Position numbers and translations under genes: made by a program
Notes under the pieces: generated by a model
The model's input: the letters and a program-made list of their open reading frames with translations, nothing else
Told to the model about the DNA's origin: nothing
Database searches by the model: none
Assembly (NCBI RefSeq): GCF_964213995.1
Contig: NC_135813.1
Location: forward strand, 79,174,001 to 79,238,000
Length of the DNA: 64,000 nt
Source: Mustelus asterias
Lineage: Eukaryota
Reading direction: 5' to 3'
Shown: positions 1 to 64,000 of the stretch, in pieces
Layout: each line of letters starts with the position of its first letter
Numbering within the stretch: position 1 is the first letter of the stretch

Positions 1-35
1 GGAGAATTCCTCCTCCAAGGCTTGATCTCATTTGC

Positions 36-56
36 ATCTTAGCCAAAAGGCCGAGA
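36..56 (-). pseudogene. U2 snRNA 5' fragment (U2 nt 7-27)
   Basis: Reverse complement TCTCGGCCTTTTGGCTAAGAT matches vertebrate U2 nt 7-27 exactly. After an 11-nt insert, U2 sequence resumes as AGATCAAG (21-28). Confidence 0.8.
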
Positions 57-131
57 TACCGCTTTTAAAAATTGCCTCATATGAAACTTAAATGCAACCC
101 AATGACCTCAACCAAGCACAGCATCCGCATA

Positions 132-158
132 ACTACACTTGATCTTAGCCACAAGGCC
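132..158 (-). pseudogene. U2 snRNA 5' fragment (U2 nt 11-37)
   Basis: Reverse complement GGCCTTGTGGCTAAGATCAAGTGTAGT equals U2 nt 11-37 with one mismatch, including the branch-point recognition sequence GTAGT. Confidence 0.8.
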
Positions 159-842
159 ATTCATGAGCCTATCCATAGCCATGATGTGGAGAATCTTAAC
201 ATCATGTTTACCCCTATCCATAGCAACAGAGTGTGAGAAGCAAGCAATCTGTGATTGGAGGAGGAACAACTCTGGTGGCAACGAGTGTGCTCCAGAAAGA
301 GAGGCATAGGCAGGATTAGAGAGATAGGCTGTCATGCTGTGCGTGGATGGGAGGAGGCTGGCTGCCGGACCAGGAGAGGCTGGTGAGCGGGCAGGTGTGG
401 GATGCATGGTGAGGATGAAGAGACCCATTGTCCGGGGTGTGGGAGAGAGAGCGATCGCATGTGGGAGAGAGGGAGTAATGCGAGTGTGGGAGGGAGGGGC
501 GAGTGAGCGTGGGGGAGAGAACACATCCAAGTGTGTGTGTGTGTATGTATGTATATCTGGCTCACTCAGTCTCAGGATTCTCACTCACCCTCACACTGTA
601 ACACCCAATCAAACCTACACACATGCACAGTGGGTGAGGGTGAGTGAGTGAGCATCGAGAGATTGGGAGTGAGCCAGGCAAACAGACTCTGTCCCTCTCA
701 CATGCTAATGGTGATCTTTATTAATTACTTTTTTAAATTATCCATTCATTGTTTTATTTTTGCTCAGCAAACTGTTCTTCATACCTCAACTTTATTTTGA
801 AATTCATGTTTTCTGTTGAGCCAAACCTTATCTTTCTGAAAT

Positions 843-1051
843 AAAAGCAAAATACTGCGGATGCTGGAATCTGAAACAAAAAAAGAAAATGCTGGAAAAT
901 CTCAGCAGGTCTGACAGCGTCTGTAGGTAAAGAATAGAGCCAACATTGAGTGTAGATGAAGGGTCATCTAGACTCAAAACGTTGGCTCTACTCTCTCCCC
1001 ATAGATGCTGTCAGACCTGCTGAGATTTTCCAGCTCTTTCTGTTTCTGCTG
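843..1051. mobile_element. Penelope-like palindromic non-autonomous element with 13-bp target-site duplication
   Basis: Inverted arms (GCTGGAAAATCTCAGCAGGTCTGACAGC / GCTGTCAGACCTGCTGAGATTTTCCAGC) around a decayed hammerhead core. ATCTTTCTGAAAT occurs at 830-842 and 1052-1064. Confidence 0.75.
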
Positions 1052-1394
1052 ATCTTTCTGAAATTTGTTCATCGGAAATGGAAATGTGAAAAGGTTAGAG
1101 AAGGCTGTCCGAACTCACAATCACCCAGTCTGATCCTCATTGTACTCTCTCCCGATAGCTAAACACATTTATCACTAATATTTTAATTAATAGGTTTCAA
1201 AATAAACTTTAACATTGTAACATGCTATTGATTTTGAATCACAACATACACATTGATAAAGCAAATGGTGAAGGAATTATCATTTTAAGTTGAATTACAT
1301 GAAAAATTATAATGCCAAATAATACGTTGTCGCCATGATCTAAATAGCTGAAAATTCTTTTACAATTGGCGTTTCTTTCAAATGCTAACAGTAC

Positions 1395-1528
1395 CTGAAG
1401 TACAAGAAGGACATCTAACTGTTGCTCTTTGGTGTACATCTCAAACGCAACTCGAAATAGTCCCTGAATGCTGTAAAACCACAAATTGTTCACCACAGTT
1501 GGAATCTTCAGTCCTTCAAATCGAAATT
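1395..1528 (-). CDS. Unidentified gene, coding exon 3: (E)FRFEGLKIPTVVNNLWFYSIQGLFRVAFEMYTKEQQLDVLLVLQ; gene continues off the left edge
   Basis: Acceptor TTGTTTGCAG, donor CAG/GTACTG, open frame, phase 1 start matches the preceding exon. Confidence 0.8.
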
Positions 1529-1772
1529 CTGCAAACAAATGTTTTCAGACATCATAAATAGAAGTGAAAGAGAAATGGAAAAGAGCTCATTTCGAAGGCT
1601 GCCATCAACACTGCGGACAATCTACAGATGTCAAGGGCAGCAAAGGCAGTTACATCATTAGAAATGGGGGAAATCACAGTAAAAACTAAAGCATGCAGGG
1701 AAATGACCTATAAAAGAGATACAACTGTTCATGAAATAGCTGATTGAAAACCAAAGAAAGTCATGAGTGAAT

Positions 1773-2046
1773 GACACGGTGGCACAGTGGTTAGCACTGC
1801 TGCCTAACAGCACCAGGGACCCGGGTTTGATTCCCGACTTGGGTCACTGTCTGTGTGGAGTTTGCACATTCTCCCCGTGTCTGCGTGGGTTTCCTCCGGG
1901 TGCTCCGGTTTCCTCCCACATTCTGAAAGACGTGCTGGTTAGGGTGCATTGACCCGAACAGGCGCCAGAGTGTGGTGACTAGGGGAATTTCACAGTAACT
2001 TCATTGCAGTGTTAATGTGAGCCTTACTTGCGACTAATAAATAAAC
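1773..2046 (+). mobile_element. tRNA-derived SINE (HE1-like head)
   Basis: A box TGGCACAGTGG, B box GGTTTGATTCC, tail ...CAGTAACTTCATTGCAGTGTTAATGT...TAATAAATAAA. Tail-only copies occur at ~7905-8045 and ~10695-10797. Confidence 0.85.
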
Positions 2047-2400
2047 AAAAAATAAATTTAAAAATGTATAGCACCAGGGTTAAACCACATCTTGAGAACT
2101 GTGTCTAGTTCTGGTCATCAAAACAAAGAGAGGCACTTAAGGCATGGAAATATTGCAGAGAACAGCCACATAGATTCCCGAGAGTAGGGATCAGCTGAGA
2201 GATGAAAACAAAACGAGAGAAATTTTGATGTTGCAAACTAGAAATGAAGCATTTGGGGCATCTTATTGAAGTACACAAGATAAATCTAGAAAATTATGTT
2301 AAATAAAGATGTGTGAGGATGACAAAGGGAACATGATTGGTAAACTCTTTTGAATAGCCCTATAGATTCTACTGGATTCAAATGAGAATTAACATAGTAC

Positions 2401-2530
2401 CTGAACTAAAGCTGAGCTTAGTTGCTAATCCTTTCTTTGCAAATTTTGCATGAATTCTTGGATGATTTTCAGTACGGATGCCAGTTTTCGCAACAACATC
2501 AGCACCAAGAAAAAGAGGGGTCAAGCTCTC
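2401..2530 (-). CDS. Unidentified gene, coding exon 2: ESLTPLFLGADVVAKTGIRTENHPRIHAKFAKKGLATKLSFSS
   Basis: Strong polypyrimidine acceptor TTTCTCTCTTTCAG, donor TCAG/GTACTA, 130 nt open; phases 0 and 1 fit both neighbouring exons. Confidence 0.8.
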
Positions 2531-4499
2531 CTGAAAGAGAGAAAGAAAAATTTTAAAATGTAAATATATTACTAGATATAAAATCTATCGACCATATTGT
2601 TTTGTTTTCTTTTTTATTAGATTTCCGTGCACCATGTTTCATTCCAACAATTACTTCAGTAAGAATAAATTTCAGGCTAACATTTTCTTTTAAAATATGG
2701 AAAGACAATTCATTATTTGGACACTTGGATTTTGTATCAAGAAGATTGCAAGTTCACCTTTGGATTGGGAGTGAGAATGCCTTTTTCAAGTAATCACCTC
2801 ACCAGCCTGGTACTTGAGAGGGGCAGAACAGTATGCTTTTTGCACTGCAATTATTTTAATTGATGGGGGAAGCAAGTGGTTCAAAGGCAAAGGCTTGTGT
2901 AAATCACATGACAGGGATGAGTTTTAACTTTTGAACTTGTTTTTGAATTCAGTTGGAATGGAACTGAGAAAGTGATAAGCTGTCCAGCTTGCATTCTCCT
3001 TGTCTTGCCAGAGATAGAATGGTTAACAGTACCTCGCTAGGAAAGAGTGAGTATGTGTGGGGGGTGGCAGAGTGTCCTTGGGGCTTGGGAGTGGGTGAGG
3101 GAGTGTGTTTGGAGGATGGGAGAGAGAATGAGTGAGTGTGTCTGTGAGGGGTGGGAGAGTGCGAGTGTGTGTGGCAGAGAGCAAGTGAGTGGGTGGGGTG
3201 GTAAAGAGTGAGTGAGAGCGTGTGGCAGAGAGAGTGAATGAGTGAATGGATGGATGGGTGGTCGTTCACAAGAGAGGGAGTGGGAGACTGAGTTTGTGGA
3301 GGTGAATGGAAGCCTGCCTAGTCTCAGGTTTCTGACTCATTCTTCACAAGCACTCACATACACTGATCCCAGTGACCCTCTCACCTGCTAGTTATTTCTA
3401 TTACGTTTGTTTTTAAACTTATGACATTGCTGTATTTTTGCTCAGCAATTGATTCTTTCCTTAAATCTTAACTTTTTTTTGAAATTCAGTTTATTTTTGT
3501 GCAAAACCTTGTCTTTCTGAAACTTGCTCATCGACCCCTTGAATGAGAAAGTATGTAAATGTGGCCCCTGAACAAAAAACTTGGACAAGTCTGGACTAGA
3601 TAAAATGCACACTCCCCCCATCCCAGTCATAACATAATTCTCTCTGAGGCTTAATAATCCAATACCTGAGCAAGGTTTGTAGGCTTCTGATTATCAACCA
3701 GCATGAGTCATTGCAAGTAATACTCGGTCTATGAGTAATTAAGAATGAAACCAAGTGACTGCAGTACCACCTAGCTGAACAACAGTGGAGAGGTATTGGA
3801 GAGGGGTGTGGTCAACTGTGTCAAAGGATGCAAACAGTTTATCATGAGCATTATAAATGTAGATGCTGAAGCTGTGGTTGCTAATGAATTTACGAAGGGT
3901 CCTTCAACTAAAAACAAGTTTTGAGAACCACAAATCTAGGCTGGTATTCCAAGTGTACTATCCGAAATGCCACATGAATGAGACATTAAACCAAGGCCCT
4001 GACAACCCTTTCAAGTTGGCATAAAAGATCTTGTGACAATATTTTTAAAATAGTAGAGTCTTCTCTGTGTCCTGGCCAATGTTTATCTCTCAACTACAGG
4101 TTATCTGATCATTATCACATTGCTTCTTGAGGGACATTGCACAGATTGACTACATTTCAATTAAGGTACTACATTAGCAGTTAAGTGCCGAGTTGTAAAA
4201 GGCACTGTATAAATGCAAGACTTTATTTTTTCTTTTAACTCTTAATTTTGTTTTGACAAACCTATTTTGTCTTGTGCAGTTTTTAACCATTTTGTTTAGC
4301 CTGGACTTTAAATCTATACAGCGCTGAATAAGATTGACATTTATGCTTTTGTCCCTTTATACCACACAAAGAAAATAAAGAAACAAACACTGACTACAGA
4401 GAGTTTTTGTGATTGAATTCACATTTCATTTACTCAAACACAGCAACCAAGCAATGATTCATATTTGCATTGCTATAATGCATTCAGTGGTAATTGCTA

Positions 4500-5335
4500 A
4501 CTTTTTTTATTAATTCAAGGGATATTGCCTTCACTGGCCCGGCCAGCATTTATTGCCTATCCCTAATTTCCCTTGAACTGGTAGTGAACTGCCTTCTTGA
4601 ACCACTGCAGTCCATGTGATGTAGGTAAACCTGCAGTGCTATTAGGGAGAGAAGTTCAAGATCTTAACCAAGCAACAGTGAAGAAGCAATGATATATTTC
4701 CAAGTCAAGGTGGTGAGTGGCTTGGAGGTGAACATCCAAATGGTGGTATTCCCATGTATCTGCTGCACCTGTCCTTCTAGACAGTGGTGGTTGTGGGTTT
4801 GGAGGGTGCTGCCTAATTTGGTGAGTTCCTGCAGTGCACCTTGAGATGGTATACACAGCTGCCAATGTTCATCAGTGGCAGAGGGATAGAATGTTTGTAG
4901 AAGGGATAGCAATCAAGCAAGATGGTTTGTCCGGGATGGTGTCAAGCTTCTTGAGTGCTTTTGGAGCTGCACTCATTCAGGCAAGGGGAGAGTATTCCAT
5001 CACACTCCAGATTTGTGCCTTGTACGTTGTGGACAGGCTTCGGGAAGTCAAGAGTTGAATTATTTGCCACAGGATTCCTAGCCTCTGGCCTTTTCTTATT
5101 ACCACAGTATTTGATATGGCTAGTTCAGTTCAGTTTCTGGTCAATACTAACCCCCATGATGTTGGCAGTGAGGGATTCAACAATGGCAATGCCATTGAAT
5201 GTCAAGGGATAATGGTTAGATTGTCTCTTATTGGAGATGGTCATTGCCTGGCCCAGATGTTCTTTGCCACTTGTCAGCCCAAACCTGGATATCATCTAGG
5301 TCTTGCTGCATTAAGACATCAACTGCTTCCATAAC
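4500..5335 (-). mobile_element. CR1-group LINE 3' fragment
   Basis: Family tail (reverse complement of GGGCAATAAATGCTGGCC...) and decayed ORF2 C-terminus. The same family occurs at 19690-20550, 37245-37812, 43915-44845, 45825-46060 and 62735-63380. Confidence 0.75.
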
Positions 5336-5750
5336 TTAATAAAGGGAACTTCAAGTGTTACTGAATCCAATGCTATATCTATTCTAAGCCTTTGCTTTGC
5401 ACTCTCAAATTTCAATTTTGGTTTTTAATGTATTCAAATAAATTAATTCATTATAAAAACGTACATTAAGCTATCATACTCTCCTGTTTGAAATGTAAAT
5501 GATATTTAAGAATTAGGAATTTACAAACCCATATCATACAAGACTACAGGCCAAGTGTTGGAGAATGGAATTAGAAATAGATAGGTGCTTGTTAGCAGCA
5601 CAGACACAATGGGCTGAAGGGCCACTTTCAGTGTTCGAAAACTCTGTGACTAACGTTTCATCATCCAAACAGACTTTGGAACTTTACATAAATAATAATC
5701 AAATTTAATATTTAAATAATACCAACCTCCACCTGATAATCTTGACACAC

Positions 5751-5849
5751 CTTAATTGAATCAGGAGGACTCAAGAATACAAATCTGATTTTCCTGAGAC
5801 CCACACCCCATTCTGGCAAACGCACAGAATAACGTTCAAGAGACATCAT
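5751..5849 (-). CDS. Unidentified gene, first coding exon: MMSLERYSVRLPEWGVGLRKIRFVFLSPPDSIK
   Basis: ACCATGA Kozak context with an in-frame TGA two codons upstream, 33 open codons, donor AAG/GTGTGT, phase 0 matches exon 2401-2530. Confidence 0.65.
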
Positions 5850-5944
5850 GGTTCAATGTTCACCACATCCCTCTGGAGGTATAGAATTACTCAGATCCCA
5901 TTCCGAGAGACACTCCAAAGTAAAAAGAAAAAGAGGTGTATGTT

Positions 5945-6060
5945 GAACCAAACCAGAAAATGCTGGGAAAATGTCAGCAGGTCTTACAGCATCTGTGGAG
6001 CGAGAATAGAGCCAACGTTTCGAGTTTGGATGACCCTTCGTCAGGGCTGGTAAATGTTGA
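5945..6060 (-). mobile_element. Penelope-like terminal-repeat fragment carrying a hammerhead motif
   Basis: Same family as 843-1051 and 35863-35998. Confidence 0.7.
6010..6048 (-). ncRNA. Minimal type I hammerhead ribozyme motif
   Basis: AGCC-CUGACGA-A-GGGU(caucca a)ACUC-GAAAC-GUU-GGCU. Core is intact, stem I is AGCC/GGCU, stem III is palindromic ACGU, cleavage triplet is GUU. Confidence 0.6.
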
Positions 6061-6140
6061 AATATGCAGCAGGCCGATCAGCATCTGAAGGAGAAAGGCG
6101 AGTGTCTCCGGCATTCATTAGCAAGGTGGCCTCGGCCTAC

Positions 6141-6400
6141 CAGAATCCCACTCATTTTTGGCTTGAAAATTTAACTGGGGTTTCAAACAATTTGCTCCTC
6201 GCAATTTCTTTCAGCTGCACACAACAATTGGTCTTCACATCTACAGGAGCTTCATTGCCAGAAGGCTCTTCGGTGTCTGGAGACTCCGGCACCTCATTAA
6301 TATCAGCAGCGATAATAATCCCTGGTTAACAACTAGAGCTGACTGATTCAGGCCAGGCAGCTCCCCTCCATCACCATGGAAGCGGCCCAGGTCACAACCG
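6141..6400 (-). other. Probable 5' non-coding exon of the divergent gene
   Basis: Donor CTG/GTAGGC at 6140 next to the CpG promoter; contains only short uORFs. TSS unknown. Confidence 0.35.
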
Positions 6401-7150
6401 CTTTGCACTCTGAACCCCGCCCTTTAACCCCCCCTCCCCAACCGACGTCACTGACCGCTCAGTGACAAGATGGCCGCCGAGAGGGTGGAATTGGATTTTG
6501 GGGACCGCGAATTGTTCGAGGAGTTTGAGGATTCAAAGCCTTCTCACATCCGTTTCAACGACTCGGAAGACGCGGGCGAGGCGGAGACGATGAGGAAGCA
6601 GCTGCTGGAATTCGAGGAGAGAGTGGGTTGCCTGAAGGCGGAGAATATCCTTTTCCGTTAAAAGGAAACGAGCCTCACAAAAATCAAACGGGGCGCCTCG
6701 GGAGCGATTGGCTCGTGTCGGAGAGGCCGCGTAAAGGAGTCGGGGCAGAACGGCAGTTTAACGGCGTTCGCTGGCTGCCCGCAAGCTTTCACTCTGCTCC
6801 TGTTTAGGTCCCGGTTACCCAGGTGTTTTTTTTTTAACAATCTGATTTTTAAAAATTGGTTTTGGTTTTGCTTCTTGGCTTGGCTTCACCGGATAGGCCC
6901 GGAACTCAGGCCTGCGAGTCATCTCATTGCAGCTTCCTCGTTTCGGTTTCCTCAGGAATCCGATCGACCACAGGAATTAGGAGTAGAAGTACGCAATCTC
7001 CTGGCCTGCAAACAAATGGAGCGGGGCGGGAAAGAGGGGTTTTTACCGCTCCTTGCGGCGTGGCTGGCTTGCATGGCTTCAAACTACCTCGTTTGGAACA
7101 ATTTTTACTCGAGCTAATTTTGAAGTACATTTGCGGCACTGGATTTCTTC
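6330..7150. promoter_or_regulatory. CpG island / bidirectional promoter
   Basis: CpG-rich in an otherwise CpG-depleted background. Contains GC box CCCCGCCC, CRE-like CGACGTCA (6443-6450) and YY1-like AAGATGGCCGCC over the ATG. Genes diverge on both sides. Confidence 0.8.
6470..6644 (+). CDS. ZCCHC8: ZCCHC8 exon 1
   Basis: MAAERVELDFGDRELFEEFE... matches the ZCCHC8 N-terminus (FGDxELF); ends at the U12 donor ATATCCTTT. Confidence 0.95.
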
Positions 7151-8444
7151 GTGCAGAACTGGTTGTAAATTCCGATGCTTTGAAACTTGCACCCTTTTCA
7201 ATCTTTCTATCACACTTGTAGAGTATTTATTTCTGCACCGAAATAACTTTGATTTATCCGTTTATGGTCAATCTGTAAGTCATAGAAAATATTTTTAAGA
7301 TTCTTAAAATCTTAAATGTTTGCTATCGTAATACTGGTAAATGTCGTAGTAGATCACTATTATTGCAATAAGGATTATGGTATGGCGCATTAATCAGACG
7401 GAGTAAAACTGGTCCAGGCTGTAATTCTGGATTCAGTGCACATTTGCACAATAATTGTAAGATATGTGTAAAGCGAAACCTCTTCACATCGGTGAAGTGA
7501 TAACACACGTTACGTCTTTGATTTGAAACGCTGTCTGCCGTGTTTGTGGACCTGAGTTCTACCGATAGGCGCCACAAAGTTCTCCAGTCAAGAAAAACGG
7601 CCTTCACCAACTACCTGTCAAATTCAAATGTTTAGCAGATTATTCTGACATTCAGAATGGTTAGACATTAAGTTTCAAGTTGTAAGGCAGTCTGCTTGCT
7701 TTCCACTGGACGTATCCTATATCAAACAGAGAGTGTGAGGCAATGTTCCTGATCCACTCTCCTTCCCACCACTTATTTAATTCCGAAATCTTATCACCAC
7801 ATGTTGTTACATTGTGTACTTTGGTGTAAAACCAAAGTTGAATGCGTGTAATGACATCCAGGGAAATAAATCTAGCATTTTATTTTTGCTGCATTATTGT
7901 GCAGATATTGCTTGGGTGCATTAGCCATGCTAAATTCTCCCTTGGTATACTGAAACAGGTGCAGGAGTGTGGCGACTAGGGGATTTTCACAGTAACTTCA
8001 TTGCAGTGTTAATATAAGCCTATTTGTGACGCTCATAAATGAACTTTGAAAAAGATCTCTGTCAATTTCAAACAAAAATGATTGGAAATGCTTGGTGATG
8101 AGGTGCAAATTTACATTGTGTTTTGACATGATGTGAATTATGTTCGCAGGCACCATTTCATTTAATCTGTGAGATGTCAGTATGGATCTTAGTGATTCAA
8201 GTTTGAAGTTTATAGAAGGAAACACCTAATTATAGCTTGTGGTCATTATTTAGTAAATAGAACATTGTGTAACTATTATAGTTTGGTGCATAATGAAAGA
8301 TGGGTTGAATAATGTAGAACTAGCTCAGTGTACTTGAATGCATTAGTTCAGTCCACAGAGCTCTTGAAAACTGTTTTTTAAGAAGTTTGAACTTTAATGC
8401 TTCTTCTCAGTATGTAAGCGTCTTTCCCTTAACCATGAGCTAAC
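6645..8444 (+). other. ZCCHC8: U12-type AT-AC intron (ZCCHC8 intron 1)
   Basis: 5' splice site ATATCCTTT, branch site TTTCCCTTAAC (8423-8433), 3' AC at 8443-8444. Splicing restores ENQELKRKLN. Confidence 0.95.
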
Positions 8445-8487
8445 ATCAAGAACTGAAGAGGAAGTTGAACTTGTTGACCCAGCCAAG
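8445..8487 (+). CDS. ZCCHC8: ZCCHC8 exon 2 (NQELKRKLNLLTQP, coiled coil)
   Basis: 43 nt, donor AAG/GTAACA, homologous peptide. Confidence 0.93.
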
Positions 8488-8903
8488 GTAACATGAATAT
8501 TGAGAGCCGAACATTTCACACAACTCTAAATGATGCCTTCATAATGTTTTATGTAATTGTTGAAACCGATTAGTTCAGCATTTAGTCACAAAATCATCTA
8601 TTATTTTCCAATGTATACAGTGTTATCTCTATACATGTAAATAGATTGTGATTTGGCCAGTGCATATTCTAATTTTTTTCTAACCTTTCAACACCACCAT
8701 TATCTAAGGTGTTAAATCCTAGCCTATAGAACTTGAACCAATTGCTTGGCATATTTGTGAAATGTAAAAAGATTACATGGGGAAAATATAATTAGTTTTG
8801 TGGCTTGTATTTGACTTTCAACATAAATGTTAATTTGGATTGGATTCCATATTCTTCAAGTTTTGAAAGTTTACATTAAACTTCTAACCTTTATTTGTGC
8901 CAG

Positions 8904-8978
8904 TAAAATAGTTGTGAGTGACTCCAAAACAGATGGTCCAATGGTTCAGATCTTGTTTATGAACAACAATATTTCAAA
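8904..8978 (+). CDS. ZCCHC8: ZCCHC8 exon 3 (SKIVVSDSKTDGPMVQILFMNNNIS)
   Basis: AG/GT boundaries, DGPxxQILFMNN motif, consistent phase. Confidence 0.93.
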
Positions 8979-9083
8979 GTAAGTTTCAGTTTTAAGCATT
9001 TTTAAAAGTTTTTTTGCTTCTTCCTTTGCAGTTTTTCCAGTTTGACACCAGCCATTCTGATTTGTGCACCAATTTAATTTCAG

Positions 9084-9189
9084 ACAGTTTCATCAAGAAA
9101 TTGAAGATTTCATCACGGGTTTAGTTGAAAAATATGAAAGGGAATTACAAAGTGACTCTGAAAAAACATCATTTAACATGAAACCTCAG
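9084..9189 (+). CDS. ZCCHC8: ZCCHC8 exon 4 (KQFHQEIEDFITGLVEKYERELQSDSEKTSFNMKPQ)
   Basis: AG/GT boundaries, homologous peptide, consistent phase. Confidence 0.93.
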
Positions 9190-9269
9190 GTGAATAAATG
9201 AGAAAATATAGCTTTTTTCAGAGAATTGTTTTAAAATCTGTAAGTAAAAATACATACATTTATTTTCAG

Positions 9270-9347
9270 CCATCAAGTGTGCTGCTAGAAGAGCACCTGA
9301 ATGTGAAAACTTCAAGTACAGTAAAGAAAATAAAAGAAGCATTTCAT
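9270..9347 (+). CDS. ZCCHC8: ZCCHC8 exon 5 (PSSVLLEEHLNVKTSSTVKKIKEAFH)
   Basis: Follows an 80-nt intron; acceptor TTTTCAG, donor GTAAGT. Confidence 0.92.
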
Positions 9348-12300
9348 GTAAGTGGGAAGTTCAACTATCAATATTTATTTGAATTGTTCAAAGCTATGAG
9401 ACAGAGCTGCTTCCATTCTTGGTCTCAGGCTGAGTTAGCTGATCTCAGCTAAGTGATGTACTTGGCAGCTGGAGTAGGTAAGAAAAATTAAATTAGATTC
9501 CTGTACCTACTTGTTATCTAGTAACCCCTGTTAATGCATATGTATACCAGATGAGGATGGGACTGAGCTTTTGCGCGATGTGTTCTAATCATTTTCATGG
9601 CTGTGGTCTGTTGGACAATCAGATGGATCATGAATTATATTCAAATTTATTTAATCTTCTGAGGGGAAGTTTTAAGGAATTTCTCCCAACAGCCAAGGCA
9701 GGTCTTCAGAGTATCTGAATGTCCATTCTATATTGTTCAATCATGGTTATCTCTCTGGTCCTCATAATTTATTAAATTATTAAATTCCTTATTTGGTTAT
9801 CATAGACGCAATTAAAGCTTTCAGTATTGTTGCTAACTGGGTGAGAATCAGTTTTTAAATTCGGGAGTTAAGCAACACAGTACTGACTGCTATGCCAGTG
9901 ATCTTTCATATATGGGATGGAGGGAGAAAATGTTTTCAGTTGTTTGAAGCTTAATAACTTTGTTCTCAAGGTGCTTTGCTCTGTGCTCAGTCTTGCATCT
10001 AAATTCTCTCTTGGCATTAAAAACTAGATCATACTCCGTGCCAATTTTTTCAATAAGTCTCTTTTGCAACTAAGTTGCAGAAATAGCACTTGCATTTCTC
10101 TGATCCTAGTAAAATATCGATTTACTTTTGGAGGCAGTGTGGCCAGACATATGTATGAGGTAGCATCATTAATCACCTGTGCAAGTTTAAAGTCATGCTT
10201 TGATACATCATCAAATGCCATTGAGATGCCTTGATACATAATCAAATAGCATTGAAATGCCATGATAAATACCATTGAGATGCAACTTGGTATTTGCTGA
10301 GCTTTGTTTAGCGGCCACAAATGGATCATATTCTTTTAATACATAATTTTTTCATTTCATTTATACTGTTGTTCATTTTAAAACCGAACCCCTTCATGTT
10401 TTTATATTTCATTTTCCCTGTTTAATTGTGCATTGTTCAGTATTTAATCTATTCAGACTCGTGACTTGGTTATATAGTTTATTCTTGCATGTAAATTTTA
10501 TATTCTGAGAATTGTCATCAACTTTGTTATTTGAATAGTGTTCACAGTAGGGAAAGCAGAATTGATTTCTGAAGAACTTCAGTCTTTGCGTTTCATTGTT
10601 TTTCCAATTATTGACACCTGTTTTTTGTAACCAAGTCTGCTATATTTAAAGAAACATTGACAGCATCCCGCCACTGTGTTCATTTATTACTAGTGTACCC
10701 AAAAAGGCACCAGAGTGTGGCGAATTGGGGGGGTTTTCACAGTAACTTCATTGCAGTGTTAATGTAAACCTACTTGTGACACTAATAAATAAACTTAGGC
10801 TAACTTAGTCCATAATTTACTGGCCCATGTTTCATATTATTTTTCAATCCTAGAATAAAGTTTGGTATCCTCCAATTCTTGGATGCGGGTCTTATAGTTG
10901 TGGAACTCTTACTGAAAAAGTTGATCACAACCACACCTAATCCCTCTAGTTCGTTTGAGATGTCGTGTTTCTGGCCAAAGTACCTTAAAAGTTAATTCGA
11001 TATATATGTCACTTATCTCTTATCAATTTCTGAACTAATTGCTAAATCCAAAAGTGCACATAGGATTACTTTGGTACTTTGTTTGTATTTGTATTGTACC
11101 AAAGTTTGAGTTGATTGTCTGCACGTACATGGCTAAGACTGGTTTCCTTATCCTTATGGTAGACTGGATATGCTTGTCTACTACCAAATTAAAGGAAGAA
11201 TACTTAGTTTAAGTGCCAGTAGGTGGTTATTGAATACTAGCCTCTTGGAATCGGAACTAAAATAGTTCCAGTATCAGTATTTTGTCTTAATTTGTGAAGA
11301 AGAATTCAATATGCCTCCCATTTCTCGACACCTTCAACACTTCTGTGATGCTTAATGCTGGATTGATTTACCTGAAGTTTATCACACTCCTACTTCAGAA
11401 TAGCCAAAACATTTATTTCGATTCCAGCCCATATAATTTAATTTTCTATTGCTCTTAGCTCTTCTGAATTAATTTTAATTATTGAAAACTGACATTTGCA
11501 CAATTTTACCATTAATTGTTTCCTTGTATATTTTCATTTTGTGTTGGTAGGCCATCCAAAAAACTTTATTAGCAGTTTTAACTGATCTTAATCCCCATAC
11601 CTATGTAAAGTTAGTTTTATTATGAGCTACTAAATTCAAGGAAATTATTTCAAATAGTTTTGATAAAGTTATGAAATAGATTTAAAGTTTTCAAACAGAT
11701 TGGAAAACATGTTAAAATATATTAACAGAAGGCAATCAAATTTACGCAATACATTAAACTATTTGCATTAGGAAATTATCCTTGAAATTTGAGAAATATT
11801 TTACACAGGGTATGACATTACACTGACATTCCCAATGTCAGTGTTTTGAACAATTTATCTGTGCACTATTAGTTGAAGGGGCCACACTTGTTTGCTCCCA
11901 GATTCTGTTAATACTGCTGTGAGATGATCCCTTTCAGATGATTTCTGTTACCTCTGTGGGGGTGACACCTAATCTTTGCGATGCCACTGTTTTTCTAAAT
12001 ATAGTCTGGATGGGGTGTGGGTGGAGACTGCTTCTACCCTTCCACCCCATGACTTTCTGCATTGGTATTCCGCATTGAACTATACCTTCTCCAACACTTG
12101 TGTTTAATGAAATAGATGACTGGATTGCATCTTCCTCCATTCCTTTAGGTGGTTTTCTAGTGTTGATCATAAAGTTAACCAGTCTATGTCAATCCTAATG
12201 ATCCTCTCATGACACAGTTTTTGCAGGCAGTACAGTATGGGATTGCATACTGAACCACCTTTCTGTTGTAAGCACATTAATTCTTGGATGCACTATACTG

Positions 12301-12952
12301 AACTTGACTGAGATTATTTTATTCCGTATACTGTTTCCAGCTGCCCTGTTTCTTTCTTAGACCCATATTGACATAGGAAAATAATTAAGTACCAAATTCC
12401 TTTTATACTTTGATATTGGTATTAATACTTGTGTAAATACACAATGTAATTTGTAAAATGTACTTGCCTGAAATTGAGCCAGATAATTTATGCTAAAAAT
12501 ATTTCGGTAGTACTATTGCAATTTACAATATTTTGTAGCCCAACATAAATCAGCTTTCCGATGTTCATCAAACATTGTAGTAAAATCTGGTATCTGCATT
12601 TGCACTTTGATTTCTTTTCACCCTCCAATTAGGGTAATTTAGTTCAAAAATATAGCAAGTGTAAAGGAATGTACAGGTTTTAAATCTGATTTGGTGTCTG
12701 CCTCAATGTTTATTGTATGTTACTTCAGAATAGTTATTGTTAGATTATTTGTTTTATTTCCCAATGATTTGATGAGGTCCCTTTTTGATTACCACACAAG
12801 TGTGTGTATATGTATAATATATAATGTCTATATACAGTGAATTCGTTAAACTTTAATATGACAATTCCATCATAACCGAACAAACGCTCATTAGTTTTTT
12901 TTGCCAATTAGTACATATTAGGAAAGTTTTTTGTAACTTTTGTTTCATGCAG

Positions 12953-13056
12953 GTTGTGGGAAGCGTTCAGTACTTCACCAACTTTTGCCTTGACAAACTC
13001 GGACAGCCATTGCTAAATGAGAATCCACAGCTGACAGATGGATGGGAAATTCCCAA
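12953..13056 (+). CDS. ZCCHC8: ZCCHC8 exon 6 (VVGSVQYFTNFCLDKLGQPLLNENPQLTDGWEIP), MTR4 arch-interacting motif
   Basis: Highly conserved FTNFCLDKLGQP; donor GTATCCTG. Confidence 0.95.
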
Positions 13057-13123
13057 GTATCCTGCACACTGAATGGAAAGTTTCTACTTCAGTTGACTTG
13101 TTTATTGTCTATTATAACAATAT

Positions 13124-13752
13124 AGGCCAAAAATAAAGCTGAAGTCCTGCTGCCGGGGTCAAAATGGAGGCAACCCCTCTACGACTGGCAGCAGGATTCA
13201 GGAAGGCATTCTCCTTGCACTAACTAGTTAAGGAGCTGCAATTCCAATTTAATTGTTGGGGCAGCCCGTGAGCTGCCAGCTTAACAGAAGGCCAGCAATT
13301 CAGTGTAATTTCTAGGGGTGGCCAGTGATGATGCTGTAACTGCAAAGAGAGGATGCCTCAATGGCTGGGGACTCTCCAAGAGAGTGTTTGTAGATGCTGG
13401 AGCCAGACAGACAGAGGCCCCAACGATCAAAGGCTAGTGGTGGTTGGGCACACATTGCACCATTGCCGAAGGAGCGAGGACAGTCAATGCTGGTGGGTCG
13501 GGGGGAGACACAATGACAACTGGAAGAAGGGCACCCCTATCAACAGGTTTCACTGGGCAGTCTCCCGACTGGGAGCAGGGAAGTGGCCCTTAATTAACTA
13601 CTGAAGTGGCTCACTTGGTTTTCTGGTGGCCATTGTGCTTGCCTTTAGTGAAATAGTCTGCCTGAGGGAAGGCAGCAAGGACACCCCCTGACATCTTTCC
13701 GCAACATCTGCCACCTCCAACATGTTGCCAAATGCTTGGTAAAATTCTGGGC
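13124..13752. mobile_element. Probable Harbinger-type MITE
   Basis: GC-rich block in an AT-rich intron ending GGTAAAATTCTGGGC. Similar ends occur at ~17660 and ~26157. Confidence 0.45.
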
Positions 13753-14332
13753 ATAGTTTTGGAATTGGCCCTGAACAGACGAGAAAACAGTTTGGGTTTA
13801 TGCTAGACCTTGGGGATGTCTGTGAACTGTTGCTGTGTGTTGGGAGTAGGGAGTAAAATATTTCTCGCGTTCAGATGTTAATTTCCAAATGCATATAGTT
13901 TAATACATTAATTCCAGCTGTTTATACTTGTTAGATGTTTTCCAATCTGTTTCACCATTTTATTGAAACAATGCTCCTGATCTAGATGGGGGGAAAATGA
14001 GAATTTATATGAAATGTACAATAGTAACTTTTATTTTTCAAAACATAAATTTGTATCTGGCACAGATTATTAGTTTTATTTAAACAAATTGTTAGTTTTA
14101 TTGTGCAAGAGTCCAAGTACTCTCAAAGTAAAAGCCTGATATTAACATTAGCAGTTCTTTTGACCATCTTGACTTACTACACAAAAGTGTCACTCCATGC
14201 ATTAATGACAGAATGCACAGAATGTTTTTTTGCTGTGCATAATTTCATGGACTCTTGATGGGTTTTAAATGGCCTGTTTTGGAACAAGTGTTAAAATGTG
14301 ATGTGCAGAACTCATGAAATAGTAGACAATGC

Positions 14333-14517
14333 AGCTTTTTGTCATGCATTCATCAGGACAAATGCAAGAATGCCAAATTTCAAACGATCACAATTTATAC
14401 TACAACGTGAAAAAGTGCCAACCAATCATGCGTGCCCTTTTCTCCTGAAGTATAAGTTGTGATTGTTTGAAATTTGGCATTCTTGCATGTATCCCGATAA
14501 GTGCAAGACAAAAAGCT
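14333..14517. repeat. Inverted repeat (~69-bp arms), Penelope-like palindromic element with decayed hammerhead cores
   Basis: 14333-14401 is the reverse complement of 14449-14517 with about 8 mismatches; CTGATGA...(G>A)AAA remnants. Confidence 0.75.
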
Positions 14518-14823
14518 CTGGCGACATGTCTCTCTTGCTTTACCAACATTAATTTCAAATCATAATATTATTTACTGATCTTGATAATTATCACTGATCA
14601 GAAGGATGGAGTAGTTTAGGACAGCTCCATGGTCCAGATATGCAGGGCAAGGAAAATGCCCGAATGAATAGTTCTGCAGTTGTTATAGCCAATCAATTCA
14701 CATCTTTGCAAAATGCAAATAAACTTGCTGTTGTTGAGCATGAGGAAATCTTGTAAGGCCTGGAAGCTTATTTTACAATGTAGATGTTTATGGAAATGAG
14801 TAATTCCTGAATGCGCTGTAAAG

Positions 14824-14889
14824 ATACCAGCAAGTCTTCGCCCAAGTTGTATCCTTAGATGGTCAAGAAGTGGAATTGAAAGCTAAGAG
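14824..14889 (+). CDS. ZCCHC8: ZCCHC8 exon 7 (KYQQVFAQVVSLDGQEVELKAK)
   Basis: 66 nt, donor GAG/GTATGT, homologous peptide. Confidence 0.93.
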
Positions 14890-15001
14890 GTATGTATAGA
14901 TGTTCAGGCTTCAAATTTATATTAAACAGTAGATATTAAACATGTTCTTTTATTGAAATACATTAATAACTTGAGGAAAAAACATATTTTGTATCAAATA
15001 G

Positions 15002-15062
15002 GCCAAAACCTTGTTGTTTCAACTGTGGTTCAACGGAACATCAGTTAAAAGATTGTCCAAAG
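15002..15062 (+). CDS. ZCCHC8: ZCCHC8 exon 8, CCHC zinc knuckle (RPKPCCFNCGSTEHQLKDCPK)
   Basis: C-x2-C-x4-H-x4-C; donor AAG/GTAAGA. Confidence 0.96.
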
Positions 15063-15269
15063 GTAAGATCAGCATAACTTTGTAATGAGATTTTGTTCCA
15101 AATGGACAAGTTGCACACATCATGGTCATGCAGAAGTCAACAAATTGTTTGCTTATTCTTCAATGGGAATTGATCTTGCATCCAAGGACACGCAATTCTG
15201 TGAATATGACCCAATATTTTCCTCTGTTTAATAGTAAAACTAAGCATGAGCTTATTCAAGCAATTGTAC

Positions 15270-15600
15270 TTAACCATCTTGACTCAATGGTAATAAGCTC
15301 ATCCCTTGAGTCAAAATAATTGTGGGTTCGAGCCCTACTCCAGAACCTGGCTGCACAATCTAGGCTGCGAAGAAGTGCTGCATTGCCACAGGTACTGTCT
15401 TTTGGATGAGATGTTGAACTAAGATCTCAACATTGCTCAGGGAAGAGCCAAAAATTCTCCCAACATTCTTGTTTCAGTCCTCCTTCATCCAGCACCATCA
15501 ACACTGTTTAATTGCTTATTTCTCATTTGTTGTTTGTGGGAACTTTGCTCTATGCAAATTGGCTTTGAAGGGATTTAGGATATCTTGGCATCAAAGATGC
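15270..15600 (+). mobile_element. Old tRNA-derived SINE (Deu-domain-like)
   Basis: B box GGTTCGAGCCC and body ...GTCTTTTGGATGAGATGTTGAAC. Related copies at ~3930-4220 (-) and ~45480-45810 (+). Confidence 0.55.
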
Positions 15601-15846
15601 TTTTTGCGGGGGGAACTGATACTTGAGCAAACCATCAACCCCATATTTATCTCGCCAGGCATGTGCCATGGAGAGGTCACTCCAGTGATCCATTTGCATG
15701 CACCATTGACTCTCAAGATGGAGGCTAAGGAGCAAGGAAGTATGCTATGCAACAGCAAGATCCTAAATTTGACTTCTGTTCTCTGCAGCAGTAGTTGAAG
15801 TAAGAGGCATATTACAATTTGCCACACTATCCTGGGTGGATAGGCA

Positions 15847-16241
15847 ATTTTTTTTTATTTGCTCATGGGATGTGGATGTCGCTGGCTGGGCCAGCATTTC
15901 TTGTCCATCCTTAATTGCCTTTGATCTAAGTGGCTTGCCAGGCCATTTCAGTGGGCAGCTAAGAGTCACCACATTGCTGTGGGTCTGGAGTTACATGTAG
16001 GCCAGACCGGGGTAAAGATGGCAGAGTCCCTTCCCTAAAGGACGTTAGTGAACCAGATGGGTTTTTACAACAATCGACAATGGTTTCATGGTCATTCGAT
16101 TTTTTTTTTTAATTCCCGATTTTTATTGAATTCAAATTTCACCATCTGCCATGGTGGGCTTTGTACCTGGGTCCCCAGAGCATTGCCCTGGGTCTCTGGA
16201 TTACTAGTTAAGCGACAATACCATTACGCCACTGCTCCCCC
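15847..16241 (-). mobile_element. tRNA-headed SINE with CR1-group LINE tail
   Basis: Reverse-complement full copy of the 38369-38753 family. Confidence 0.8.
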
Positions 16242-16665
16242 AATTATCAATTGACTCTCACTGGAAACTGCATACTGTGGAAATGGGGTGAGGATGCAGT
16301 CAGTTTGATTGTAAAGTTGCCTGTTCATAAGTTTTTTTTTATACTTGTGAAGAATTACTGTGAAGAAGCATCATTGAGCTACTTGAGATCTGTTGGCATA
16401 TGTAAAACTTTACCCCAGTGTAAGTCAGGAGAGGAGGTCAATAAAACTAATCTGGAGATATGCAGGCAGTCACCTTAAATTGACTGATCTTCAAACAGAG
16501 GCAAGTAAAATCGAAACTTGTTGTGAATTTTCGATCGTAATAGACACATTAAAACACACGTACTTAAATTTCGAGCAGCCTGAATACATATTTTGACATT
16601 TCATACACAACTGTTATTAACTGCAAGGAATAATTAACCTTCATATCTTTCAATTGACTTTATAG

Positions 16666-16796
16666 CCACGTGATCTTGCTCGTATTAGTGAAAAAAGAAA
16701 AGAGTTCATGACGATGGCTAGTGATTCACCTCATTCAGGCTCTCAACAGCGGTATCACGCAGAGAGATTTGAAAAGTTCAAACCAGGTGTTATCAG
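16666..16796 (+). CDS. ZCCHC8: ZCCHC8 exon 9 (PRDLARISEKRKEFM...QRYHAERFEKFKPGVI)
   Basis: ARISEKRKE, QRYHAE and FKPGVIS motifs; AG/GT boundaries. Confidence 0.95.
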
Positions 16797-17231
16797 GTAA
16801 AATAAAACCAATGAATTGCATTATCATAGCCTCCTTCTGTGCTGTATAATTCTATCAGACTCATCATTCTTGTGTCAACTTTTTGCAAGAGTTATTCAAT
16901 TAATCCCGGTCCCCTGCTCTTCCTAACAGCCCTACTGTCACAGGATATGCTGAGCGGAATTACTGCCGTAATTCCCCTTATGGAGCAATGTTGCCACTTG
17001 AAAAATGGCCCATCATTCTACTTTCCTACCTGTTTTTTTAAAAAAAAACATTTTGTGCAGTAAGCTGCATCTATTAATTTTGTAGCTAAAATCTTTGTAT
17101 TATGCACAAAAATACCTTTTAAACCATTAAATTGTAAATGTCCTCTGGAATGACGTCTTGCCCAGCCACCAATATTTATTGTTTATGGCATTAAATAATG
17201 TTTTTTTTGTTTAACTTGATTGTTTCTGCAG

Positions 17232-17374
17232 TGTAGAACTTAAAGAAGCTCTGGGGATGACTGATGAAACTCTTCCACCTTTTATTTATCGAATGCGTCG
17301 ATTGGGTTATCCACCTGGATGGTTGCTGGAGACCCAACAAGAGAATTCTGGGCTTGCTTTATATGATGGAAAAG
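17232..17374 (+). CDS. ZCCHC8: ZCCHC8 exon 10, PSP domain (RBM7-binding)
   Basis: SVELKEALGMTDETLPPFIYRMRRLGYPPGWL, the PSP signature. Confidence 0.97.
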
Positions 17375-18414
17375 GTGAAATATTCCAAATACAAACTTTG
17401 AATATTTACAAATTAGAAATGCATGTGGTATAATTAATAATTTCATATTCAGTGCATTGAGACATTTTTTTTGTTTCTTCTCCACATGGTAGTTTAGTGT
17501 TTTTAATTGGTTTGTACTTACTGCATACTTGGAAAACCCCCCACGGTACCTTTATTCAGTTAATGGTTGGGAGTTTCCAGTCTCGGGCCAAGTGAGGTCA
17601 ATGGATCTTCCCCATGCCTGCTCCGATTCCCATGGCAGGCAGGGCGGTAGAATTCTGGTCAATGTCTCCAATCATTTTGCTGCAGGATATGCTGAAGGGT
17701 TCCTTGTGTTGTTGTTCATGATGAATTTGCCCTATGTGATCATTTAAAATGCATTATTCAAAAGCTAAAATTTGGAGACTTGTGGGGGGGAACAATTGAG
17801 AGTAGCAAGAAACTGAGTATGCTTTTACTGCTGGTACATAGAGAGTTGCCTTGAATACATCACAATATTCTCATTGACCAAGGAATCCATGTCTAGCACT
17901 CATTACTTTGCACCACTGAAAGATATGCTATTCATCTCAATGAATCTGTTTACTGAACCACACCAGAGGTTTATTTTTATCCATTAAAATGTTTTGTTGT
18001 TAAAATGGATCAGTATTTTCACTCGCATGAAATCCATCTGGCAACGTATTAGAGTGCCATTACTGACTGACAAGATGCAAGTTTTGTATTTTTTCCTGCT
18101 TGAAATTCCGTAGTTAGAAACACCAGGGAAATGGTGCCACTAGCTAGGGAATTTCAATCGCATATTAAGACCACAACCAATCAAAATGATTCAAATATTT
18201 TTATCCAACAGCAAAGAAGAAATAAACAGTTTTTGCCCAAGTCAGGAGAATGTGCGACTTGTCTAAAAGCATACCTTCTGGGGGGGATACAATATTTTCA
18301 ACAGAACTTAAAATGAACTGAAAAGCTCATACTTTTGTTCTAAAAGTAGTGGCTGCTGTCTTTTTTCTCGTGCAATTATGAGCATACTTTAACAGTTTTC
18401 TCTTTTATATATAG

Positions 18415-18539
18415 ATCCAAGTGACAGTGAAACGGAACATGACAGTCAACATCTAGAAACTTATTCTCCATCCTACGACACAAGCAAGCTAATAGATTAT
18501 GCAGGATTCAATGCTGTCATTCCGAAAGGGATTCAGGAT
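18415..18539 (+). CDS. ZCCHC8: ZCCHC8 exon 11 (DPSDSE...YDTSKLIDYAGFNAVIPKGIQD)
   Basis: YDxSKLxxYxGFN motif; AG/GT boundaries; phases 1 and 0. Confidence 0.93.
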
Positions 18540-19232
18540 GTAAGCATTTTACTTGATATATTCCAGTCTATGTTCCCCACCACACCCACAGTTTCTTCTG
18601 TTTTTTCTCAAATGTATTGGTTGATGCTAGATTTTTCATTTTCCAAGCTTTGGCCAACTAATTGGCATCTTTTCAGCCTGGATGGGCGAGTGCTACTAGA
18701 CATTTTGACCATGGAGCATCCAATCTGATATCCTCAATTTTCCAAAACAATGTTAACACTCAGCAAATGTTATTTGTATCTGTGTCTTCCCAGTAGTCCA
18801 TTCTTCACTGTCTTTATGCTTTGAAACTTTTATACCGAGAACATTTGGATGTCTGAGTTCGATGTCATATAGGTAGCCCTTGGACCTTCCCCTGCAAAAT
18901 AATAAAAGTGTCATGATTTTCTCTTTACTACTGCCTGTGTAACAAGATTCCAGGTATTTAGATTTAAAACTATACCAACAGCATATTTTTTTTTTAAAGT
19001 AAAATTATGAAGAAAGCCTTTTTCTGGTAGACTATCAATATGAGGCTGTGGAAGTTCTAGTCTGTCTGACTGTTTTTATTGCTTCAGGATATGAGGCTGG
19101 TTTAAAATACTTTGTCAAGAAATATGCAATGAAATAAAGCCGTTCAGGTAGCTCTGATTTATTTTGCCCCAGAGCTGATTTTGTCTTATGCGTGATTTTG
19201 TTTTTTGGTATTTTGTTTTGTGATTTCTTTAG

Positions 19233-19319
19233 GAATGGAGGCAGTATGGTTCAATTCCAATGCAATCCTATCATCTGAAGGAATACTTTGCACATCAATT
19301 GGCTGCAGATTATCCCACT
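19233..19319 (+). CDS. ZCCHC8: ZCCHC8 exon 12 (EWRQYGSIPMQSYHLKEYFAHQLAADYPT)
   Basis: EWRxxGSIPMQ motif; strong acceptor, donor GTAAGT. Confidence 0.94.
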
Positions 19320-19689
19320 GTAAGTTTAACACTTGTGTTTATTGTGTTGATTGACTTATCCGGGTTTATCAATTTTTTTTCAATTCTGGGAATTGCAAAT
19401 TTATGAGTAGAAGGTATTTGGCTCAAATTGACTAATTCACCATGAAACCAGGAACAAGACTAGAGCCTGGTTGATATGATTCAGTGCCACATAAGCTGCT
19501 GAACCATCAGAAATGTTCAACTGAAGTCCAACTATAAGGTGACATTTAGGGCTGAGCAAACCACATTCCAGTAGCCCTGTCCTGCCAGGCAGCTGTTGCA
19601 AACTTGCAGAAAGGTCCTAAAAGCAGCTTTCCTGTGTCCTCCTACCTTGACCTGGATTGACTGAGCAAATATAGAACTTCAGTTTATCA

Positions 19690-20550
19690 AGGCACAAGAC
19701 AGGAGTGTGATGGAATACTCCCCACTTGCCTGGGTGGGTGCAGCTGCAGCAACACTCAAAAAGCATGACATCATCCAGGACAAAGCAGCTCACCTAATTG
19801 AGGCACCACATCCACTCCCTCCACCACAGACGCTCAGTAGCAGCAATCCACCAAAGATCCTTAGACAGCCGCAACCATTTCCATATATAAGGACATGGGC
19901 AGCAAATACATGAGACCACCTGCAAGTTCCCCTCCAAGCCACTCACCATCCTGACTTGGAAATGTATCGCTGTTCCTTCACAGTCACTGGGTCAAAATCC
20001 TGGAATTCCCTCCCTAACGGCATTGTGATCAACAAAGCAGGTGGACTGCAGCGATTCAAGGCAGTTCACCACCACCTTCTCCAAGGCAACTAGGGATGGG
20101 TAATAAATGCTGGCCAGCCAGCAACGCCCAGGAGCTGTGTGACCCAAATTGGGCGAAACCCAAATTGGGCATCACTGAGCAGGTGCTGCTTGATAAGTGT
20201 TGATGATCCCTTCCATCATGTTATTGATGATTGAGAGTAGACTGGGCGGTAATTGGCTGGGTTGGATTTGTCCTGCTTTTTGTGTACAGGACATACCTGT
20301 ACAATCTTCCACATTGTCGGATAGATGCCAGTGTTGTAACTATACTGGAAGAGCTTGGATAGGGGAGCAGCAAGTTCTGGAGCTCAAGTCTTCCGTACTA
20401 TTGCTGAAATGTTGTCAGGGCCCGTTGCCTTTGTCGTATCCAATGCCTCCAATCGTTTCTTTGTATCACGTGGAGTGAATCGAACTGGCTGGAGACTGAC
20501 ATCTGTGGTGCTGGGGACCACTGGAGGAGGCTGAGATGGATCATACACTG
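19690..20550. mobile_element. Two CR1-group LINE fragments in opposite orientation (+ 3' end 19690-20130; - ORF2 piece 20130-20550)
   Basis: MEYSPLAW peptide and family tail on +; RT-region remnant on -. Confidence 0.7.
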
Positions 20551-22700
20551 GTGCTCATTTCTTACTGACATATAGTATGATGACTATGATACATTTAAAC
20601 TGCGGTTCTCAATGCCTATGAGCAAGTGCCAGAGGCTTACAGATATAAATTTATGAAAGAAATAAAGTTGGAATTTGCTAGTGAAAAGGAACTGATATTT
20701 GGTGGGTCTATGAATGTTCCATGAGATTTTGAAAATCTTGGAGAGGCATTGCTAGTATCACATGGAAGAGCATGAAGTTACTAAGATAAGAAACTGGAAT
20801 AAAGGTGGACAATGAGGAATTGTCTTACGCACATGTTAGGAGCAAGTTATTGTGAACTTGCATATAAACTGGAGAGATGAGATTGGATCAGTGAAGTTAA
20901 TGGCCTGGGGAAAGAAACAGACTCGGAATAGAAACACACAGTCTGGAAGTCAAGGTTGACTAAATGCTACCAATGTTTCTGCCGGTAAAAAGGACATGTG
21001 AAGGATGAATGCTGGAAATTAAAAAGCAAGATACTAGCATATGTGAGATTGTGCAATGTCCCTTCAGAAACTATTGTCCCAGTGGGTAATGTTGCAGACA
21101 AACCTCTGTTCAACCCTAGGAGAGAGGGTAGTGCACAGTAAAATAATGGAAATTTTCTGTTTCAAGGTGACATGCTCATTCTTGTCTGGTGAAGTAAGCA
21201 AGCAAGTTGTTCTTGGAGATACTGGATTGATCCAGTCACTGGTGTTAGTAGATGACAGGCCATTTCAAAAAATATGCTTTTAAAAAAATGTGTTGATAGA
21301 GGGTGCCAATGGAAGTTGTTTACCCTCTCCTCTGTGTAAAAGTTAATTTAAAATTTGCATTAATTTCTGGCCCTTCAATTATGGGGGTTGTGTCTAATTT
21401 ACCTGTTGGTGATATAGATGTTTTTATTAGCGAATGGCTTGGCTGGGATAATGTATTACTGTCTCCAGCATAAACCTATTGAGGCTGTTGACACTGTAGT
21501 GGTACTACAAAAGCCAAATGTCTTAAAAGAATTCACAACTTTATGTAACCTTATTATAAAAATTGCTGTTTCAACTAAAAATGTATTCAGAGTCAGAAAC
21601 TCAAACTGCTAACATTTCAAGGACAGAGGAGCATCAGACTATTGGGAGGTGAGGTAAATCTGCCTGAATTAAACATGCAGGGAAAACGTGATCAGAATGT
21701 GACGTGTACAGAGCAACAGTATTCAAGGCTGATGATTGAACATAGAACTGTTTTGAAACAATCTGCTGCATTCAATGGCTGTTACCTTTGTACTGTGAGG
21801 AAAAATATGTGCTCGTGAACGCAAAATGAAGATGCAGTCACCCTTGCTAGAAAATAAATTGCTGCTAACGCACAAATTAAGTTTGGGTGCAGGGAGAGCA
21901 GAATAGACTTGGTTAAGAATATTAAATCCTCTTGGCTGATCATCGGCATAACTTTAAAAGCCGCTAAAGATGATTTTTCTGCCAGAAAAATGAACCAGTG
22001 CAAAAAAGGTTTGTGTTAAATCTGAATCTCCTGGAAAGAACGCTGAAGGATTTGATCCTGGAAGCGAACTTAAAAATAAAGTTGGTCCTTAATTTAAACA
22101 GGATGAAGTGAATTTAATTCTTATGCAGGGCAACTCGGATACGTTGCTGGTGGAGGCTTTCTTCACAACTGGGACATTAGAAGAACATGTTGGTTTGGAA
22201 AAAAAATGGAAATCATGAGTTAAAACCTGCACAAAGTGATTGAGTCTTTTTTTAAAATGAATACCGTTTATTGTTTGATCTTAAAGAAGAACAAAATAAA
22301 TTGCTGAATCCAGAAGGTAGGAAGTGTTATAAGCAGGGATTTCTCCTTGGATTCCAGTTCACAGCTGCTAGTACTTAGAAATCATTTGGTAGTGGTCTTC
22401 TGGACAAAGTTAACCAGTTCAACCAGATTATGAAATCTTTTGGACCCATCACGAATACTATCTCTCCAGACTATGTGCAATCTACATTCCTTTAACTGAG
22501 GACATGGAAATGCTGTACAGCCTAAGTAAAATTAAAAAGATCTTTAGTGCATTTTTGGAAGAAAGAGAAATAAACTTTTGTTTGCAAGAGTTGAAAATCT
22601 TTAAATGCTTACGCAATCTGGACTTTGTTAGGGTACAAGGTCAGAAACCCCAAGGAATATTATGAAGCCAGACAATTGACCCCAACAATTTTCTGTTTTG
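20550..22700 (+). mobile_element. Decayed Gypsy-type LTR retrotransposon internal region (gag-protease)
   Basis: Degenerate knuckle CYQC...GHVKDECWKL (20965-21024) followed by aspartic-protease-like VLGDTGLIQSLV; many stops. Confidence 0.6.
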
Positions 22701-22704
22701 GCAT

Positions 22705-25262
22705 TAGTGTGAGGATACGATGTTTCACTATATTGACAAACTAGGAAGCTTTTATCAAAACAAACTTTATTTAACAACACAGTTTAACTATAACAAATAA
22801 ATTAGCGTAATCTTTAACAATTGAGCAATACTTAAACATGACTAGATACATGTCTTAACCGAGTTGCAATGCAAGCAATATTCCTCTTCGACTTAAGCTC
22901 CCTCTTTAAAATTAGTTAGCAAAACACAGACATACTTGCTGGACTTAGGTTACTGGGGTTTGGTGAGAGAGACGTGGTTTTCTTCAGGCATCCCAAACAA
23001 CAACTGTTTGTATTTTAAAATGAAACTGAAAATAGCATTTCTTCCTGCAAGAATTGGCTCCTCCCATTAAGCACATGACTCTGTCCCTGTCAATCAACAT
23101 AATCAAAACTCTACTCTGAAACCCCAGGGGGAACCTAAATAAACAAAAGTCCGTTAACGCTATGAAGTATTGCATTCCTAGCATCTGCTACACGTTTACC
23201 AGACAAACTGACTCTTGTAACAAAACACTGCCACTTAAAGCAACCCCACCTTAAACATAAAACATATCAAACTAGCACAGTGTCATGACTTTAAATCCAA
23301 ATTGTCATATTCAGCTGGTGGTTGGGGATTAAGCCAAGACTAACAGCGAAATGTGACAAAATAGGAAATACTATACAGTAAATTAGTTGTTCAAGTGTTT
23401 CCAGTATTATAGTTTGACAGTGATGTTTAAGAAAATGATTACTGCGGTAATGTTTTTATATTTTTAGGGGGAGATGTTACAAATGCGAGACTTTATAAAG
23501 TGGTCATGTTTTAAACTGTCTAAGGTAAACATAATGTCTTGAAAAGGGGGTTGTCAAATTGTCACAATCACTTAAAAGGCATTTCTTCAAAGTGGTCCAT
23601 GAGCTAAGAATTTGTGCGTGTATGTAGCCCCCTATTAAATTTGTACGTGATTCAATTTAACAATAACCAGCAGCAAAGCTTTAGTCGTTACATACACGTT
23701 TGTTCCTTACAAAACTACCTCTGTAAATTACTTAAGTAAAAGTAATCGAGTTGCTAACAATACATATTCAGTTCAGTCCTTGAAGATTCCTTTGCAGGCT
23801 TGGTTGCATGGCTTCTGTAGTCAGCTGGTCAGGTTTGACTTTTCATGTGGACTCAGCAGGTCAGGCAGCTTTTGGGAGGGAGAGAAGGTTTGTTGTTCTT
23901 CACTAGTTCTGCAGTTACAACACTTGAAGATTGCCTGGATATTTTTCAGCAGAACAGTTCATTTTCTGGCTTCCTTCCTCTTTGTTCTCCATTGGCTGAG
24001 AGCCTTCTCTAAGGATGTCTGAGTGCTTCTTGAGGGTTTTGCGTACGTGGCTTACACAGCCTGTCTTTATCAAAACCAAAGCAGAAAGGCCGCAATTTCA
24101 GATGTGCGATTGTTCAGCCAGGCAAAGAAGTTAATTATGTTGAGGTCCTTTGCAGTCTTGTCCCTCAGAAGCTGAGGAGTCTTCACAACTTGACTCAGTG
24201 GACAGCCCTGGAGGAGTCTTGCATTTTATGTTTCCATCTGGAGATGAGTCTCACGAGGTCTGAAGAAACACAAAGGAGCCAGGATGTCTGTCCATACCTC
24301 CATTTTGAAAGGGGCTTTTAAACGCAAAGGTTCAAAATCAAAAATGCCCCTTTCAAACAGTTGCCCTTAAAAGCTACAATATTACTGTTGTGTTAATATA
24401 TAATACCTTGGGCTTGCTGTACAAAATACAAGGAACCAATCATTTACGAGGGATTGGGTAACGTGTTGTGGGTTCATTTATTAAGATAGGCACGTGAGAA
24501 CGACATACATAGGTATAAACCTTTATCAGAGCTGTGTTCTCTGCTCAAAGCAAAAGTAAAACCAAGACTGGATCACATGACCCATTTCCCTTCTAGTGAT
24601 GTCATGCTGATATTCCTTAAAGGCACATTACAACAATTATAACTGCATGTGCTTGACAATAGTAAACTCTTTCCAGAGGCCTGTGTGATCTGGCTGTCAC
24701 GAGGGGAAAAGCCCAAGCTGAAACTCTTTTGTGCCTGGCCACACTCTTGAGACTGAGGGAGACCCAGAGAGGATGACTGAAAAAGAGCAGCTAAATGCCA
24801 AGCAGAGGAAAAGACTGTTTTAGTGTTAGTCACCACGTGAACTGCTGGTGAGAACAGATTCTCTGAAGAAACAGAACTTGTAGATAAGTTGCCTTGCTGA
24901 AAGTTGATTCTAAGGTATGCAGACGATTGTGTGAAAGGACTTAACAGGATACTGGAAGACTCGCCCTGTAATGCTAGGGAGAAGGGTCCTGTTGAAAAGC
25001 CAGTAGTGGCATGCAATTTAACTTCAAAGCTGTGTATCTGTTGAGAGCATGGCATAACGTATAAGTGGGTCGCAGAATTGGTTAATGGGGAAGTACCTTT
25101 TTGTATAATTTAGTTGTATTCATTGCCTATTAAGTAATGTTTACTATATGTTGATTATAGTTTGTTAGTTGCAGTAGAAGTCTGGAAATGTGGAATATTG
25201 TGATTCTTTCCATCTGTCACTGGGAAATTCATATTCTTTCTTAAATTATTGGCCTTGTAATA
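22705..25262. mobile_element. Cluster of probable solo LTRs
   Basis: Several TG-initiated blocks with LTR-like composition; boundaries uncertain. Confidence 0.35.
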
Positions 25263-26863
25263 ATTCCTTACCCTTTGTAAAAGAGGCTGGCTGCTTTAAT
25301 ATTGTAGATACGTTGTGTCCTTGATTCCCTAATGATTCCATTTATATTTCCCCCATTATTTCTTATCACACTTCAATTTGAGATATTTGGTGTATGTTCT
25401 TATGGCAATGTAGCTGTCCCTGCTCAGTGTTTTGTTCTCATCTCTGTTCTTTTAATTTAAATCATGTTACCTGTTGCTTCCCTTTTTAATTACCCTGGTT
25501 CGCCTACTAATCCAGCTTTCCTACAACTATCTACATCTGAAAGGCATGATTTTTTGGTTAATTCGAAGGTATAACAAAACATATGTCAGTACAAATTGTT
25601 ACAATCTTAATTTTTAAAAAGGGATAAATTTCCCAGTGACTGATTGGAAAAAACAAAAAGAGCAAGCTTTCTCGTTTGGAGACTTCATGCAACAAACAAG
25701 CTAAAATCAACATTAGTTAAGCAATACTTAATAGTAGCTAATACATCAAACTAACATGTTTAAGTTTTTCATTACTAACGCAACCAAAATAGGCCTTACA
25801 AAACTCTTTTGCTATTTGCCGCAGAGACAAAGGTCTCTGAGCTGGGGTGTTTATCATGACTTCACCATCCCCCTTTTCAGAGCAGTCTGTTTCACCTTGC
25901 GTTAGGGACATTTTATAATGGGGTTATCTTGTGAGGTTCCGAGCTCATAACAATCGGTGGAGTTCTCCAGCTGAGTGGGCAAGCCAGACAAAACGCCATA
26001 GACCTCGGTGGAACTGGAAGATTCTGCTGGTGGTCAATGGCAAGCACTTAGAGCCTCGAAAGCTTGTGTGGCTTTTGCTACCAAATAAACCTGTTGGACT
26101 TTAACCTGGTGTTGTTAAACTTCTTAAAGCACTTCTTCTGCAGGAGAATCCTGGCCAATGTGTATTTAAACTGTGTACGCAGACATTCTTGAGCTTGCAG
26201 GGTAACAAAGGGCACACTCTCCCTCACTGCACTGTGTGGATGTACCTACACCACATGGACTGCAGAGGTAAAAGAAGGCAGCTCACCACCAACCACCTCA
26301 AGGCAATTAAGGGCAGACAACAAATGCTGGTATAGCTGATGCTGATCACATCCTGTGAAAGAATACACACAAAAAAATTCCATCAGATACATTTTCTAAT
26401 TCAGCAATTATTCTAATAACTAGTGAATAAACTGGAGGACTTCTAGATGATACCAATATACAGAAGGAGATTGTTCAGCCCATCACACCTGGTGTGCCAG
26501 CCCTCTTTGGGAGACAGGACTTGCTCAAACCCATTTTCTTGATCTGTCACCATATCCTTTAAAGTTTATCTGTTTTTCTTTTTTTTAAATTGAAGTCTGC
26601 TTTCGCTATTGTTTGTGAGGACATTGTATTCATGTCATACATGACACCTGGAGCTGAGTGCTCCATATCGAATAACGCCCCAATACTCCCTATCTAAGCT
26701 CATATATTAGAAATGGCTATTTTGGGTGAGATATTGAAGCACTTGAGCACATGTGAAACCATGCCTCAGTGAGATGTTGTGAATGAGGAAATTAATGCAG
26801 CTTCTTAGCCATTAATGTTTAATGTATAAATCGCTTTTTTTTAAACTGACTTCTTCTACATAG

Positions 26864-26984
26864 CCTAAATACAGTACAAACAAAAGGAGTTCAGATGCTG
26901 ACTCAAGCCTACGCAGTGTAAAGAAGCTCAAGTCTGAAGAAATAGATCTGAACATGAATTCTTTTGACATGGACATGGATTCAG
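26864..26984 (+). CDS. ZCCHC8: ZCCHC8 exon 13 (PKYSTNKRSS...DMDMDS)
   Basis: AG/GT boundaries, phases 0 and 1 fit; NKRSS and DMxxDS motifs. Confidence 0.9.
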
Positions 26985-27049
26985 GTACAACACTTAAATA
27001 TGGTTATTTCTGTTATTTCCTGTTTCTTACTGAAGTATTTGATCCCAAG

Positions 27050-27680
27050 GTGAGCTTTCAAACACAACTGTTCCATCACCAAGCCTACCTACTTTCACCT
27101 GTGAAACCTCACCCAACTCCACTGCTGCCTCTGCTCACCAGCTGCCAAAACACTCATCCATGTCCTTATATCCTCTGGACTTGATTATTTTAATGCTCTC
27201 CTAGCTGGTATTCTGTCTTCTGTCTTGCATAAAGTTGTGCTCATCCAAAATTCTGTTGCCTATAGCATAGCTTACTAAACCAAGTCCAGTTCATGCATCA
27301 CCCCACGCATGCTGATTTATATTTGCTCTTGGTCCAATAGTGCTTTGATTTTAAAGTTCTCAAACTTTTCAGATCCTTCTATGACCATTCCCCTTCCTAT
27401 CTCTAACTTTCTCCTCTTATGATCTTTGTGCTCCTTCAATTCTGACCTCCTTCTGCATCCCTGATTTTAATCACTCAACCACTTTTTCAGCTGCATTGAC
27501 CCCAGGATCTGAAATTTCTTCCCTCAACTTCTGTTTCTCCTCCTCGAAGACACTGATTAAAACTTACCCCTTTGACTAAGCTTTTGGTCATCTATTCTGA
27601 TATCTCTTTCTATGGCTTGGTGTTAAGATTTTATTGATAACATTCTTGTTAGGCACCTTGGAACGTTATACTACATTAAC
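27050..27680 (+). mobile_element. L2-clade LINE 3' fragment
   Basis: Decayed IHxxxxSxLDYxNALLAG peptide and L2-type tail. Confidence 0.6.
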
Positions 27681-27999
27681 TAGTTAGTGAAATTACATGG
27701 CACAATTGAAGAACCAATACTCCGTGGGGTTAATTCTGATTCACAGCTCTATAGCCAGAGCTTCCAATTGGGTTTTATCTGCAGTTGCTAAACCCTGATA
27801 ATCAATTTGACCGAGTAAAAAGGGAACAAGTCTCTTTAAGGTTCAGTGGATGCTGAGAAATAGCTCAGAAATATGTTCCTTGTTGAAATATATCAAAGAT
27901 GATATCTGAGCCATAAAACCTTTTTTGTAATTAATGCTATTTGCTTACCTGTTTCATTTTAAATATATTGTTGATTTATAGTAGGAATTATACATTAAG

Positions 28000-28600
28000 T
28001 ACCCCCGCAACATTCTGGTCCACTTCTCAATCATCTCTTAACACTCCCTTCCCTTCCTGCTGAACTTTCCATCCAAACCAGTAGATGCAACACCTGTCTT
28101 TTTAGCTTTTCACTTCCCACAGTCCCAAGGTCCCAAATCATTTTTGCCACCTCCAGCATGTTACTACCAAAGACATCATCTCTCCTTTTTACAGTATTCT
28201 GAAGGGAATGTTCTTTTGGCATCCAGGTCCACTTTCAATCACCCACATACTGTATTCATTGCTCACAATATAGTCTCCTCAACACTGGGGAAACCCAGTG
28301 CTTTGTGGAACATCTTTGTTCAGTCTGCAAGCATGACCCTAACCTTCCTTTCACTTCTCGTTTTAAATTTCCAACTGCTCTGACCTTGGCCTCCTACACT
28401 CTTCAAATGAAGTCCGATATAAGCTCAAGAGACTGCACCTTTTTCAATTCAGCACTTGACAGCATCCCACATCAAATCATACTCTCTGCCCCATTTTTTT
28501 TTTGCACAGGGTCCTGTTTCTATTTTTGCATTTCTGGAGCCTTTTTTTTTTTGTCCCATTGTACATCTCCTTTTGCCTTGTACCATCTACTCCTTTTTTA
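28000..28600 (+). mobile_element. Penelope-like element, GIY-YIG endonuclease remnant
   Basis: Decayed YCIHCSQxxLLxxGET...EHLCSVCK, similar to the Penelope YCIxCxxCGLLYIGET...EHLRSV motif. Confidence 0.6.
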
Positions 28601-28842
28601 TGATTTAGTCTCTCCCTACAGCCATCCCAGCACATTTAAAATATGCTGTTGTAAATATACTGGTCTGAGGCACCAAGCTAACTTACCCAGCCTTTATGTA
28701 TCACAGTATCAGTGACTGTTATCATTGATAATTGGCAAGATTCCTGAATAAACCAAATTTTACTTGTGAAGCAAGGCTACCTTGAAAAAATTACTTCTGA
28801 GGGCTCAGTTTTACTGTTGCATGTTACCCCTTTATCCTGTAG

Positions 28843-29717
28843 GTTCAGAGACCCCACCAAGGCTATTTCAACCTTTTCCACCCTTACCATCTGGTTGCCC
28901 ATTAACTTCATCGCCACCTCCTCTACCCAAAGGAACACCACCTTCTACACCACCTACATTTGTCCCACCTGCACCACCTACTCCAACTCCACCTCCACTT
29001 CCAAAAGACACGCCTCCCTCTACTCCTTCAAATTGCTCTCCAGCAGGACGTTCATTGCAGGAAGGAAGTGCCCAAGCTGCAACTGCTGGGAATGCAGATA
29101 AAACTTTGGATGCAGATGTCTTGTCACTAGAAGAACTGGAAGAACAACAGCGGTTAATATGGGCTGAGTTGGAACGGACTGAAAGCACTAATAGTGAGAC
29201 AGAAGGTCCTTGTGATTCTCCTTTAACCAAGAATTCTGCAAATTCCTCACCAGCAATAAATACACCCGACAACTACATGGAAATTGAATCCAATGATAAA
29301 GTGGGAACAGTTGACAATAACATGAGGAGTCCAAGTGCTGAAGCATCGTCGGTTGATTCCAGAGATGAACCAATCAATTCGGTGGGACATGCTTCGTATA
29401 AGGAAGAAAGTACTCCACCTGAAAATTCCAAAATGGAAATAGAGGGCAGCAGAATCGCTCAAGATTCTACCCCAACACCGGAAGCACCTATTGGAGGAAA
29501 TCGAGTATGTTTAGAGGAAACGGAAGCATCTGTCACCAGTGCTGCTGTTTCAGAAGCAAATCAGGAGAACAGGATCTGTTCTGTGCCTGATGTGAGTAAA
29601 TTTGCTACTGGCATTACACCTTTTGAATACGACAATCTTTCCGAGGCAACTGGAACTTACCTTAAACTCAGGAGCTTATTGAAGAATTCTCCAAGAAACA
29701 GAATGAAAAATAAATAA
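28843..29717 (+). CDS. ZCCHC8: ZCCHC8 exon 14 (proline-rich region and MTR4-binding C-terminus, stop)
   Basis: FQPFPPLP, duplicated PPPLPKxTPPSTP, LSLEELEEQQRLIWAEL and VPDVSKFATGITPFEY...LLKNSPRN. The real exon starts at the CTGTAG acceptor, not at the ORF-track start 28782. Confidence 0.96.
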
Positions 29718-30342
29718 TATAATTATCAACACAGAACTGAACCTTTCAGATCCAAGGCTTCCAAGTCATGATATGACCATATACTATATTGGAGATTTTC
29801 ATTAAGACCTCGTTTCAACAGTTTGTGGCAGAGCTGGTATTTTAGTAAACAGATCGAAAAATGTGGATGTCAGTGCTATTTTAATATGTAGGGTTGGTAA
29901 TGAGTGAAAACATGTCCGGTGTTACAGAAAGAAGCTTTTCTTGTTTAATATTCATTTTCAAAGAGGCACTGTTGAACTCTGAAGTCTCAATTTTTCTGAC
30001 GTGGATTAATGTGTACAGTGGGTTTTTAGTCATTCTTGTACATCAAATCTTTTGTTTATATAACTGAATACATGTTTGTTTTTGATATTACCAATGTAAT
30101 TTTATATAATATACTGCCAGGGATTTTAATGTACAGTATTTTAAATTCTAATGATGGATCATTGAAAATGTCAGGGATTACCAGGGCTGTTTTCAGGTAT
30201 TTTATGAATATCCACATATGCTTTAGTTTTTTAAAGCTGCTTCTACCTTTGTAATGCCATTCTTTGCAAGAAGTATACAGCCTTGGATTATGGGAATATG
30301 ATGACAATTCTTCTAAGACCTGTTTTAGTATTTTGTGACTGC

Positions 30343-30348
30343 ATTAAA
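30343..30348 (+). terminator. Candidate polyadenylation signal ATTAAA of ZCCHC8
   Basis: End of an AU-rich 3'UTR with TGTA elements, followed by a GT/T-rich tract. Confidence 0.45.
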
Positions 30349-30640
30349 TGGTATTGAAATTTGCAGCCAATACCTTTGTGATCTTGGGTCGGTTTTATTT
30401 ATCACTGGCAAAGGGTTGGCTTCTGTACATCTCACTGCTAAGCGACTGAGTCAGAAAGTACAATGTCTACTGGATACAACCTTTGGGCTTCTGTGATATA
30501 TCTCTGGGTTTCTTAAAAGTCAAGTGACATCATTCTCACCTGTACACTGAATCATTTTTCTCATACCAGTGTTTTAGCTGTTCAGTTCACAACTTCGGGC
30601 AGAGAGTTCAAAATAGTGCTTGTGAAGTGTCAAACTATGC

Positions 30641-30850
30641 AGAAAAGCAAAATACTGCTTCGCGCAAGAAATCTGAAATAAAAACCAAAAATGCTGGAAA
30701 TACTCATCAGACCAAGCAGTATCAGTCAGGCAATGCTATCAACTGGTGAAAGGTCACAGACCTGAAATGTTAACTCAGTTTTTCTCTCTCCACTGTTACT
30801 GGAAATACCCAGCTAAGGCAACATTTTCCTGTTGAGTACTCTACATCGTT
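30641..30850. mobile_element. Penelope-like palindromic element with decayed hammerhead
   Basis: AAAAGCAAAATACTGC head; central CTGGTGA-A-AGGTCacaGACCT-GAAATGTT. Confidence 0.6.
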
Positions 30851-32494
30851 CCAATATATTAATGTTGGGTGTGAAGTAGATGGGGCTAAGTTGCAACATT
30901 CCTCACAATCCCGAAATCCTGCTTTGGAGAGGTATTGGGAAACTTGCCGATCAACAATTACCATTTTCATGTGGTTTTAAGAGGCTGCTGGTAGTGCAGA
31001 ACTGTACCCCAGATTCATTCAATGCCTTTGAGCTGTTGAGGAAATTTTTTTTTTTACTTTAATATTTGCCAACATAGTGGTTATATCACTGGCAATCAAG
31101 AGAACCTGAGTGCACACACCACTATGGTGGTTTGAGAATTTGAGTTCTGTTTCAAACAAACCTGGAAGTAAAAAGTTGATGTCACTATAGAAACCTAATA
31201 GAATCATTTCTTCAGTCCTACACAACAACAACATTGCCTTTTCGCATAACCTAGCAAGCCACCTTCAGTTAAAGACAACTAGGGATAAACAAATACCAGT
31301 TTTGCAAGCAGCCCTAACATCCTGAGTTTAAAAACTATAAAGCTCAACTTGTATCATGGGACTTTTCACAGGATCTGATTAAAGTTTGGCAGGTGTTTGT
31401 AATACTCAGAAGTGGAATGTTATGACCCACCTACCACTTTTAATATGTAGATATTTTGACTAGAGGCCAGCAATTTTGGAAGTGGGAATGGTATACGCAG
31501 TCTTTGATCATTTGATATACAAAGAATCATTTAAAAGTTTGCAGTCTGAAAGCATATCTACTTTATCGCAAAGAATAACTTTATCTGAGGGCACCCTTTT
31601 ATTGAATTACACATATATTCTATTAAACCTTTTGCTGACCCTGCTTATAAAGGTTAAGTATAACCAAATATTTAATTAAATTAGAAGTTCTGAAGTGACG
31701 GCCTGTTGCTGTCTTAAAGATTGAAAGTCCAAAGATGTGCAGGTTAGGTGAATTGGCTATGTTAAATTGTCCCTTAGTGTCCCAAGGTGTGTAAGTTAGG
31801 GGGATTAGAGAGGTAAATATGTGGATGGGAGTGAGCCTGGGTAAGATGCTCTGTCAGAGAGTCTGTGTAGACTCAATGGGCTAAATGGCTGCCTCCTGCA
31901 CTGTAGGGATTTTATGAAATTGTTCTTGAAATTGAGTTGCATTGCCTTTAATTTCGATCCAGTGTATTTTTACTTTATCTTTCACAGTGGATGACAAAAA
32001 ATTCACACCAGTTTAAAAAATGCAACATGAATGTGATACTGATACAAAGTCACAAATTATTAAAAACAGTTGTTAAAACTAGACGCTGAAAATTCTTGCA
32101 TTATCAGGTCTCATTTCAGCCCAGAAAACATTGGTCCACAACACTGCAAATTATATTTTTCAGTGGAAGTGTTTGTAACTAATGCAATAGGGTACTTTCT
32201 GATGCAGAGAGTAACAACTAAGGTCTGATATGTTCTTGTTTAAATTAAATATTTTAGAATTCATGATGAAAGGCCCTTCATTTGGGCCAGTATTCAGCAT
32301 GTAGAGCAAAATGCAGAACATTTTACACCTGATAACTAGGTTCCTACACATGGAGAGAGAGAGAGAGCATTGCTTCTACTCATCTAGGTTTGGTTTCACA
32401 CTGAGTATATGCTTCTGACTATTGGTATATAACTTGACATCAAAACTATATCCACATCCTTAACCACAAGGGGGAGAAAATCAGAAATTGGCAG

Positions 32495-34530
32495 TCCATT
32501 TCAATGTCTATGGAGCAAAATTCTGTTCAAGGTCCTCGCCAATCAGCTAAAGTCTGTGCTGAAGTTAGTGATCCATCCTGATTAGATCTACACTGTAGCT
32601 AGCATGAAGATCCCTGAAAGCCTTGTGCTATTTTGGATATGATCTGCATATAGGTACCTGCCTCCTCATCTTGAGCTAGAAGGCTTGACAAAATATTACA
32701 CACTACATGATAGGTATATTCTGCTAATGGGGCATGGGGAGGGGATCTGCGTGGATCCCAACTGCTGTACACAAACATCAACAATGTAGTTTCAATCAAT
32801 GGGTAAAAATTGGAAAGTTTGCCAATCACATTTAAAATCAGACAGCTGAGTTATCCCTCTGTCTTTTCTGTGTGCTGTATCAGACGTTTTGCCAAGTCCA
32901 TCAGGAAGAATGTAGATTTATGAGGGGTGATGATCCCAGGACTGAGGTCAAAGCCCCACCCCCCCACCCCCATCTCCGTACATGGAAAATGTTACTGTGC
33001 TCTTCAGATCCATTGTCAGTTTGTAGACAGATGAGCTTCTACAATAAGTTCAAACTGGTTGAGGGAGCCAAAATCAATTATGGCAAAAGCAAGGCCATGT
33101 TCTTTGAGAGCAGGGTGACCAAGATTCCCTTCATTGTCAGGTCAGACTACTCTAAGGTGTTGGGGATATGTTTTGGATGGGGTGAGGCATGCACCAAGCA
33201 TGTTGCCAAAATAATGTACAGAAGCAATTTTCTAGTATGCAAGAACTTTATTATCAGGTGTCAAATGTTCTTAGTTTTGCTCTATATATTGTCTGACCCA
33301 GAAATTGCACCTGCACTGTGGTGGTCACCTGAGCATCTTCTGCTCTATCTGAAGATCAAAAATGGATCATATCCATGGAGATGCAATGTAAAAATCACTA
33401 GATAATAGAGGACAAAGGACCAAATGCCACCCTCATTCTGATGGCCACCTTTGTGTGCAACATCAAGCTGGGCATAGAACCTAGGTTTTATCTGTCCATG
33501 GTGTTGCAAAGGATGAGTCTGGTGACATCACAGAAGGCTGCATTCGGTTGCACCATGCCAGAAAAACACCTTTGACCATAAGTCCATCAGGAAAAGGAAA
33601 TGGTGGATCTGGTCAGATGATTCCCTGAGCTGAATGTCAAACCCATCTGGCAAGATGCCTCATTGGCAGAACTCTCAAATAAGCGTCAATTTGTAGCTCG
33701 GCTGGTGGTGAGAAGGGCTATCCTTGTCAGATCCTTCCTGTACACATAATCTCAGTGTCAATGCATGCTTCCCTTAAGCTAGCTGTGGTGGGGAAGAGGT
33801 CGCCACCTATTTTGCAGAGCAGGTCTGGAAGAAATGTACTGTTTTTCTATCAGGGTTCAGCCTAAGCAACTCCTTATCCCAAGACTCAGTGGTCTATGGG
33901 TGTTCCTAGGGACACACAGATCGGAATCAACTGCTGCTCAAGAACCATCAACTCAGTGAAAGATGCTCCTTGGTTGGCCCAAAATTTGATCTTCGAGTGC
34001 AAAGAGCTGTCTTTAAAGAGGTGTTGCAGATTGTAACATTCCAATATGTAGAATTAGGCTGAGGGATGGATAAAGCTTGGGGTAGACACTATAAAGGCTC
34101 AATGGGGAAAGCTCAATAATAAGGCTCGCTCCATAGTATACCGAGGGGTTGGGAACCAGGTAAAATTTCTCGGGCTGTATGTTTGACATGAAATGTAAAT
34201 GTACATAAAGCCTGCTTTTTCATTCGTGGGATATGGGCGTCACTGACTGGCCAGCATTTATTGCCTAATCCTAGTTGCCCGAGGGCAGTTGAGAGTCAAC
34301 CACATTGTTGTGGCTCTGGAGTCACATGTCGGCCAGACCAGGTAAGGACGGCAGATTTCCATCCCTAAAGGACATTAGTGAACCAGGTGTGTATTTCCGA
34401 CAATCAACAATGGTTTCATGATCATCAGCAGATTCTGATATGCTAAGTGTAGAGGGGTGCTTCATGTACTTTTAAAAAAATGTTAAATTTGAACTATTAT
34501 ATGACTTTTATGAATAAAATATATTTTGGG
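32495..34530 (+). mobile_element. Decayed Tx1/L1-group LINE, RT to 3' end, with a SINE inserted at ~34215-34435 (-)
   Basis: KILFKVLANQLKSVL..VIHPD, GAKINYGKSKAM and KVLGICF remnants; ends AATAAAATATATTTTG. Confidence 0.7.
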
Positions 34531-35384
34531 GGAAATCATTTTGTTTATGAATGAATATACCCTAAGGCATGTTGAAGAATACATTATGCTCAAATGTGCA
34601 AACCACTTTAAACTGCCTGTAGTGAACAATGAATTTATGACCTGGAGTTTTCACCATGGGCTCACTGTGGAAGATGGACCTGCAATTGTGCAAAAGGTTG
34701 CACCTAGTTTGCGAATATCAGTTTATGTCGAAACACACTGGTGCAGTGGTTGTGTCCCAACCACTTGGCTAGAAGCTCTGGGTTCAAGTCCCACTTAAGG
34801 TCTTGATGGCCACGGAAGATACATCCATAACATAGCAATGCAGGTTGAATATCAGGCTGTAAATCCAAAGCGTGTGCCCAATGGCAGGTGCTAAGAGCAA
34901 GAGAGTTTCCTGGTCAACCAATGGCAAACCAATGAAGTACTTTATCAAGTATAGTCACAGACCAATCCTATGGAAGTCAATGGTCATCAACATCCTCTTA
35001 GGGCATGGTACCTGAGAAAGGGGGATTCTCACACCCAGACTTAAAATGGGTGTAAATCAGTTTAAATAATCGGGACCACACCATATGATTCTTTTTTTAT
35101 TATGATAATTTAGTTTTCAACTTAGCTGAGTGTCACATTAACATCAGGCATAAAATGTTTTAAGAATCCGCATTTCGGGAATTAAATTTTGTGATTTATA
35201 GTTATGCCATAAAAATTAGAAAAATAAAAATACAGAGCAGTGGGTACACATTTTTAAAGCCCTAAAAATTGCAATTAAACACCAGATTTTTTTGCTGCGC
35301 CTGAATCCCTGCTGACAGTGGGAAGTTTCTGAACTAGTGTGCAGGGTGGACCCTCGATCTGAGTTGAGGGAACGGCTGGTCTTG

Positions 35385-35610
35385 TGTTTTCACAGTAAGA
35401 GATTTAACAACACCAGGTTAAAGTCCAACATGTTTATTTGGTAGCAAATACCATTAGCTTTCGGAGCGCTGCTCCTTCGTCAGATGGAGTGGAAACCTGC
35501 TCTTTACAGACAGGATCTGATCACGGAATGTAAAACAATGCTGGAGATTTAGGTACACTGTAGTTCCACATACTCGGGCAGAAGAAACTCAAGGCTATGT
35601 TCAAATCATA
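35385..35610 (-). mobile_element. Penelope-like terminal repeat (second family)
   Basis: ACAACACCAGGTTAAAGTCCAACA...TTTATTTGGTAGC; a truncated + copy lies at ~26055-26126. Confidence 0.7.
35451..35487 (-). ncRNA. Minimal type I hammerhead ribozyme motif, fully canonical
   Basis: CCAU-CUGACGA-A-GGAGC(agc)GCUCC-GAAAG-CUA-AUGG: perfect stem I, 5-bp stem II, palindromic stem III AGCU, triplet CUA. Confidence 0.7.
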
Positions 35611-35833
35611 TGGGTTTCCTCCGGGTGCTCCGGTTTCCTCCCACAGTCCAAAGATGTGCGGGTTAGGTTGATTGGTCACGCTAAAATTGCCCCTTAGTGT
35701 TCTGAGATGCATAGGTTAGAGGGATTAGTGGGTAAATGCGTAGAGATAAGGGGGTAGGGCCAGGGTGGGATTGTGGTCGGTGCAGACTCGATGGGCCAAA
35801 TGGCCTCTTTCTGCACTGTAGGGTTTCTATGAT
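35611..35833 (+). mobile_element. HE1-like SINE, 3' portion
   Basis: ...GATGGGCCAAATGGCCTCTTTCTGCACTGTAGGGTTTCTATG tail. Other partial copies at ~31726-31917, 40245-40340, 43670-43860 and 52361-52480 (-). Confidence 0.8.
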
Positions 35834-35862
35834 AAATCCCCACGGTAACGAGTCTCCTTTTA

Positions 35863-35998
35863 AGATAAAAGCAAATTACTGCGGATGCTAGAATCTGAAA
35901 CCAAAATAAAAAACGCTGGAAAATCTCAGCAGATCTGGCAGCATCTGTAAGGAGAGAAAAGAGCTGACGTTTCGAGTCCGCATGACCCTTTGTCAAAG
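35863..35998 (-). mobile_element. Penelope-like terminal-repeat fragment with mutated hammerhead core
   Basis: Same family as 843-1051; core reads TTGACAA instead of CTGACGA. Confidence 0.7.
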
Positions 35999-38368
35999 AT
36001 AGGTCAAGATCACAATAATGCATTGAAATCACTAATAATGTTGACTCTGTAATGAATCTGGTGAACAAAATGAATTCGAGTTGAATGCCCAATAGGATGT
36101 GAATGTGTAAATGATTTATGACTTCGCCTATAGTTTTTAAAATTTCTCATTTAATGGGTGGTAAGAAAACTATATAGTTAACTATATATGGTTAACTATA
36201 TTAATAACTGATTTTACACATTAAAGTTTGTCCCCGAGTATATTTTCATTATATTGTTTCATTCCAAACGCCAATAAAAAACCCAATATAACTTATGTTG
36301 GGATGTGTATAATAGGTGAAAACGAGATTTAGAAGTACAAAATGATGTATTTCGTTAGTTTGGCATATTTGTAGATATTGGTTGCAGCTCGAGCGGGAAG
36401 AATAAAAAGTATGATCTAACTGTCATGTGATTCATGAGCGTTTGGATGAGCAGACACGCGTGTTCCCCAGTTCACCGTCTTTCCAGATTCCCCACTCTGG
36501 CCACACACAAGCTGAGCATCTCAGCCTCTGTCCTATTTGCTACCAGGAAAAGTGGCGACGTTTGCTACATTCACACGGAGAAGACAGGGAGAATGCAAGT
36601 TATTTTTGCATTCCCGTGGAAATATTTTCCCTTTATTTTAAGAGTTCCAAAGTTTTAAAGAGATTTTACACCCCTTATCGACATTGAATTAAAAAATCAA
36701 ATGAAAAGCTGTTAATGATTAAACAACTGAGTAATAGAGTAACAATTTCGTCAAGCATTTATAGAGAACGACTATAACTCGAGGTTTCAGAAGTTTTTAT
36801 TTGGTGAACGTTTTGTGGAAATCTCAGAATGATCCTGAATGCCTCAAAAATCTATCGCTCCATTGGCCCAGTCGCAGTCCCACTTTCGGTATCTCACCTG
36901 CGCCCCCCTCAGCCAACGAGTAAATCCTGCTTCTTTGCCCTCGCTTGGTGTTACTCAAAATCTTTGTTCGTATTTCCCTTTGCCTACACTGTGGTTACGC
37001 ATTCCTTCCTCTGGGTCTGCCCCTGTTACTGATACTGAGCACCTACATTGTACCGTCAGCAAGGCTATTTATTCCCATAACCAGTGGCGCCTATACATCC
37101 TTCAACACACATTCCCTTCACCCAGTGTCCACACGACATTTATCCAGTGCCACTCTCCCTTCACCCAATACCCAAAATCTACCCACAGCCTGTAACGAAT
37201 GCCCACTCCCAATGCCCACGGTTTTGTTTTATTCATTTACAGCAGGTGAGCGCTGATGGAGAGGCCAGCATTTATTGCCCATCTTGAATTGCCCAAGAGA
37301 AGGTGTTGATGAGCTGCCTTCTTGAACCGCTGTAGTCCCTGTGGAGGTGGAGGCAGGGAAGACCAATGACGCAGTGGTATTGTCACTGGGTTAGTAATCC
37401 AGAGACCCAGGGCAAGACCTGGGAACCTGGGATCAAATTCTCAAATCCGTCATGGCAAGATGGTGAAATTTGAATTCAATAAAAGTCTCAAAAGTCGAAT
37501 GATAAGCATGAAATCATTGTCGAATCTTGTAAAAACCTATCTGGTTCACTAGGGACATTATATATTTCAAAGTGATGATTTTGTCCTTATCTGCTGACTT
37601 TGTCCTTCTGGATGATAGCGGTTGTGGGTTTGAAAGATGCTGCTTAAGGAGTTTTGGTGAGTTCCTGCAGTGGATGGTACACATTGCTGCCACTGTTCAT
37701 CGGTGGTGAAGGGAATAAATGTTTGTGGAAGAGTTGCCAATCAAGTGGATTGCTTTGTCCTGGATGGTGTTGAGCTATTTGAGTGCTGTTGGAGTTGCAC
37801 TCATCCAGGCAAGTCTCTCCCTTTACCTATTGCTGACACTATATGCAGTGAAGATATCCCTAGAATCCAATGCAACACTCATTATGTCCAGCACTGATAC
37901 TTCCTACATCCAGTGCTGACTCCATGTATCCAGTGCTGACACTCCCCGGGCACAGTGCTGATAATCATTGGTTCCAGTGTTACACTCCTTATTCAATGCT
38001 GGCAAATTTGTAAGATCAGGGATCCTCTCTCCTCTCAATTGTAAAATTCAATTTTAATTGTCAGAATGAATTAGGAAAGTTATCCAAAAGGAATCTTCAG
38101 TTCTTGACTAGCTACAGACCATTCCAGATAAAAGTATGTTGTCACAAGTTTCACAGAATTTATTAAGTTAATTGTAATAATTACAAAATTACAATATTTA
38201 ACAAGGTAGTGGATCAGTCCGTTCACTCTGGAACAGTGGCTCTTGATTTCCAATTGACTGTGCCACTGTCTCTTGTTCTGTTGACTAAAGTCTACTTTCT
38301 TTCTTCATGCTGCGCTGTGGCACCGAGCTACTGAAAGTTGTTGCTCATTACTGACTTTTGAGCAACAA

Positions 38369-38753
38369 GGGATAGGCGATGGCCTAGTGGTATTATCACT
38401 AGACTATTAATCCAGAAACTCAGCTAATGTTCTGGGGGCCTGGGTTTGAATCCCGTCCCGTCAGAGGGTGGAATTTTAATTTAATAAAAATGATCTGGAA
38501 TTAAGAATCCACTGATGACCATGAAACCATTGACAATTGTTGGAAAAACCCATCTGGTTCACTAATATCCTTTAGGGAAGGAAATCTACCGTCCTTATCT
38601 TACCTTATCTTACCTGGCCTGGCCTGCATGTGACTCCAGAGCCACAGCAATGTGGTTGACTCTCAACTGCCTTCTGAACAGGGGCAATTAGCGATGGGCA
38701 ATAAATGCGGGCCAGCCAGCGATGCCCATGTCCCATGAACGAATAAAAAAAAA
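38369..38753 (+). mobile_element. Full-length tRNA-headed SINE with CR1-group tail
   Basis: A box TGGCCTAGTGG (38380-38390), B box GGTTTGAATCC, tail GGGCAATAAATGCGGGCC...GAATAAAAAAAAA. Confidence 0.85.
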
Positions 38754-39579
38754 CATTTAGTTCTGATTAGCCCAAACAGCACATAATCAGTCTCTGATTG
38801 GTTAAATGTTGCTTGATCAATGTCTGATTGGTCCCTTAATTGATCACCTTGCTGATATCACTTCCCATTAATTTCTAACTGGCTCCCTAAAATATTAGTC
38901 ACTTGTGGGAACATCCTTCTCTTTCTAACTTACCTACTATTTTATTAAGTTTATAGCTTTTCCACTGAGATGACAAAGCACTACAAGATAATTTGTGTGT
39001 CTGTTTATTTGCGATCAGAGGATGTGTGGTGTCACTTGCTAATGATTGATTTCTTTTAGGGCTCATGTCCCTAAATACCTAACTGATACATCTTAGGTGT
39101 CCTGGAAAGTTCAAATGCCTAAATGTAATTTCTTATCGACTGCTGATGCCTGAAGCAAGTTATTTAAAAACAAGCAACTAAAAGTACAAAAGATACACAA
39201 GTTTAAACTAATACAGCAATTATAAAATCACTACAGTACACATAAAATCAATACATAAAGTTGATTGGAGTGCTAAAGTTGAGGGAGCAATGAAAGTCGT
39301 CAAAGTCCCAGAGAACAATAGGCTCCTCTCCCCCTTTCTGAGAGAGAGCTGGTGATTTCTGAGAGAGATGGTGATTTTAACCTGCGGGGATTACCACACC
39401 TCAGACAAGGGGCAGGTTGAGAAAGCAGCGTCTTCATGAATAACCTCAGATGGTACGGGAATTGAACACGCACTGTGTTCATGAACTAGCCGTCCAGCTA
39501 ACTGAGCTATCTGACCTCCTTGAGAGAGCAATAGACACATTACAAAATACAATGTTCCAGAAAATACATTACGGACACT

Positions 39580-39850
39580 CCATTTCCAGTGATGTCACTG
39601 CCATATCCAGTGCTGACATCCCATAGTCAGTGGTTCATGCCAGCACCGACATTCCCCATTCCAGGATGACATTCCCTGTATTCATTGCCAATATTCCTGT
39701 ATGCCGCGCTGACATGCCCTATACACAGTACTGACGCCTATAATTCAGTGTTGACATTCATGTATCCAGTGCAGACATACCCTATACACAATGCTGACCC
39801 CTATATCTAGTGTAGACACTCCCTCTATCCAGTGCTGACACTGACACTCA
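39580..39850 (+). repeat. Degenerate ~20-bp minisatellite block (TATCCAGTGCTGAC)
   Basis: Same motif as the 41290-42390 array. Another degenerate block lies at ~37830-38000. Confidence 0.75.
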
Positions 39851-41290
39851 GGGGAGGTGGTGACATAGTGGTATTGTCACTTGACTAGAAATCCAGAGGC
39901 CCAGGAAAATGCTCTGGGAATCTGGGTTTGAATCACAGATGGTGGAATTTAAAAACTCAATAAAAATCTGATGTTTAATGATGACCATGAAACCATTGCA
40001 GATTGTCATAAAAACCCATCTGGTTCACCAATGTCCTTTAAGGAAGAAAATCTGCCATCCTTACCTGCCTACGTGTGTCTCCAGACCCACAGCAATGTGG
40101 TTGATTGTTAAATGTCCTCTGAAATAGCCTAGCAAGCCACTCAACCACTACAAATGGAACAAAAAGGATGGACCATCTGGTAACGACTGAGGCACCAGAA
40201 ATGACAACAGCGAACCCAGCCCCGTTGGGTCCTCCTTATTAACATGTAGGGATATGGGGGTAGGGCCTGGGTGGGATTGTGGTCAGTGCAGACTCAATGG
40301 GCCAAATGGCCTCTTTCTGCACTGTAGAGTTTCTATGATCTAGGGGCTTGTGCTAAAATTGGGAGAGCTGTCTCACAGACTAGTCAAGCAATGGCCTGAC
40401 GTAATCATACTCACAGAATCATACCTAACAGATCATGTCCCTGACACCACAATCACCATTCCTGGGTATGTCCTGTAATCTGCAGACAGTTAGAAGGGAC
40501 TTGCCCTGGGAACCCTCAACACCGACTGGACCCCATGAAGTCTCATGGCACCAGGTCAAACATGGGCAAGAAAATTTCCTGCTGATTACCACGTACCAGC
40601 CCCCCTCAGTTGATGAATCAGTACGTCTCTATGTTGATCATCACTTGGAGGAAACAGAACGTATGCTGGGTGAGGGACTTCAATGTCCATCACCATGTGT
40701 GGCTCAATAGTACCAATGCAGACCGAGTGGGCCGGGTCCTAAAGGCCATAGCAGCTAGACTGGGACTGTGACAGGTGGTGAGGGAACCAACAAGAGGGAA
40801 AAACATACAACCTCATTCTCGCCAATCTGACCACAGATGCATCTGTCCATGACAGTATCAGTAGGAATGACCACTGCACAGTCCTTGTGGAGACAAAGAC
40901 CTGCCTTCACATTGGGGATACCCTCCATCACGTTGCGTGGCAATACCAACATGCTAAATGAGATAGACTTTGAACAAATCTAGCAACTCAAAACTGGGCA
41001 TCCATGAGACACTGTGGGCCGTCAACAGCAGCAGAATTGCACACAATCTGTGACCTCATGTTCTGACATATCCCCCAATCTACCATTACCTCCAAGCCAG
41101 GGGATCAATCCTGGTTCAATATAGAGTGCAGGAGGCTATGCCAGGAGCAGCACCCGGCGTACCAAAAAATGAGGTGTCAACCTGGTGAAGTTACAATATT
41201 GGACTATTTATATGTTAAACAGCATAAGCAGCAAGTAATAGAGCTAAGCATCACACACCAACAGATCAGATCTAAGCTCCGCAGTCCCTG
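39851..41290 (+). mobile_element. CR1-group LINE 5' portion: tRNA-like head followed by APE endonuclease remnant; 3'-truncated
   Basis: Head shared with the SINE at 38369, then GLVLKLGELSHRLVKQWPDVIILTESYL and QVKHGQENFLLITTYQPPS. Confidence 0.75.
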
Positions 41291-42390
41291 CTGACCCTCC
41301 CCATATCCAGTGCTAACACACCCCATATACAGTGCGACCACTCCCCATATCCAGTACTAAAACTCCCATATTCAGTGCTAACCCTCTCCTTATCCAATGC
41401 TAACCCTCCCCATATTCAGTGCTCACACTCCCCATATCCAGTACTGATTCCCTATATCTAGTGCTCTCCCATATCCAGTGCTGATTTTTCCCATATTCAG
41501 TGCTGATTCCCTGTATTCAGTGCTAACCCTCTCCATATCCAGTGCTGATTCCCTATATCCAGTGCTCTCTCTCTATCCAGTGCTGATTTCCAAATCCACT
41601 AACGTTCTCCATATCCAGTGCTGAATCCGCATATCATGCTGACCCTCTCCATATTGTGCTGATTCCCTATATCCAGTGCAATCTCATCCAGTGTTGATTT
41701 TCTATATCAAGTGCTGACCCTCTTCATATCCAGTGCTGATTCTATCCAGTTGATTCCTTATATCCAGTGCTGATTCCCAATATCCAGTGCTCTCTCTACA
41801 TCCAGTGTAGATTCCCTATATCCAGTGCTGATTCCCTATATCCAATGCTCCATCCAGTGCTGATTCCCTATATCCAGTGCTGATTCCCTATATCCAATTC
41901 CCCATATCCAGTGACTCTCTCTATATCCAGTGCTGATTCACTATATCCAGTGCTGATTCCCTATATTCAGTGCTGATTCCTATATCCAGTGCTGATTCCC
42001 AATATCCAGTGTTGATTCCCTATATCAATGCTGATTCCTATATCAAGTGCTGACCCTCTCCATATCCAGTGCTGATTCCTATATCCAGTGCTGATTCCCC
42101 ATATCCAGTGCTGATTCCTATATCCAGTGCGGATTCCGAAATCCAGTGCTAATTCCCTATATCTAGTGCTGATTCCCCATATCCAGTGCTGATTCCTAAA
42201 TCCAGTGTTAATTCCCTATATCCAGTGCTGACCCTCTCCATATCCAGCGCTGATTCCTCTATCCAGTGCTGATTCCCTATATCCAGGATTCCCTATATCC
42301 AGTGCTGATTCCCCATATCCAGTGTTGAGTCCCTATATCCAGTGCTGATTCCTATATCCAGTGCTGATTCCCCATATCCAGTGCTGACTC
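41290..42390 (+). repeat. Minisatellite, ~20-bp unit ATATCCAGTGCTGATTCCCT, roughly 50-55 copies
   Basis: Directly visible tandem periodicity with 18-21 nt variants. Confidence 0.95.
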
Positions 42391-42960
42391 TGGGCTGTGT
42401 GGGAGGTGGCCTGACGTCAGTTGGCGGGGCCGCCTGTCGGGCTGCTTCTCTCTCTGTGAGTCGCTGGCTGGAGCAGGCGGAGCGGAGCCGAGAGGAGAGG
42501 CCGGGACAGGAGCCGGGGACAAAGTTACCACAAGTGGAGGTGAGTTTGTCCCCAGGGCCTTTGGGGAGGGTGGGGGGAAGCTGGGCCGGGCTGCCTGGAG
42601 GCTGGGCCGCCTGGCGGAGGCTGTGGGGCGGCGAGTGCGGCTGGGCCTGGGCTCCCCGGCCGGGCCTTTGGGGAGGGAGGGAAGCGGCTGGGGAGCTGGA
42701 GGCAGTTAGTGCTGAGCGGCGGGGTGGTGTTTGAATGTGAACTTTGAAACGGTGAGGGGAAAATTGCCGGCGGGAACACCCTGAACCCCTTCCCCCAGTT
42801 AAAGCAGCCACGGCGGGTTTTTCCCCTCACATAGAGACCGGGACACAATCTCCCTGTCACTTCCAGCCGCCCTTTTCTCCACTTATGTCTTGAGCATTCA
42901 GATTTTATTTTCAAATATACACTTGCTGCTTCTCTCGCGTCGAGTCGTGGTGCCTGTCAG
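42390..42960 (+). promoter_or_regulatory. CpG island promoter of the downstream gene
   Basis: Perfect CRE TGACGTCA (42412-42419), GC box GGCGGGGC, CpG-rich. Confidence 0.85.
42450..42539 (+). other. Non-coding first exon, probably CLIP1 (synteny inference only; start approximate)
   Basis: Consensus donor GAG/GTGAGT at 42540 inside the CpG island, no ATG. CLIP1 lies downstream of ZCCHC8 on the same strand in human, but no coding exon is visible in this window. Confidence 0.6.
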
Positions 42961-43914
42961 ATGACAAGGAGCCTGTGCCAACTCACACCAGGGCTCTCTC
43001 TCACTTTAGTCAGCCTCTGCTCTCTTACTTTATCAAGTGTCCAATAAATTCATAACTGTTGCACAACGACAGCAGAATGTGACTGTATCTCGAAACCAGA
43101 GCCACAAGATGAAGTTGCACAACCCACCTGCGTTGTTGAATTCTTTTGGCACTATTAAATAAGAGGTATGCCTTATGTTTATTTAAATCAGATTTGTTTT
43201 AAGGTGACTAACTATAAGTGGTAATTGGATTAAGTAGTAACAAATAAACAGGTGCTCTCCTGAGCTGGTTTTGACCAGCTTGTCTTTTTCTGCTTGTCAT
43301 TTTCATCAGTTTATAAGGCTGGTTTTGTATTCTTTATAGCTTCAGTGGCCAAACAATTTTTTTGAATTCCTGTATTATTGACTAGCAGTTATTTTTAAAT
43401 CCACATGTACAGAGATATTGCATTAATTGGATTATGCACAATTGCATCTTTGTTTTTAAGTCACTCCATCCCTCCTTGTCTCTGTAGCTCCTCCAGCCCC
43501 ACGAACCTCTGATTTATAATATGTGCTCCTCTAGTTCTAGCCTCTTGAGCATCTTTGATTTTAATCCCTTCTCTGTAGGTGGCTGTGCCTTCATTTGTCT
43601 GGACTCTGGAATGCTCTATCCCTAAACATCTCTGTACCTCTCTTTCCTCCTAAAAAACCTACCTCTTTAAGTCCAAAGATGTGGGGTTAGGTTGATTGGC
43701 CATGCTAAAATTGCCCCTTAGGGTCCTGAGATGTGTAGATTAGAGGGATTAGTGGGTAAAATATGTAGGGATATGGGGGTAGGGCCTGGGTGGGATTGTG
43801 GTCGGTGCAGACTCGATGGGCCAAATGGCCTCTTTCTGCACTGTAGGGTTTCTATGATTCTTTGACCAAGGTTTTGGCCATCTGCCTAAATATCGTCTTA
43901 AGTGACCCAGAGTC

Positions 43915-45410
43915 CAGTGGACAATAAAGGAATGATGATATAATTGTGGCTTGCAGGGGAACTTGCAGGCAGTGGTGTTGTTATGCATCTGCTGCACTTG
44001 TCCTTCTAGATGTTGGTGGCTGTTTGGAAGGTGTTGCCTAAGGAACCTTGGTGAGTGCCTGCATTGCATCTTATGCTCGTCAGTAGTAAAAGGATTGAAT
44101 GTGTGTGGAAGGGGTAGCAATCAAGCAAGCTTCTTTGTCCTGGATGGTGTTGAGTTTCTTGATTGTTGTTTGAGCTGCACTCATCCAGGCAAGTGAAGAA
44201 TATTCCATCACACTCCCGACTTGTGCCTTGTAGATGGTGGACAGGATTTGGGGAATCAGGAAGATCCCTAGCCTTTGAGCTGCCTTGTAGCCACAGTATC
44301 TATATGGCTAGTCCAGTTCAATTTTTGGTCAATTGTAACCCCCAGGATATTGATAGAGGAATTCGGTGATGGTAATGCAATTGAATGCCAAGGGACAATG
44401 TTTAGATCCTCTCTTGTTCGAGATGGTCATTGTCTGGCACTTGTAGCCCAAGCTGGATATTGTCCAGGTCTTGCTGCATTTTGGATATGTACTGCTTCAG
44501 TACCTAAGAAGTTGCGAATGATACTGAACATTGTGCAGTCATCAGCAGATATCCCCACTTCTGACCTTCTGATGGGAGGAAGATCACTGATGAAACACCA
44601 GAAGTTAGTTGGGCTGAGTACATTCCCCAGAGGAACTCTGCAGTGATGCCATGGAAATGAGATGATTGACCTCCAACCACCGAACCATCTTCCTTGATGC
44701 CAGGTATGACTCCCTCCAACAAGTGGGTGGTTTACAGCCTGATTCGCATTGATTTCAGTCTTGCTATAGCTCCTTGATGCCATACTTGGCAAAAAGCAGC
44801 CTTGATGTCAAGGGCATTCAGTCTCACCTCATTCTTTGAATTCAGATCTTAATCTTAAAGAACAAAGAAAATTACAGCACAGGAACAGGCCCTTCGGCCC
44901 TCCAAGCCTGCACCGACCATGCTGCCCGACTGAACTAAAACCCGCTACCCTTCCGGGGACCATATCCCTCTATTCCCATCCTATTCATGTATTTGTCAAG
45001 ATGCCCCTTAAAAGTCACTACCGTATCCGCTTCACTACCTCTCCCGGCAACGAGTTCCAGGCACCTACTACTCTGTGTAAAGAAAATCTGCCTCGTAAAT
45101 CTCCTTTAAACCTTGTCCCTCGCACCTTAAACCTGTGCCCCCTAGTAATTGACTCTTCCACCTGGGAAAAAGCTTCTGACCATCCACTCTGTCCATGCCT
45201 CTCATAATCTTGTAAACTTCTATCAGGTCGCCCCTCAACCTCCGTCATTCCAGTGAGAGCAAGTTTTAGTCATGTTTTGACTAAGGCTGTAACGAGGCCT
45301 GGAACCATGTGCCCCTGACAGAATTGAGGCAGAGCAGTGGTGAGCAGGTTTGACAGCGTTGTTAATAACACCTTCCATCACTTTGCTAATGATTGAAAGT
45401 ATTATGACAA
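43915..45410 (-). mobile_element. CR1-group LINE RT fragment with a younger CR1 3' end nested at ~44855-45260
   Basis: VPLGNVLSPTNFWCFISDLP...ISADDCT (RT, FADD-like). The nested piece encodes TRGHRFKVRGTRFKGDLRGRFSLHRVVGAWNSLP. Confidence 0.75.
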
Positions 45411-48400
45411 GTAATTTACTATTTCTGGACTTGCCCAAACATTACTGGACAGTTTTCTGTCTCGAATGTTGTTGTTTAAAGTCCCAGGATTTAGGCATGC
45501 AATCTAGGTTAATGTTTGCGTTGTGTTGTAGGATGAGATGTTAAACGAGGGCTCATCTACCTGTTCCGGTGTAGATTAACAATTCTTTTGCATGATTTTA
45601 AGATGAACAGGGAGTTCTCAAGAAATCCTGGCGATCGTCCCTCACCCAACAGCACCAAAGAAAAAATGATCAGCTAACTCTTTTCATTAGTTGTTTACGT
45701 GCTAGCTGACTGCTGCATTTGCCAACATTAACAAGTGATATCTACTTGGAAAGTAATTGGCTGTGGAATTCTTTGAGGAATCCTGAGGGTGTGATAATAT
45801 GCTAGTTTTTTGCTTTTTTAAAATTCATTTATTGGATGTGGGTGTCACTGGCTAGGCAGCCTTTATTGCCCATCACTAATTGCCCTGGAGAAGATGGTGG
45901 TGAGCTGCCTTCTTGAACTGTTGCAGTCCATCTGGTGTAAGTACACCCACAGTGCTGTTAGGGAGAGAGTTCCAGGATTTTGACCCAGTGACTGAAGGAA
46001 CGGCGATTTATTTCCATGTTGGGATAGTGAGTGGTTGGAGGGGAACCTCCAGGTGGAGGTAGTCTTTTCAATTTCTTTTCCTTTTTATTTCATAATTTCA
46101 TATTTTGTGTTCTACAGTTGCTAGCATTATATTTGTATATTTTTCATATCTTTATGCCATCCGAATGGGAATTTCTCCCATTAGGCTGTCAAAATTTGTC
46201 GGATTATTAAAGTTATGATCCAGATCCATTGCCTCCTGGTGGGACCAAACTTGTTGAATATCACCATATGTCCACTATTCATTATGGTTGATTTTTTTTC
46301 TCTAATTGGAAAAGCTGAGTTTAAAGAGAATTTACATTTCAACTTCGTACAACATTATTTTTATATTTGTTGTTAAAAGCCTCTTGCTAGGAATGTAACT
46401 GAGCAAACAAGTAAGAATTGCCTAAAATAGATGCTCTATATTTCCCCCTGCTTTTGTCTCTCTCTTTTGGCAATAAATTGTGCTTTGGTGTAATTCTACC
46501 TTGCCACACCCGCATGGCTGTTTGTTAGGTGTGAACCTTCGTTAATGTTGACAGTTCGGTGTACCTCAGCTGATTCTCCTAACACCCATTTTCTTCAGAT
46601 ATTTGCTGAACAGTGATTTAGGAATGGAAATGCGAGCTGAATTTTTCTTTCCCAATCCGGGATGCTGAGGTCAGTTGCAGTATCTTCACCATTAACCCAG
46701 TGTGGCATAGTTAAGTTGCCCTAAAGCAGACCATACATGGTATGTTCTTGATCTGCATAGCTCAATACAATGTCAAATGGCATATCTAATTCATTGATTT
46801 CAATTTGTAATATCTCCCAGGTACTGTTGAAGATTCGTACTTCGGTTGCACCTGTGAAAATTGTACCAGTGACTTTTACACTTCCTACTCGTGGCAGGTT
46901 ATTCTCATCCTCCTCCGAAGATGTGTTGTTAGGAATACTAGGCACTGAATGTTTTTCCAGTGTTCTGGGTAGAAACAAAAGGAATCTATTTTTTTAATTA
47001 ATTAAAAATAATCTTTTGTTGTGCAGTTTTAACAAAGCTGTGGGAATGTTATTTGTGGTAAGTGATTCAGCTTTTCCATAGTGGAGATTATAATCAAATA
47101 CCTCAACTGTGTAAATCTAATCTTGATCTCATCCAGGAAAACAACCTCCCCTTGATTTTGTTTGGGTTGTAGACATTTTCTGCAAATTGGTAGGTTTTGG
47201 ATTAAAATCAGGAATTAAGTCAGCCCATACTTAGTGCACGTACTAGAGATAGCTCTTACAACAATGGACGAACATATTTAATTAAATTGTGGTGATCTCA
47301 GTGGTTTGAAAAGTATATTTAGGGTTTCGGAATTCAGCCAATGAAGCAGCAGCCCAGACAGAACACTTCACAGAAGCTAACATTGATTCCACCTGCCCCC
47401 CCACCGCCCCCTCGGTTGTACTGCAGTGAAACAAGTCAACTGTGAAGGGTCCTAATAGGTAGTTTGTTTACTAGCTTACACTGACTTAAAGAACTTAGCA
47501 GTTTTGAGAAATTTATATTTTAAAGGAATTAGCAGGTGAAGTTTTCTGTCCCTCTTCCAGTGAGTACAATATTTAGAAGTAAAATTTATTAAGTTCTCCA
47601 TAAAACTGCCCTTTAAGAATTTTTTTCAGGCAATCTTGTAATTGCATCATTAATATTTGCTTGTTGACTAGAAAACATAGGTTTCTATCCCTGTCTTGAC
47701 TGCGAAGCATTCAGACCTCCTCAACAATTTCAGTTTCACTAACCTTGGCTGTGATTTCTCTGGGGCAGAGCGGCGTGCTTTCAGAAGTGAATATAATCTC
47801 TCTCTGAATTATTCAAGACTACCTTCCAGTGGCTGACATTGTTAATGTTACTCTGTGATTGGTTGATAGGAAATTTGCTTCAGTGAGGCATAATTAATTA
47901 TTCTCTCCCTGGGTGGGTATTGAGAACGCTGCATATTCATTGTCCTAATACTTGGTATAAAACTTGTAAGTCAACTTTGGTTGTGCCACTGTTGCAGTCG
48001 CCATTTCTGCAATTACTAAACAACGTAATACTTGAATCATTTCCCGGCTATCTAAGAGGTAAAACTTCTTATTAAACATTTGGTTAGTAGTTTGGGGAAA
48101 GAAGTGTTAAGGTCATTATGATTTAACATCATAATGTTAAGATTGCATCTTAAAACTCATTTATATATCATGATGTAGCGAGTAAACCAATGACCTCAAA
48201 TGCATTTATGCTTGTTTCTCTTGCGCTGGTTTTCTGCAAATTGATATGAAGAACTGCATTAAAAAATCATGCCCAAACCAGCTGTTTAATGGCCATTGCC
48301 TTTTTGTATCTGCTGTTCTCGTTGAATTTGGCACATACTTATACATGTGTAGGAAACTTAGCAAAAAGATCTGTGTATTTGAAGCAATTAAATGATTTGT

Positions 48401-49229
48401 AAAAGAAACACTTCTTATATTTGAGGAATTCTTTATTTGCCCTTATTTTTGGTTTTTGAGCATATGCAGAAATGTTTAACCTTGGAGAGCCCAAAACTTA
48501 TCCTTTGTACAGTTAGGCTTCACTTCTGTGACGTAAAAGGAGACATGATTTGCTTCCTTGCCTTTTTATATAGAAGTCTCATTTGCTGTTTACACCTGTG
48601 CTCAGTGAGAGTGATATTGCAATATTACACTTCACTAAGGCATGGGAAATCAATTCCATCACGGATTTGAAAAATGTTCAGTGTATCTTGGAGCTGGTTA
48701 CCTATTCTGTTAATTTGGTCCAAGACTAATATTGGATGTATTTTGGTATTAAAATAGTTTTTATTTTGAAAAGAAAATCCAAGTTTTTTGTATGAAGAAG
48801 ATACTAAATGCAGAAACAACTTTTTTTGGTCGTGGATTAAATCTGAGTGCTAGCAAATACTTCAGAATAATTAAGTAGTGGAAAACTACAATATATTATT
48901 AATGTGGACACTTGGGAATGCAATTAGTGATATGAATAAGAAATTTAGATTATTCAAATCAAACAATACATTTTTAATGAAGGACATGAAAGAGTTTGTT
49001 TATGTATGCATTTGTGTTCCTGTTGTGTAATCAGCATTTAATCTTCCTCAAATGTGTAGTTTAATCTCAATTCATCATGGACAATTGTTCTGATACAGAT
49101 CAAGCCGCTGCCAAGTGAGTTTGCATGTACTCATCAGTACAGGTAAAATTACTTTCTAAAGCCTAGAGTGGCATTACACATACAAAAGAAGATGGATTTA
49201 GAACTGTTATTTTATCTGGTATGAGATAG

Positions 49230-51060
49230 GGTCTTGTACGAGGTTAGAATTTTAAAGTGGAGGATGTAGGGGACTGGGAGTTGGTGTTTGTCACCAAGGA
49301 CAGGATGATTGGTGAGCAAAGATTTAATGTGGAATAGGATATGGGTAATAGAGTTTGGATGAACTGGAAGTGTGGAGGAAGGAGGCCAAGCGGGTGAAAT
49401 AGTTGAGTCTGCAAGGATGAGAGCTTCTGTAGCTCATGTGCTGAGCCAGAGTTGTTGGTGGGCAGTGTAACAGAGTTGTACGTAGGCAATCTTTGCATTT
49501 CACTTTATTCAAGACTGGATTCAGATAGTTAAGTTGATAGACCTGGATGTTGTCAGCATATATGTGAAAGCTGTGTCCATGTTTTTGCATCATGCTACTA
49601 AGGAATAGCATATAGCTGTAAGAGTGGAAGCTGATCATGGATTCTTGAAAGACTCCAAAGCTAACAGTGCGGGGTCATGGAAAGAGGCTATTGCTGGAGA
49701 TGCTCCTACAATTGTATCGGTAAAAGTGGAACCAAGCAAGGGCAATCCCATTGAGCTGGATCATATAGGAGAGGCTTTGGGGAGGACTGGTGTCATTAGT
49801 TGTGTCAAAAAGTACAGAGATTGAGAAGGACAATCACAGGCTGCAGAGTGTAATTTGTAACTTCAATATTAGATGTTACAGTGCTATGACAAGCTGAGAG
49901 ATTTATACATGGATTTGTGGAAAGTTGAACATGGATTTGGGAGGCAGGAAAGGGTGGTTGGAGATTGGGCAGTAGTTTGCAAGGTTGGAGGGATTGAGCA
50001 TGGTTCTTCGAGAAGGTGGTTGGTGCCAGCAGTTTTGAAATGGAGGGAGATTGTATCTGAGGAGGGAGTTATTTGCAATGTCAGCCATTCTAGGGACCAG
50101 GAGAAAAAGTTGTATGGTTTATCAGTTTAGAAGGTGTGGGATAAAGGAAGCAGGAAATGGGTCACCTGGACAAGATGAACTCCCAGAGGGCATAGTGAAA
50201 TAATAGAGAAAGATGTGGGTTCAGGGCTGGGCAGAGCAGGAGAAGGTTTGGGTATCAAGGGGACATGGGAGAAAGCAGCAGAGATGCTAAATGTATGATT
50301 TTAATCTAGGTTTCAAAGTCATTTATGGGTTCTTTGCATTCATGTGGGGTGTAGGAGTTAAAAATACAAAGAGATGATTGATGTCGAGAAAAGCAATTAG
50401 ATTATAGTTTCTTTCTAGTGTGATCCAAGCAAAGTGGGTTTTGACCGAGGAGAGTGAGGCTTGATGTGTTCAGCAGATCTGGGAATGGATTGCAAAAGCA
50501 GTTGTGCATGAGATGAGCTTAAATTTGAATCACTTGGATTTGAAGAGCAGAGATACAAGGATTCATGATGGAGGATGGTTGGTATGGAAGAGATTAAAGC
50601 TTTTGCTAGATATAAAGGTATCACAGTTGGAGCTGAAGGGTGAAGGAACAGGGTTGACAGCTGCACAAGTATTGTAGTGAGTTGAAGGCCAAAGGCTAGG
50701 CAGTCAGCAACTTGAACGTACTATTGTGAGTGACTTAGAGTTCATTTTCCATGGTTGAACTAAAACAAAAGTAGAATTGGAAGGCAGTAGAGAGATGTAC
50801 GTGATGAGATACAAGTAGTAGATGGTGATTACCTGATCTGTGATCAAGACCATGGGAGTAGAGAAGCCATATGAGATGGCAAGGTTCAGGGATTAGCTGT
50901 GAATATTTTAGGGGAGTTCATGTGGAGGAAGAGCTTTAAAAGAGAGGGGAAGGCAATGGGGTCAGAGAAGAGAGGGTGGTGTGTTGATCCGGAAATTGAG
51001 ATCACTCAGGATAAGTGTTGCTCTACAAAGGTTGAAGAAAGAAAAGGAGGATATGGAGGG
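49230..51060 (-). mobile_element. L2-clade LINE ORF2 remnant
   Basis: HGHSFHIYADNIQVY (YADD motif) and LNPSNLANYCPISN. Confidence 0.75.
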
Positions 51061-51476
51061 TTATTAGGTGTGTAAAGTTGGAAGAGAACATGTTTTTTTA
51101 ATGTGGTGAAATGAGATGAAATGTATCGAAGAAAATGATGCTGGAAGTGAGATTTTGCAATAAGGATCAGATATCTCTAGTCATATTTTGGGCAAAACAA
51201 AAAATTCCACAGTTTTTTTCTTGGCTACAGTGATGAAACGTCAGGCATTCTTGACCTTAACGGGTAATTCAACCAGCTTCTGTAGAAAATTACTTGAACA
51301 GTTTAGTCTGGCTCTCCCTCATGTACGAGCCGATATGGCACAATGCGGATTGCAACTCAGCAATAAACTTCTTTGCTGCCGTTTAATATTTTCTCTGCTC
51401 GTATCTGGATTGTACCAAGCCAAATTGTACTTTGAACCCCAGTGACAAGATGGATTGGCCATACTAAATCGCCCCT

Positions 51477-51804
51477 TAGAAACATAGAAACCCTACAGTG
51501 CAGAAGGAGGCCATTCGGCCCATCGAGTCTGCACCGACCACAGTCAGGCCCTACCCCCACATATTTTACCCGCTAATCCCTCTAACCTACGCATCCCAGG
51601 ACTCTAAGGGACAATTTTTAACCTGGCCAATCAACCTAACCCGCACATCTTTGGACTGTGGGAGGAAACCGGAGCACCCGGAGGAAACCCACGCAGACAC
51701 GAGGAGAATGTGCAAACTCCACACAGACAGTGACCCGAGCCGGGAATCGAACCCGGGACCCTGGAGCTGTGAAGCAGCAGTGCTAACCACTGTGCTACCG
51801 TGCC
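51477..51804 (-). mobile_element. Full-length young HE1-like SINE inserted into an older + strand copy (51445-51476 and 51805-51912)
   Basis: Intact A/B boxes (GGTTCGATTCC), CpGs retained, TTTCTATG tail; the flanks are the two halves of another copy. Confidence 0.85.
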
Positions 51805-52689
51805 AGGGGGATTAGCAGGGTAAATATGTGGGATTAAGGAGTTAGGACTAGGGTGTTGTCGGTGCAGGCTCGATGGGCCGAATGGCCGCCTTCTGCACTG
51901 GAGGGAGTCTATGCAGAAAGACCTTTTTAATTGCAGATGAATAGTTTGAGTAAGCTTACTTTGAATAGGTCAGCTCTGACTTATACCATGTACAGTGTAA
52001 GATCTACAGTTTTCTTTGTTCTGTACAGAAGCTGTGGTTTTTAATAAATAATAATGATGTGGGGGACATGGTGACTTAGAGCATTATACTTTCAGTGTGG
52101 AAAATTGGTTTGAATCTGGTCCAGAATAGTGGATATAGTATTTCTTGTCTTGCAGTGAGAGTTATGTCAGATGAATTTGTTATTGCTGCAAATCTAGGAC
52201 ACAATATTAATTCTGAAGTTGGCACCAAATTAGTATTCTAAAGAAGCAGAAAATAGCTGGTGCGAGAACTGTAAACACTTTGTTAATGCTTTCACGAGTA
52301 GGTGTCTTGTGGCAGTGTACATAGAAAAGGAAATTATTTTATAGAGCATTTTGCCAGATTCATAGAATCACAGAATTCCTACAGTGCAGAAGGAGGCCAT
52401 CTGGCCCATCGAGCCTGCACCGACCATAATCCCACCCAGACCCTATTCCCGTAACTATCTACCCTGCTCGTTCCCATGAAACATCAGTTTTGAGAGACCA
52501 ATAGTATGTGGCATAAATATTCAAGAGGATCATAACAATGAGAATTCCATACTTTTTAATGCTTTTTATTTGTTTTCCTCCTTTAATCTTTTTGAAACAC
52601 CTGGCTCATTTAAATCTTCTGACTAAGCCTTCCATGATGGTTTACCTTTCACAATCTATACTGCTTGTCTTTGATTACCTCATACTCAT

Positions 52690-53560
52690 TCAATACTCAG
52701 TCACTCCATTCCTGATTATAGATTTCACGAACTGACGTTAAAATTAATAGGCCTGTAGTTTTCTGTTACTTACCTTCCTGCCTCCTCTGAAATAATAATG
52801 CCTTTTGCGTTTTTCAATCCAAAGACAATTTCCTCACCTATTTTAATCCCCGGGTGCAGAAATCATCAGGGTCTGGTGGCTTAGTCTCTGACATTATTTT
52901 CTCCAAGACCATTTTAAAAAAACTTTTGAGGGATGGGCAATAAATGCTGGTCTAGCCAGCGTGCCCGCATCCCGTAAAATGAATAAGTAAGAGAGTTCTT
53001 TCCCTTTAATTACTTTTAGACTCCCTTGTACTGCTGGTATTTGCCCTTTTCCTTTACTGTGAGGATAGATACAAAGCATTTGTTTAACAAATCCGCCATT
53101 GCTTTATCCATTATAATCTTGCTTGAATCAGTCTTAAATGGCCCACAAACCGCACGGTCATTTTTTTCTTTTAATACATTTCTAGCATCCTTTACTAATA
53201 ACTTTGATAACCCTTGCAAGTTTTTCTATTTTTTTTAATCTCTTTATTTTATTTATATCCCTTTTATGTCATTATATAGCTCTCCCCGTATGCTGGCTTT
53301 CCACTTGTCCTTGTATTTGTGTAAACCTTTCATTTAGCTTAATATTGTCCCTTATCCCATTTGTTGTTGTCAGTTAATTTGCTGTTTGCCTTTTAGGGGT
53401 TTATACTGATTTTGTATTGTGCAAACAATTTCTTTAACCACTAGTTTCCCCATTAACAGTTCATCACCCTTATCACAGTCAATTTATTTCTCTCTCCTTC
53501 AAAATTTATGTGACTTGAATTTCACCTTGGGCTTGTGACTCTTCTCGCAAAAGTAGAAAT
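52690..53560 (-). mobile_element. Old CR1 LINE ORF2 fragment
   Basis: GPFK...MADLLNKCFVSILTVKE resembles the CR1 motif LNxYFxSVFT. Confidence 0.55.
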
Positions 53561-53663
53561 TTGTTGTCTTTATGACTTGAGCACTTAGCTTCTCCCAGAC
53601 TGGGAGGGTTAAAATAAGGTAAAGGCAAAATTCATCTGCGAAACATGCATTGTACAATCTGGA

Positions 53664-53925
53664 GGTACAGTGGCACAGTGGTTAGCATTGCTGCCTCACA
53701 GCGTCAGGGATCTGGGTTCGATTCTGGCCTTGGGAAATTGGGTGGAGTTTGCACATTCTCTGTGTCTGCATGGGCTTCCTCCAGGTGCTCCAGTTTCTTC
53801 TTATAGTCCAAAGGTGTGCACAGATTGGCCATGCTAAGTTGCCCCTTAGTGTCCCAAGATGTGTAAGTTAGGTGGATTAGCCATGGTAAATGTACGGGGT
53901 TATAGGAATAGGGTGGAGGGGAAAT
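53664..53925 (+). mobile_element. HE1-like SINE
   Basis: A box TGGCACAGTGG, B box GGTTCGATTC, HE1 body. Confidence 0.8.
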
Positions 53926-55417
53926 GCAGGAACCCATGTTAGAAACTGAAATTGGGACAAGCTACAAAATCAGAAATAAATTAAAATTCCGAAAGATAAT
54001 GCAGAGAAATTGTGACAGACAATTTTCTCAGATGCTTATGGTGACAAATAAAAGTTGCAAAACATATTATTGAAAACTAACTTGAGTTAATGAAAGTGGG
54101 GGAAAATAATTAAGTATTTCTAAACAGAACAGCAAAATTGAAGCTACCTGGAGCAGTATTTCAATCACGTTCCAACATATTTGAATTGATTGCAGATGGA
54201 TTGGCTTTCACCTTTTACTTTAAGAAAATGATAGTGCAACTTTTGTTCAGTTTTGTAACAAGGAAATAAGCTGATTTAGAAATTACTTTCTGTCAGTACA
54301 CCTGTAGTTATAAAATGCATGAAAGCAGTTGCAATATTAATTTCTGCTGCCTTAATTAAAAGTTAATGGATATTTGTTTAATGTGATGATGGGTCACTTG
54401 CTCAAGTCTTCACTTTACAGGTAACTTCAGAATCATAAATTATGCAGGAGTTTTATTCATGTGTCATGTCCTGTGATTTTATTCTACACTTTGCATTCAG
54501 TTGGACATTCTTATATATAATTTAGTAAAAGCACGTCTAGTAAGATCATCTGGAAGCAGTAAGGATGCCCACTAGCTTAAATTAAATCAGGTGGTGACAA
54601 ATTTCACTGCTAAAGCAGTCTTTAAAAATGAAAACAAGCTCTTGAGGCTTCCTGTACTGTTCGTATTTTAATGATTGCCAGTTAGCTCTTTCATATTAAA
54701 TATTCTAGCACCAATTGGAGACTGATGATCAGTTCTCATTACATGTGCTGAGCATGCATATGTAGAACTAAGCCTTCTCTTCATTGATGACCAGGCAGTA
54801 AATGTACATTTCCTTGCTCACATAGATGTAAGAAGAACTACATTCTTTAGTATTTTATTGGAGAGGTAAAAAATGTACCACTGAGCCTGGATGTAGTCAA
54901 TCAGGAAATATGAAGCTGCATATACAGAATGTGATTGCATTAAACTACACAACAAAATATATCCTTGATGTATTTGTTCCATTCATCGAACCACTGAAAT
55001 TGTCAGATGATATTTGGGGTTAAAGTTGCTTCTATTAAGTCTTTGCATGAGTTATAAATCCTTTTCTAAACCCAGTCCCTCCCTTAAATTTTCTCAAAGC
55101 TGTGTGTTCATTCCATCTCCACATCATGTTCATTCCATTGACACTGGACGGCAACCGCACCCTTTGGGCGTGTATTTTCATTAACGAGCTTCTGTTTGAA
55201 TTTTATTTGACTATCATCCAAAAATTATGTCAGGCTTTGTGCACTGTTTTCATATTTTGGCACCGAGTTTCCATTTTGGTATTTTTTGTTCTCATTATAT
55301 ACAAGAAAATGCAGAAGGGCATTATGGTGGCTTGAGTGGAAAATAACATGCAAAGGCCAAAAATCGATGTTATGTTGTCATAAAACCAGGCCGTGATTGT
55401 GCGCTCCAGCCATCAAT

Positions 55418-58400
55418 GGCAGGCCATATTTCCCACCACTGCATGTTGAGAACATTTTAACACATCTGCATCCCATTATAAGAACTCCCTTCCCCATGCT
55501 GGATCATCCAGGCACATCGGGGTGTGATTAGAACAACGTGTTTCACAAATGTGCAGCTGGCAACTTGCACTCTGCTTATGACTTTGAGATTAGTTTGCCT
55601 ACCTTGCAGGAATCAGCACCAGTCTTCAAAGGCAGCATGACACCACTTTCAATGGGTTGTCACAGGCAGGTCTCTCTCTACCAGACCAGCAGGAACGTGG
55701 GCGTGGCTTTTGGGCCTCAAAGTTAGGGCCGTACTGGGGGAAGTGAGGGGATAATTGGCCTCAGGCAGGAGAAGGGGCTGCAGGACAAGGACTCCACTGG
55801 GAAAGGGGGCAACTGGCCACAGGCAGGGGAAGCGGCTACATAAAGTCACTTGGGGACAGAATGGGAAGAATGCTGGGTGAAGAAGTGCTTCAGTTTACAT
55901 TGGGCTTGCAAAGTCTTTCCTCATCCTGGGGGAGGGAATGCAAGTCCAGTCTTAATCATGCCCAGCATGTTGTGCACAGGGCGCAATGGTAACATCATAT
56001 GCCTTGGTCCGTGGGGTTCCTGGCATCGTAATGGGCTGCAGGTGGCACACTCAGTCATGGGAGGCATCTGCAGCCAGGGTATTGTAGGCTATCTGAGGGC
56101 ATATGGGGGTGTATGTGTTTAACTGTACAAGTGGTCTCAAAGTGGAGCAGGGTGAGATCAAAAACGTTCAAGGACTAACATGGATATGCACCGCAAACAC
56201 AATGGGATCAAGGAATATAGGGAGAGGGTGGAGAGTTCAGTGAGGGAGGGCAACCTGAACATTAAGCTCCTCTGGGACATTGGGAGGCGTTCCCACACGG
56301 GGAGCACCCTGCTGGTCTGACAGAGAGACAGTTTGCATTACCATCATCCAACTTGCAGAGCGATAGCACAGTACAAAATAAAATGAGGCGAAACCCTGAT
56401 GGTGAAGGCACTGCAGGCGGGTTGGAGACTTGGTGCATGCTCCGGGGGCGAGGATGGCAATTAAACAGCTAAGACATGTTCGGAGCCTTTAAATGACAGT
56501 GCAAGGAATCAAGAAAGAGAAGCAATGATGCCCATTCATGCAAGATTAATTCCACAAAGTGGCACAAATGAATCTCCTTGTTTCAACAACTTGTTTGCAG
56601 CATGGAAATTCTCCAGAGTGATGACAGCTCCAGAGCAATTGGTTGACTGGACAATCTTCAGAAATCTGTTTGAAAGTTGGTGCTGGATGGTTCGCAGAAG
56701 AAAAGCACAGGCCCCCCTCAAATAATCTCATTTCTTGACTAAACATTTATCCTCATGTTTATTCTGAAGGGTATAGTATTAGAGTGCAGTGAATGAGGAT
56801 CCTAGTACCAGGGCTGAAAGCAGCACATCCAGGCGCCTGGCCAAACCAATGACATAGCAGTCAGTCGTGTTGGGGGGGGGAGCGGGGGTACCTTGATAGG
56901 CACCCCACACTGGCCATCATTTCGGGGGTGAGTCGTGTCAGACAAGAAAACAAAGTTTTGAACCCACATTCACTGATGAGTCATTGACAAAAAGAGGACC
57001 TTTGGAGACTAATGCTGACTCTTGTCTGTTTCTTACTGATACTGCAAAGGGGGAACCATCAGGAAGATGGAGCATGGATTTGTAACTGCCTGCATAACTA
57101 TATACAGGTAGGAGAGTAAGAGGAGAAGATTGTGATGGAGGTGCCACACAAAACCTTCAAGACCAAGGGCCAGCAGGCCTATTCCAGACACAGTGGACGA
57201 AGCTCACAGAGACGTTGTGCATAGACATTTTGTCAGGCCCAGGATGTACAGACCCCACATGTCTTATCTGCAGATTATTGAGAACCAATGTTGCCGTTGC
57301 CATTGCCACCCCAGATCCAGGGATTTGAGGACTCACATTTGCCATATTCTCCAGGAATTGATGCCATGGGGACTTGGCGAACATCCATTGCTAGTGACTA
57401 TGAAAATAGCCACTGTACTGACTTCAAGGCAACTGGCTCTTTCAAGGACTCAACTGGGGACCTCTGTGGAATCTCAAGCAGCAACACACAAAAACATTGA
57501 CTCTGTCTACACTTCCCGCTGCCTCGGCAAAGCAGCCAGCATAATTAGGGACCCCGGACATTCTCTCTTCCACCTTCTTCCGTCGGGAGAAAGATACAGA
57601 AGTCTGAGGTCACGCACCAACCGACTCAAAAACAGTTTCTTCCCTGCTGCCATCAGACTTTTGAATGGACTTACCTTGCATTAAGTTGATCTTTCTCTAC
57701 CACCCCAGCTATGACTGTAACACTACATTCTGCACTCTCTCGTTTCCTTCTCTATGAAGTGTCTGTTTTGTCTGTATAGCATGCAAGAAACAATACTTTT
57801 CACTATGTTAATATATGTGACAAATTAAATCAAATAATGCATACATGATGCCCTATTTGCCAAGGCCCTTACTTGCGTCTACTTGAGATCGAGCCAGGAA
57901 GCCAGATCACTGGGGTTTGCTGGATTTCCGGGTGCCATCAACTGTGCTAATGTGGCTATAAAAGCTCCCTGGCAGCAGCCACCACAATACAGAAAGAGGA
58001 AAAACTCAATGTACAATTGTTCTGTGACTACAAGAGTCTTACCATGCAGGTTTGTGCCAGATATCCAGGAAGTGCCCAAGACTCGGTACATTTTAAGTAG
58101 CAGATCACTGACATCATTGAAGGACCACATAGAATCCAGGCCTGGCTCTTTGGGGAGAAGGGGTACCTGCAAATGACGTGGCTGATAATCCCTGCACGGC
58201 AGCCAAGGGAAGGTACGATGCTCATTCTGCTCCCGAAGCATTGGTGGAGCACACCATGAGCATTGCTAAGTCTGGACGGATCTGGCAGTACACTCCCCAT
58301 AGGGTCTTGAGGATCATGGTGGCATACCATGCGATGCGCAAACTAGTGCTGCAAGGGGGGGAACATTTTGATTTAATTTGATTTGTCACATGTATTAACA

Positions 58401-61400
58401 TGGTGAAAAGTATTGTTTCTTGCATGATGAGATACATGCCTCTTCCAATGAGGAAGACCTTGAAGGGGGTGAGGGTGATGAGCTCAAGGGAACCAAGGCT
58501 GCAGGGGAAGAGGCCATAGCATGGGCGAGATGAAGCAGGTATGTACATAAGGCTCAGATAGCCAACAGGAGGGTGATGCATTGCAGTAGTACCCTCTTGG
58601 AAAAGTGACTACCATCATGGGCCAACAGGAATGCCAGCATTGCAATTCGTCTCATTTCAACCATGCATTTCATGAGAGTGCACAGTTACACATCAGGTTC
58701 ACATTCTGTTCATCTTTTGAATGATAATGTGGCCTCACTGAGATGAAGAGTTAGCTGGAGGAGATAATCCCAGCATCAGACATTAGAAGGTGCTGTCTCT
58801 TCAAGCTTCTCTCCAGGATCCTAGTTGCGACAACAGCCTACAAGAAGCAGAAGCTGCTGCACACCGTGGGCTTGTAGCTATGTGCCTTTGATCTGCAAGG
58901 CTCCTCCAGGAGATCCATCCCGAGCAACGGAACAGCCGACTCTGTAGAACATTGGTTAATCTGACAATTCACATTTGGGCAAGGCAGCTAATGACGTTCT
59001 GCTGCTGTGAATCCATTTAGTGGTGACTTGGTCACTTGTGGAGCATTCTTCCAAATCACAGTGACATTTGATACTCTCGGGGATGCTGGGCTGCACTTAT
59101 CCTCACCTTAATATGGATGCAGACCACCTAAGGATGCCTATGTCAAACACCTGCCTGCTAGACATTAAAGTGCTCCTCTTTAACATAGACATTGTACCCT
59201 CATGACCAGCCTTGCCCCTTGCAAAGTCCAAAATGCTCAGACAACATGAAGCCCTCAAGGTCATGTCTTTGCTTACAAAGAGCATGCTTCATCTTCAGTA
59301 CATTCTTGCTCCTATCCCATTACTCTCCTCAACATTGTCTAAAGCAACACTGCAATTCCAGAGCATGCTCAAAGTCTCTCTTGCCTGCCAGAAATTGCCA
59401 TTTGGAGTTAGCATCAGTGATCTTGGCGGGTGCTCAGGTAATAGGACACACAGCTCTGCAACCCTATTTTGTGCCGAGAGTCTTGTGCTGGCAATACACA
59501 CAATTGCTGGGTGAGAGGCGCTCGAGGTTGTATGCTTGAGCGCCAGGACAATAATGTGGCTAAGAGGGGCAGAGCTTCGTTACCTTGAGATGGCAAAGTG
59601 CTCTCACTTATTGGTGAGTTCAGCAGATGTATGCTCAGTCGAAAATGCGGTTGGCAGACAGCAGCACAGACAAGCTTGGAGTATGCGCTCATAGCGTGAA
59701 AACCCTGCCGGGGGACATAGCACATGGAGTTGCGCGATCTCCATGTGTGAATCTATCTCTCCTTGTATTCTACGCATTCCCCCTTCAAGAATGCAGATGA
59801 GATAGAACACTTCTGCCTCGATCTTTCGCAGCTAAGAATAAACATGACATGACCCTGCAAAGTATGTGAATGAGGCTTATTCCACAAGCACACTTGACAT
59901 TAGAGCTGAGGCACCGTGGATGTAGAGAATGTTTTGGAAAGGGCCACGCACTGATGATATGGAAGCACGCTACATAGACAGGAGGCCCATAATAGTGACG
60001 TCTGCAATAAGTGGGGATAAGGACCAGGGTGTATCACCTGATTGACAGCTACACAGCTCATCACAAAAAGATGTACACAGGGGATAAGGGAAATGGGTGC
60101 GATTCTATTTACACTTGTGAATATGTTGTGCACACCCATGCCACCATTGTGCTCCTCAATTTTTTTCTAATTTTTCATAACCCTACTGTTATATCTGGTT
60201 GTGTCCCTGACATCTACAGTGGAAGTGCTGGTAGCCTGCTGAATGCCATGCCCTGTAGTCTGTGATGACTTTGGCAGGCATCCTCTGGAGGACCTCAGTC
60301 TGTTTTGGGTCTCCCACAGTAAGGCAAGTGGACCCTGTGGAGCTGGAGGTGATGGGCTCACAGGAAGAGGGGATTGGGAATGGCTGGACACTCCCAGAGT
60401 CACCTGAGTGGATGACCCTGGGCTGTCTATCTGGTCCTCATCCCTACAGGTGCCGGAGGGCACTGGCTGACTCCTTGAGGTGAAGAGTCAGCTGGAGTGG
60501 GATTGAGATTGGCTGAGGTTTCAATGAAAGAAAATAGTGATAATTAGTGCATGGCAGGTAACTCTAAAACAGGTCAACACACTCCGTATGGTGGTGTGAG
60601 GGGTGAGCTGGTGCAGCAACTTCATGGGCTTTTGCCACTAACCTCATCGTCACTGCAGGCACACTCGACTCCGGCCAGCTCTATGGCTCAGCTTTTGAAC
60701 AGAGGGGACCTTGGGTTTCCAGCACTTCACCCCCAGTCTGCGACCTCTTCCTGCAATTGTTTGTGAACATGTCGTGCATAAAGACAGACCGAGGAGAGAA
60801 TGAGCAAGCTGCATGCCAGGGCAGATGACAAGAATGTGTGGGCAGTTAGGGGAGTCATGGACAGAATGAGGGTGTGAATTGCAGAGGATATGAGGCTGAA
60901 TGGATATGTGAGGATGTATGAGGTAGAGTGGTGTATCAGAAAGAGAGTGGTGATGTCCCTTGAGCTGGCAGCGTTGTGAGAAATATGTGGTAGATTTGCG
61001 TGTGTGAGTTGAGAATAATGAGATGGTTGACTTACCCTGGTGGAACATTCGTCCTCGCCCTGCACTGGGTGCCTCACCTGTACTGCATTGGCATTGACCA
61101 CTGCTGACACTGCCTCCCAAGCCATGTTGGCCACCTTACTGGTGCTCCTGCAGCCAGAGCGGGGGTTGAGGACATAGGGTTGGACCTCCTCTGCGTCAAG
61201 CAGGCATCCCAGTTGAGACATCAGTAAATCTGGGGGCTGCCGTTGCCTTGTTTATTGGAGGCATTTCTTCGATGAGGCAGTCCTGAGATTCCGACATTGA
61301 GAAAGCTGTGTATGGTTGCAGTTTAGATGTGTCTGAAGTGAGGAAGCGGTGAGTTCATGGTAGGGCAGTCGATTCAGTGACTACCTACCAGCAAGCTGAC

Positions 61401-61524
61401 GTATTCCCCATGTTTGCATAATTAATGGGGAGCGGATAATGCCGCTATTGCGGCCAGCGGGTGGAGCGTTAGTTTTCATGCCCGCTCCTACACTTATTGC
61501 AGTGTGGGGGGAAAAATCCCATCC
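55418..61524. mobile_element. Decayed PIF/Harbinger DNA transposon: transposase on + (~57050-58560), Myb/SANT-like ORF on - (~60200-61260)
   Basis: RPRMYRPHMSYLQ, FxATGSF..TGDLCGISQ and GFPGAINCANVAIKAP (similar to GAIDCTHV) on +. AWEAVSAVVNA (MSANTD-like) on -. Weak terminal inverted similarity; ends approximate. Confidence 0.75.
57495..57835 (+). mobile_element. Rex1/Babar-like LINE 3' end inserted in the Harbinger transposase
   Basis: GHSLFHLLPSGERYRSLRSRTNRLKNSFFPAAIRLLN followed by a 3'UTR and AAATC-type tail. Confidence 0.8.
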
Positions 61525-62262
61525 TGCACAGTCTCTGTAAACTCTCAGAAATCTTAGGGCAATGGCACAGTAGGTTAAGGAAATGAAAGGCATTTTCTGA
61601 TATTTAGTTCAGGGTTGTGCAAGAACAAATGATAGTCTGCCTGTTGTGGTTGCATGCTGGGTACTTCCAAAAAATATAGCAAAATCATAATTTTTGTGTA
61701 ATCAATTTTACAAAAATAGTTTCAGCAAAGAGCTGGGTATGTTATCACTTTTACTGGAAACATGTAATAAACAAAATTATGCTGATTATGTATTTTCTCC
61801 TCAAAGTACATTGACACGTGTAACCTTGGAAGAGTGATGATGAAATAGGAGACTGATGTATGGAATGGTGCATCAACAACTCTTAGGATCTAAGATTCTA
61901 TTTATCTTTGCCAGATTTTGTATTGGGAATGTCTAGAATTTGTTTTGCCGACATGATGAATTGTATAATCTGAAAGCTACCGCTGGCATTTAATACTCTG
62001 CTTTAATGTTAAATAGTGCACTAAAAATATTTGTCCAATGTACAAGTTAAAAGATTTGAAATTGCCGCACCATAGACTTTTTCTGTTTTAACTTATGATA
62101 TTTCCAGATTTGGTTGCATTTTATTTTTAAACCAGGGTAGAATAACCTTTTAACCCCAGTTTTCTTTAGTGTCAGTAAACTTTTAAAATTTTTACTTGGG
62201 ATGTGGATGATGCGAGTAAAACTTAGCACATCCTTTGTTGCCATAAGAAAGTGGGGATGGGT

Positions 62263-62573
62263 CATAGAAACATAGAATAGAATCCATACAGTGCAGAAGG
62301 AGGCCACCTGGTCCATCGAACCTGTACCAAAACAGGCCCCATCCCCGTAACCCTATGTATTTATCCTGCTAATCCCCCAACACTAAGCGGCAATTTAGCA
62401 TGACCAATCCACCTAACCCGCACATCTTTTGGATTGTGGGAGGAAACTGGAGCACCCGGAGGAAACCCATGCAGACACGGGGAGAACGTGCAAACTCCTT
62501 ACAGTCACCCAAGGCTGAATTGAACCCAGGTCCCTGGCGCTGTGAGGCAGCAGAGCTTGCCATGGTGCTGCCC
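62263..62573 (-). mobile_element. HE1-like SINE
   Basis: Reverse-complement near full-length copy. Confidence 0.8.
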
Positions 62574-63394
62574 TGTTCGTCTTGAATTGATATGCCCAGA
62601 ATAATAACAACAACAGCTTGTATTTAAATAGTGACTTTAATGTAATGAAACATTGGAGGTGCTTCACAGCAGCATTGATTAAGCAGGGAATTCCAAGGTT
62701 TTGGTGAATATTTTTGAAGGAAAGGCAGTATATGACCAAATTAGGAAAGTATGTGACTTGGAGGGGAACTTTGAGGTGATGGTTCCTCTGATATTGTTGT
62801 CCTTGTCCTTCTTGGTAGTGTCAAAGGAATTGGGTGGTACTATTCATGCATTCTTGGTGAATTCCTGTCATGCATGTGGAGATGGAGCATATTGCCACTA
62901 CTATTTGCTGGTAATTGAGGGTGTGGATATTATCCAGTGGCCAGGGCATCAATCAGGTGAAACATTTTGTCTTGGATGGTGTGGAACTTGAGAGTTAATT
63001 TCATCGCACACCTGTATGAGCGTGGTAGATCATGACGAGGCTTTGAGAAATCAGGATGTGAGTTTTGCGTCTGACCTACTCTAGGAACCATTTTGTTCTG
63101 TGGCTGGTGCAGTTCAGCTTTTGGTCAATTTATGCACTGTTGAAAATCAACAGTGGTAATTCCATTTTTGGGAATGTTCATTACATGGCCTTATGTTGCC
63201 ACTAGTCAATGCAGGTCTTGAGGCTGACCATGTCATTCTGTAGGCTTTATTATCTGATAAGTTGCACGTGGAACTGAAAACTGAGGAGTTTTCAGTGAAT
63301 TGTCCCACAGAAATATCATTTGGTAAAGATGGAACCGCAACAAGGACTATTCTGAGACCTAATCAGCTGAGATGATAGCTGTCATTGATGGAAA

Positions 63395-63795
63395 AGGAAA
63401 TGTACATTACAGTTCTCCTTGGAGAAAGGAAGGTTAGGAGATTTGATAGAGGTGTTTACCATCATGAGGGGTCTAGACAAAGTACATAGGGAGAAACTAT
63501 TCCCAGTGGTGGAAGGATGGAGAATCAGAAAATACCAATTTCAGGGTGAATGGCAAAAGAAGCAATGGTGACATGAGGAAAAACATCTTTATGCAATATG
63601 GGATCTGGAAAATAGTGCCTGAGAATTTCGTAGGGCAGATTCGATTTTAGTTTTCAAAACAGAATTGAATCATTATCTGAAGAGAGAAAAGTTGCAGGGC
63701 AATGGCAAAAAAACAGGGGACTGGGACTAGGTGAATTGCTCTTGCAGAGAGCCAGCACAGACATACTGGACTGAATGGCTGCCTCCTGTGTTATT
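63395..63795 (+). mobile_element. CR1 LINE 3' fragment
   Basis: LEKGR..DLIEVFTIMRGLDKVHREKLFP and tail GGACTGAATGGCTGCCTCCTGTG. Confidence 0.7.
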
Positions 63796-64000
63796 ATTCA
63801 ATAAGTCCAACAGCTAAAACACCGCACAACCTGTAAGTAGCTAAAATAACCATGCGGAAGATGGAGATATTATGAAAATAAACACTGCATCAACTTATGT
63901 CAAGAAATCCAAGCCCTCTTGATGATAGAAATCTACAAAACTATGTATGAAGGGGTCAAGAGGGTGCCTGGCTCAAACATCACCACCAAAGCTGCCTCTG

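Follow-up and report, generated by a model that had tools for sequence, protein, structure and literature searches.

A spliced animal gene head-to-head with the presumed ZCCHC8 gene of Mustelus asterias encodes a predicted winged-helix protein with a candidate HCF-1 motif and was likely lost in amniotes

The gene and its surroundings

The window analysed here, 64,000 nucleotides of Mustelus asterias DNA, harbours on its minus strand a real, spliced gene that has four exons and three introns (Table 1). The gene model is already on record: With exon 3 alone as the query, 69 proteins were found, and the top match was an identical protein of 426 amino acids annotated as "uncharacterized protein LOC144502790". 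The other matches are mostly named si:ch211-110p13.9, and these orthologs are also listed as "uncharacterized protein", with no Pfam domain. The segments 5849-5727, 2530-2401 and 1528-1395 together with exon 4 comprise 1281 nt, and their translation is exactly the LOC144502790 protein plus stop.

The preliminary description of the locus had proposed three exons. Its start codon at 5849 was confirmed, as were exons 2 and 3, which have AG/GT ends, compatible phases and the translations given there. The proposed donor at 5751 is an in-frame GT, yet it leaves the product eight residues short of the annotated protein, and the supported donor is 5727. At the place of the extra residues at the end of exon 1, 51 of the 54 aligned homologs have at least six residues. 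Moreover, contigs from all four runs (four studies, presumably of RNA) stop at 5726 and go on with the letters of exon 2, and this join shows a spliced molecule in related species. A loose contig end at 5751, which would fit the junction 5751/2530, was found in none of the four runs, with the restriction that contigs can show presence, not absence. The junctions 2401/1528 and 1395/exon 4 are based on the database protein and its homologs. Nor is 1395 the end of the gene: a fourth exon of 894 nt follows just outside the window. A short gene of 121 amino acids or three exons was rejected. Two short database proteins from a ray and a fish (P0010, P0069) stop after exon 3 or include intron letters, as read-through or retained-intron transcripts do.

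Table 1. Features of the gene and its neighbour (window positions unless marked C13)
Feature	Position	Strand	Remarks
Intron 3, portion in the window	1..1394	-	
Coding exon 3	1395..1528	-	residues 85-130; wing, strand with W101-F102-Y103, two helices
Coding exon 2	2401..2530	-	residues 42-85; strand, helix-turn-helix; conserved N63, R66, H68, K70, K73, G75, K79
Coding exon 1	5727..5849	-	residues 1-41; ATG 5849, donor 5727; first strands of the predicted winged helix
Exon 1, 5' untranslated part	5850..5930	-	minimum extent; one contig extends beyond 5930
Exon 4	C13:79173599-79172706	-	residues 131-426: acidic linker, D-H-N-Y-C 210-214, helical region, conserved C-terminal domain, stop
CpG-rich stretch across the neighbour's start	6400..7199	.	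CpG o/e 0.85-1.14 versus 0.31 window-wide
First coding stretch of the neighbour	6470..6658	+	presumed ZCCHC8, from downstream PSP domain and gene order
PSP-domain exon of the neighbour	17230..17355	+	E 2.6e-15

The head-to-head arrangement with the neighbour was confirmed: the two genes have facing start codons at 5849 (this gene, minus strand) and 6470 (neighbour, plus strand). The CpG-rich stretch is likely a bidirectional promoter region common to both genes. Along the chromosome, Rod_C exons (C13:79.01-79.04 Mb, minus strand) and a SMAP-domain exon (79,168,048, plus strand) are followed by this gene and by the PSP exon. We take the Rod_C, SMAP and PSP neighbours to be KNTC1, RSRC2 and ZCCHC8, presumably the human order as well, this gene lying between RSRC2 and ZCCHC8. 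The M. asterias assembly holds one copy. A functional tie to the neighbour beyond the likely shared promoter region was set aside.

The surroundings hold further features. A CRE-like TGACGTC (6444-6450) lies between the genes, just 5' of the neighbour's ATG. An open frame of 315 proline-rich residues on the plus strand (28770-29714), which has no Pfam match, probably belongs to the neighbour as one of its late exons. Two short stretches on the minus strand (30-155) resemble what we take to be the 5' end of U2 snRNA; they are below the Rfam gathering score, and the Rfam scan of positions 1-12000 gave no match.

Distribution among animals

Full-length searches returned 411 proteins with the shark query and 403 with a caecilian query, and the best 120 of each were inspected. 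They come from cartilaginous and bony fishes, coelacanth, lungfish, caecilians, frogs and axolotl, with one and three nameless rows, respectively; amniotes are absent from both sets. Since an amniote ortholog would rank close to the amphibians for the caecilian query, loss is likely, short of proof. The earlier idea that mammals lack the gene is supported by these two sets of 120, and the sequences suggest that the absence probably reaches all amniotes, i. e. reptiles, birds and mammals. The loss likely took place on the amniote stem.

Among 1.84 billion representatives, 203 matched the family profile at E 0.001, and 150 of these were listed. Eleven of the 30 representatives looked up name an organism, and all eleven are animals: amphioxus, acorn worm, crinoid, sea cucumber, two snails, two bivalves, a bryozoan, a soft coral and a sea anemone. 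In a tree of 70 proteins the vertebrates were grouped with full support, and the midpoint-rooted topology, although weakly supported at its deep nodes, is in broad agreement with animal phylogeny. By sequence comparison, the gene is ancient and single-copy, extends among animals from corals to frogs and salamanders, and appears to have been inherited vertically.

Some database entries deserve a comment. Full-length open frames on ENA contigs of 4-21 kb (P0167, P0205, P0235) suggest intronless forms in some lineages; P0167 clusters with the soft coral protein in the tree. Many proteins of 180-450 amino acids from the profile search contain the C-terminal part alone; they are probably the long final exon, predicted as a gene of its own on genomic contigs, rather than a separate family.

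Protein architecture and the putative HCF-1 motif

Conservation is concentrated in three blocks, the N-terminal domain (mean identity 0.61), a motif at residues 210-214 (0.83) and a C-terminal domain at residues 319-426 (0.74), and the linkers have mean identities of 0.11-0.13. In the full-length model the N-domain is predicted with confidence, the segment at residues 155-239 is disordered (pLDDT<50), and the C-terminal half is helical and less confidently predicted. Structure searches with this model were dominated by matches to a generic helical hairpin at residues 258-315, a homodimer model of residues 238-426 scored 0.00 with an uncertain fold, the ESM Atlas yielded no usable match for the Xenopus homolog, and sequence searches of the PDB were uninformative.

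The conserved motif, D-H-N-Y-C, lies inside the disordered segment. A preprint gives the rules for motifs bound by the HCF-1 Kelch domain as D/E-H-x-Y in a disordered region with a small x and an uncharged next residue (bioRxiv 10.64898/2026.03.19.712392), and the motif and its flanks have these sequence features of an HCF-1 partner. Of 158 vertebrate proteins with at least 330 amino acids, 149 contain D/E-H-x-Y (shuffled mean 7.7), as do 58 of the 125 non-vertebrate representatives that have the C-terminal domain (shuffled mean 4.8; five vertebrate-like fragments excluded), so that more than half of the latter are devoid of it. The motif is located in the linker in vertebrates and amphioxus, and in an insertion within the C-terminal domain in molluscs and many unnamed homologs. 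Based on this pattern, the protein likely recruits the co-regulator HCF-1 via D/E-H-x-Y; the many non-vertebrate proteins devoid of the motif speak against it, as does the fact that only some consensus HCF-1 motifs bind.

Individual homologs differ in layout. Four unnamed ones (P0171, P0182, P0193, P0273) carry four to five D-H-x-Y copies in an insertion that splits the C-terminal domain in two. In the crinoid Anneissia japonica (XP_033113538.1, P0176), a THAP domain (residues 5-78, E 1.2e-12) precedes the winged helix; the two may be genuinely fused or joined only by the annotation.

The N-terminal domain and its origin

Refolding of the N-domain from a natural ray protein of 138 amino acids and 94 homologs gave a pLDDT of 88.2 and a pTM of 0.82. 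The predicted order is a strand hairpin, a helix-turn-helix, wing strands and two closing helices, i. e. the elements that define the KilA-N/APSES/BRO-N/DHD superfold, and conserved basic residues sit on the predicted recognition (second) helix. Among solved structures (48,161 chains), the top ten comprise nine of the winged-helix group, in which we place DdrC, Swi6 and Bqt4, and one granulovirus domain, with 83-99 residues covered; animal Ski/SnoN/Dachshund and fungal Mbp1 score level with the best viral match. The best chains agree with an independent viral library (BFVD), in which the 50 best matches comprise 18 named Bro or BRO-N, five repressors or antirepressors, three KilA-N/N1R, 16 unnamed and eight other proteins. 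There, the top 12 have TMq values of 0.40-0.51 and the best E is 0.006, with none attaining E 0.001, which is consistent with a BRO-N-type fold and not family-specific.

The N-terminus had initially been described as BRO-N-like. What stands is the likeness in fold and the same pairing of motifs in a profile alignment; the fold is not BRO-specific, and Pfam Bro-N (PF02498) was unmatched for the three exons, for seven proteins and for 93 proteins. Bro-N is also absent from the 25 of 57 families listed for 95 members, and an exon by exon search of the M. asterias genome gave no match. By prediction, the domain behaves like BRO-N/KilA-N domains and is not assigned as a Bro-N member. The further proposal of a domesticated BRO-N gene is tentative: With no match at E 0.001 or in Pfam and with cellular Ski/SnoN/Dachshund and Mbp1 scoring equally, these data do not show domestication; if real, it is older than the cnidarian-bilaterian split. 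A recent viral insertion was rejected. The gene is present as a single copy with three introns and fixed neighbours, unlike one carried by a DNA virus, phage or mobile element, and phage tblastn and the scan of viral contigs gave no viral sequence relative.

It is tempting to speculate that the N-domain was captured from the BRO-N domain of a DNA virus or phage before that split, with introns and the HCF-1 motif gained later, similar to fungal KilA-N/APSES proteins; we regard this as a tentative possibility, about as likely as an origin from the animals' own stock of winged-helix domains (Ski/Sno/Dach, INI1, PHF10, BCOR, DNTTIP1), which is likewise doubtful and in which the domain would serve mainly to bind proteins within a chromatin complex and not to read DNA. 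Capture is favoured by the 18 Bro names in the viral library, but a virus-only library can return viral names alone, and BRO is a very large family in it. Alignment with a profile built solely from BRO-N domains of phages and prophages (136, left from 335 after near-duplicates were discarded) followed the proposed register over 62 columns with P 0.014 and a probability of 3%, as compared to P 0.17 for seven shark Ski/Dach domains. However, nine of 140 shuffles equal the BRO-N score (column 4/70, block 5/70; with a smaller profile 3/80 and 9/80), and 21 of 60 reach the Ski/Dach score, which rests on a profile of seven sequences and shows no similarity to Ski DHD. Moreover, PHROG searches gave no informative match, phage tblastn nothing better than E 5-8, and pattern scans no sequence relative among 14 candidates from viral contigs or 134 and 20 from metagenome contigs, scans that are weak as near-exact peptide words are needed. 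The wing speaks against the animal stock and for capture: in neither predicted model is there a helix between strands 77-81 and 99-103, whereas DHD-like animal domains have an extra helix there (PMC4509781). The eight Ski_Sno_DHD and two INI1_DNA-bd Pfam matches in the M. asterias genome all lie elsewhere, none on this gene.

The invariant basic residues on the predicted recognition helix speak against a mainly protein-binding module, and the exclusively animal identity of the eleven named representatives suits capture, as does a precedent, the viral origin of fungal SBF (PMC4862756). A chance likeness of a small alpha/beta domain, with the motif kept for another reason and an unrelated role, is quite improbable: nine of the ten best chains belong to the winged-helix group, 83-99 residues are covered, the viral library agrees, and the motif recurs at two distinct protein positions across phyla. 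The boldest scenario is that a viral BRO-N domain, captured at the animal root in a parallel to the viral origin of fungal SBF/APSES, became a family of HCF-1-recruiting transcription factors with a new C-terminal domain, which corals through salamanders kept and amniotes deleted; it seems rather unlikely to us.

Discussion

With modest confidence, we propose that the 426-residue protein binds DNA or chromatin by an N-terminal winged helix of the KilA-N/BRO-N/Ski-Dachshund type and recruits HCF-1 by D/E-H-x-Y, and that its gene was inherited vertically until its loss on the amniote stem. The protein is most likely a nuclear regulator. By analogy to Mbp1 and INI1, R66, H68, K70 and K73 on the basic second helix, together with K79 and R87 in the wing, would contact DNA or nucleosomes. 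The motif in the disordered linker would dock into the Kelch domain of HCF-1, whose partners could thus be brought to the bound sites, and the conserved helical C-terminal domain may bind a constant protein partner.

No description of the fold, the motif or the range of this family was found in the literature searched, which yielded nothing on amniote gene loss at ZCCHC8/RSRC2 and nothing relevant on animal Bro-N domestication. The gene name ch211-110p13.9 is absent from the main texts searched and from the supplement files of PMC6871517 and PMC10416458; supplements of other papers, such as zebrafish expression tables or bioRxiv files, may list the gene. The family would be an unrecognised addition to the few animal proteins known to have this winged-helix fold, with a new layout of winged helix, HCF-1 motif and conserved helical domain that lends itself to direct tests in zebrafish, Xenopus and axolotl. 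A viral origin, if true, would make it a rare ancient capture of a transcription factor by animals from viruses.

The proposed protein resembles several known systems. THAP1 and THAP11 also combine a DNA-binding domain, an HCF-1 motif in a linker and a subsequent helical region, but they use a THAP zinc finger instead of the winged helix predicted here. With Bro-N (PF02498), the N-domain shares the predicted order of strands and helices, an aligned strand-helix motif, a His and a Gly in the second helix, a Gly-Leu helix start and the N-terminal position. It differs from Bro-N in lying below Pfam detection, in its longer first hairpin and wing, and in belonging to a single-copy, spliced, vertically inherited gene in which the HCF-1 motif and another C-terminal domain follow. 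For BRO-A and BRO-C, DNA binding is cited in PMC7801670. Unlike the KilA-N/APSES proteins Mbp1, Swi6 and Bqt4, the family is animal rather than fungal, is devoid of ankyrin repeats and a membrane anchor, and shows no KilA-N or APSES Pfam match among those listed for the members scanned. Finally, Ski/Sno/Dachshund and INI1/SMARCB1 have a wing helix that the present model lacks, and they share no sequence similarity with this family.
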